A DNA stretch of 64,000 nt from Dicyema japonicum (taxonomy: Eukaryota; Animalia; Dicyemida). The stretch is from contig RDEW01000044.1 in NCBI GenBank assembly GCA_011109175.1, positions 350,743 through 414,742 on the forward strand. Reading direction: 5' to 3'. A model generated the notes under the pieces. That model did not search any database. It worked only from the letters and a program-made list of their open reading frames with translations, and was not told the origin of the DNA. Position 1 is the stretch's first letter. Each line of letters begins with the position of its first letter. Below are positions 1-64,000 of this stretch, piece after piece. A program made the translations under genes and the position numbers.

Positions 1-973
1 AAATGATAGCAATTTATGTTGAGGTCGATATGTCATTTCTGAAGCCCTTTTCGAAGGAAGTATTAATCAGAATAAGAACAAGTCAATTGCTTAGTAAAAT
101 TAGTGAAACAACCACGTATGAAGACGGTAATCTGGTTTCCCTGGGGTGTTAGAATTGACGTATATAGTTTCTAGCAAATTTTAAAAGCCGCCCAAAATAT
201 TTGAATAACTTTCTAAATAAAGCACTACTTTTTTTTCAATATTCGTTGATATTCAGTGACTAAGGTTACGGGTTCAATTCTCGCTGCTGTTCACCTGGTG
301 GAAGGTTCCACGCATCTACGATGCTAAAAAGGCTTGACGAGTGACGCCGTCATCAGTGGACTCTCACTGCGGAAATGGATTGTCAAAAAAGGACCCACAC
401 ACAAGAAAAAGAAAAAAAAGAAGTGAAGATCTTGGATCTACGATTAGTTAAAATTAACTGTTCTTTACTTAAATAAAGTGTGTGTCCTGCCTATACCAAG
501 ACTCCGTGAAAAATGTTATTATTATTATTGTATTTTTTTCCGTAATTTTTCAATATATTTTTTCCGGAGACGTTCAGTCTGAAATCACAATATTCTCTCA
601 GTGCTTCAGGACAAGCATTAAATAATGAATTTTGACAAATTTGACATCTAACATTATCAAGACTTAAAATTTGTCGATTCTGCAAAAACATTTCATTACT
701 AATTTTTCGTAACCAATTTATGATATCACTAGCAACCCAAGCATTTTTGGATGTATATGTATAATTTAATGTTAGTACTCCATAAATTCCAGTTCTTATA
801 CTTTATCCTGTAAAGTGTAGATCGTTATCCAAATAAGTGCCGAAAATTAATAATACAATTTATAAGTTTAATTAAAAATTTTATTAAAATTATATTTTTT
901 AAAAATAATTTTTTAAATTTAAAATAAAATAACGCGATAATTAAAATTATATGCACTACTTATTCTCCGATTA

Positions 974-2126
974 ATGCTTCCGAATAAGTAATCTTTTGTT
1001 TACCAAAAGATTTGTCAATATTCTAGTATTATTAACAATTTTCTTCTCTATACTATATCTGTCTAATTATACGGGACAATATCTAATAGAATTCAAAAGC
1101 AGCCAAGTTTTTGCTTCGATTATCTTGTATAATGCAAAAAATTCTCAATTCGAACTCAAAAGCAACCAAGTTGTTTTGAATCAAACAATTTTTTGCATGG
1201 TGTTGACTAGTGTGAACTACTATAAAACACGTGGAGTTTCTGTTTTAAACACTTGGGGGAAAAGATGTGACAAAGTTTTATTTTTTGTTGGAAGACCGGG
1301 CCTGAGGGAAGAACACGTTGTTTCATTAGACATTAACGACGACTATGAGCATCTCCCATCGAAAACCTTTGGAGCACTGGAATNCTACTATAAAACACGT
1401 GGAGTTTCTGTTTTAAACACGTGGGGAAAAAGATGCGATAAAGTTCTATTTTTTGTTGGAAGACCGGGCCTGAAGAAAGAACACGTTGTTTCATTAGACA
1501 TTAACGACGACTATAATCATCTCCCAGCGAAAACTTTGGGAGCACTGGAATACATTCAAGACAATTTTCCCGGTCAATTTGGCTGGGTTATAAAAGCCGA
1601 TGATGACACGTACATTATTATGGAGAATCTGAGATATTTTCTGAAACTCTATGATCCCTTTGAATCGATCAGTTTCGGCAATAAGTTTTACAAGTTTTTT
1701 CGAAATGGGTACTTCAGTGGAGGGGCTTCATACATTCTCAGCAAAACAGCTGTCGGTAGAGTCGTTTCAGCTTTCAAATCTAAAGTATTCGGTTATGTCG
1801 ACTTTTAGATTAATGAATGTTATGGGGATACCGGAATGGAGGATCTCAAAATGGGGGAATGTCTCAACCACCTTAAAATAACAATCGCTAGCGAAGAATC
1901 CAAGCGTTTAAGATTCAACTCATTGAATTTATATGATACTGCTTTGAAAAGATTCTCAGCGTGGTACAATGATTATAAGAAAATTAAAGATTTTCCAGTT
2001 AGAATGATTTTAAAAATTTAGATGCATCGTTATACTCATAAAAATCTAATCTCCCTGCATTATATGTCACCTGATGATATGAAGGTCGTCGATTTCATAT
2101 TATATAATATTTCGGTAATGAAATAA
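974..2126 (+). CDS. C1GALT1: Core-1 beta-1,3-galactosyltransferase (T-synthase)-like, copy 1; exons 974-987, 1010-1784, 1809-1997, 2022-2126
   Basis: N-terminal TM anchor; GT31/fringe-like motifs TWGKRCDK, WVIKADDDTYIIMENLRYFL, GYFSGGASYILS, EDLKMGECL, ISLHY. Removing GT-AG introns of 22 (988-1009), 24 (1785-1808) and 24 nt (1998-2021) joins all motifs in one frame. 1217-1383 is repeated after the single N at 1384 (probable assembly join). Confidence 0.88.
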
Positions 2127-2229
2127 CACATTTTATTTATTTTTTAAATTTTGAATAATAGACAAAATGAATGTTCGAACCAATCCCTAACCCTTAATCC
2201 ATAACTTTTATTTTTTTTATCAAAGCTTA

Positions 2230-2600
2230 TCTAACGAAAGAGGAGACGGAAAACGTCCTGACAAGATCACATTTTTCACATTCGAAGAGGGATTGGCCTG
2301 GAATACTACTTGTGTTGACCCACTTTCTCATCCAACATTGTCGGGAGCGTGGTAGACAGACTCTAGGCTGATGATAAAACGATGAGGGCAAAGGAGAAGA
2401 AATACGAAGCGCTACGCGACCGATTCGCCTTCTATCCCATTGTGGTCGACACAACTGGAGGAAAATCGTTTTGCTTCCTAAAGAAACTAAGACGCCTAGC
2501 TACACTAAAAAGCCACGACGCACGCGAGACCGGTGGCTTCTCTAGTTGATCTTTGTTGCAATCGTGAGAGGCAACGTTTATCTAACTATACTGCAACTTC
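2230..2600 (+). mobile_element. CRE-like 3' fragment (lineage F2); further copies at about 41255-41400 (-), 41860-42010 (+), 52225-52375 (-)
   Basis: GDGKRPD, TTCVD, YPIVVDTTGG, RLATLKSHDARET, AIVRGN; shared cgcctagctacactaaaaag. Confidence 0.8.
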
Positions 2601-3116
2601 GTGCACTAGTGAGTATTTAAACGACCAATAAATTTTTGAGAACAATAACGATTTATTAACAAATGAGTTAAGGAGTTTTCTGAAGGGTATTACATCTGAG
2701 TCCTACCATAAGGCTTGGACTCCACATCTGGACCCTTCCTCCTTTTTTTATTTTTTTCAGGACGTTTCTCCCAGCTTTATGTACGTGTCTTGGATCTTTG
2801 ATCTTTTCCCGAAACCATTGATCCGATCCTCCACAATCCTGCTAATCAGTTTTAACAGCTTGTTTTCTTTCGTCCTTAGACAGTCTTTCAGTTTCTTTTG
2901 AAAGGAGAGATTAATTGAAACTTTTTTTGTCTTCTCTAAGAAGGATAAAATCTTTTCCCTCATTGAAGAGAAAACCACCCCTCGTACCCATAAAGTAAGT
3001 CAAGGGAAATAACTCCCTTGAAGATAAACAGGTAAGTGTCACGGCTAACGTGTAACTCGTGTGCATAGGAGCGACTGAAAAGCTCTCGAAAACCCCACTA
3101 CTCCGGAATCAGAAAG

Positions 3117-3500
3117 TCATTCTCTTATATAAAACCCCACTACTTTTAAAAAAATGATACGTTCAATCACTTTCGCGAAAGAACATATTAAGACAATTGG
3201 TCTGTAGCTTACCGGATCTCTCTTTGGCTTCCCTGGTTTTGGAATCATCCTCACAACAGCTTTCTTCCATATTAAAGGGAGGTGTCCAACTCGTAACAAC
3301 CCATAATGAAGACATCGCAGATATTCAAATAAAATATCCGGACTCTCTTTGATAGGTTTCATTGATATGTGGTATATCCTTGAGAATTGACCTTGCATTC
3401 CCTGATAGCCGTCATCACTTCAAAGACGCTGACAATGCTATCAGCAATAGGCAGTTCCTCGTCGGAGTGTTTAAATACATCGGCAGACACCTTCTTTTTG
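3117..3500 (-). mobile_element. Jockey/I-group LINE RT fragment
   Basis: GHLPLIWKKAVVRMIPKPGKPKRDPVSYRPIVLICSFAKVIERII. Confidence 0.85.
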
Positions 3501-4539
3501 TCANNNNNNNNNNNNNNNNNNNNNNNNNNNNNNNNNNAATTAACCTCCTTGATATCATAATCGTTATCTTCTCGAAAAAATATTTTTAGTTACTCCATAA
3601 ACAGCAAGTGATTTGTTGGATAACTAGGGGATTCTGGGCTGTGGTTGTGAATAGCCACTTTGGGGTATTTCGCATTCAGTATCCTGCACAGAAGATCCAT
3701 TAGAAGAACAAAGACCTTGTAATATCCCCCTCTTTATCTTTACTTCCCCAATTTCATTGTGCTGATAAATTGAGCATACACGTAATTTTTCTTAATTCGT
3801 TTGGGTATGGCACATGTCTTTCTTCGGGATAGGTGATTCCAGTGTAGAACCACTCATCTGGAGAATGCTTTCCGTGTATTAACTTTGAGACCTCTTCACA
3901 GAGGCGGTCATAATTGATGTGAATTCTTTAAGGAAGAAGTTGTAAACCCCATCACATCCGTAGCTCTCCACTTCGGGAGCTGTTTGTTTACTTCAAGAAT
4001 GCTTTGTCTGCTAAAGTCCACAAACATGTTTTCTGTTTCTGTCACTTTTTGTTAATCAGAAATTTGTTCTCATTGCCCACTTGTTTTTACCAAAGATTCT
4101 CCCAAAAAAGACACTCGCTTTCGCTGAACAAAAATTGAGTATTCATTTGATCCTCGTTTAAACCACGATAAAAATATCTAGATTAAGCTCAAAACACTAA
4201 TTATGTTTTCTTAATTGCTTTCTAGATTTTTGGATTTGAAGTATTTTCTGCACAATCTCTCGTTTCTCATATCTCTGGTTTCCTCTCAGTCCAGTGAGCT
4301 CTGTTATTATTTATGCTGCTTTTTCAGTTTTGTGAGCTTGGCTTCCAAATGGTGGATCCTATCGCTCCTTTTTCGAGCACGTTGCGAGATCTTCATACGC
4401 ACACTGTCCAACATAAACAATATCCGTGATATTGCTTATATTTGTTGGTGGAGATGACATTATATTGATTGTGGATCTAATAGAGATGAAAAACCTCCTT
4501 TCTTGGTACGGTACTTTCCGTGTAGGTTTCTGATTATAG

Positions 4540-5020
4540 CGGGCGATTAACCTCACTTGACGGATTTAAGAGTATAACTCTTCTATTGCATCTCTGCAGA
4601 GACCTCAACTTGGCCCGATGCTTTTCCCTAGACCCCACACAAGCACGTATCAGCCGAATGCCTGAATCTTCGAAGTCACGACTGCGCGTTCCATGGTTCA
4701 TGCGTATCATGGATTCTAGAGGCATTTGAGGCTGGAACTCTGCAGAAGTCCATCGTTCCTTAATTTCGGAGGCTCTTTTACGGCTAGCCTTGATCTTCAA
4801 GACATTTTTTCCCAAAAATNTTTTCCCTAGACCCCACACAAGCACCTATCGGCCGAATGCCTGAATCTTCGTAGTCACGACGGTGTGTTCAACGGTTTAT
4901 GCATATCATGGATTCTTGAGGCATTGGAGGCTGGAACTCTCCAGAAATCTATCGTTCCTTAATTTCGGAGGCTCTTTTTCAGCTAGTCTTGATCTTCAAA
5001 ACATTTTTTCCGAAAAATGA
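4540..5020 (-). mobile_element. LINE C-terminal zinc-knuckle fragment, two tandem copies across the N at 4820; relative at 19690-19900 (+)
   Basis: THEPWNAQS*LRRFRHSADTCLCG resembles a LINE C-terminal CCHC region; near-identical nucleotide copies. Confidence 0.6.
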
Positions 5021-5134
5021 ATAGGCCCCAGATATCAAATGAGTAAAAATGTTTGGTTCAATGTATTGTTTTTATATAGTACTCAAAAAGAATGATTTTC
5101 GTACTTCCATTATCCAATAAGACATTTAAAGTCA

Positions 5135-5395
5135 TTAGTCTTCTCGCATTTTGTTATAACGTATTCTAAATGGGGCAAGAATGGTTAAGGTGTTAGGCAC
5201 AGAGAGTGATTTCACATCCAACATAGTGCGGATTACATAAGCGACTAGTTTGTCCATAGAAGTACTGCCATCCAGGTAAAGGTTGTCAGTGAGTGTGCTG
5301 TAAAGTCTCCAGTCTGCATGTTTGTAGTTGAATTGTTCTGGGAACCTCTTACAAGCAAAGTTTCTTTCTTGATCTAAAATAAAAATCAAAATAAT
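5135..5395 (-). mobile_element. LINE endonuclease-RT linker fragment
   Basis: FNYKHADW motif typical of Jockey/I-group ORF2. Confidence 0.6.
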
Positions 5396-5400
5396 TTTTA

Positions 5401-5810
5401 TTTTAACTATTTATTACGTTTGTTCAATAAATCAATTCTATTTCAACTATTTATTACGTTTGTTCAATAAATCAATTCTATTTTAAATATTTATTGCGGT
5501 CTTTCCATGAAATCATTTCGATTATAACTGCGGTCTTTCGATAAAATCATATCGATTATAACGAATTCTAATGGCGGTTCTTGCATAAAATTAATTCTTT
5601 TGAAAATACAAACCCCACTCAATAAATTTTTTAAAGCCATAATCAATTCCATAACTTAAACCAAATTCATTATCTTATTTGCCCAAACTCATTGCAGAAA
5701 TAGATATTTTATACCCACTCAATAAATTTTTTAAAGCCATAATCAATTCCATAACTTAAACCAAATTCATTATCTTATTTGCCCAAACTCATTGCAGAAA
5801 TAGATACTTT
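5401..5810. repeat. Nested tandem repeats (2 x 40 bp, 2 x 34 bp, 2 x ~100 bp)
   Basis: ttttaactatttattacgtttgttcaataaatcaattcta x2; gcggtcttt at 5496 and 5530; cccactcaataaa...gaaatagata x2. Confidence 0.85.
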
Positions 5811-6076
5811 TCTTGACGATTTTTAAACCCGTAGTTCATTCCTCATATACTCATCTTCATTTTCAACTACCCAGTATTTCTCATATTCTGGTCCATTGTA
5901 TAATAGATACTGGGCGATATTCGAATCATTTTCTTGTTTAAAATCAATAATTTCTTTTCTATTTATTTATCTAAAAATTAGTTTAATTAAAAACTATTTA
6001 ATTTTTAAATAATAAATTAAAATTTAAAATAAAACAACACGATATTCAAATTGAAATAAATAATTATCATCACTTC

Positions 6077-7180
6077 ATGCTACAATTATTGTGTACGAAA
6101 AAGTAAATTTTATGTTGTTCACAAGATTTGTCAATATTCTTGTATTATTAACACTTTTCGTCACTATAATATATTTGTCCAATAATATAGAACACTATCT
6201 AATAGAATTCAAATTTTTTTGTTATTCACAAGATTTGTCAATATTCTTGTATTATTAACACTTTTCGTCACTATAATATATTTGTCCAATAATATAGAAC
6301 ACTATCTAATAGAATTCAGAAACAGCCAAGTAGTTGCTTCGACTATCCTGTATAGTACAAGACATTCTCAAATCGAATTCAAAAGCAGTCAAATTGCTTC
6401 AAAGCAAACAATTTTTTGTATGGTTTTAACTAGCGTAACCAATTATAAAACACGTGGAGTTTCTGTGTTAAACACGTGGGGGAAAAGATGTGACAAAGTT
6501 CTATTTTTTGTTGGAAAACCAGGCCTGAAGGAAAAACACGTGGTTTCATTAGACATTAATGACGACTATGAACATCTCCCATCCAAAACTTTTGGAGCGT
6601 TTGAATACATTGAGGATATCTTTTCTGGGCAGTTTGACTGGGTTATCAAGGCTGATGATGACACTTACATTATTATGGAGAATCTGAGATATTTTCTGAA
6701 ATTCTATGACCCAATTGATTTGAACAGTTTCGGTCTTAAGTTTTACAAGTATTTTCCGAACGGGTACTTCAGTGGAGGAGCATCTTACATTCTCAGCAAA
6801 ACAGCGGTTAATAAAGTCGTTTCGGGCTTTAAATCTAAGGTACTTGATTTTGTCGATTTTAGAATCAACATTGTTATGCAGATACTGGAATGGAGGACCT
6901 CAAAATTGGGGAATGTCTCAACTTCCTTAATGTACCCATTGTCACCGATGAATCCCGACCTTCAAAATTCTCCCCTTTTAATTTTTATGATACTATTTTA
7001 AAGAACTTCCCTAAATGGTACAAAAAATATAGAAAAATTGATTCTTTTCCAGTTTGACCCAATTATGAAATTTAGGAACATTCCAATTTTCACAGAAATT
7101 TAATTTCTCTACATTATATGACTCCTAATGATATGAAAGTTGCTGATTACTTTATTTATAATATTTCGCTTATAAAATAA
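6077..7180 (+). CDS. C1GALT1: T-synthase-like, copy 2; exons 6077-6102, 6233-6839, 6863-7051, 7076-7180
   Basis: Same motifs; introns 6840-6862 (23 nt) and 7052-7075 (24 nt). Intron 1 starts at 6103. A 107-nt tandem duplication gives two acceptors (6125 and 6232); only the distal one keeps the frame open. Confidence 0.82.
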
Positions 7181-7619
7181 CACATTTTATTGACGTTTGT
7201 AATCTGTACTTAATATTATTATTACACAAAGCATATTCTAACTAACTAGCTTAAATTGGATCCCAATACGAAGTGGTAGATTGGAGTTGGTTTCCAGACG
7301 GATGAGCCTGATATTGGGAGATGGGTCCAAATGCGTCAGGCGAGCATGGTTAGACCCACGTGCCTGGTATTAAGAGGTCGATCTGAATTTCTCAGGTGAG
7401 CATATGTAGACGGTGAGACTGGTGTTGGCAACCCGGCTTAAATGTCTCAGCTAAGTATAGGCAACAGTGAGTCTGATGTTGAGAGACCAGTCTGAATGTT
7501 TCAGCTGAGTATGGTTAGATCGATGATTATGGGTTGACAAACCGGTCTAAATCTATCAGATGAGCGTGGTTGGACAAATGACAATTTGTCAGCCAAATTT
7601 GGCATCGAAACGTATGCGG

Positions 7620-7720
7620 AACGCAGACTTTTAATCCTAGTCGTATTGAGATCCCATACGGACGCATTCATCATCCATGAAGGTATCCAGAACTCCATTT
7701 GGAAATAACATAAATTACAA
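7620..7720 (-). mobile_element. CRE zinc-knuckle-proximal relic (paralog at 54870-55000)
   Basis: FPNGVLGTFMDDECV...LGLKVC aligns with 40940-41025 and 50095-50215. Confidence 0.65.
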
Positions 7721-9929
7721 ATGTCTTTATTCATGACAAATGATTGATTGACAGCTGTCAATATCAATTTGGGCGCACACCACCAAGGCTCTAGGGATTG
7801 CGACACGTTTATTAATCAATGATTTCAATTAACGAATTGTGAATAAAGTCCCTTTTTTAAATCTAAATTATTATTTGAAAGAAAGTCTTTTAGTTACTAT
7901 GAAGAAAATAGCATCCAAATTTTGCCGCAAGGAAGTGATCCACGTAGAAATTTAGCTCTGGGATGTGATGAATCAGAGTTTTGTCTCCTGACCTGACTAG
8001 ATTGGTGATATTATCGATCAGTCTGTACCAGGACTACCATGTGTTTTTCAAAATTATAACTCCAATACTTTAAATATGTTATCCCTCTAGTCATGTCGTT
8101 CATCATTTAAAATTTGAGACCGTGGAAAATGGTGTAATATCATTTGATTCGAATAGGCCGACGACCGGCTATCCGCATTCACTCTCTATATCTGACTATC
8201 TAGAAAATGCGGAGAATCTATGGAGAACGAGACCGTTCCCGTTTCTACCAACTCTGTTGGATCTTCGAGGACCCCGAACGAGAGCCAGAACCCGGAAAAC
8301 CAGGATCACTTGATTAGTAGTTAACTTTTAACTTTTTCTAACTCAGTGATCTTAGGGTAAAAAAATAGTGGAATATTGATGAAGCGAAAATAAAGGGGAA
8401 CATGCAAATAATTTATTTGATGGGAAATATTGCCTTTTATACAAACTCAAGAGGATCCTTTCTAAGACTTCTAAATTTTTCAGTGGAGATAGTTATGCCG
8501 CCAGTAAATAAAATAATTACTGAGGTGAGTTGTTTGGTTTCGAGTAGGAAACGAATCCACCCCCAAATGGAAAAAGAGTCAAGGAATATTTAACAAGCAC
8601 GCGATTATCAAAAGTGTTACTAAATCCATTAGGCTTCTTTCATTCTCTGAGCAATACATATAGAATTTATTAGAAACAAAAAACAACCCCCCTCAATTAC
8701 GGCGGAAACCCAGTGATACTCCATAAAACTTTTCGTTTTCAATATAATTTGATAATCTGTCGAAATACCATCGCCCAGTAATTTTTCAGATTTAAACTAG
8801 AAATTCCTTTCTAGATCATGCGAACAATCGTCTTCGTTCATGTCGATGGAAGATGCCCAATGTTTTCACAATCGGCATGTCCTGTGTCTTTGAAGACATA
8901 TGAGAGAAGAAATCTTATATTTTATCCAATATTAAATTTAATGATTTATATCAGTAGAAATTTTCCCGCCTTGTGACGTCTAGCTCTGGAAAACAGGACA
9001 AACAAAGAGATCCCGAACCTCTTCACTAACTAGAGAGAGATAATGTCTACATCGTAAACGACAAAGTTCCACACTGACGGCCCTCAGAAGAAGCAGTTCT
9101 GAAGAGCCGATCTCAAGAGGTATGCGCTCCAGTGTCTTGGATATTTAAAATAATAATTAATTATTAAAAAAAATTATTTATTAAATAATTATTAATTTAA
9201 AAATTGACACGTCGACGTTTTATCGCATTGTCTTGTTGTTGACATTTTCAATTTTATTATTATTATTATTATTTATTAACCCCGGATACACCGAGAAACA
9301 AGTTAAAGTAAACAACTAATTAAGTGTATCCAGTTTTCACTTCTACAGAAACAGAGTCCATCCGGAATCACCATAAAAGGTAAGACGTCCATTACATGCA
9401 GTTGTGGAAACCCCTCCAGTGGAGTGGGGAAGAGCAAATGATCCTTTTCCATACCGGCCTGGCACTGGGCGTCACCTAGACAGGTGGATCACATGACGCC
9501 ACTCTATTAGAAAGAGAGATGAGGAACAGACAAGCAGGCAGAAAAATTTAACCAATTAACCACGCAGCACCAAATGGCGCCACGCGGCAAAGGAACATTT
9601 TCAATTTTGTAGTATTATACTTTAATTAAGTTATAATTTTATATAAATTTTCCTAATTATTATTGGGGTCGGTGAATAGTGATGGAAGGGTATTATCAAA
9701 ATGTGCTTGAAGAATTTTTTGGTAATTTCTTATGTTTGCATCTTCTACGCTATCTTGACTAATCAATGTACTATGTGTTATTCAATATCGAATATATTTA
9801 TATTTGAATTTTTTTGGAAACATATATTTTCAGAATATTCTTCAATTTTATATAAATATTACCCCCCCCCCCCCACCCTTAATAACTTGGTTAACATTTT
9901 TGCTTTTTTTTAACGTTTTACCTTTTATA

Positions 9930-10070
9930 TGAATTACTTGTTTGATCTTCGTCATATCCCCTTGGACATATTGATGCAACAAATCCGTGGTGAAAATAAA
10001 CTCATTTTGGCAGGAGCTGGTAGGAGGAATGTACATGTTTACAATTGTAATATTTCCCATATTTGCTCAA
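9930..10070 (-). mobile_element. LINE APE endonuclease relic
   Basis: ITIVNMYIPPTSS...QGD. Confidence 0.5.
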
Positions 10071-10429
10071 ATGGAGATTTCAACGTATTACCTTCGGAGA
10101 TGGAGGAGCTTAATGCGATGGCGTTATTGTGTAACATATCTGAGATTTGACGAGAGTGTTAGAGTGGGAGGAAAGTGTGTCAATTTCATCTTGTTTGTTG
10201 GAATATCAACGCTCGTTATTTTTTCAATGTTAACACTTTGCTTCCTTCTTGTCCATATCTCTTACCAAAATCAATTTTTTCTATTATTGACATTTTTTAA
10301 CATCCTTCCAGAATAGTGATCATTTCCTTTCTCCTTGTTAATATTTTGATTTATGAGGCCTGTTCAAGTTCTTTCGAGCCCTGGAGGTGTTTGCATATCA
10401 ATCTAATTTTTCTTCGATGACGTCGTCGT

Positions 10430-10680
10430 TAATAACGAAATTGATTAAAGACTGGTCCCTCATCCTTGGACGGAATTCGTTGATAAAATCACTATCAGGT
10501 TTCGACGGATTTTTATGGATATCAATATTAGTTCGACATAACAAATGATCTGCCTCATCCGAGATACGAGAACTTGTACCTCCATCCCGGAATTACGGCA
10601 TTTCGACTCCCGGTCTTTCAAGGAATAATACGTTTATCGAAGTGAACCCACAAGGCATCAAATTTTCTTCCAGAGATTAA
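10430..10680 (-). mobile_element. Possible BED-finger (hAT-like) transposase relic
   Basis: SGRKFDALWVHFDKRIIP*KTG resembles the start of a BED finger; the remainder is degenerate. Confidence 0.3.
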
Positions 10681-11441
10681 AAACATTTAAATGATTTTTA
10701 ATGATTTAAATCTAACAACCATGTTTTTAAGGTACTTTGTTTTTTTTGTATTAATTTGATCAATAACAAGTATTTTCTGGTCAAACTTATTGAAGTATTC
10801 AACTGTGATTTATTTAACGATTTAATCCAGATCGTATGTAATTTTTCTCCTTTTCTTAAAAGAAGAGTTTGCTGCTAATTTCCTTTTATTCTCTATCTCA
10901 ATATTAAAGTCTGCAATTATATCTTCGTTCAGTCTAATGACCTCACGACATGTCAGTTCCACTTGTATATTTGCGGCATTGGAGTATTCACAGTATATAT
11001 TAATTTATACAATTAACAATATGGGAATTATGATTATACTAACTTTATAATTCTTTTTTTACGAGAAGTTTAACGTCGATCAACTTGGTTTTACTTCTTT
11101 CTCGGATTTCGGGTTCTACACCTCACCAATGTATTGAGTTTCTCTAATATTTTATGAATATATTATTGGATTCATCATATAGTGTTGAAGTCTATTATCA
11201 AAATGTCTAATGTCTATATATTTTGGTAACCTATAAATATTGATCGTTCTTCACTATTTGATTTGTCTTATTGCTTATATCCTAATAACAATCCATTGAG
11301 AGAGTCTTAATATTTATTGTTGTAATGAATAAAAGATTTATTATGTCAAAAGTTAATTTATGTTAACCTGTAAAATACCCCTCTCACGAAAAGTATAAAA
11401 AATTCCAAAATCATTTATTGAATTACTCTAATAATCTTTAA

Positions 11442-11750
11442 TTAATTATCAAGATTACTTAACATGATTTTATCTTTGAACATCCATTCTTTAAGGTACG
11501 CTTCTAATTTTTCTTTTTTCACACCTTTCATTATTTTTATTCTTAATTTCTGTTTGTTCCAATAGCTTTCAATTGTTTGAGTGTTAACTCTGTTGATAAA
11601 TACTTTTATATGATTTACAGTCAGGTGTTCGAAATTCAAGAACTTGTTAATATTGAGATTTCCTTTCCATTCATCCGACCAATTGAATGTACCAGGTAAA
11701 CACACATCCATCACTATTGTATAACGTGACCTGTTATCTATTGTCAACAA
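11442..11750 (-). mobile_element. Merlin (IS1595-like) DDE transposase fragment
   Basis: PGTFNWSDEWKG...EHLTVNH...VNTQTIESYW...YLKEWMF. Confidence 0.8.
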
Positions 11751-11829
11751 ATTTCATGTATTTTCTGGTTGGAGTGTATGAAGTATCTACAACCCCCGGG
11801 GGGTACTTTACAGGTGATCCAATTTATCT

Positions 11830-12470
11830 TTCTTTAGGGACTCAACAAAGAATTCTTGATCGTCAGTGAAACATAAAAAATCTATTAAAGATGTAGAATA
11901 ATGGTCCTTGAAAGATTTGATAATTCCACAATCCAGATTATTATGAGGCTCAACGTTGCCCATTAGCAGAATAATTATCCGATTTTGTGACAAAAAATGT
12001 TCATTAATCCTATGAAGCCAACAAACATCTAAACACACCTTTTGTCATCCATGCATTTTTGGATGAAGAATAGATAACATTATGGTTTGACGGGAGGAAA
12101 TTCTTGATGCATCTTAGATTACGAAACTTTTCAAAAATCAAAGGGTCTAATTTTTCTCCTGTATAGCTGCAGCAGACAAAGACAGTTATTTTTTCTTTCC
12201 TGTGTTTGAATCCAAATATTCTTCATTGTTTCGAATAAAAGATTTTCTTTACACTACGTCTGAAAAAAAGACACGTTTCGTCGCAATTGAAAATGTTATG
12301 TTTTTCATATTTGTCAATTTTGATATTAAGTTTAATTAAGAAGTCATCAATCATGGAACTGTCACTTGAAACTTTTTCTCCAGACCTGTATCATGCAGTG
12401 CATTGCTTCCGGCCTTGGACTATTGATCCCCCAGTAAGCCATTCTATGTTCCATTGATATCGACATTCGT
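11830..12470 (-). mobile_element. pogo/Tigger (DDE_1) transposase relic
   Basis: NIFNCDETCLF, KEKITVFVCCSYTGEKLDPLI, RIIILLMGN..PH, LDCGIIKSFKDHY. Confidence 0.8.
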
Positions 12471-13739
12471 ATTTTCAAAACACTTAAATATAATTGAATG
12501 AAGCAATTTTTGATTAGTCTTCTTCAGAGAAATCTTCTTTTGACATTCCTTTATATCAGTGGTTCTCAGCATTTCTGTGACAACTCGCATTATCAAGTAT
12601 TCGATATTATTAGTGTTTCTTCAAAAATATACACACGTTCAAGATTTATTAGTGTTTCCGCAAAATCAATATGTATAAATAAAAGTATATACATTTTTCA
12701 AAAGATCTATCAATTTAAAATATATAAAACATTTATGTAATTGAATCAGGGAAAGTATTTGAATCAACAGTTGTAATACTATAATCATTCTGGCAAAACT
12801 ATAAATGATTTATAATGCAATACAACATTCATTTTATTAAATGAGAAAACATCTCCGAGAAGAAAAGTAATGTCTCTTACATCAAGAAATAACATCTCTA
12901 AATCTGAATTGTAGCTAAGTTCAGGATTTCTGCCAAATTTACAGTTCATCCATTCTCTGTGATAATAAATATATTAGGTCATATTTGAAGAGGATTCGTG
13001 TGACATCAATCTATATCTTGAAAAAAGTACAAGTAATTGACATTAAAAATGTTAAAAATTTGAAATTATAGAGTTTTTTTCGATATTTTTTTAAAATTTA
13101 TGGAAGCATCCTGTAACAACTATTTTGGAAGAAAATAAAATTCTCGAAAAGGATAGAAACTTTAATGATAACGTTAAAAATTATTTGATGCTTTATTTCA
13201 ATAGATTTGATTAAAATTAGTTTAAAGACCTATACAAAATCTTGGTGAGAGTGTAGGCCGACTCAGGAATCCGAGGGCCATGTTTTACTAACGTGTTTGT
13301 GAAAAACTTTATAAGGAGGGATATCAAGTTTAGTTGACTGATAATTATTTTGAGTCAAAGTAAATTTAGAAGTCAACTGCAGATATTGTTCCAAGTCATC
13401 GATGGAACAAGGACATATATCAGAAAAATGATGGGAGTTAACTTGTAAAAAACAGTCGATTCTGTCAAATAAAAAACTGTCTGTCTAATAGGAAATTTGA
13501 CAGTGTCTAAAGATTATACAATTTTTACTAGCAGATACTGAGGAAGACAAAAGTTTTTTAAATATTCACGACTTGTATCAGTGCTCCTTACGCCAGTACT
13601 CCGCAATGCTATGAAGGTAGTAGATTACTTAAACGAACCAATGGTAAAAAAAATCTCTGGAGACGATATAGATTTTTCTTCAGACGATGTGAGTTAATTT
13701 ATCCAGTTTTTGATATTTTAATAAATAGTCAGTATAAAT

Positions 13740-14283
13740 NNNNNNNNNNNNNNNNNNNNNNNNNNNNNNNNNNNNNNNNNNNNNNNNNNNNNNNNNNNNN
13801 NNNNNNNNNNNNNNNNNNNNNNNNNNNNNNNNNNNNNNNNNNNNNNNNNNNNNNNNNNNNNNNNNNNNNNNNNNNNNNNNNNNNNNNNNNNNNNNNNNNN
13901 NNNNNNNNNNNNNNNNNNNNNNNNNNNNNNNNNNNNNNNNNNNNNNNNNNNNNNNNNNNNNNNNNNNNNNNNNNNNNNNNNNNNNNNNNNNNNNNNNNNN
14001 NNNNNNNNNNNNNNNNNNNNNNNNNNNNNNNNNNNNNNNNNNNNNNNNNNNNNNNNNNNNNNNNNNNNNNNNNNNNNNNNNNNNNNNNNNNNNNNNNNNN
14101 NNNNNNNNNNNNNNNNNNNNNNNNNNNNNNNNNNNNNNNNNNNNNNNNNNNNNNNNNNNNNNNNNNNNNNNNNNNNNNNNNNNNNNNNNNNNNNNNNNNN
14201 NNNNNNNNNNNNNNNNNNNNNNNNNNNNNNNNNNNNNNNNNNNNNNNNNNNNNNNNNNNNNNNNNNNNNNNNNNNNNNNNNNN
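13740..14283. other. Assembly gap (other Ns at 3504-3537, 1384, 4820, 16276, 19132)
   Basis: Runs of N. Confidence 1.
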
Positions 14284-14515
14284 CCATTCGCGGTGGAAAC
14301 GTCAGGAATCCTTGGCCCCCAAGCAGATGAGTTGGTTCGTAAGATCGGCTCCATGATTCAAGCTGTGACCAAGGATCCGCGAGAGACTGGTTGGTTCCGA
14401 GAACGTATCTCGTTGGCTATTGTTAGGGGAAATAGCATGGCCATTCAGATGCCTTAATTTAATTTTTATTCATTTGATAATAAAATTTCTTTTTAAAAAA
14501 AAAAAAAAAAAAATT
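14284..14515 (+). mobile_element. CRE F1 3' end with poly(A), running out of an assembly gap
   Basis: GPQADELVRKIGSMIQAVTKDPRETGWFRERISLAIVRGNSMAIQMP*, then 3' UTR and an A-run; near-identical to the 31.8-kb copy. Confidence 0.9.
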
Positions 14516-15802
14516 AAGTTAATAACATTAACTGCACGAATTTAATAAAGTCATTTTGAAGGCCATATTTAATTTTTTAATATCCTAAAAGTTTTTTTTG
14601 TATGAAAAATTAATTTATTTATAAGCAAAAAAATGACAAAACATTAGTTAGCAGTTATATTTTTAAACTAATACTTCAATCATTTTTTGGTGATTTTTAT
14701 GACAAAACATTAGTTAGCAGTAATAAGGAAAAGACTGGTAGAACCAACAGTAAAGAATTTGAAACAAGAAAACCCCCCAAGTATTCAGATGCTCATGAGA
14801 CACGTGATAGTTCTTTGGTTAAAGAAATCACAAGTACAAGGTTCGATTGAGCTCTCCTTTCTGCGATTACAATGATCATCCAAGCAATCTAATTTCGATC
14901 TGTGTATATCTCATTTTGGTGGGTGGGTCGCATTCGTTGTAACAAAAACCGGATACCTTTTTTTATCAACGATCAAAGTAAATTTGTCAAAATAAATTAT
15001 TATCTTCTTTAAGTATCTTCCTATGACAACTATGGAGGGAAACGCTCTATCTGATTGATTTTCCTCTTCATAGAACGGATAGCCTAAGAATCAATTAGTC
15101 AGAAGGTGACTTATTTCTATCGCAGAAAATATCTTCATTTTGTTAGGATGTATCTGAGCTTTCATTACGGTTGATGAAAAACTGAATTCAGGAGACATTG
15201 GTTCCACATAGTTTGAGAACAAAAACCCGTTGGGTGCATTATGTCTGGGAATCTTGTATGGCACAAAAATTAAGGAACCTTAACAAGTATGCCTTGAAGG
15301 GGAACAAGGGAGTTATTGATTATTAATTCGCGAATGTTCTTGGCAATTTGCTTTCTATCATTTCTAGCGGATTTTCTCCAACTGTCGATTTTGATAGATT
15401 ACAAACTCATGATTTTCAGTTTCCTAAAAACCAAAATATGGAAGAGCTGTTTCGGCATCTTCTATTTATTTCTGTGGTGCCAATCACGTGGTGAGTCCAA
15501 TCAAGGGGACTGTTCGTTCATGTTTCACAAATCAAGATTTTTCCATTCTAGTGAAGTAGCCGAGTTCAAGACAGCAGCAATGATAGAAAGAGAATACAGG
15601 GGGTGTAAATGTTTACTATTGTTATTCAGACGAAGAGGAAGTTTATCTTCACTGTGATCTGTTAGAGTGAATTTTGTCTCACCAAACTTCTTTCGATGAG
15701 AGACCTAATTTTATTTAAAATATTAATTAAATAAAAATCATATTAAATTCGAATGTTTGCTATTTATTTGTACCTTTTAGTGGTGGCCTTCTGATGACAT
15801 TG

Positions 15803-15828
15803 AATCTGAAGGTCGTGGGTTCGAATCC
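15803..15828 (+). pseudogene. tRNA-like fragment (3' half resembling elongator tRNA-Met) or SINE head
   Basis: aatctgaaggtcgtgggttcgaatcc contains a B box; no complete cloverleaf. Confidence 0.4.
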
Positions 15829-16499
15829 GAAAGATGGAGTTGTCAGCGAAGGTCAATTCCTGTCAAACAGATACCACCCGTGAGGCGACGAATCCTTCTG
15901 ACACGACACAATAGTTGAAAGGGATCTTCCTGACCAAATCCTCTGGTGAAGATTACATTAGAACTTTTCCGCCGATGAATGAAGTGATGTCCGCGACAGT
16001 AGAACTTGCGATGAAAATGGAATAGGCTGAGCAATTTTTCCACCTCTCTTCGGAAGTGGAAGCCTGTAATGTACTATTGGAAGATTGATTTGGCCGGCAC
16101 AACAGATGTTCCCCCTTGGGTTCCTCTTTTGGATTAATTAGTTAGGACTGTTTGCACTGCGCTTACCAAAGATTGTATGCCTGGGATTAATAATATTCCT
16201 CCAAGTTCAGTAGAGTGAGATATATTCGGTACATCAGAAATAACGAGAATTGCTTCCTACAGAGAAATGATAATTNGGACATCTGCGAGTCAAGTGTAAC
16301 TCATAACGCTTTTTAAGAATTGAGGAAAGCAAAGGGCAGAAAAGAATGCTTCAAACAATGTAGTGGCATAGGAGTCGAACTCACAACTAATTGCGAGCGA
16401 AACACTAAGCTCAGATAACTGCGATCTTTGTTAGCTAATCACGAACGTATTCTATTAAAATTATTCAAAAACCAAGGGTAACCATACTAACCCTTTGAT

Positions 16500-16640
16500 C
16501 CTGAATCGTTCTATCATTCCAGTGTCCAGGTAACGACATTGTACCCCAGAAAAAGAATAGTTGGATCCTCTTGATGCCGGTCAGGCATTGGTATGGTGGA
16601 TCCGATGACCCATAGCACCACATGACTTCACGCGGCCACC
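16500..16640 (+). repeat. Unclassified dispersed repeat; copy at about 26985-27170
   Basis: tccaggtaacgac.ttgt.ccc...ctcttgatgccg...ggcattgg...gcaccacatgac shared. Confidence 0.6.
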
Positions 16641-17566
16641 GTGAAAATATATGAGGATCTTAATTAATATAATTAAGCACTACCGCGTTGCCATAAGCAA
16701 GCAAGATGCCTAGGGATTCGCTTGTGCAGAACACACACTTTATTTAAGTAAAGAACAGTTATTATAACATATCTTAGAGGGAAAACCAAGGAATGCTCTT
16801 CACTTCTTTGTTTATTCTTTTTCTTGTGTGTATGTCCTTTTGACTATCCAGTTCTGCAGTGAATCTCTACTGATGACGGCGTCACTTGCTCTTCACTTCT
16901 TTGTTTATTCTTTTTCTTGTGTGTATGTCCTTTTGACTATCCAGTTCTGCAGTGAATCTCTACTGATGACGGCGTCACTCTTCAAACCCTTTCCGCATCG
17001 TAGATGCGTAAAAATATAATTATCTATATGAATAAATTATAAAAATGAGAATTTGTTAAATTTAAAACATAATTTAATTTTATTGATATTTAAAATTAGG
17101 ACCCTGTTGAGAAAAACTGATTTAAAATATCTATTCAAATATATCATGTAAATAAATAAATAATATATCTAAAATAGTCCATAGTGGCCATTTCTCAATC
17201 CCTCTCCTGAAACTATTAGCAATCCAAGAAGCTGCCGAAACAGTAATTATCAGAACTTTTTGTACTCCCTTATGGATGCAGTTTTGATTGGACAACAGCG
17301 GAAGTTTGTGAAAGTAGATACCCTGACTAACAACTCTTTTATCGAAGCCATGACCAAATACCTTAAAAATCATCCAAGATACGACAATCGTGTCCTCATC
17401 GCATGTCCTTTCTGGAGAGCCATCAAGGATTTTTGTTTACGTCGGTCTGGAGTCACTTAGTTGGTTACTTTTTTTTCGTTTAACCCGGTAATAATAATAA
17501 AATACCCTAAGGCCTTCAAAAAAGAAGTCAATTGACTGATTAGAAATTTTTAAAACTTGAAAAATC

Positions 17567-17868
17567 CTTATCTCCTTAAACCTAGATGATTAATCACCCC
17601 AACATTGTCCGAAAGTGGCTTAAAGCGTTTTCAGGTAATTTTGATCGGCTCATCCTTTTGCATAACAGTTGTTCTAATTTACAGAATTACGGGTGACACT
17701 AATCTATACCACGATGGCTTATCTCCTTACTCCTAGATGATTAATCACCCCAATATTGTCCGGAAGTGGTTTAAAGCGTTTTCAGGTAATTTTGATCGGC
17801 TCATCCTTTTGCATAACAGTTGTTCTAATTTACAGAATTACGGGTGAGACTAATCTATCCCACAATGG
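17567..17868. repeat. 151-bp tandem duplication
   Basis: cttatctcctta starts at 17567 and 17718. Confidence 0.85.
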
Positions 17869-18677
17869 ACTACACTAAGGAAAACCAACATTAAATAATC
17901 GAAACCCATGTACGGACATGTGCCATGAGCCAACTATCCATAACTTTTCTATCACCTTTAAATTAGAGCTTTTAAAATCAAAGGGAGTCTATTTCTCATC
18001 CTTTTTTTCTGTTTAGCGTTGTTTTGAACAACTAAAGTCTGGATTCATAAAACATCCACATTTGCAAGGTTTTTCGCTAGTAAACTCTTATTTGCTGTTA
18101 GGAGGTGATGGTTGAGGTATCTTCTTGTACAAAATACGACCATCTCCTCAAGATGGATGTGACCCTTTGCTTCTATCCGTACGAATGAGCGAAATTGTGT
18201 AGTCAGGAGACATTAATACAAAGTTTCGGAACAAGGAAGACTTGTCTGGTCAAAATTTGAGATTTTGTATAAATCTCCATTGAAGGTTGTCAATCCAGTT
18301 GTTGATGACGATTTTTCGAGGATCACCAATCACACGTATATCAAAACATTTGGCTATACACCGTTTTGGGAAGTACTGCTCATTACTCTGGTGTGTTCAC
18401 AAAAATGGAAGTAGTATTATTAAAAGCTAATGGGCTAAAACTTTGGGGGAGTATCTACGAGGGATTAAAATTGCCAATAAACTAACTTAAAAAAATTATG
18501 AATATTTGGCCTCTATTTCACCACGAATGTCCACGAAGAGAGTTTGTATGTCCTTTGTGTAATTGTAAGTTTTTTTGAGTGACCGCGAAAGATCATAATA
18601 AAGATCTACAAGGAATACAGTAGACTTTTTAAGTATGGAAATTTATAAGAAATTTGTATAGACACAAAAAATATTAG

Positions 18678-18725
18678 ACGCCTCCGGCCGGACTCGAACC
18701 AGCAACCTTGCGGTTAACAGCCGCC
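18678..18725 (-). pseudogene. 5'-truncated tRNA-Asn(GTT)
   Basis: Minus strand gcgg-ctgttaa-ccgc anticodon arm, aaggtt variable loop, gctgg-ttcgagt-ccggc T arm, 3' acceptor strand; D arm and 5' strand absent. Confidence 0.75.
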
Positions 18726-21700
18726 TTTTTTGAAACCCAGACTCTGTAGATGAGACTTGACTTAGACGTTCCCATAGATAAACTGTATTAGAAATCATTG
18801 AATAAGGTTTCAAACTAGTTTTCTGAACGAAGAAAAGATTAAATCAGCATCGCCTCCCTTTTCTTCGGGTGCTTACATAGAGGACAGTGGATGTTGGGAC
18901 AACGAAAGCCTCTTTATCGGAATTGGTTTGCGCCACAGTTTCTACATCTGTAAACCTCAAAATAGTCGCTGTAAGGCGAGTAAAACTCGTTTATAGCCTC
19001 TCAGCTTATATTTATTGTTTATTCAGACTACCAGGATACTAAAGATTCAGAACAGAGAAGGTTAAGAAGTCTAGTCTTCAAAAATCGGTTCTGTTTCATA
19101 CCAATCGTATTTGAATCTTCTGGTAGGCGGTNCTTATTCGCCGCAAAAGACTTTGGAGAGTATGGTTGTATCATATAGGAACGAAGTCGACGTTTCGCGG
19201 CGTTATGATAAACTTAATGAAGGGATAAAGGATCTTTACTCTCGGTTTGATAATGAAGGAATTCAAGAGGTGAGCTAAGTGATGACAATATATATTGAGG
19301 AAAAAAAAGGACTGAGCCAATCGGGTTTACTCGTTACTCGAAGAGGAAACGAAGTGGATAGAGAACATTATAATTAGAATTAACCTTTTAAGATAAGTTA
19401 GTTAGTTAGTTAAAAGCTTTTTCGCATAACCCTAAAAGGATTTCGCTTTAGCCATGATTTACAACCATCCTCCTCGCCATCCTCGCCAACGCCATCTTGT
19501 TTCTTATTTTATTTTATTTATTAACCCCGGATACACCGAGAAAGAAGTTTTAAGAATAATCGTTTAAAAAAATATTTAGATGATATTTTTTATTAAATTG
19601 TTATATTTATTTAAGTCATTACACATTTTTTAATATTTTAATTTTTTATGGAGTCCATTCATCATTTGGACGAATCTCTTAAAGATCGAAGGTAGCCGTA
19701 AGAGTCTCCAAAATCACAGAACGATGGATTTCTGGAGAGTTCCAGCCACCAATTCCACTTAAAGTTTTGATACGAATGAACCATGGAACGCGCCGTCGTG
19801 ACTGCGAAGACCCAGTCACTCGACCAATACGTGCTTGTGTGGGGTCGAGAAAGGAACATCGGGCCAAGATGAGGCCCTTGCTAGAGCGTTCTAGATCACG
19901 TGATTAGTTAGTTTATGTAGCCGTGGTCTCTGGTGTTATTATTATTGTTATTACTCATTAATCAAATTCTGTTTGTGGATCGTCGATTTTGTCTATAAAT
20001 AAGAAAATAAGTAAATACGGATGGAAAACGTCTTTTTCAATCTCAATGGACTGAGACTTTAGCGATCATATAAAGCTCAGATCTGACGTACAATTTCCTC
20101 TGTCCATTTTGCAAACTCTACGTGTTGCCAACAAATCACCTATTTGAATGTAATGCATTGTTACAACGTTGGTCTAAAATACTAAGACTGATCGATCTAT
20201 GGGAGCGACCGGCATTTTTCGTCTTATTTAATAGCTGCTGGCCTTTTCCAAGATAGTGGTCGAGTTACTTAACTAACTAACCCCGACTATTTTGTATGAG
20301 GCTAGTCGTCCTTAGAACTGATATCAATAAAAAGTGTGAATATAGGACAACTAAGTAAAATTATAATGTCCATAAGTTCAATAATAATTCTTAGTAGTAG
20401 AAATGTCTGCGGAACTAAAAAAGTTAAAGCTCCACATTTGCCATGCATATCAGGATACGCGCTGTAGTTGTTTCCATCCTCTCCTGTTTATCTCAACCGC
20501 CCTCAGAGCCTCTCCCTCTTTCACTTCCTTCTTATCCGCATGAGTTCTTTGTCGACCTCAATACACTTTCAATAATGTAAATTCGATAATGTACATATTC
20601 AAATTCGAGTTAATAGATTTCCAATTGTCGAATGAATAAATGACTGAATTCAAAAACTTTTGGATGACTTAATGCTATTTAAGTCAGAAACATAAAATAG
20701 CCTATTTCTTAAATTTATTCATTTGACCTACTTGGTAGAGGACTCTCATCCTGTACTGTGTACATTTTTACTTGGTTCAATCAAAGTGTCGCCATGTGAA
20801 CCACCTGTCTCAAAAAATACCAACCCTCTTGGCATAAAAAGGATTATTTCATCTCACTTAACTGGATCTTCAGGATTTTCTCCGATTGTAGTTCTGGGAT
20901 TATGAAAGGTTGGGAAAATATTATTCCGAACAAAGGGAATGTTCATGATACTTTGCCTCTTAGGGCAATCTCGTTGCCGTTCAGTAGGTATTCCATGATT
21001 GAGAAAAGTTTAGTTATCTCCGTAGTAAGATGAGGGTGTTTTTTCAACGATCTCATTAATATATTTGAGACATCGGTTATATAACACTTTTTATTTATTT
21101 TTTAGGTTTTGTAACACTTTTTAGCAATTTGCAGCCAAAACTAACATTTTAATTTAATTCCAAATTACAGAAAAATATAAAAAAGTAAAATTAACATTTT
21201 TTAATTAATATAATAATTAATAACAAAAATATATTTATTATATGGTAAACCAAGTTTCAAATATAGCGCGTCAACACTACTTTTATCTCTTGTGGTGGTT
21301 GACCGATCTTAATTTTTATTATGTATTATCGTTTAATATTCCAGTTAATTTAATCCAAGATATTTTGAATATACGTTTTCTATCTAATTTTTGGGGTCGG
21401 TTAATAGTGCTGGAAGGCTGTCATCGTAATGTTTTCGATAAACATTTTGTAATTCAATTTTTTTATTTTCTACACGATTCTGGCAAACCAATATATTCAA
21501 GAGATGTCAAGTTGTCATTAAATATTTTTATATGTGAATTTATTGGACACTTATATTTGATACGTCATTTAATTTTTATTGTAACATATTAATAGAGATT
21601 CAGCTTCACATGATGTTCAACTCTCTTGAGCCCACACAAGTACCTATCTGCCATATATCTGGGTCCTCGTAGCCAAACCGACACATTCCTCGTTTCTTAC

Positions 21701-22677
21701 TTGTTATTAATACAGAGGTATTTGGATACTGGGATTTTCCAGAGATAAATTGCTCCGTAATTTTAGAAGTCCTTTTTTTACATCAACATTGGGTTCCTGC
21801 ATGCATCTGAAGATACAGAATGTAATTTTTTACAATTAATTTTATAGAGCAAATATTGCCTCGATGGCCTTGAGGGACTCAATATCTATGTCCTTGTCGG
21901 CAATTCCATATTTATAATTAAGAAATCCTACGATTTTAGCCAAATGGCATTTCCTTTTTAATACTCGAAGAATCCCCGACCTATGCAAACATAAAGCCGA
22001 CTTCCTTTCCATAATTTTTTATGGAACTGGCAGAACATCAGTTCACTTTTGAAAATAACTTTCTCCCGAAAGTCTTACTGTTTAATATAACCTCCCTTTG
22101 TTACGTAGTCATTTATTGTATAAATTAGTTCGCTGAATTTAACTTTGTTTCTTGAGGTCCCCTACATTGCAAGAATTCAAGTAGAAAGAAAAAATTCATT
22201 TCAGACATTGTTTGATGTAAAACCCTTTGGAATTGTGAGGACTTCAAGTACACTGTCCTTTCGACTTTAATTAGACAGCATCGATTTTGATTTTACAAAT
22301 TTAAGAAGTTTCTCATATCCATTAGAGACATTATTTGATGTGATTAATTACTAACACTTAATTTATAGATTTAATTGTAGTTCTTTGTGCTATTCACTCA
22401 TAAACTTACATCACACTACTTCTAAGCAAGATACGCAATCACTTAATCCATAGTAACAAAAACGTCATGCAGAAGTTCAGGAAAGTTAAGTCAGATGAGT
22501 TATATTCGACAAGGACCCTTCCTGGTGGAAGACAATCTCGTCAAAACCAGTATACCTTAAGTGATACTTTTACGTAGCGCTAATGTTTATATTCATTGTT
22601 TACCATTATTATGAGAGAACGCCAGATAAGCAGAGTACTTTAACTGATTACTGATTTACTGGAGTTTTAATAATACA

Positions 22678-23512
22678 ATGGACGACTTTAACCAGGCAAA
22701 TATCCCTTTGAGGTATATCAGATAACAATATTTGCTTATTTTTGCGATTATGTGGTAGATTACGCTTTCTTGTGGGAAAACCCAAATTTATGTGATTAGT
22801 CAAGGTTACAACCGCGTTTGATGGCACGTGTTATTTGTGACAGTTTAAGGTCAGACATATTTCCAGCACATTCTATCCCCTAAATTTTTGATTTTTTCTC
22901 ATTTTGTATTTATTGTTGCAGTGAAGCTTCATATTGCGATAATTATCCAAACCTGAGTTCAGATCAAGAAGTGCACCACGATTATAGTCCGTTAGACCAA
23001 ATATCTCAACTTCCTCCCAAGAAAGAGACGACTGCACGTTTGGCTTTGCAATATCTTTAGAAGGTCGTAAAAGAGTCCGAACCTCATTTTCTAAGGAAAC
23101 GAAGGACATCTTTCATGCGTACTACAAAATCAACAGATTCCCCGACATTTACACTCGAAGTGAAATTGGTCAGAAAACGGGGATTAATGTGCTCCACATC
23201 AAAGTATAGTTTCATTTTGTTATTCCCCAGACATGGTTCAAAAATAAAAGATCCAGCGAAAAGAAGGAACGGGTTAGATCAGAGCCAATTCTGAGTCAAA
23301 AAGAACTCCCGAGCTATCTCTCTGACAATAATTCCGCGGATAATTCCTACAGCATGAAACATCAAGCAGAACTGCTCTATTTGCAACCAAATGGGGGTAA
23401 TTGTGTTTTTCAAACAATCCGTTCCCTCAGTATCACCCACCTATTGACAGAAGAGACTATCCTTCTTATGTCAAAGTCACAGTTATTCAAGGCCGCTAAT
23501 GACGAAATGTGA
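22678..23512 (+). CDS. Divergent K50 PRD-class homeobox gene (Otx/Pitx/Gsc-type); exons 22678-22712 (tentative), 22922-23037, 23061-23203, 23231-23512
   Basis: Spliced 60-aa homeodomain RKRVRTSFSKETKDIFHAYYKINRFPDIYTRSEIGQKTGINVLHIK|TWFKNKRSSEKKER with R5, F8, P26, R31, W48, F49, K50, N51, R53. The 27-nt intron (23204-23230) lies between codons 46 and 47, the diagnostic PRD-class position. A 23-nt phase-1 intron (23038-23060) lies just before the box. First exon and C-terminus are less certain. Confidence 0.85.
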
Positions 23513-23690
23513 AGGACTTTCAGCTGAGAATTACACCAAACGCCAAATCGAAAATCCATATTTTCATATATTACCTAGTTCTCATTTCTATAATCACGGG
23601 GGAAGGGAGAGACCCTGTAAATGTGGATTCTGCCATTATTATTGATTTACCTGATTTTCTAATAAAATTAGCCATCTCAAATTATTATTT

Positions 23691-23900
23691 TTTTTATTTA
23701 TTAACAATAAAATATTATTTATTAACTATGGGGAAGAGCGGCTGCTGACATCACGGAGTAAGCGTTTCCGCGAACAACTGAGATACCAATTCTTTGCATC
23801 AGCCGGACCGCTTCCCGCACGTCTTTCTTGCGGTGGGCCAATTTTCCCCCGATTTCCTTTAGGAAAGAGGCTGTAATACTTCCAGCCGCATCAGACGTCT
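23691..23900 (-). mobile_element. CRE-like 3' fragment (lineage F3); further copies at about 48976-49110 (-) and 53124-53266 (-)
   Basis: FETS...SFLKEIGGKL...REAVRLMQRIGISVVRGNAYSVMSAAALPHS*, then an A-rich tail; flanked by tctc(a/g)aattattattt. Confidence 0.85.
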
Positions 23901-24769
23901 CGAATTATTATTTCATTGAGAAAAATTTAATAATTTATTAGTCCAATGATTGCCACGTGGGAATTCTGTGGGAAATCTCAGCGAAATGTTGAAACGTGGG
24001 TCCCCCATTTAAAATTTAAAAACTACTAGACACTTCTAAATTTATTATTTAAGAAGTTTAGTGTGTCATTAAATATTGATATTTTATAGGCGATTATGCC
24101 GAATGTAAAACAATAATAATGGGAGAATCCACATTTACAGGGTCTCTCCCTTCCCTGTGATTATAGAAATGATGATTTTGTGAATTATATGAAAATATGG
24201 TTATTAATGTACCGTTCAATATTGAATCCAACAAGTTTGTAAGATTCCGAATATATACTTAGCCATAAGTCATTTGTCTGTATTTGAAAAGTAATCTGGT
24301 CTTTAAGGAGGTCTTTCTGATTCACAATAACGGTGATATATTGTGAATCTAATCACCCTACTTTTCTAAAATCCCCATTTTTATCGGCTGGTGCAAAACT
24401 CCATGACGATCCGAATTAAAAGACGAGACATGGACACCGAGGTCACCTAATTATACAATATTTCTTGTGTTCCTTTAGTTAAAAACATCCTCCTTTTTTT
24501 CAACCAAATTTTCACCTCTCTTCTCCCACTTTGAGCAAAATGTCTTCACACTAATTTCGACCAGAAAATCCTAATCTTACTAATATTTTGCTTTATATTT
24601 TGCCTTAAGAATTTTAATTACTTGCATTTTGCTCAACCCATTCGAGGTGGAAAAATAGATTTTCTAACTGCTCTTCCAGCAGAACTAAATTTTCTTAAAA
24701 AGAAAATAAATTTTCAATCAGATTCTGGTTGTTAGAAACGTTAGTGGTGTGCATCAATTGGTTAGCCCA

Positions 24770-25060
24770 AATATCTAAGAACGGGAGATAAAGCCAATTT
24801 TCGAAAGAACAGGGTTCATATTAGAAATGAGGCTTTATCCCGGGAAGAACTATTGCTTCGTTACATATATTTTTGCTAATCCTTTAGTTACCAAGACTAC
24901 CCTCCGCAGTTTCCGCTATTTTGTTAAATAACGGATTAATTATAAGAAATCAACGAATAACCTGTGGATGGGCTAGGAATCAAGTATTAAATAAATTTTA
25001 TTATTTAGGAAATTCCAGTCTAAGTTATTATGGGGGGCATTATTTCCCACCCGTTTTTTC
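24770..25060 (+). pseudogene. Duplicated TIA1-like RRM3 module
   Basis: NI*EREIKPIFERTGFILEMRLYPGKNYCFVT ... NNGLIIRNQRITCGW; part of the 24770-26290 / 45130-46630 duplication. Confidence 0.7.
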
Positions 25061-25439
25061 AATTATTAATCATTTCTTTATTCGTCGAGACAAGACTCTT
25101 CGGTCAAGGAAAGAAAATAACCGTTCGAAAGAATTTCTCAACACTCAATTCATTCTGTTTTTTTTATTTTTTTGTTTTGAATAATAAAAATTTCTCATTA
25201 TATATTGAATTGATTATTATATAGTCAAAATAACATAGATTCAGATATATTTTTAAGCTCGCAAAGATGACAAGCACAGTCTAAGCCCGATTCTATTACT
25301 CTATTTTTGTTTTGATTGATAAATAAACTATTTCTCATTTATTTGTATGTTGTCTTGAATTACAGTCTCACACATACTCAGAGGTGGATAAAATCGTAGG
25401 TTTATTCATAATTTTGGTGAAATCTTCTACCTGCGACAG

Positions 25440-25700
25440 TACAGTACATGACAGTAATGAATAAGGGGAAATTTACTCTCAAATATCTCCGAAAAGAATT
25501 AAGAATATTTTTGGCAGAACAGGTTTTATTTACAGCATTAGGCATTTCCATGATAATGGTATTGCTTCGTAACTTGATTTTATTTTACAGAATAACAAAA
25601 AATATTTATAAGAATTTGCGAATAACTTGTGAATGGGTAAGGAATCATGTATTAAACTATAGCCTGAGTTTTATGGTGGGTATTATTTCCCAGCCATCCT
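25440..25700 (+). pseudogene. Second, more decayed RRM3 module (paralog at about 45800-46050)
   Basis: aatatctccgaaaag ... ggcagaacaggttttatttacagcattagg ... ataacttgtgaatgggtaaggaatc aligns with the 24.8-kb module. Confidence 0.55.
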
Positions 25701-28700
25701 CTGCCAAACAACGAGACTAAAAATAAAAATGACATCAACTCAAATTAATAGTAATTTCCATTTTCGTCGAGTCGTGAGGAATTCGAGGCCAAGGAAAACC
25801 GAGTTAAGGATCCACTATTTTTTTAATAAATTGTAAGAAACACCGAATATCTTGTTGATAGGGAGCGGTCGAGTAAAAATAGATTTATTGATTTTAGGAA
25901 AATCCATGAGTTATTATCGAGTATGTTATTTCCCATCATACTTCTTGTTTTATGATTAATAAATATATTATTTCTGTTTTATTTTTAAGTAGTATTTGAA
26001 TGCAGTCTCACATAGTGGAGTGAATGAGCTGATGTTTCACTAATTTACGAGTTAAATGCCTCCATTATTATGCTACAAAAACTGAGTGTAAGCAAAATTT
26101 GGATTTCAAAAAACAATAAAATTCCTTAAATATGACTTTAATACACGGTGGACCACCCAATTATTGGTTATTAACACCCTTCTGTTCATAGAGATAATAA
26201 AATACTGTTTTCGGAAAATTAATAAACGATATAGATTGTTAACTCTTGTTCTTCTGATAAAATGACAGGGTTGCGGTCCAATAACTATACTGTCTTATAA
26301 AAAAAGAATTTGTATTATAGGCTTACAAATTCTGTTATCAAAATGTCTAATATATTTTATATTTTGGTGACCTATAAATATGGATTATTCTTCACTATTG
26401 TTTTGTCCCTATTTATATTTTCTTGCTTTGTTTTTCTTCCAGTCTATATGTATTCCAAATCGTTATGTCGTCCTCATCGTTTCAAGGTTATTTTCAGAAA
26501 TAATATTATCAACAGAATTTTCATTTATCACTGATTTTATTTACTAATTTTCTTTCGACAATTAGGAAACCCCTTTTTCGGATGAGAGTGAGCGAACACG
26601 GAATTTTCAGTTATCACTGATCTGTTTTACTTATTTCTTTGACGATTAATATCAGAAAAATCTTTCTTTGGACGGGAGTAAGTGAATGGTCGTTTTGCTG
26701 AAAACTTGCACTGAACGCCTACATTAATTGTGAACCACATGACGTATTATTAAATTTTCTCCAAGTGTTTTCAAAGCAAAGAAATAAATTGTCAGATTTA
26801 CATTTGCCAACTTCAATTGAATTTATTGATTCTCATTTGAAATTCTTACTTAACGTTTGCCTGAATGAAATGTAAAAGATACCTCAAAATATATAGAAAT
26901 GGTAGGTCAGATTGACAAAATCCTTCATAAATCAAATTAAATTCCAAAGACCAAGAGTACCAAAACTAACAAACTCTTTGATCCAGACTCGTTCCAGCAT
27001 TCCAGAACATGTCTCCAGGTAACGACGTTGTCCCTGGAGAAAAATTGTAGGATCTCTTGATGCCGACTAGGCATTGGGCGCCTCCTAAGTTAGATGGATC
27101 CAGTGACGCTATTGGAAGGAAAATAATTTTGACAAACTATCCAAGTCGCACCACATGACACCACGCGAATGGGTCGTCCTGAAAACCCCTACGACGGAAT
27201 AGGAACGAAGATAAATCATTTTTGAATGCCGTTCACGTGCTAGGTTTCCGGTGAAAAAAATCGATTAACTTATACTTCTTAGGAATCGAACATGGCAAAT
27301 GTACAAGTTTCAGTTACTCCCATAGAGTATCAACTTTCCCAAAATTTGTTAGGATGAATTCGAGATAGTGTATTTATTACTTCCTTGTTTCCGAAACATT
27401 GTATCTCCAATGTCAACTAACTCATCTTTTCGTTTTCGAACAGGAGTTTTCTGTGTTTACGAATGAAGAAGAGATGCTTATTTGTCTGAGATGAGAGACT
27501 TGAGAGAAGAGTAAAAATACTATTATTCTCATTGATTCTATCATCTTCCTAAAAATTGTTTTATTAAAACTTAGCCACTGATAAAAAACCACTTACGTTA
27601 TCGCAGTTAACAACTGCTAGAAGTTCCTCTTAGTCAAGCCTAGCTGCTCTAAAAATTGAAAACACATTTCTCCTAACGATTTATAAGGAAATGAAGTCAA
27701 TAAGCCAGCTATTTCCCTCTTATCCTATTCCTTCCTAGCTATAATCTATCCAATCAGTGATCAATCTCCAATGACTCATGGTATTTCTACGGCAACTAGG
27801 TAAAAAATGAACTGTCTTCCGAGATATGATGAACTCTTGCCAACCACGAAAAGGTAACACCAAGAAAGAAGGAGTTAGACCAAGTTATAAGTGATCCTTA
27901 TAATCACAACCTGTCCGTGAAATATCTTTTGTATTCCTACCTAGTTCCCACTGCTTTTCTGCTGCTTGACGCTCCTTTTCAGCACAATTTGAAAAGACGT
28001 GTGTTGGGATTCGACGCCACATAGAGTACGGAAACCGACCTAATATTCCAGGTTACAGAGTTGTCAAGCAAAAGGTTGGAAAGAATAGAATCGAGAGGTA
28101 TGTCAAACGGACCATTCCCCTTCATAGAAATTTATGGTTTCGTAACTGAGACTAAGATTCTACAAACTCAAAAACACAGACATACTCCACTTGAGAGCAG
28201 ATTGTGTAAGATGTAAATTGAACAAAAGTTTCTTAAAGAAAATATTACACTTTTTTATAGTCAACCTCCTTGTTTTCTTAGTAGCAAACAATTCCATCCT
28301 AATAAAATAAGATTAGACAATTTTTATTTGGTTAAAAATTATTTTAATTATCAAAACATTTCATAATAATTAGATAATCAAAATTTCATAAATAATAGAT
28401 AATTATTAATATATAAGAAATGCAAACTAAAATCGAAAAAATATTGACAAACATTTTTCTTTTAAACATTATTTATTTCAATTCTGATTCTCACAAAAAA
28501 TACTTCATTCAATTATTACATTTCTTCTAAAACAGTACATTTTAAAAAATCTGAGAAAGTTAAAATCTCAAGCATTAGCAGGATTCTGAATTAAAACAAC
28601 AAAATCATTTTGATAAACTCTAAATTCAATGTAAAGCATAAACTAATTTGTCATTTATATTGTCGATTCTCTTATTTACGTGTTTGACTAATGTGATTTC

Positions 28701-31700
28701 TACAAATCCTCAAATGAGGTATGATTTGTATTCTATTTAACTGTTCACAATTATTCAATATAACGCAAAACTTTGAACAGAAATCACTTAACATTTAGAG
28801 GTCTATCAGTTTCTTTTAATATATAGAAATCAAAATAAAATCTAAAAAAATATATACGAAACACTTTAATTCTAAAGCACCTCTTAATAATTACATTACT
28901 CCTAAAACATTATTTACAAAAATTACAGTTTTGATCTAAAATAACATTCGTCGCACCCACCTAGATGACGGTACTGTCCTTACCGGTATCTCCATCGAAC
29001 GTAGACTGAAGAATTTCTCACAAGACATTTCTCTTCGAAATATAGCTACAGTCTCCAATTTAAATAAAAAGAGGACAACATCCTCATGAGCGTTGGTTGT
29101 AGAGAACCTTATACCAACAAAGTCTATAAAAGCTATTCAATCAGAGATCTTAAAGATTGGAATACACAAAATATTAAAAAGAAAAATCATTAAAATCACT
29201 AATTAGCATATCCAATTTAAGGATACCCAAACTATTCTTCGAATTTTCGTTTTTGATAGCGAATTGACGGCTAATTACATCAACTTTTACTTTGAACTCA
29301 CTCAGTCTGTATTCATGCACCATGGCAATTTCTCTATTTTTACTGGCAATGAGCCATGAAACGGAATCTTTATTCGGCAACATCACAACCTTAATTCTAA
29401 AATCTTCAGTGATTTTTCGAGGAATCAGTATTATATCCCAAAATTTCTGAACTGAATGTTTCATTATACATAGTCGATCATTTTTGGGAGATAGCACTCT
29501 ATCAAATAGTACACAGTTTCATCATTAAAATAAGAATCTAAATTACAGAGGAGAAAACAACATTCCATTGTGATCAAATGACTTATTCTCTTGCAATCCA
29601 TTTTATAGTGATATCAACTATTTTATGTAATTTTTCCCGCTTTGTGTACGAGTTCCTGTATTTCCGGTAGACATAAAATCAATATTTGTTATTATGTGAA
29701 TAGATTTACACTAAGATTTCTTTAATTTATTAACCCATCGAGAAGAAAGTTAGTAAATTAAGTTCCTATGATCGCAGAAGGGGAGTACTCTCAAACCATA
29801 CAAATGCCTCCGTAATTAACAGAAAGAAGAGGAAATATCAAGCCCTTGAAGCTGTGAGAACATCTACTTTTGGGTAACACTCTAGTAGAACTTGGAAAAA
29901 GAGGAACAAAAGAAAGAGAAATCTTCAATCAAGAGACCACGTGGCACCACGTGAAATATCGTGTCTCTTAAAATTGTATTAAGAATATTATGGTGATATC
30001 ACAAACGTATGTAGACGAGTATTAATCTGAGGGTTTTTGGGAGATTGTTTTAATGCAGGATCTAAAGACGTTAGTACTTTGTTATCCAGACTCAACGACA
30101 CAGGAGGAAGCGAAAAATTGGCCTAGTTAGTTGAGATAGAGCTCCGAGTCTGCATGATCAGACCTCCTTTGTTCAGAATCTGGTTTCGGATGTCCTCTGA
30201 TTTCGTCTATTTCCATGCAATAACTGAATCCTGCAAGGCTACTGGAGACGATTTGAGTGCGTTCTTGCTTATAGCATTAATCTTGTGAGTGCTTCCTTGA
30301 AATCTCAATCGACGCATAGCTGCGAATAGTCTAAATTCATGTAACACATCATTGGTCTGATTAACTCTCCCATACATGCCGTGCACTGTCTCTAAGGGTT
30401 TCCAAGGTTGTGAATCCAATATGAGTACGCAGATGGGATTTAAACATGATTGGCCATCCAAAGATTCATTAGCTATGTCGTATTTGAAGCTGAAAGAGAG
30501 TGTAAAGGGGGTAAAGAATAAATTTTATTGACATGACGTATGGTGGTCACAAGTTTTCTGAAGAAGAATCCGATTGAGATGGGAATTTTTGGACCAATCG
30601 GTTTTCTTTTTCCTTTGAAAAGTTTAGACAAAGCGGGTTTCCATTTTCCTCATAGACGCGGAGGAATCCGGTTCCACATAAAGGTTGCTTTAGTAAGCTG
30701 GGGAGCAATTGATGAAATGTCGGTGGTCCCAACATACTAATAGTGGTCACATCCATGGCTGAAATAACGGAATTTGGAGATCGATCAACAGAACTGTGGA
30801 AGTATTCGCAGCAGTAATAAGTAGCGTTGTTCAGAGATTAAACAACTAACAGCCGTCTTGATTAAACTAAAATAAGCCGTGAATTAAAAAATTTCTAGAG
30901 GAAACATCGAATGCCACTTCTAAACGATTGAATACTTATTCTCCGCAAAAGTGGTAAATTGATTGGAAGGTTGTGATGTACCTTTATCCACAAATATGTC
31001 TCCTTTTTTCTTTTTCTCATAGTTATAGGTTAACAGTTAACATGAGTTTAGGCCAGTGTTATTCGACATCGAAGATATCAGAGAACCCTCTCTCAGTAGT
31101 GAATCATAAGAGTTCGAAATAATAACACGACCACCAGACTTCTTTGCTGCCATGTCATGTTATAACACTGGTAATTGGTCGAGAGTTTCACTTTTCCTCT
31201 GTTCCGTATCTTGGCCATGTGGTCCACCTATCTCAGGTGACCCCAGCACCAGGAAGATACGAAAAAAAAGTTCATTCGCTTCCTTTACTTCATTGGAAGG
31301 GTTCCAAGAAATGTTATGGTTATCGGGACGAATATCGAAAAAAGGTGAGACGAATGCTTAAAGAAGTCAGGATCACCTGACATTTCTTTTGAAATTGTCG
31401 GTGATTTTGGTTTTAAATAAATAAATTTTGTAAAATAGTAAGCATTGCCTGTCGGATCTTTCGGAGCGTACGTGCTTGACAGTGCTGTCTTTGTTTCCCA
31501 CATTCAAAGGTACCGGGTAATACCTGAGAGTGTTTAGGATGTGGGAAAGATTTTTAAAAAAATGACTGCTATCATGAAAATTCTAGATTTTGATCAAATC
31601 AGACAGTTACTGGGTGTATTTTATGTCTCCTTTCAAAATGTAACAGTTCAAGTAATATAATTTTTATACGTTTTTAATATGGACACTCGGGAAATTTTTA

Positions 31701-31789
31701 GTTTGAAATTTTGATTTTCAATAAAATAATTGAAAAAGACTCGTAAAAATAAAATTTATGTTTTTTAATAATGTGTGGCCAATTTCTTC

Positions 31790-33490
31790 TTTTTTAACAT
31801 ATAGATTTTATTATAAAATGAATAAAAATTAAATTAAGGCATCTGAATGGCCATGCTATTTCCCCTAACAATAGCCAACGAGATACGTTCTCGGAACCAA
31901 CCAGTCTCTCGCGGATCCTTGGTCACAGCTTGAATCATGGAGCCGATCTTACGAACCAACTCATCTGCTTGGGGCCAAGGATTCCTGACGTTTCCACCGC
32001 AAATGGAACAAAAAGATACTCCTCCGAAATTCTCTGGTACTTCCTCCTTTTTCGTTCCTCGGCCAGCTTTGAAGCATGTCCTGGGTCTGAAGCAGAAGCA
32101 ACCAAATTAGACGGGGAATAAGTATCAACACACGTCGCGTCCCAGATCAGGTTTCGTCCGTTGGCGAATGGAAAAGTCGTCATCCCATCAGGGCGTTTTC
32201 CATCGTTTCGGAAAAGACCAGCAGGTTCTAACAGGCAACGGTGTTCAGCAGAGGCAAGGGAATTCTTTAATGTCATGTTAAGACAGGAGTGCATGGGGAA
32301 ACGACCCGCACTCATCTTGCATGACAAGGGATGGTAACCAAAAGGATCGATCCAACGTCCAAAGCGGCATTTTCTTTCGGCACACAATTTAATTCCAAGA
32401 CGAAGCGAGGTAGCTATTCTCACAGCCTCATCATCCAACAGGTTTCCAATTTCGGCAGATGGATAAGCGTTCATCCAGGCCCCTGTCGAGTGACAACTGG
32501 CTGTTTTGAGGCAGGTAAGCCTTCTTACATCTTCTGTCTTTTCAAGGGACTCTTTCTTCTTTTCGAAGACACAAAACAAATAGGACTTTTCCTTATCACA
32601 ATTGACCGGAGCATTCAGGTACAAATTCATCTATTAATCCCAGGCTCCCGACGGCGTCAGCGGTATGTTTAGTCCGGAAGTAGAGTGAAGGACCGTATCC
32701 ACTAAACGCCTTGACGAACCGAACGAAGATAAATAGGCGCCCAAAGCAACGTCCGAAGGAAGAGAAAGACCCAAACCACCGCAGGCTACAGGGAGTGAGG
32801 CCTGTAACCATCCGAAATCATCAAAACAAACATTAAGAATGGACCCCATCGTCGACCGGATATCCATATCAATTAACGATAGAAGGTCATTTTCGGCGTA
32901 GCATGGGGATCCCCGTAGAATAAAAAGGAGTTTTGGGAGAAAAAGACAATTCTTAAGCATAAAAAAGGCGACATGACGGTCCAAAAAAGTCATCCTGTCG
33001 GCATACTGACGTAAATTTGTCCTCTTGCCTTTCAATAACTCCCTCACCCGGTTTACCAAAATCCCACACCCAAGGAAGTCGAGAGAATCAAAATGAGTCT
33101 CCCTAACCTCTGGGATGATTTCGCAGAGTTTTCTATGAAAAAGGTAGAATGAATCAGAACTCAAATTCAGATTAATTGCTTCGCACTTTTCATTGTTAAA
33201 TTCCAGACCGATTTTTTCACACAAACTTCTGATCGACGCAACTTTGGAGAGAATATTATCGAGACTTCCACCGAGAATACAATCGTCCAGATACCAGACG
33301 TTCAGTGGAGTGCAACGGTCCTGGGCAATATGGTCGATAGACAAGGAAAATAGAAGAGGACCGAGTGGGTCCCCCTGTTGAACTCCGGATCCAGACTCGT
33401 TGGCTATTGTTAGGGGAAATAGCATGGCCATTCAGATACCTTAATTTAATTTTTAATCATTTTATAATAAAATCTATATGTTAAAAAAAA
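31790..33490 (-). mobile_element. CRE-clade non-LTR retrotransposon (lineage F1), 5'-truncated, flanked by inverted copies of its 3' end
   Basis: RT motifs GVQQGDPLGP and YLDD, CCHC region (CAERKCRFG...HPLSC), RLE motif KRPDG, WDATCVDT, PFAVETSG, C-terminus RERISLAIVRGN; frameshifts near 32630 and 31975. Confidence 0.9.
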
Positions 33491-34259
33491 TTTCTTTTTT
33501 GAACGCATGACGTGAAAAATTGTCCAATTAGAAAGAAATTTTATTTTCAAATAAAAATTAAATTAAGGTAACTAATTATTAGAAGGGTCTTGTTGTCGTC
33601 GTTAATATATACAGTTCTCTCTCCTATTATCTATTCATGTCTGTTTTTTATAATGTACTACACGAAGACACCTCATGCAAAGGGTGCAGAGTATCCAATT
33701 CTCGCTAGTGCGGAATTCGATGTTCTGTATGTGTTGGTTACTACCACATAGGTTGTTAAAAACTATCCAAGAAAATTGCTCGATCACTTTCCTCGTGGTC
33801 GTACCGGTCGTACCGTCTGGAACTCACTAAAATTGAACCTCATGATCATTTGTTGGCTTAGCAATTCTGCACTATCCTTGTCCTTGATTTTGTCCATCAT
33901 TTTTGTAAAGGGGGCTCATTATCATTTTAGTGTGACCTCCCTTATATTCATATTTCATTTTTTTGCAGCGTAACCTCCAGTAGTCTTCTTTATCCCTTCC
34001 TGGCTGCCTTTTTGAATTCAGAATTATGTTCTCTTATCTTGTTTATATTCCAACAGACTTTAGCAGTTTTACGATTTTCAGCAATGTTTAAGCTGTTGAC
34101 AGAAAGTCACTCAGAGCACTTGGCCGGCGTTTTGTATTTGACATGTTTTATTGTTGCGTTCCTGATAACCAACTACATTTCATTCTACAATTTATCAAGC
34201 ATCATTCCGTTCAAATCCAGTAATCAATATTGTGCTTAACTTCCATTGCGTATGCTGGT

Positions 34260-35060
34260 GGTATGTTTGAGACATCGAATTTCTATACTCGGGGGTATTC
34301 CAAGTGTTACTGAACTTCGTCCTAATTTTTGCAACAAAGAGCTTTTCCAACGTTTGGCGCACAAAATATAATCAATTCCATTAGGCGACGACCCAGTCTA
34401 TAATCGTCGTTTGAGCTGTTTGAACCATGTGTTAGTTATCTGAAATCCATTTTCCTGACAGAATTGGATCATTCGATCCCCAGCATCATTTCTTTTCCCC
34501 AAACCAAAAATCCCACAATATCTGTATGTGGCATACACCCAACTTTTGAGTTGAAATCCCTCATTATGTAGATATGTCCATTTTGGGTATTACTTTTAGT
34601 GCCTCTTCAAATTCATAATAAAATTGGTCAACTTCGTAATCCTTGGCAATAGATGTTGGGGAATACACTTGCATGACCGTAATATTCAATGGTCGTCCAC
34701 GGACGTACATTAGTATTATCCGATCATTAAATATTTTATGACTTTCAATAACAGTGCAATTTTCTTTGAGGCAACGAAAGCCATTCCATTTCTCTTCGCA
34801 TTAATGTTACCAGAATAATATGACGAAATCATCAGAACGAAAAAAAACCACTGCAATATCAAGCCTTCTCATTTCTATTTTTACGACTTCTAGTTTCCTT
34901 CGCTTAATAGTCTTACGTTCCATGTTGAGAAATTGTGAGATTCTGTGTGACGAAGGCTCGAGATTTGATGTTTTGCAGTAACGTTGATTCCAATTAGATC
35001 GTAGGAGAGTATGCTCAAAAGATTTTCTTGGCATTTAAATACAGGGTTGGTTGCCAGGTC
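34260..35060 (-). mobile_element. RTE-clade LINE APE endonuclease relic
   Basis: RKLEVVKIEMRRLDIAV, NITVMQVYSPTS, IMRDFNSKVG, RNDAGDRMIQFCQEN, ITNTWFK, IDYIL. Confidence 0.8.
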
Positions 35061-35789
35061 TTTCCCCAATGTTAAACGTAATATCTTTTATATTCGTAGA
35101 TGAAATTATTTTATATTTATTGATTGCGGTGTTTATACCTTTTCAAAAGTTGGTACGGTACTTTCTTTGTAGGTTTCGAGAAAATTGGGGGATTACATCA
35201 GTGATGAATTAGGAAGTAAACCCATTTATAGTATCTATGTAGTACAATATTATCCGTTTATTAGCGTCTTTTCAGCTTCCCGACCTGTTTGAGTAATAGA
35301 ACACTTCTGTTGGATTTCACCAGACTCTTCAGATTTTCTACGGAATTCAACGTAAAAAGTTTACTATTGAAGGCTTTAGTTATTAAAGTTCATCAACTTC
35401 GAGGTAGTCTACCAAACCTTTGTTTGAAAAATTCTAAAACTTCTGACACCCAATCAACCTTGACCTCCTTATTCACCTGGTCGATAATCACTTGGAGACA
35501 TATGATATTTGTTAGGGTCTCTGGATGAGAAATCATATTAGGGAGTCTTGTATCAATTTCTTGTTTTCCAAACAGCCCCTGACCACTCCCCCATATTGAT
35601 CAATGTTTTGTACATTGAGATCATTCGTAGGTCTAAGGTAATGTTCCACTCAGATTATTAGAAAAAAAATATAAACATCCACTAGAAATAAAATTAACAT
35701 AATTATTATTAATATGGAAAAATTAATTTAGGATATTTCATGTTGGATTGATTTATTTATTTATTTAAATAAAATACGATCGATTTCAA

Positions 35790-36400
35790 AAGGCCTTCGA
35801 ATCTGACTCATGGAAAATCTTAACCCGGAAATTGTTTGCCCTCCCTGTCAACTCCAATATATAACTTTGGCTTGCTAACTTCATCAATAGAAGAAGGCCC
35901 GGGTATACATGGACAAAATCAGTTTCAAGATTAGTACCCAATGGACTCCAACAAGGTTCCCTTTTATCAACAGCCTTATTTAACTTATACATGTCCGAGT
36001 TACCACAACCCGATATAAAGACGAGTTATATGCTGATGACCTATAATTCGGATCCTGCAATCAAGATATCCTATAAGTATCAGAATGACTACTACAATAC
36101 CTCAACAAGATTAAAATATGGCTAATTTATAACCAGCTTGATATATCTACTTGAAATCTTTTTCGTGCTTATTTACATCAGACAAACGACTTGAACAAAT
36201 GACAGTGGATATATTTATCAACCAGAAAAAAATACCTTTCACGAAGAAACTGAAAATCAAGGGGATCACTTCCACACACATGTGTTTTTCATCTCACGTC
36301 GACGCTGTTTCTGGAAGCTGCTTAAGAAAGCTAGGGATAATCAAAACTATTTTCGGTGCATTAAAACCCCTTTCCCAGCTTTGAAATTGTTGTACAAACA
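35790..36400 (+). mobile_element. LINE RT relic (Jockey/I-like)
   Basis: KAFES, LWLANF, NGLQQGSLLSTALFNLYMS, YADD, FSSHVD..SGSCLRKLGIIK. Confidence 0.8.
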
Positions 36401-36779
36401 ATTCAATTTTCTGTCAGCTATGCCTGTACGTCATAGGGGAATCAATCTGTCCTGAACGAACAAACAGGCTTAACAGCCATTACTATTAGTAATCTCGGGA
36501 AACTAGAAAAACTAATGCCCTCATCACTTGAAGACCTTATCCGACAAAATGAAAAAAGATTTGCTACCCTGTGCAGGCTGTGTAACTCTCAACAATACAC
36601 AGCCACGACGTTTCTCATGAGAAGTATACATCACCCCTCTCCTATTCCCGAAACCACCCCGCCCACAGAGAAGTTGTGTTGAATCCCAGAAGGCGCACGA
36701 GAAGAAAATGAGAAATTTGATTGAGGCTTGTTCCGATCATCGTTTAAATGCATTGAAAATAATTTCGATTTTCCCATAA

Positions 36780-36960
36780 ATAAGTTATTTTTTAAATATC
36801 GTTTTGTAGACAAAAATAAATACTTGCAATCAGAAAATGGCACGGAGTTCAAGAATTACCATATCAAAAAACTCTATATTTGTATTATATCATGGAATAT
36901 AAAGGAGGCGCAAATTTGTATATTAAGGCGATGGTGAACAAGGTTTTGAATTTAATTTTT
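36780..36960 (+). mobile_element. Integrase (rve) relic
   Basis: LQSENGTEFKN resembles the SDNGTEF integrase motif. Confidence 0.5.
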
Positions 36961-38319
36961 TTAGTTGAGGTGGTGACGTCCCTCTTGAAAAGTATGTCTG
37001 AAAAACACGAAAATTGCAACCTAAATGACTTATCTCTTTTAACGTTAAAGATCAAAAGACTCTAGTGCATGGAAAAGAAAAGAACTTTGTGAAGACCTTT
37101 CAAATCAAGATATCAATCGGATGTTTCCAAGAGACAAAAATATCGAAGGAGTTTGAAATCTTATACAAGAGAACAGGAACTGAGCCAATATCATGTGAGA
37201 TTATGATTCAAGATGGAGGCTCTTTGGACACATACTCCGCCACGATATGGGGAACCCTGCCAACATAACAATGGAGGAGTATTTTGTCTTAGAAGCTTCT
37301 CGTTTCCGCGGCCGGTCGAGAACAACACTGCCGGTTATTCAAGATGAAGATCTCAGGATACGCTACGGAACATGGCAACGGATCGAAAAAGATGGGGGAC
37401 GTTAATTAGATTGTTAACTTTTCGTGTTGCACATGCTTTGTCATCATCTTGGCATCGCGTACGTGCCTATAATAATAATAAAGCCTTTTACAGAGAAAAT
37501 CAAAATCATGTCACCAATTAACCAAAAATTTATTATTATTGGAAATTTATAACCAATCAATATCTGGATTATGCAAATCCTATCATTGATTTTCTAATAC
37601 TTTTTAATATTAATGCTTTGATATACTGCATGCTTATTCCATAGTTATACTTTAGTTACCTGAAGGCATGCAACATTCATTCCGTATTGCTGTATATCTT
37701 GGCAAAGCTGAATTTTCGTATTTCAGAACCTATTTTTTCACATTAAAAGTAAGAACAATTTTTTCTTTCTCAGAGTTTTCGAGAGATAGAGGCACTAAGT
37801 GCTAGAGATTGACGTCACCACCTCACCCAAAACTTGTGAGATAATGACAAAATTACGTTTATTTATCCAGAGCCATCGGACATTCATTCCATGGTTAGAT
37901 CCGGTGAATTCCGAGAACACCAGTGACTGTTTGAGCGTATCTTCCTGGCAGTCCTTAGGGGAAATAGTCATGCCAGTCAGGGCCGCAGCAATATGATTCT
38001 CCCGAATTTGTCAGAGATAAAATACGTATTGTTTTGACAGTTTATTGGGCAGAAAATAAGCACTTTCTGAAGGCCTTAAAATTTAGGAATTTATGCAGGT
38101 TTTACAATGCTTGCTAATCTTTTTGGGATTTGGGGAACATATGATATCTTTTTATGACTGGCATACTTGCAGGATCACATGCCTTCTAGAAGACAACATA
38201 AGACTTTGTGTAAAAAATTCTGTCATGAGTATTACGACCTAAATATATGCATTTCAATGCTAATATCAAACACTTGCGACTTTGATATTTCCTACTTTTA
38301 ATACAAGTTCTCCGAAAGT

Positions 38320-38445
38320 GATCCTCCGAATTGTTTCGGTACTTCCTTCTCTTCTTGATCTTTGGCTTGCTTAAAAGCATGGCCTGGGTCTGAAGCAGAG
38401 ATTGAAGCGGTCAAATTTTTCTGAGAGATGTATCAACTCAGTCTC
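38320..38445 (-). mobile_element. CRE F1-related internal fragment
   Basis: gcatggcctgggtctgaagcagag matches 32075-32100. Confidence 0.5.
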
Positions 38446-40149
38446 TGAGCGCCTTTTCTTTAAGGCTTGAGCCATCATAGTCTTGTGGGAAAACGCATTA
38501 AAATTGAATAAGGAAATACTTTATTTTATGGTTCTAAATGAGGTCGCAGTTATTTATATAGTATCATCATCCTCAAAAAGGTTTTTCACTTCCAAGGAGC
38601 TGTCCAAGCATTTAAAGTCCTCCCAACAAATAGTTGTGAGACCACCTGACCGTTTTCTTCGCTCAGTTGCAATGATGAAAGCCAACGCTGCATCAATTAT
38701 AGTGGGATTTAATAATTAACGTCTAATTTTGACTTATGAGATTAATTTAATATTTATTTATTTTTAAAATTGTTTTACAATATGGAGAACCTATTTTATC
38801 ATTAATGCATTATTTCACGTATTTGTGCCACGTTGCTGTGGTCGTTGGTTTCTTTTTTTGTTGTATCATGTTTCTTGCAGTATTGTATTCTCTCTAATAT
38901 TTTATGAATATATTATTGGATTCATCATATAGTGTTGAAGTCTATTATCAAAATGTCTAATGTCTACATATTTTGGTAACCTATAAATATTGATCGTTCT
39001 TCACTATTTGATTTGTCTTATTGCTTACAGTCTAATAACAATACTCTTGAATATTTCTATCGACTAAACGTGGATCAACATCAAACGTGTACGAATTAAA
39101 TTCAATCAATATTGCCCAATTCTGGAAAGTATTAATTTACTTCTTTTTGAAGATATGTTGAATGTGGATAAATAAGGTCGATTATTTTTAGTGGTCGATT
39201 CAAGCGAATAGGCAAAAAAAATTTTCTTTAAATCTCCAGCATACACATAACGAGAAATTATTATTAATTGAACACGTTCGCCACATCGGTGGATTCATTA
39301 ACTTGTATCGCGAAATTTTCATGGCATTAACTTTTTATTTGTTCTACCACCGTTAAAATAAATAACATAATATCAATGACCTGCTGTTAATATTTTTTGA
39401 CATTTAAAAAAATCGTCGATGAACAGTATCATAGTGGTATATCCGAAATCATATTTTCAGCTGAGTGTCAATAAGAGTACGCACTATGTCTTTACAACAA
39501 GGAAGAATCAGTTTTTTGGCAATATTGTGAGGTTTCTTTTTTTTCGTTATACGTAATGAAATCATGTAAGATGAAGAGGACTTGAAGATTTTATTATTCC
39601 CATATTTAAGGGTTGAATTAAAGCGGTCGTATTTTTTGGAAGAAAATGTAAATGAACATTGGAATATTGTGGATTTCTGTGACAGCTCGCATTATCAAGT
39701 ATTCAAGGTTTCAGTGTTTCTGCAAAATCAATATGTATAAATTTAAGTCTATGACATTTTTCAAAAGATCTATCAATTTAAAATATATAAAACAATGTGT
39801 AATCACCCACAATATGGCAGAAGAGACTATCTCTTCTTATGTCAAAGTCACGGTTATTCAAGGCCGCTATTAACGAAATGTGAAGGAAATTCAGCTGAGA
39901 ATTACACCAAACGCAAATCGAAAATCCATATTTTCATATAATATTTGGTCATCATTTCTATAATCACGGGAAGGAGAGACCCTGTAAATGTGGATTCTGC
40001 CATAATTATTGATTTACCTAATTTTCTAATAAAAAGCTATCTCGAATTATTATTTCATTGAATAAAATTTATAGTTTATTAGTTCAAAGATTGACACGGG
40101 GAATTCTGTGGGAAATCTCAGTGAAATGTTAAAAAGTGGGTCCCCTATT

Positions 40150-41755
40150 TTTAGGGTTTCTGAAATTACGAAAAAAAGTGGAAAACAGTTGCTTTCAGTT
40201 TTCGTAAAACAAAGTAGACATTTAATGCAATGGAATACCGTCTCCAACTTAGCTTTCAAATAATTAACCACTCAGTTAAAAAGGCTAAGATTTGTTTTAA
40301 TTGTAAAAACATTACATTCTTTTCGTTTTTTTCATGTTTTATTATTATTTTAAATACTTTAATTAAGAAAGACAAGAAAGTAACAGTTATATTGCGGCTG
40401 CCTTGATTGCGTGGCTATTCCCTTTCAGGATAGCGAGCGAGATTTGCTCAAATAGCCAACAGCGCTCACGAGGGTCTCCGTTTCGTGTAGCGATCCGATT
40501 CCCTAGACGACTCAAAAATTCTAGCTTCGCAGGCGAAAAGAAACCAGACGTCTTAACAGCGATGGAACAAACAAAAAATCCTTGGGTAGGAACGCCTACT
40601 TTTCCCGTTTCATCTTCTAGGCCTTCTCAGAGGCAGAACAGGCTCCAGAGGCACTCTGGAGATGGTTGCAAGATACAAATGAATCGGTGCAAATAACGTC
40701 TCAGACAAGAGGTTTCCCCTGCTTCAAAAAGGAATTTTGTCATCCCATTAGATCGTTTCCCGTCCCGCCAGCAAAGACTGACTGGGTTGAAAATGGAGGG
40801 GTGTTTGTTGGCGTCCAGAATTCGCCTAACGACATCATTTTAGGCCATATGTCTGGAAAATCAGCCTTCACTCTTCCAGTAGGAGAAGGGTATAGGTCGA
40901 AAACAGTCGATCTGGTTTCCGCATCGTCACAGATTTGGAACACAGACTTTTAATACCAGGTGCAATGAGATCCCAATAACGACGCATTCATATCCAGGAA
41001 GTACCCAGAACTGCATTGGGAATGGAATTGAACCAGGCACCGCTCTCAGAAGACGCACCCGACAACAAATATGCACGGGGAATGTTTCAGGTAGGGTTTC
41101 ATTGTTTTGTGGTTATTGAGCATTTTAATGTTTCATTGGAGAATTTCAATGTTTTACCTTTTTATGTTTTAGGTCCGTGGTTAATGGGTAATTAACGGGA
41201 AGAGTTATTTCATTAATCTATCTTTAAAAACATAGAAATCAATCTAATCATCGCCAAGATATTATCGAAGTTGAGTTGCCCCTGCAATTGCAAAAGAGAT
41301 CAACTGGTGAAGCCACAAGTCTCACGTGCGTGGTGCCTATTTAGTGTAGCTAGGCGTCCAAGTTTCTTTAGGAAACTAAGGGATTTTCCGCTTATTCCAT
41401 CTATATCTCAATTACGATAGTTTAGTCAAGTAATAATTGCTTTAAGGTAAATTCAAAGTATAATATTAAAGAATTTATTTTTTCAGTTAATGAAATCTCA
41501 AGAATTTATGTCAAATCTAAAAATTACCAATAAATTATTCTCAAAATAAACCAGAAAATAATACAAAAATAATTATAGACCCTGAAGTTCCAGCAGAATT
41601 CCTTCCAACTCTCACTGCTGTTCATTCCGATTGTAGCTTACACACATCTATGATGCATCCTGATTGACGAGTGACCTTTAAATCATTGATTACTCACTGC
41701 AGTACTAATTTGTCTACTTAAACTAGCATAAAATGAAAAAAGACGTTATGAATCC
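40150..41755 (+). repeat. Segmental duplication paralogous to 49330-52730
   Basis: Shared left flank, CRE F4, CRE F2 and SINE-like segments. Confidence 0.9.
40385..41090 (-). mobile_element. CRE F4 copy with a ~1.9-kb internal deletion
   Basis: Aligns to 49545-50270, then jumps to the sequence at about 52135-52150. Confidence 0.85.
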
Positions 41756-42299
41756 AAATGACAAATAAGAATTTTATATACAACGACTTGATTTACCAAC
41801 TATAATAAGCACGTTATTTAAGAATTAATAAATAATGGTTATCCAATATAATTATTATTATGGTCGAGACAACTGGAGGAATAAGTGGAAAATCGCTTCT
41901 CTTTCTAAAGAACTTGGACGCCTAGCTACACTAAAAAGTCACGACGCACGTGAGACCAGGTGGCTTCTCCAGTTGATCTCTGCTGCAATCGTGAGATGGA
42001 CGCAACGTCGTGTTATTAATTATTTATTTGTTGATTTGAATTTAATTATTATTATTATTAAAAATTATTAAAAGCACATTCACAGAACCAAAGAACGTTA
42101 TATTAACTAAGGGTTGTTGAATAAATTATTAACTAAGGTTCAAAAGACCTGGATGTTCGTTATGGCAATGGTCGAAGGAATAAATGACCCAACATGACTT
42201 TTTCGACCCTTAAACGGTTCACTCAGTAATCAGGTGCATAAGTAACTCGTCGTCCCGCGGTTCAGATGACATCTCCATTCTCCAACTGAAACACCTGTG

Positions 42300-42730
42300 T
42301 CCTTCCACGACGGCCGCAATAACATAAATTTTCTACCTCTCAATAAACGAATACAAAATTCCGTCAAAATGGAAGAAATCTCTGATACACCCTATCTTCT
42401 CCTCACATTCACTCATCAAGTGTATCTAGTTACCGAGGATCCAAAAGAAAATTGGAATTCTCAAGACTTTCACTCACTCTCCATTATCTTCCCGTCCATC
42501 GTTAGAGCTTCTATACAAACAATTTGTTCTACCTAGTATCGAGTAAGCCTGTGCTGCATGGATCGCCCTCTATCAAAAATTCGACACAAAGCAAGCTGGA
42601 GATTTTACAAAATCGATGTCTCAGGATTCTATTCAGGTCGTCGAAAAAGACGTCCACCTCGTTACTGCAGAGAATACTAAACGTTCCCAATCATGAAGTA
42701 CCTTACGGAACGTCAATATGACTTCCTCAA
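42300..42730 (+). mobile_element. LINE post-RT (thumb) fragment
   Basis: KLEILQNRCLRIL...TSTSLLQRILNVP. Confidence 0.65.
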
Positions 42731-43435
42731 ACGGCAAAGTCCTCAACTCAGAGTCAGAGTATATATAAGAAGAAACCTTCCCAGCATTGGAGATTAATCC
42801 AGGACTCCAAAACTAACCACAGAAAAAAAACTGGTATTGACACAGATCACTTAATTAGACGATAGCTTTTATTCACTTCTCTTGATTTCGGGATTAATAA
42901 AATAAATAAAATTAACTAAGGTCCCGTTTGTGCCACACGTTTCGAAATTTGATTCATTAGGCGTCTCCATCGTCTTCTGCTTTGCGCATCTGTCCGTAGA
43001 TATTCTAATGTATCTCGTAAGTTCCAATCCATCATATAAGGCAATTGTCTTGAATTGGCTTCATTATCCTGTCTAAATAATTTTTAATAACTATAGGAAA
43101 CTTTTGTATATATTCTGCCAGTTTTAAAGGCATATTCATCGTATTTCCATTTACGATATTCTTCCATTTTCTCATTCCTGTAATTCGTCGTCGTCGGCAT
43201 TCAATTGTTCTACCGAATTTTTAGCATAACTTCTCCAAATATCCATTACGGAATTCAGTTCCTTTGTCTGTATGTAAAGTCAATGGAGGGTCGATTCGTC
43301 TGAACACAGTTTGCAATAAATTGTCTATCTCGTCAGCTTAAGCTCTGTCGGTCTTTTGCGTTCTGCAAGTCCCTCATTGAGTTTCTCCAAATAAATTCAT
43401 AAAGATAACAAGTGAATAATTGATTTTATGTTCCT

Positions 43436-43640
43436 TTATGCAATTAGAATCAAATTTATACCATATTGTTGACGACTTTTTCTTTTAGCACGCTGCCATA
43501 GATTCTCGATGGACTGCGTGTAGACATTTGGATCGGCGATATCAACAAAATTTTGGGAGTGATTCACCAAAGAATGTCTGTATATACCGTCATCCCATTG
43601 TGGATTGACTGATATGCCAGCCATCCATCCGTTATAATCC
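43436..43640 (-). mobile_element. Merlin transposase fragment
   Basis: HSLVNHSQNFVD...VYTQSIENLWQRAKRK. Confidence 0.8.
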
Positions 43641-44809
43641 TCGTCTTACACATTTCCAATCTAATTATTACACATTTTCAAAAATAACCTTGCACAGTCT
43701 GCAGAAAATTGTGTTCTTTATCAAACGCCGTGCTACACACAACTTTATGCATTCCTCCAGACTCGGTGTACTCATCAGAAGCCTCAACAGGGAGAGTCGT
43801 TCGGTTGAATGGCAGCACGACTCATTATTTCTTCTTGTTAAATTATGCTCTTGCTACCAGCTCGCACATGTTATTCAAATTTGTTCAAATATAAAACAGA
43901 AAGTTACTCTAAATATGCTGATATAATTTAAAATATAATTATTTTTTATTCTCGAAAAAATATTGCTCATTAAACTGTAACATTGCTAGCTCTTCCTCTT
44001 CCTTGCAACAAATCTCAATTTAGTTTGATTTCTAATTGAATAAAACTATCATTTTCAAAATTAAAGATTTAGATATTTGATTTAGCCCAAACCTTTTCAC
44101 TCTTGATACAAGATCTACTGCCCCCAAATTGCGTGGATTGAGTATTGAATTCTTTATTTTTAGAGTGTTTCTTTGTCGAGACTCACTAAACCCATTCAGA
44201 CACGTTATATTTTTTTTAAATTGTAGCTTATTAATATATATAATTTTATAAATATTTGTCGTTTTCTAATAAGCTTGTTATTAAAAAAATTTGTTATAGA
44301 GCGTTACACAACGGCCCCGTTATACCTATGGACTGTCACATGAATTTATTCAAATTTGTATTTGGCTGGCGGACACAGTTTGACAATCTCTGGATTAGAG
44401 AATTGTTCAAAATTATAGTCTAATAATTTTATTAATAAATAATAACCATCCAGAATATTTAGTATTACATTCTTCTCACGTGTCTTCGCTTCTGCCACAA
44501 ACAAAAAATTTTTCTAACTGTTTACTATTATCTTCATCGACTGTAGGCTGTTTGATTACTATTAATTTCTGCACAGGATGATTAGAAATTATAGCCTTAA
44601 TAAAATATGAAGAATTGTATCAAAAAATAATTTTTAAAGCAAACAGTAAATAGTTCGAATCTACTAATAAGTAGAGACTCTCTTTCTAATAAGTAGAGAG
44701 AATGAAACGTATTCTATGAAAAATAATTCGTTTTATTGAAATATTGGTACCGTGGGATTAACTCCACGAGATTCAATTATTCTAATAATCTAGGAATTAG
44801 AAGACGAAA

Positions 44810-45420
44810 CGAACCGTGTTTGTCGGGGACTTAGCCAACGAGGTCACTGAGAAAATATTAAGGGATAGATTTAATCACCTCGGGGAAATAATGTAGCCAA
44901 TACTCGGTAAACTTAAATAGGGATGCTAGACTCGTTATGAACCCCCAAACGAACTGTCATAGAGGAAATGAATGGCATAGTCATCCAAGGACGTCCTATC
45001 CGAGTAAAGGAGGCGCTAGTGCAGAATCGAGGTACTACTAATTCTTATTTCAGCCAATAATAATTTTGGTGGAATCTTTTATTCGGGGTCTATGGTCAAT
45101 ACGACCATATATGTTCGGAATCTACCCCCAAATATCTCAGAACGGGAGATAAAGCCAATTTTCGAAAAACAAGGTTCATATTAGAAATAAGGCTTTATCC
45201 CGGGCGGAACTATTGCTTCTTTACGTTTATTTTTGCTAATCCTTTTGTTACCAAGACTACCCCTCCGCAGTTTCTGCTATTTTGTTAAATAACGGATTAA
45301 TTATAAGAAATCAACGACTAACCTGTGGATGGGTTAGGAATCAAATATTAAATAAATTTTATAATTTAGGAAATTCCAGTCTAAAGTTATTATGGGGGTA
45401 TTATTTCCCACCTGTTTTCT
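44810..45420 (+). pseudogene. TIA1/TIAR-like RNA-binding protein pseudogene (RRM2 + RRM3)
   Basis: RTVFVGDLANEVTEKILRDRFNHLGEIM|DARLVMNPQTNCHRG ... IEEMNGIVIQGRPIRV ... NTTIYVRNLPPNISEREIKPIFE ... ILEIRLYPGRNYCF ... YPSAVSAILLNNGLIIRNQRLTCGW resembles TIA-1 RRM2/RRM3. Introns 44893-44920 (28 nt) and 45032-45053 (22 nt); RRM2 RNP1 deleted; frameshift near 45170. Confidence 0.7.
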
Positions 45421-47299
45421 TCAATTATTAATCATTTCTTTTCTTTTTTTCGGCGGACTCTTCGGTCAAGGAAAGAAAATTACCGTTCGAAAGAATTTCT
45501 CTACACTCAATTCATTCTGCTTTTTTTGATTTTTTTGTTTTGAATAATACAAATTTCTCATTATATATTGAATTGATTATTATATAGTCAAAATAACATA
45601 GATTCAGATATATTTTTTAAGCTCGCAAAGATGACAAGCACAGTCTAAGCCCGACTCTTTTACTCTATTTTTGTTTTGATTGATAAACAAACTATATCTC
45701 ATTTATTTGTATGTTGTCTTGAATTACAGTCTCACACATAGTCAGAGGTGGATAAAATCTTAGGTTTTATTCATAATTTTGGTGAAATCTTCAGTACATA
45801 ACAGTAATGAATAAGTGGGAAATTTACTGTCAAATATCTTCGAAAGAGAATTAAGAATATTTTTGGCAGAACAGGTTTTATTTACAGCATTAGGCATTTT
45901 CATGAGAAAGGCATTGCTTCGTAACGTGATTTTATTTTGCAGAATAACAAAAAATATTTATAAGAATTTGCGATTAACTTGTGGATGAGTAAGGAGTCAT
46001 GTATTAAATTCTAGCTCTGAGTTTTCATGGTGGGTATTATTTCCCAGCCATCCTCTGTTAACCAGACGAGACTAAAAATGAAAATGACATCAACTCAAAT
46101 TAATAGTAATTTCCATTTTCGTCGAGTCGTGAGGAATTCGAGGCCAAGGAAAACCGAGTTAAGGATCCACTATTTTTTTAAATAAATTGTAAGAAACACC
46201 GAATATCTTGTTGATAGGGAGCGGTCGAGTAAAAATAGATTTATTGATTTTAGGAAAATCCATGAGTTATTATCGAGTATGTTATTTCCCATCATACTTT
46301 TTGTTTTATGATTAATAAATATATTATTTCTGTTTTATTTTTAAGTAGTATTTGAATGCAGTCTCCCATAGTGGAGTGATTGAGCTGATGTTTCAATAAT
46401 TTGCGAGTAAAATGCCTCCATTATTATGCTACAAAAACTGAGTGAAAGCAAAATTTGGATTTCAAAAAACAATGGAAATTCCTTAAATATGACTTTAATA
46501 CACGGTGGACCACCCAATTATTGGTTATTAACACCCTTCTGCTCATAGAGATAATTAAATACTGTTTTCGGAAAATTAATAAACAATATAGATTGTTAAC
46601 TCTTGCTCTACTGATAAAATGACAGGGTTGCGGTTCAATAACTATGACAGGTTTCATTGGTTTGAAACCACGTTTCTATAAAACATTTCCAAAATTAATG
46701 AGCGGATATAAAAAATGAAGTATTGAATTAATAATAGAGATTCTTTAGGTTTTATTAATGACAGAGAATAACCAGTAAATCGTTTCATTTCAAAATTAAA
46801 ATAACATAGACTTGGAAATAGTATCTCAATCAGCAAAGTGAAGGTTGTACAAGGAAATATAAAAGTTTGTTTTTCACTCGAATTTTTCGTTTTTGTATAT
46901 AATGTAATAAATAATTACATTTCCATTAGACTTTATAGGACCAATTAACAAGTGGGTATTAACAGCTTTGTTCTCATGGACAAAATAAATCGGTAATTAA
47001 TAGAAATTAGATCAAAAAATATCTGTGTTATAGTAATTTGAAAACATCATTAGAGACACATGCTTATTCGATTTTGAAACTATTTCCAAGAATGTATGAT
47101 GATTAAATAATTCGTAACAAAATGATTTATTTTATAAATTACTGTTTATAATGATGTTATTTTTTGATTATTGTTTGTTTGCTTTAAATTTGAGGCATTT
47201 AATAACAAAATTATATTTTTAAGTAGTTTCTAATTATAGTCTCACATAGTCTATTAATTAAGGTTTTACTAATAATTTAAGTGGAATCTTTACCCAGGA

Positions 47300-47620
47300 T
47301 CTGTGGTGAATAGGACAGTATATGTGGGGAATTTAACAACAAATATCTGAGAATGGGAGTTAAAGCTGATTTGTGAAAGAACAGGATTTATATTCAAAAT
47401 GAGGCTATATCCTTTGAAGAACAATTCCTTCATAATGTAATTTTCACTATTCCTTTAGTTACTATCCATTGCAGAATCAAATATTCTGTTAAATAACGGA
47501 TTATTTATAGTTTCTCAGAAAATTCCTTGTGGATGTGAAAGAATCAGTATTAAATTGATTTATTGAGGAAAATCCAGTCCGAGTTATTATGGAAAGTATT
47601 ATTTCACAACGTCTTCTACT
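47300..47620 (+). pseudogene. Further decayed RRM3 module
   Basis: VNRTVYVGNLTTNI*EWELKLICERTGFIFKMRLYPLKNNSF; in-frame stops. Confidence 0.65.
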
Positions 47621-49544
47621 TGTCCGACGTAGATAAGAATAAAAGGACATAAATGGAAATAAGCAATAAAATCGTTTGTCCTGTTTCAAATTAATAAATT
47701 AAAGTAGATATGAAATTAAAAGCAGCTCAACGGATCTAAAGGATCGTTGATCTAAAAGACCAACTCATAAATTATTCTAAACATTTGTGTATTGAAAAAA
47801 TAAAGTTTTGAATAAACAATAGAAATTGTTAGGTTTGTTTTTGAAGACAACGGAAACAATAGTTAGTAAAATAATGTTTTAGGCATTTCACCAAACAATT
47901 CAGATTGTGTTTAATAAGCGGAAATTGAAAATGAAAATTACCGAGAAATGAAATGATTGTGCTATTTTTAATGTTTTGTTTGTTTGTTTCGAATTGGAGG
48001 TATTTAATAACCAAATAATGTTTATGTGTGAATTATGATGAGATTTCTATTTGCGGCTCTCATTTCTCTAAGTAGTTTATATATTAATTATTACTAGAAT
48101 ATTACATAGTTTATTACATAATTCAATTTCATAATTTGTTGTATGAATCAGATTGGGTTTTGTGTGAAAGCTTGTTGAGGAAAAATGCGTGGGTCAACAT
48201 ATTATTCAGAATAAAAATTTATACAAAACTTCTTGTTTTTGAGAGAAAGTTATATGTCAGTTATCGAAATTAACATGATGATAAATGGGTAATGTTGAAT
48301 TCATAGTTTATGTCATCCTTTTACTTTAAACCTAGCATATTAACCAATTTTGGTGGGAGATGACTTAGGAATAGACTAAAATGTATCAGCGACTTGTAAG
48401 ACCTCGTTAGTAAGATTTTGATATTTTTGAATTATCCTAGATATATTAAATAATAAATTGTTAAATAATATTAGTACATCTGATTTTAGAGCAAATATGA
48501 ATAAATATATCCACGTGAATATACTGAAAATTCAACTGCGTATCATTTTAAGCAACATTATAGACTGAAATCGACAACAGCTATAACAGAATTAACTCAG
48601 ACGTCTAATCTACTGGAAAATACTGAAAAGTCAACTCCATATCACTATATTAGCATTATAGACAATAATCGACACTACAGAATTATGTGCAGCAACGACT
48701 GCAAAGTCATCCTTGACTAAAAAATAATAAAAATTAATTTATTTAACAGATCACTCAAAAAAATGAACCATCAGAATCAATCATTCTACAGAAGACTAAA
48801 ACAAAAATAAACACTACTCTGACAGTAAAAAGTTAAAATGAAGAAAATAATCTACTTACTCATGTAGAATATGACTATCGAGAGACTGCGGAGTATTCAC
48901 TAGTTTCATTTTGTTCTCATTCGTGTTGATTCTATTTTTTTAGTGTATGGAATTTTTTATAATTTAAAATCAAAATTTTTTTTTTTTTTTTTAAGAACAA
49001 AAATTTATTAACAATAAAATATTATTTATTAACTATGGGGGAGAGCGGCTGCTGACATCACGGAGTAAGCGTTTCCGCGAATAACAGCGATACCAATTCT
49101 TCCGCGAATAACAGCGAATCAAAAATGAATACAAAAAGACTCCAGACATGAAGATTAATCTCGCAAACATGCAAGTCACTGTTATTTATTATTCATAGAT
49201 TGTTGGTTATTAGAAAATTAAGTTATTCTTCCAGCTTATGATAGATGATAATCAAGTTTTTCCAATTTAGGGTTGAGGAGATTTTATCCATACTATTCGT
49301 GTACTTGACACTTCTTGTGAATAGAACTTCGGGTTTCTGCAATTACGAAAAAAGTGAAAAACAGTTGCTTTCAGTTGTCGTAAAACAAAGTAGACATTTA
49401 ATGCAATGGAATAACGTCTCCACCACTCAGTTCAAAAGGCTAAGATTTGTTTTAATTGTAGAAACATTACATTCTTTTCGTTTTTATTTTTTCATGTTTT
49501 ATTTTTATTTTAAATATTTTTATTAAGGAAAGACAAAAAAGTAA

Positions 49545-52146
49545 ACTGTTATATTGCGGCTGCCCTGACTACGTGGCTATTCCCTCTTATGATAGCGAGC
49601 AGATTCGCTCAAATAACTAGCAGCGCTCACTAGGGTCTCCTTTTCGTGTAGCGATCCGATTCCCTAGACGAGTCAAAAATCCTACGTCGCAAGCGCAAGG
49701 GAACCAGACGTCTCACTGGGGAGTGGAACAAACAAAAACTCCTTGGGTAGGACCGCCTACTTTTCCCGTTTCATCTTCTCGTCCTTCTCTGCTGCAGAAC
49801 AGGCTCCAGAGGCACTCTGGAGATGGTTGCAATATGCAAATGTGTCGGTGCAGGTAACGTCTCAGACAAGAGGTTTCCCGGCTCAAAAGGGAAGATTATT
49901 ATCCCATCACGTCGTCTCCCGTCCCGCCTGCAAAGACCGACTGGTTCGAATATGGAGGGGAGTCCGGCGGCGTCCAAAATTCGCCTAACGACTTCGTTCA
50001 AGGCCATGAGTCTGGGAAATTTGCATGCACTCTTCTTGTATGAGAGAGGGTGTAGGTCGAAACAGTCGATCTGGTATCCGCATTGGCACGGATGTGGAAT
50101 ACAGACTTTTATTCCCAGTCGCAGTGGGATCCCAATAAAAACGTCAAAAAATGAACCATCAGAATTATAACATCATCCAGGAAGGTACCCAGAACTGCAT
50201 TGAGAATGAAGTTGAGCCAGACACCGCTCTCAGAACACGCTTCCGACATCAAACAGGCACGGCAATGTTGGATAGTTGACACTAGCAAATCTTTGAAAGA
50301 ATTCCAGCATATAGCATCATCCAAGCTCCGCTGAGAGAACGAAAAAGGCAGGGAAAACTAATACGTGCGGCTCCAGGCCTTACCAGCATGTCCAGCGTCC
50401 TCGTCAATAGAGAATTCAGGTAGTCTTTTACATGGGAGATACAGGCTACTAGCGATGATAGGTATGAAGGAGAGAAAGGTCCATATGGTTCCAAAATTCA
50501 AGTCTTCCGAGTCTTACTGGCAGCGTGGCATGCTTTTATGAGTAATCCTCGAACCGGACGTTGAAGATACCTTCCACTATCGTACGGAAGATCTCGTTAA
50601 TCTGTGCGAGTTGGTCACACAAAGTGAAACAGGGAGCAGTCCTCAAGACATATGCAAGCATCTGTACGTTAAGAATGTTTTTCATTAGGAACAATGCTGA
50701 TTGCATGTCAGATAGACACAAGAGGTTCAGAGAGTCTCCGAGTAACAGTCGTTTTTTACGTATAGCTCTTCCCATTGCATTTATGGTGATTGGGGATCCT
50801 AGGAATATAAGTTCATCATCGGATGTGGAAATACTTCTAGGCAGTAAATTTCCGAAAAATGACAAAGCGTTTGAATACTTCTCTTCTGAAAGTCTGCATT
50901 TGTAGAATTTGCATTTAATGTAATTTAATTCCAGTCCAACTACCAACAGGAATCACTTCAAAATCTCGAAAAAATTATCACTTCCAAATCTCTGAAATAG
51001 TATCTGGGGGTCCTCCGAGGACCGCATCATCCAGATACCCTGTTGCACTTAAGAAAACTAATGGATTAGGAAGTCCCCTAAAAGTAAGGATGAAAGTGAG
51101 CTTGTAACTGATTCAAAAATTCGAAAATATTGGGGCATCTCTCAAAACACTCCTCCAGGAAATTGTCCCTCCATTGACTATTAAAGGCGTTCTTGATGTC
51201 CATTTTGACCAGGACATGTCTTGGAGAATCTACTATACTGCGGTTTATGAAATTCCTCACTGAATGGAGAGCGGCGTCGCATCCCAAGCGAATACCGACA
51301 CCTACTTGAGGGGGGTTCAAGAATTTTGTGACGAGTGGAATAGAATCTCTGCTGGCGATTTTAGCAACCAGTCTTCTTGGAGACAAACCCGACCGCAACT
51401 GGTCGTACTCCGCTACCCTTCTTATCAAAGGCTATCAAATTGGCGGAGAACTAAACATGGCTGATAACTTCGAAAAGAACTCCAGACATGATCCGGTTCA
51501 TATTTAAAGTAATTGAATTCGTAAAACGAATTCCCGGTCTCCTACAGACAAAGAGGTTAGATCCTTCAGGAAGCCAGGTCTCAACAGTCGAGCCCGCCAC
51601 TGTTACTAGGGGCAAAATTCCGTATTGCGAGGAGAACTTTATCGTTTGATGCAATCAGGGATTCACACCGGATGGGGAGCGACTTGGAGTAGGTTTTGGG
51701 GATGGCAGTGGATGCTTGTTTAGTAAATTATTGTAGGTGTCTGGAGTCGGTTTTCGTGGTCCACTCGAGGAAAGTGCCCTGATGGCTGCGCGGGTGCCAC
51801 CTTCGTTCTCTTGAGACGGTGCATTTCGACTTCCTCGTTCTGACCACGTGTCTCCCTCGTACGGTTAGAAGTCATCGGACAACTGGGTATGTGAATACCC
51901 CCCAAAAAAACGAATGTTGTTCCTCATGGTGGTAGCAAGAGACTCCTTTCCGCGACCATCTCGATAAAGTCCCAGTGCGGAAGGCGCAAAACTGAATAAG
52001 CGCATCCAATCATGTACTGCGTTAGTCCGGAGGGCATCTTCGATCGATTTGGAAAGGGCCTCCGCAGCGATAAGTCGTACGGCCTTGGAAATCCTCAAAG
52101 GGATAGTCCGTGGAGAACTTAGAGATGAGACGTAGGAATGTTTCAT
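49545..52146 (-). mobile_element. CRE-clade retrotransposon (lineage F4), near full-length, degenerate
   Basis: N-terminal IPLRISKAVR...WMRLFSF, RT (QVGVGIRLGCDAALH, KMDIKNAFNS, YLDD), RHMALNEVVRR, RRDGRRRDG, C-terminus LFERICLAIIRGNS; many frameshifts. Confidence 0.88.
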
Positions 52147-52765
52147 GGTCCGTGGTTGATGGGTAATTAACAGGACAGTTATTTCGTTAATCTATCTTCA
52201 AAAACATAGAAATTAATCTAAAATCATCGCCGCATATATTATCGAAGTTGAGTTGCTTCTCGCGATTGCAAAAGAGATCAACTGTGAAGCCACAAATCTC
52301 ACGTGAGTGATGCCTATTTAGTGTAGCTAGCCGTCCAAGTTCTTTAGGAAACGAAAAGATTTCCCGCTTATTCCTTATGGTGTCTCAACTACGATGGGTT
52401 AGTAAAGTAAAAATTGCTTTAAGGTAAATTCAAAGTAATAATATTAAAGAATTTATTTTTTCAGTTAATGAAATCTTAACAATTTATGTCAAATCTAAAA
52501 ATTACCAATAAATTGTTCCAAAATAAACCAGAAAATAATACAAAGATAATTATAGACCCTTAAGTTCCAGCAGAATTCCTTCCAACTCTCACTGCTGTCC
52601 ATTCCGATTGAGGTTTCCACACCTCTATGATGCCTCCTGATTGGGGAGTGACCTTTAAATCATTGATTACTCAATGCGGGACTAATTTGTCTACTTAAAC
52701 TAGCATAAAATGAAAAAAGACGTCATGAACATTCTTAATAACTCGTCGGCGATATTCGGATCATT

Positions 52766-53065
52766 AAAAAAAGTAAGCACTACCGTGTTGCTATAAGCTA
52801 AGGAACACACACTTTATTTAAGAAAGAACAGTTATTATAACTAATCGTAAAGGGAGAACCAAGGAGTACTCTTTACTTGTTTTTTCTTTTTCTTGGGTTT
52901 ATGTTTTTTTGACAATCCAGTTCCGCAGTGAATCTCCACTGATGACGTCGTCACTCATCAAACTTTTTCAACATCGTAGATGCGTGGAACCTTCCACCAG
53001 GTGAACAACAGCGAACATTGAACCCGTGACCTAAGCCACTTTGTCTAACACCTAGACACTATACC
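52766..53065 (-). mobile_element. tRNA-headed SINE with 12-bp TSD; relatives at about 256-490 (+), 16680-17010 (-), diverged 41600-41710, 52585-52695, 57400-57610
   Basis: A-box-like tggtatagtg and B-box-like ggttcaat; shared core (cacctggtggaaggttccacgcatctacgatg...gagtgacg..gtcatcagtgga); tail aataaagtgtgtgt; TSD attcggatcatt at 52754-52765 and 53066-53077. Confidence 0.8.
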
Positions 53066-53375
53066 ATTCGGATCATTTTTTTGTTTAGAATCAATATTTT
53101 CTTTTCTAAAAATTAGTTTAATTTCTTTTTTTTCAAAAATTTATTAACAATAAAATATTATTTTTTAACTATGGGGGAGAGCGGCGCTGACATCACGGAG
53201 TAAGCGTTTCCGCGAACAACTGCGATACCAATTCTTTGCCTCAGCCAGACCGCTTCCCGCAAGTCTTTAGTTTAATTAAAAACTTTATTTAATTTTTTTA
53301 ATTAAATATTATAAAATAAAATTTAAAATAAAACAACTCAATATTCAAATTGGAATAAATAATTATCATCACTTG

Positions 53376-54307
53376 ATGCTACAATTGATGCTTACGAAAA
53401 AGTAAAATTTTGTTGTTTACAAGATTTTTCAATATTCTTGTATTTTTAACACTTTTCTTCTCTATAATATATTTTTTGTCCAATAATATAGAACAATCTC
53501 AAATCGAATTCAAAAGCAGCCAAATTGCTCAAAGCAAACAATTTTTTGTATGGTTTTAACTAGTGTGACCAATTATAAAACACGTGGAGTTTCTGTTTTA
53601 AACACGTGGGGGAAAAGATGTGACAAAGTTCTAATTTTTGTTGGAAGACCAGGCCTGAAGGAAAAACACGTGGTTTCATTAGACATTAATGACGACTATG
53701 AACATCTCCCATCCAAAACTTTTGGAGCGTTTGAATACATTGAGGATAACTTTTCTGGGCAGTTTGACTGGGTTATCAAGGCTGATGATGACACTTACAT
53801 TATTATGGAGAATCTGAGATATTTTCTGAAATTCTATGACCCAATTGATTTGAACAGCTTCGGTCTTAAGTTTTACAAGTATTTTCCGAACGGGTACTTC
53901 AGTGGAGGAGCATCTTACATTCTCAGCAAAACAGCTGTTAATAAAGTCGTTTCGGGCTTTAAATCTAAGGTACTTGATTTTGTCGATTTTAGAATCAACA
54001 TTGTTATGCAGATACTGGAATGGAGGACCTCAAAATTGGGGAATGTCTCAACTTCCTTAATGTACCCATTGTCACCGATGAATCCCGACCTACAAAATTC
54101 TCCCCTTTTAATTTTTATGATACTATTTTAAAGAACTTCCCTAAATGGTACAAAAAATATAGAAAAATTGATTCTTTTCCAGTTTGACCCAATTATGAAA
54201 TTTAGGAGCATTCCAATTTTCACAGAAATTTAATTTCTCTACATTATATGACTCCTAATGATATGAAAGTTGCTGACTACTTTGTTTATAATATTCTTAT
54301 AAGATAA
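53376..54307 (+). pseudogene. C1GALT1: T-synthase-like, copy 3 (one -1 frameshift near 53529; pseudogene or sequencing error); exons 53376-53401, 53424-53969, 53993-54181, 54206-54307
   Basis: Near-identical to copy 2 in the catalytic region; introns of 22, 23 and 24 nt; gctcaaag versus gcttcaaag in copy 2; lacks one stalk repeat. Confidence 0.8.
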
Positions 54308-54414
54308 CACATTTTATTGATTTTTTATTCTGTACTTTACATTATTTATTTCGATATTATGTGTTCATAAAGACTATTCAGGACTCCCTAGCTTGAATAG
54401 GATACCAATGCGAA

Positions 54415-54890
54415 ATGGCAGAGTTGGAATTTGTTTCCAGACGGACGAGCCTGCTATTGATAAACCGATCTAAATGTCTCAGGTGAGCATAGGCAGACTG
54501 TGAACCTGGTTTAAGAGACTGACCTTATCTATCAGGCGGTATGGTCAGACAGATGAGTTTGGAATTAAAAGACTGGTCTGAATGCGTAGATCGTCTAGTC
54601 TAGTATTGAGAGAGCGATCTAAATGTCTCAGGTGAGAATATGCAGACGGTGAGTCTGGTTTGAGAGACCACTATAAATATCTCAGTTGAGCATAGGCAGA
54701 CGGTAAGACTTGTGCTGACAAACCGACCTAAATGTCTCAACAGATGATAAGCAGACGGTGAGTCTGATGTTGAAAGACCAGTCTGATTGTCTCTGCTGAG
54801 TATGGTTAGATCGATGACCATGGGTTAACAAACCGGTCTAAGTCTATCAGATGAGCGTGGTTAGACAGACAACCATTTGTCAACCAAGTC
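54415..54890. repeat. Degenerate ~54-bp tandem array (shorter paralog at about 7270-7590)
   Basis: ctaaatgtctca-like unit starts at 54470, 54524, 54619, 54673, 54728, 54783, 54838. Confidence 0.8.
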
Positions 54891-56427
54891 GGCATCGAAA
54901 CGGATGCAGAACACAGACTTTTAATCCCAGTCGTATTGAGATCCCATATGGACGCATTCATCATCCATGAAGGTACCCAGAACTCCATTTGGAAATCACA
55001 TAAGTTACAAATGTCTTTAGTCATGACAAATGATTGATTGACAGCTGTCAATATGGGCGCAGCACCACCTACGCTCTAGGGATTGCGACACATCGTATTA
55101 ATCAATGATTTCTCATTAACGAATTGTGAATAATGTCTCTTTTTATGTAAATTTATTATTCAAGAAAGTCTTTTAAGTTCCTATGAAGAAAATAGCATCC
55201 GAATTTTGCACGAGAAGGTGATCTACTAAAAATTTAGCTCTGGGATAGGACGAATCAGAGTTTTGGCTCCCCTGACCTGACCAGATTGGTGATATTATCG
55301 ATCAAATCATTTCCGTGCTAGGACCACCACAACAATAAGGAACTTGTGGGGACGCCATCACTTTCAGCTAGACGCTTTATAGCAGTCGGCCTCGTGCATG
55401 TTAGAAAGCTCTGGGTAACTAACTAACAATTAAGTAAAAGCAATAATACATTTTTTTCCTGGCACGTGTTCATTAATCTTGATCAGAGTATCTTCGGAGT
55501 CGAGGTGTATATTAATAGTATATGTTTAATGGAATCGCGTTGGTTTAGGATAAATCTATCAGAGACTTGATATTGCATGGGATTCATGGGGGTGACTTAA
55601 ATAATGAGCAAGGGACACTAAAAGTAAAATGTGCTGAAGAAAATATAATGAATAGCTCTCTCTTCATAGGGGAATGTCCACGAACCTATCCTTCCCTTTT
55701 CTCCATACTGAGTGTGTACGAGACCGATACATAGTCAGAAGCATTGATTCGAAGTTGACCGAGATTTCTGTATAAAAATATTGACTCGATATCAACCTAG
55801 ATTACTGTATGGTTTTTTGATTACGATCTTTCTTCACAGAATTATCGTATCTATTAAAACTCTAGTAAATAGAATGGCCCTGTTAGTCTTACTGTCTTAT
55901 CTCTTCAATGTTAGTGTAATCTCGGATTCAATGGACGTCAGATACGCTAAGATTTTGATAACCAATATCACAATTCGATTCAGATAAACTTAAATAAGAT
56001 TGCGGTGAAACTGCAAGTAATTATTACTTGCTAATGGCCATTAGAGTGGTATATGTATTTCTAAGTAAAGACGCATTCTATCTTATTAAAAAATAAGTTT
56101 GAGATTTTTTGCCTACCCAGGACCACCTGGACTCGACGTGAATTTTGGGGATCTATGTAAGAGACATGTTTAGAGACTGCGTCTCCAAATAGTTTTAAGA
56201 TTCCTACATGCAGAAATAACAATTTATTTTAACTTCTACAAGAAGAGAAAATTTTCGAAGATCAGTTGCAAGTATTTAGCAGAAGAGATGTAATTATCAT
56301 TTCTCGAAAATTTTCAATTTTAATTATTAACATTTTAAAATAAATTTATTTGAAAAAAATAATATTTAAAATGTAAAATAAAATAAATAATTAATTCAAA
56401 TTATATTCATATTCACTTTGTCTAATC

Positions 56428-57369
56428 ATGTTCCGATTAGTGATTCCAAGAAAGTAATTTTTTTATTGATCCTAAGATTTGTTAATATTCTAGTGATACT
56501 AACAATTTTCTTCTCTATTACATTATCTTTTGGTTAATACTGGACAGTATATAGTCAAATTCAAAAAAAGTAGGAAAGATGTCTTTTTTAATCAAACTAT
56601 TTTTTGCATGGTTTTGACTTCTGTGGGCAAATATAAAACACGTGGAATTACTATTAAAAAAACGTGGGGAAAAGATGCGACAAAATTCTATTTTTTGTTG
56701 TAAAACCTGGCCTGAATATAATGAACGTTGTTTCGTTGGACATTAAAGACGACTATGAGCATCTCCCAACGAAAACTTTTAAAGCGCTAAAATACATAGA
56801 GGACAAATTTTCAGGCCAGTTTGACTGGGTTATCAAGGCCGATGATGACACATACATTATTATGGAGAATCTGAGATATTTTCTGAAATTCTACGACTCA
56901 TTTAGTTTGATCAGTTTAGGACATAAGTTTTACAAGTATTACTCTAATGGGTACCTCAGTGGAGGGGCTTCCTACATTCTCAGCAAAACAGCTGTTAGTA
57001 AAGTCGTTTCGGCTTTTAAACATAAAGTATTTTCATTCTGGCGATTTCAGATTCCTGGGTGTTCTGAAGATGATGCGACTGAGGATGTAAAAATGGGTGA
57101 ATGTCTAAACCACCTCAATGTACAAATCGTCTCTGAAGAATCCAAGCCTTCAAAATTTTCAGCTTTAAATTTGTATGATACCGTTTTGAAGAAATTTCCC
57201 AAATGGTTCGTAGATTACAGGAAATTTGATACTTTTCCGGTTTGACCTAATTAGTGAAATTTAGGAGCATTCTAATGTTCATAGAAATCTAATTTCTCTG
57301 CATTACATGACTCATGTTGATATGAAAGTTTTAGATTTCTTAATTTATGATGTTGAGGTTGTGAGGTAA
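56428..57369 (+). pseudogene. C1GALT1: T-synthase-like, copy 4 (+1 shift near 56530, -1 shift near 56671; pseudogene or homopolymer errors); exons 56428-56453, 56477-57026, 57051-57239, 57265-57369
   Basis: WVIKADDDTYIIMENL, GYLSGGASY, EDVKMGECL, ISLHY; introns of 23, 24 and 25 nt at positions homologous to copies 1-3. Confidence 0.8.
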
Positions 57370-57859
57370 TGAGTTGATTTTTCTTATTAAAACTATATCT
57401 GCCGGAAATGCTGGAGTGTCATAAGTGCCGAACAAAATCTTGATGGTCACGTATTCGAATCTCGTTGATATACATTTCGACTAAGGTTCTAACTGAGCTA
57501 TGGATTGACGAGTGTCGTCATCATCAGTAAATATTTTGCTAAAGGAACCAGATCGTTTACTAAGACTTGCAGGCGAAAAAAGGTAACAGAAGTGAAGAAA
57601 AATTGACGGTTCCCTTACTGAGATAAAATTGGGTCATCTCTTCTCTTTTTCTTGTCAGCTTTTGAATTCTACCAGGCCAGCGACATTTGACTGATCTATG
57701 AGCCGTCAGCATTGAAGTTAATTAATGTCCAATTAAGGTATATCGAGTTCCCATAGTTGGAGTGAAACGCATACTACCCAATCTTCGCATACCACCATTG
57801 TAGCAATCCCCAATCACTAAGAAAGAGCAGATGTTTTGTAGATACAAGTCAGTTTATAG

Positions 57860-58030
57860 ACGTCTCCTGAAACAGGTGGCTCTAAGAAGGTAAAGAGCAG
57901 ATCGGAATCTTCTAACCAAGTAGGTATCGCCCTAGGAATCGAACCCACAGATAATCGCGACTTAAAAACAACACTCCACCATAGTACAAGTCGTTACTTT
58001 TTTGTTAACCACAGTTTCCATTTTGAAGAA
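57860..58030 (+). repeat. Unclassified dispersed repeat; copies at about 59550-59700 and 60200-60290
   Basis: Shared (c)aaataggtag...gaatcgaaccca motif. Confidence 0.45.
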
Positions 58031-61000
58031 CTTAGAGGTACATAGAAGAAATTAATCAACACTACTTCCAATCATTAAACTGTACTCAGGAGAAGCTCTC
58101 TACAATGACACTAATCAAATTTGGAATCAGCATTTTCCTTATTAAAATCTGATTCTTTGAAAAATTCTAAATGAAGTCCACTTCCTCAATTCGTTATTCA
58201 AATTACAATAATTTTGATGTGGTTACGTACCTCTATTCACGAAATGTCTACTTAGCTTTATGGTGGATCAAAGCCTTGTCTTCATATTCCTCTGAGTGTG
58301 GCAGAGGTGACGACTAGGGAGAGATGAAACGTCAAGTTCTTGACAACGAAAGTGTCTAATGCACATATGATTGGAATATGAATCTCGTCCAGCCCAAAAA
58401 GAAAAATAATTTTGAGGAACATTTGTCAGAAGTTGAATGGTAAGTCCTACTGTTGTGGACATTACTTCATCATACATAGAGGAGTTTTCAGAATGGTAAT
58501 CTTCACCAGTGGATTTTGACAAGGAATGGTAGGTCCTCACAGGTTCGATAGGTTTGACGAGAATTCACTCTTCGTTGAAAAAACTGCAAGCTTATTATAG
58601 CTTAAAGTCAATAATTTTTAAGGTAAACAAATAAAAGATGATTTTTTGATGAAATAAAACGAATTGCTTCAAAACATCAAAATTAATTTTAATCAACGCA
58701 GTTTGAATGGCAAAGCTATTTTCCCTGATAATAGCTATCGAGATAGGCTCTCGAGGCAATCCAGTTTCACGTAGATCCTTGCTGACCCTTTGGATCATTG
58801 GCCCATCGATGGACTAGGTCGTCTGCTGACCCCTTAACAAAAAAGGACAATCAAATAATCCTCCAAAGATAATTTACTATGTATTATACAGGGAGAAAAT
58901 TCACTGATGCTAGTTGACTGAATCAAAAGATACTTTGACCTGATTGCAGATTAGTATTCTTGTAGATAATATCAGTAGATTATACATCATCCAAAATTAC
59001 GCTAAAACTGTGTTTACAAACTTTGGTTGATTTATTTAATTAGCCAAAATATACTGAGAGGTGATTAAGTATAATCTAGGTATATGCTGTCTCCCAGGAA
59101 ATATAGTGAGAAAAAATTATTATGTCTGCCATGAGAACCACTTTTCTGAAAAATAGTGTAAACTCTTCCAGTCGCACTAAATGATGACTCAAAAACAATG
59201 AAAAGGGAGCTGAAAACCGCAGACGACCTAGACCCTATAAAGTCAGATCAAATATAGTACTTCGCACGCTCCCAGCTCAGAGAGGTCTGCATTTAAACTG
59301 GGGTTTTATCAAAAGTGCAGAATTTACCATCATGAACTCTGGGAGCCTCAACAAAGATTGGCTAAGAGATGTGTATTAATCTAAGAAAATATATGTGACC
59401 CCTGTTTCCATGATAACTAAGTGATCCCAATTCTCACTCATCCATTCAATGATAACATCCATCCAATCAATAATTGTGGGAACCTCTCCAGTGTAATAGG
59501 AAAGAATAAGTTACTGGTGGTAGCCTTTGACAGTCGGATCGCATGACGCCTCTCAGGGATTAAAAAACAGAAAAAAATTCTTCGACAAAATAGGTAGCGT
59601 TGTAAGAATCGAACCCAGAGCCAATCGCAACAAAAGCCATAGGCCTAGCGTTTACTTTGTTAACAAGGGCCTGGACTCCTTACTAGAGTACATCTTCAAC
59701 AATTCAAAATCCACAGTAAACTAGAACTACATAAGCAGGTCACAACCTCATGTACAAAGGCCACTATTCTTCTCCATACAACCACCCCTTTGGTCTCAAT
59801 AATTTCTACTGATCCTCCTTTTAACTTTGCGTCAGAGCTCATCTGAAAACAAACCTTTCAAAAAATATCGAAATTAGTCGAAGTATTAATATTTGTTATC
59901 CTATTCGTTCGAATTGTCCGAGTTTTCTCAGTTTGAGTTCCTCTGCACAAAAGAAGAGGAACATGAGGTTACTCAAAGGGTATGAAGCTGTTTTACTTTT
60001 TAATAATACCAAATATACCCGAAATAGGTTTCATGGGGTTGCTCCTATCGGATTGGGACGTATGTTTTCCAGCATCGTGTCCTCTCAAATATTTACTATA
60101 ATAAGAACCCCTCACTGAAGTATTGAAGAGAGGGATCATTTTGGATCCGACTAGGTAGTTGGTGGGTCATGCATAAGTGGAACTATGACACATCTAGAGA
60201 TCGAAGAAGGCAAAGAGCAGAAAAGAAATCCTTGACCAAATAGGTAGTAATATATGAATCGATGCGACAACATCAACGTCGAACACTAGACTAGAACCGG
60301 CAAATTTATTATTTATTATTTATAATTCTAAATGTAATAATTAAAGTACTAATTAAATACTAAATATAATAATTACATATTTTTGCTAATAAAATAATTA
60401 TACTAGCAAGATTTCCTATAATTGGCCAAATCTTAAAAGCATCCGCTTGGTCATAATTCAGATCATCCCTTCCCTAAGATATAGAAGAAACTATTTCTTC
60501 AATGGAAATTAATTAAATTTAAATTTAAGAACAAAACCACACCGTCAAAACTAAAAAGAAAAAATTCAGCTTATCCCGGCCTCCCTCACAGTCTTCCCAC
60601 CTTATCCTGGTGTTCAGACTGTATTCCGAACATCTACAATAAGGATGGAGTTAAAGCGCACGAATCCTTCCCAGAAAATTGCTCCAGTGGTATTAATTAT
60701 AGTTTGGAAGCTTCTGGGGAGGATTTCTTTGCAAAAATCCAGGATTCTAAAACAAACTGTATGAGAATTCAAACATGGGAAGTGGGATAACTTAATTGGA
60801 TGACAACCTTTTCCCTTTGAGTTTCTCCAAATTAATAAATTAAATAAATTGAAATATTTTATACAAAAAAGTTGAAAAAAAGCAGGGATCAAGATTGTTC
60901 TGCGCAAGTGACTTTACGAGATTCTAGATAAGGTGAAATGAAATTTAATGATTAGGTTGCAGGAGGAAGTCTCTTAATTTGCTTATAAAAATAGAGACAC

Positions 61001-64000
61001 AGCATGATTTAGTCGGCGATGTTCCTCTGTTACAGAATGACACAGCTCTTAATGTCTTCGTCTCCTAAAGGTGGATACAAGATGTCTTTCCCTTAATAGT
61101 CTGAGTGGTACTCTAATTTTCGAAATAATGAATAATGTGCCAATATCTGGATTCGAATTCACGTTTACTAAAAATGATAAAATTGCTTGATGAAGAAATG
61201 AAATCTGTTGATTCAAATCAACAGAATTGCCGCGGACGTTGTTATTCCAAAAGCTGAGAGACCATCCATCTTATTTAAGGGGTTTTTGAGTTGGATATAT
61301 CAAATAGCGTATATCAAGTTCTAAGGTCAGAGTAAGACACGTCCTTTCCCAACATCACGTCTATTTATATCCGTAGTTGTTGAGACCTACCTGAAAGTAT
61401 GTAAGAGGGAACTCCTTTTTGGATGCAGGTCAGGCAGGGGGTCTACTGAGACAGCTGGATCACACAGAAAACATAGAGTAGCAGCAAGTACTTTGATCAG
61501 TTAGTTGGTGGTGTGAGAATAAAACGTTCAACAAATCGCGATATATCACTAATCACTATTTGCCAATGGTTTAATATCGAACTCCTAGGTTTATGATTCG
61601 GAAAAATAGTGAAAAAACAATATATGCCTTGCTTTACAAAAAAGCTAAACTTTAAAATATTTTTATTAGATGAATCGAGTGTTAAAATTATTCCCATACA
61701 CAAGGGATTTCTAGTAATTTAGGTCTGCGATGATTACGTCTCTCCGTTTATACGCACCGTCCGTCGCTACTAGTGATGAATGATTTGTAAGTGCTCATCT
61801 GCAAGTGCGAGTAAATACACGTGCCTGTATCTGAACCAGCATAAGGATTATGTCTTGTACTACAAAGAGAATAAGTAGTAGTTTGTTTGTGAGCAAACCA
61901 CACACAGTACAATGCTTTGAGCACATGTGAGTGCTGCAGCTTGAATACCGTTTTTCTTAACTTTGTCATTTTTTGTGGGTGCGATCGAGGTGCATGAAAA
62001 CTATGAATCTTATTGAGGCAACTATGCTTTATGGAGACATTTAAATAATGGGAAGATCAAGTCAGAGAGTAAATGCCTTATATACGAAGTTTTTTTTGAC
62101 TTTTATTTATCAATCTGTTGAGTTCATCGTCCAATAAACGATGACTTCTCAGAAATAGTCACATACGCTATTCATTTAAGAAAGGAACATCATAGGATTT
62201 ATTCTCATTCAATTTACCTGAACAAACGAGAAGAAAATATTAATAAAATGAAACTGACTCATTCAAGAACTTGTCAATCTTAAAATCAATTAAGAATTTT
62301 GAAAGTTAACATATTCGGTTCTAATCCATTAAAATAATAATTTTTATTAAATAAATAAAACAAATTAATTAAAAATAAATTTTATAATAAAGCGCTTCGT
62401 TATGTGGTTTCCCATCCAACCCCAACTAAAGAGGAAATCTCATTATTGATTTCTTTCAGTTCCCCTTATTTTGCTGTTGTGTGCTAGACTATTATAGAAT
62501 CTAGTTTCGCGTTGAGATGTTGACTGATGAAGGATTCACTAGTCAAACCAAAGTATCTTAGATGCGTGGAACTTTTAGTCAGAAATTACAGCACGAGATT
62601 GATCTAGGGGTCAATATTCAATTTGGTCTGCACTCGTTAAATAATAATAATAACGTTTAGATAAAATTTTAATAATAATAACGTCTAGCCTTTTTGGTGA
62701 AGGAAAACAAAAGTCAAGATGTATGGTTTATTTTTAGAACCGGCCGTGTCAAAAAGACTTCGTCAGGGACCATTGAATGAAGGTCACTAACTTCGCTGCA
62801 TCGGATAGCTCATCATGATGGGGAAATGGGATACGTAAGTGAAGGGTTGGCTCAATTAGCAGTTTCTGACAAATTGTGAAGGGACTGAGTTTCATTTCAC
62901 TGCAGTCACTCACGTTTGGTTTCAGATTTGTTTGAAAAAAAATTCGTAGGAACAACATTCAAGACTTCAGAGGTAACATAACTATAGGAACAAATTTACA
63001 CCAAGGAAAATTTAGCTACCTATTAGCAGTTCAATGTCTCGGCATTCCCAGCTGCTGAACAGGCATTTGCATCACCCTAAGATTAATCTGATGAGTGCAC
63101 TAAGATTATAGAAGGTTGAAATCCATCCGGTCTTTGAATTCCATACAAAAAAGTACATCAAGTCTGTCATCTCGTGTACATTCTCATCAAGGACCCTTTC
63201 ATCTGTCCACAAAGAAATGAACTCTTAATGTGACAAAACAGTGAACGTCTCGAGTTAAATGTTCAGAACCCTCATCTCTTGAGGCCTTAATTAGGAGGAA
63301 TCCGAGTTTATCAAAAAATGTACTCGGATGACAAGAAAAAGTGAATAAAGCATATTTAAAAGGATTTCTTTTTATACAACCAAACACCTCACTCATCCAC
63401 AGGTAAATAGGTGCTTTTTAGGGATTCGGGGATTCAATACTATTGTGGAAAATATTGAAGTGACGGAGCCAGACGGAAACTTTAAGTAAAGGTGTTCTGT
63501 CTTTGATTTTACAAAAACTGATTTCGAATTTAATTTTCTGAAAGTCGATTTAAATACCCTTTATTTTATTATAAAAGAATGAATAGGAAAGATTGGAGTG
63601 CATCGATCAAAATATGAATTAGACTCTAGCGATATTGAATTCAATTTATAATTACTTAAAGGTTCGTATTAAAAAGATTTTGGTAGAAATACTAATTCAG
63701 ATTTCTGATTGAATGTTGTAATTTTAGTTAAAATCTTTGATTTTTTAAAATCATAAAGTAGTAAAAATCCACTCAAAAAATTATAGCGGATTAATTATCA
63801 AAAACTTTATTAAACCGACAATAAAATAGTTAATATTTAATAATCTAACCTTCGCATCCTCCTCGATTTCTGGTTGCTGAAACAACTCCGAGAGCGCCTT
63901 GTCCAATTGAACCCTCTCCAATATGCGATTTCCGGGCTCTGATCTTATACTCCAGCGTCAGGCTGTCTGGGTCCGCTTTAATACAATTGACTGTTGATAG

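Follow-up and report, generated by a model that had tools for sequence, protein, structure and literature searches.

We found a divergent homeobox gene on the plus strand of the window, which is the whole 64,000-nucleotide stretch of the Dicyema japonicum assembly that was analyzed (C317:350743-414742). This is probably a real and functional gene. It would encode a small transcription factor with a divergent, non-Pax paired-like homeodomain that carries lysine at position 50 (K50). The homeodomain is the sole recognizable domain of the predicted product. Judged by its sequence, the gene is a member of a lineage-specific, five-gene K50 family that is seen only in the D. japonicum genome. We read it best as a paired-like paralogue particular to its lineage and not as a retained orthologue. 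An earlier note on this DNA had proposed a retained K50 regulator of the Otx, Pitx, Gsc, or Dmbx kind. Instead, the gene is one of two recent duplicates within the five-member family, and there is a separate Otx-type gene on contig C24.

Dicyemids are a textbook example of body-plan reduction, and the earlier note had described the animal as a probably reduced parasite. That description fits, because the statistics of the assembly that we scanned (67,542,437 bases in 377 contigs) agree with those of D. japonicum, for which Lu et al. 2019 (PMC6736024) give 67.5 Mb, 377 scaffolds, and an average intron length of 38 bp. Dicyema introns measured by comparing cDNA with genomic DNA are 26.2 ± 1.9 nt long (Aruga et al. 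2007, PMC2222250). Among animals, micro-introns of this size were found only in myxobolids and D. japonicum in a 2026 survey (PMC13644364). Therefore, the 23- and 27-nt introns of the window gene are ordinary for this genome. Our six-frame scan of the whole genome gave 70 exon-level matches to the homeodomain family PF00046 at about 60 loci, against only 16 homeobox genes among the 5,012 gene models of the D. japonicum genome paper (PMC6736024). The window locus ranked 68th of the 70 matches, at 25.3 bits.

The gene lies in a duplicated block (22186 to 23624, plus strand) that is 82% identical to C356:951090-952522. The block takes in the upstream region, the exons, the introns, and the 3' flank. 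A genome search found these two blocks to be the only full copies. On this alignment, the window gene and the C356 copy are products of a segmental duplication of about 1.5 kb, now 18% diverged.

We predict four or five exons for the gene; the introns between them measure 209, 23, 27, and probably 34 nt. Exon 1 (22678 to 22712) begins with the ATG and holds 11 codons and two bases. The ATG at 22678 is in a good context (A at −3, G at +4), and 33 nt upstream of it there is a TGA in the same frame. In exon 1, 33 of the 35 bases are the same in the C356 paralogue, versus 85% in the flank. Intron 1 (22713 to 22921; 209 nt, GT..AG) is long for the Dicyema genome. The paralogue retains both its GT and its AG, and four indel events lie inside the intron. 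Exon 2 (22922 to 23037) is an open frame that would encode the N-terminal region and ends in phase 1. A Pfam search found no known domain in it, and its sole indel relative to the paralogue is 3 nt long and in frame. Intron 2 (23038 to 23060; 23 nt, GT..AG, phase 1) has an equal length in the paralogue.

The homeodomain is encoded by the next two exons. Exon 3 (23061 to 23203) covers homeodomain positions 1 to 46, which comprise the N-terminal arm, helices 1 and 2, and the start of helix 3. Its translation from 23063 to 23203 is a run of 47 residues without a stop (positions 0 to 46) that reads G RKRVRTSF SKETKDIFHAYYK INRFPDIYTRSEIGQKTG INVLHIK. Intron 3 (23204 to 23230; GT..AG, phase 0) falls between homeodomain codons 46 and 47 and contains an in-frame TAG; it is 27 nt long in both the window gene and the paralogue. 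Exon 4 (23231 to 23396) covers positions 47 to 60 and then a 41-residue tail. The frame from 23231 reads TWFKNKRSSEKK. It starts with T-W-F-K-N-K-R-S-S-E-K-K and thus gives T47, W48, F49, K50, N51, K52, and R53. A complete K50 homeodomain joined across two micro-introns, as the earlier note had described, can therefore be read directly from the window sequence. The tail had no Pfam match, and a PDB search with it gave only one chance-level match, to a coiled-coil protein. The exons before and after the homeodomain matched no Pfam family at E values up to 10.

This gene model is beyond chance, because the paralogue keeps the exons, the frames, and the splice sites, and because four other genes have the same layout. 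The open frame of the last exon (23210 to 23509) had no match at 55 to 175 aa in a word search of 5.8 billion clusters. A library of 1.84 billion proteins contained no product of the window gene or of its paralogues: no single domain in it exceeded 59 bits with a profile of the gene family described below, whereas members of the family would reach 88 to 95 bits. Dicyema transcripts are most likely missing from that library, and the absence of the product therefore says nothing on expression. A bacterial promoter and terminator scan is not applicable to the Dicyema genome.

The 3' end of the gene can be drawn in two ways. In the first, a candidate intron 4 (23397 to 23430; 34 nt, GT..AG, phase 1) is followed by a candidate terminal exon (23431 to 23447) of five codons, the first of them split with exon 4, that ends with the TGA at 23445 to 23447. 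In the second, which the earlier note had proposed, the frame continues unspliced to the TGA at 23510 to 23512. Candidate intron 4 contains the first 1-nt indel that separates this 3' end from that of the paralogue. When this intron is removed, both copies end five codons on, at one aligned position. In the paralogue, two insertions of 1 nt each break the unspliced frame, and 9 nt are deleted there as well; the frame to 23512 is therefore not conserved, and a 3' end at 23512 is probably wrong. We favor the four-intron model with its stop at 23445 to 23447 as the likelier of the two. The predicted product would then have about 158 aa, whereas reading through the last intron would give 191 aa. 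A dispersed repeat (23432 to 23690, plus strand) supplies the end of the gene, namely stop codon, 3' UTR, and an AATAAA signal at 23662 to 23667. It is 89% identical to positions 39802 to 40055 of the window, and part of it recurs on the minus strand at 24105 to 24200 as well as elsewhere in the assembly, on other contigs. Therefore, the stop codon and the 3' UTR of both copies lie within repeat-derived sequence.

We then examined the homeodomain itself, with the spliced model searched one exon at a time. Exon 3 alone scored 24.7 bits against PF00046 (E = 2e-5; profile positions 1 to 41 of 57). This is above the Pfam cutoff of 22.9 bits, and the Pfam check suggested in the earlier note thus came out in favor of a homeodomain. 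The domain has R3, R5 (a near-invariant residue of the N-terminal arm), R31, W48, F49, K50, N51, and R53. Positions 48, 49, 51, and 53 are invariant (W, F, N, and R) among 37 complete reference domains, and all four residues are present in the window domain. Positions of the hydrophobic core are conservatively replaced (F16, Y20, I34, I40, and I45). Relative to the same 37 domains, F16, Y20, H44, K46, T47, K52, S54, and S55 are unusual. T47 occurs in three of the references, S55 in two, and K52 and S54 in one each, and the recognition helix is off consensus at five positions. The comparison thus bears out the earlier description of the domain as highly divergent, with an atypical T47.

The homeodomain fold has three helices, near positions 10 to 22, 28 to 37, and 42 to 58. 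An AF2 model of the exon 3 part only (pLDDT 80.7) has helices at homeodomain positions 10 to 22 and 28 to 38 and a turn from position 42. In a Foldseek search with this model, the matches listed at the top were all homeodomains, of the PRD class and others, with a TM score of about 0.8 and best rmsd values of 1.4 to 2.2 Å. An ESM Atlas search gave only weak, generic homeodomain clusters (score 0.76). The predicted protein would fold as a normal homeodomain and would contact DNA via R5, N51, and K50. In Otx, Pitx, Gsc, and Bicoid, K50 selects TAATCC-type sites, in which CC lies 3' of the TAAT core. By analogy with these four proteins, the product would bind sites with a TAAT core, and K50 would favor CC on the 3' side. 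The residues T47, K52, S54, and S55 may shift the affinity or the specificity. We also considered the TAATCC at 22444 as a target site and rejected it. It is at chance level, with 36 such sites in the window versus 47 expected, and it is absent from the paralogue.

To what extent the two copies have been under selection can be read from their differences. All GT and AG sites of the window gene are kept in the C356 copy, and the four exons are open in both, with no stops. Nei-Gojobori counts summed over the exons gave a pS of 0.309, a pN of 0.121, and a dN/dS of 0.33, a ratio that sums the two lineages. The synonymous and nonsynonymous differences are distinguishable by Fisher's test (p = 3.7e-5), and first, second, and third codon positions carry 15, 21, and 35 differences, respectively. 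There are 15 indel events in 751 noncoding nt. The 460 coding nt have one, where 9.2 would be expected (P = 0.001). Since the dN/dS is 0.33, the splice sites and frames are kept, and no indel breaks the frame of an exon, we conclude that selection has acted on a protein after the two copies arose. The constraint estimated in this way is moderate, because the total divergence of the exons (0.159) equals that of the flanks and introns (0.15 to 0.17). The pS value is, oddly, twice the noncoding divergence.

An unlikely alternative is that the segmental duplication left a spare copy and that the window copy, not expressed or in decay, is a young pseudogene in which no stop has arisen so far. The equal divergence of exons, introns, and flanks agrees with decay, and because the dN/dS sums the two lineages, the constraint could come from just one of the copies. 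The 3' end of the window gene lies in a repeat. Decay also occurs in this family, because the family member L047 lacks the AG acceptor of its intron (GT..GG). However, despite 18% divergence, four exons remain open in both copies, none of the eight to ten splice dinucleotides is lost in either, the indels avoid exons, and third-position changes dominate. Furthermore, it is the window copy that retains the family-typical residues F25, I28, and F49; the C356 copy has changed them to Y, N, and Y. We continue to read the window gene as a probably functional member of its family.

K50 and the same layout, in which a micro-intron past codon 46 is followed by WF or WY and then K-N-K/R-R, are found in four further genes of the genome. 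The exon junction reads ...EPQIK / TWYKNKR in the C356 copy, ...VEKIK / FWFKNKR in L043 (on C78), ...DNVVI / VWFKNRR in L047 (on C201), and ...EDRII / VWFKNRR in L053 (on C57). An alignment showed that the five genes share an odd helix 1, (S/T)(K/Q)E.K(D/E)(I/V)(F/L), and the pattern FPD...R.EI. We built a family profile from the five exon pieces; it ends at position 46 and is blind to position 50. This profile matched just five genome loci, at 88 to 95 bits, and the next locus, at 32.5 bits, was a PRD-class gene with Q50. In a maximum-likelihood (ML) tree, the five K50 genes form a clade (support 96/92), in which the window gene and the C356 copy cluster (95/91). Beyond the homeobox, the window gene is similar to the C356 copy alone; it shares no motif there with the three older members, L043, L047, and L053.

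Zverkov et al. 2019 (PMC6543705) surveyed the homeoboxes of dicyemid transcriptomes. Besides Otx and Pax4/6, they reported four PRD groups that are specific to dicyemids, and they noted homeobox expansions specific to the lineage. Our genome scan gave about nine PRD-like homeobox loci, versus six PRD homeoboxes in their survey of the D. japonicum transcriptome. Their Dicyemid PRD groups 1 to 4 are dicyemid specific, highly divergent, outside the known families, and present in the D. japonicum transcriptome. Likened by this description, our five-gene family is most likely among those groups.

The intron at codons 46/47 had been taken in the earlier note as a hallmark of the PRD class. This rule is general knowledge, and our literature search found no paper that states it. 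In this genome, introns of 22 to 27 nt occur at codons 46/47 in eight other homeobox genes; seven of these introns have GT..AG ends, and that of L047 has GT..GG. Such an intron occurs in the LIM-homeobox genes L046 and L050, the Evx-like L031, and the TALE gene L054. Because LIM, Evx-like, and TALE genes share the position, the 46/47 intron is not diagnostic of the PRD class in Dicyema. The intron position does support homology of the homeobox.

To place the gene among the homeobox classes, we compared both exon 3 and the family profile with PDB chains. Exon 3 alone scored best with Paired (26.3 bits), followed by Pax3 (24.7), DUX4 (23.6), OTX2 (22.9), and the LIM-class Lhx9 (21.3), and then by Phox2b, Pitx2, and Aristaless. 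In this comparison of a single exon, PRD is ahead of LIM by only about 5 bits. The family profile scored best with OTX2 (51.2 bits), followed by DUX4, ceh-37, Paired, CRX, Pax3, Aristaless, and Pax6. The lower PRD matches were Gsc, Phox2b, Pitx2, Alx4, and Prrx2, with PRD chains extending down to about 31 bits. The best single non-PRD domains were those of HOMEZ and HMBOX1, at about 30 bits, ahead of Lhx9 (26.7), Exd (24.6), and Engrailed (23.5); an engrailed construct with two domains sums to 40.8 bits. Against 1.84 billion protein representatives, the family profile had 3,898 matches at E values up to 0.001. The best single domains among them were Otx-type, at up to 59 bits, and the source names included OtxB, gooseberry-like, Mix.2-like, and Phox2b, all of the PRD class. 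In the same set, the best partners of exon 3 were Pax3/7-type domains from paired-box proteins, with 41 to 46% identity.

The ML tree was calculated from homeodomain positions 2 to 46 (45 columns and 51 rows). The rows were the ANTP, NK, LIM, POU, CUT, and other homeoboxes of the genome, together with outside references that were picked by the family profile. The family is nested in an all-PRD clade (support 87/85). Approximately unbiased (AU) tests did not reject trees in which the family was forced together with LIM (p = 0.40), ANTP/NK (p = 0.51), or POU (p = 0.36). The phylogeny suggested in the earlier note thus gave a mixed outcome, in that the tree puts the family within PRD but the AU tests reject none of these three placements. 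Since these tests are permissive and the references were picked by the profile, the PRD call is based mainly on the gap in scores and not on the tree. The nearest domains are PRD domains by the PDB comparison, by the profile, and by the tree, and on this point our assignment agrees with the earlier one.

A homeobox of another class could have converged on K50 and on the YPD-like loop. Such a gene might be LIM-class without LIM domains, or ANTP/NKL-type. The motifs RTSF and QKTG of the window domain are, by eye, also shared with the LIM class, as is the 46/47 micro-intron of the Dicyema LIM genes, and Lhx9 is the fifth distinct PDB protein matched by exon 3. In L047 and L053, the ending WFKNRRMK is ANTP-like, and the AU tests leave the LIM, ANTP/NK, and POU placements unrejected. 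However, the family profile ranks PRD at least 20 bits above single non-PRD domains (OTX2 over Lhx9, for example), among the 1.84 billion proteins, the profile and exon 3 match Otx- and Pax3/7-type domains best, and the tree sets the family within PRD and apart from LIM. The closest locus of the genome outside the family is the Q50 PRD gene. Six-frame scans for companion domains point in the same direction. The LIM domain (PF00412) has 34 matches in the genome and none on C317, so no LIM domain is near the window gene, whereas the true LIM-homeobox genes have LIM matches no more than 600 nt from the homeobox. The SINE class also has K50. Its SIX domain (PF16878) has four matches, each beside another homeobox, and none on C317. 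Together, these results make a converged homeobox of another class improbable, and we retain the reading as a paired-like gene.

Within the PRD class, the likeness to Otx proteins (OTX2, CRX, ceh-37, and planarian OtxB) comprises K50, the 46/47 intron, and the F/YPDI(F/Y).R.E stretch of the loop and helix 2. OTX2 is the best match of the family profile, with ceh-37 and CRX among the top ten, and Otx-type domains lead the search of the 1.84 billion representatives. However, the window gene differs from Otx in several respects. Its helix 1 is SKETKDIFHAYY, versus TRAQLDVLEALF in Otx. It has T47, K52, S54, and S55, and Pfam detected in it neither TF_Otx nor any other motif of the Otx tail. Exon 3 alone scores Paired and Pax3 above OTX2. 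Moreover, the genome has a separate, canonical Otx-type homeobox on C24, which reads RRERTTYTR; RRERTTYTRDQL... and ...LPESRIQVWFKNRRAK.

The likeness to the Pax3/7, Paired, and gooseberry group is of another kind. The earlier note had seen FPDIYTR as closest to YPDIFMR of Otx, but PDIYTR is instead identical in the Paired and Pax3 structures. EIGQKTG is common to the window exon and the PAX-plus-homeodomain protein P0031, and Pax3/7 domains are the top pairwise matches of the exon. These proteins have S50, in contrast to K50 of the window gene. The paired box (PF00292) had matches on C13, C135, C290, and C1 and none on C317 in the six-frame scan, and the two PAX-linked homeoboxes of the genome are other loci, L027 and L064. 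An OAR motif is present in Pitx and Dmbx, and an eh1/GEH motif is present in Gsc. Pfam found no Pitx, Gsc, or Dmbx motif outside the homeodomain of the window gene, and with the family profile both Pitx2 (33.3 bits) and Gsc (36.6 bits) scored below OTX2, Paired, and Pax.

A direct, fast-evolving orthologue of Otx or another K50 family (Pitx, Gsc, Dmbx), inherited and kept since the bilaterian ancestor, would explain the K50, the top rank of OTX2 with the family profile, and the Otx-like FPDIF.REEIS of L043, but it is very unlikely given the canonical Otx-type gene on C24, the better match of the window exon to Paired and Pax3/7, the lack of TF_Otx, OAR, or other flanking motifs in the window gene, the recent duplication that produced the window copy, and the finding that, in the search of 1.84 billion representatives, no protein outside the Dicyema genome scores above the ordinary Otx level.

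The lineage-specific K50 gene described here is of an ordinary kind; it is the animal carrying it that is unusual. Its value is for dicyemid gene annotation and for evo-devo; it brings no new class of mechanism. The locus illustrates how a gene can escape detection, with a 27-nt intron that holds an in-frame stop, a divergent domain, and no long open reading frame. It also shows that homeobox evolution in dicyemids was not loss alone, as a K50 paired-like family has grown to five genes. A recent pair of duplicates under purifying selection fits the lineage-specific expansions reported by Zverkov et al. 2019 (PMC6543705). More tentatively, we suggest that an animal of about 30 cells, whose homeobox set is among the smallest known, may have built its own K50 family from an Otx-like ancestor. 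In this scenario, the youngest pair would have gained a new binding preference through a remodeled recognition helix (T47, K52, S54, and S55), and its last exon, stop, and poly(A) signal would have been recruited from a repeat. If true, a K50 family of its own would be a regulatory innovation within extreme simplification.

The homeobox gene ends in a dispersed repeat roughly 260 nt long (positions 23432 to 23690 of the window, forward strand), which itself ends in AATAAA and an A/T-rich tail. The repeat start (23432) lies one base past the acceptor of candidate intron 4 at 23430. Both the window copy and the C356 paralogue, the 82%-identical copy on another contig, take their stop codon and 3' UTR from this repeat. 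The repeat is present again in the window at 39802 to 40055 on the forward strand and, in part, at 24105 to 24200 on the reverse strand.

Between window positions 22186 to 23624 and the C356 paralogue, synonymous divergence is 0.31, about twice that of the introns and flanks (0.15 to 0.17). This excess could reflect constraint on the noncoding sequence, mutational bias, or small numbers. The C356 paralogue contains a 433-nt stretch of its 3' portion twice, at 98.6% identity (L068:3090-3957; about 952090 to 952956 on C356); this stretch comprises the end of the homeobox exon, the 27-nt intron, and the next exon. The second copy immediately follows a single N at L068 position 3524. The repetition looks like an assembly artefact, arising from haplotypes or gap closing, rather than a true tandem copy.

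In L047, another member of the K50 family (C201:405835-405969, minus strand), the intron at homeodomain codons 46/47 is 22 nt long and has GT...GG ends instead of the usual GT...AG. This locus is either a decaying copy or one with a noncanonical acceptor. Introns of 23 to 25 nt at codons 46/47 are also found in LIM-homeobox, Evx-like, and TALE genes of Dicyema japonicum; these are L046 (C2:71735-72311), L050 (C344:40071-40624), L031 (C224), and L054 (C319).

A six-frame PF00046 scan of the whole genome gave 70 exon-level homeobox matches, located at roughly 60 loci. They include another family, peculiar to this genome, with at least 10 copies (L016, L024, L029, L034, L037, L042, L045, L051, L066, and L067) and the pattern KKRRCFN...YPSK.EI..VAK..LPE..V..WFSNRRQK. 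In the tree, this family adjoins the POU-type homeoboxes; stops occur in several of its members. Two pairs, L020/L021 (C90 and C21) and L057/L058 (C334 and C367), are each identical over the homeobox exon and about 12 flanking codons, on contigs that differ; each pair may represent haplotigs left unmerged or a very recent duplication. The genome paper lists only 16 homeobox gene models (PMC6736024), against our 70 matches. Therefore, many homeobox genes of Dicyema japonicum may be absent from the published annotation.
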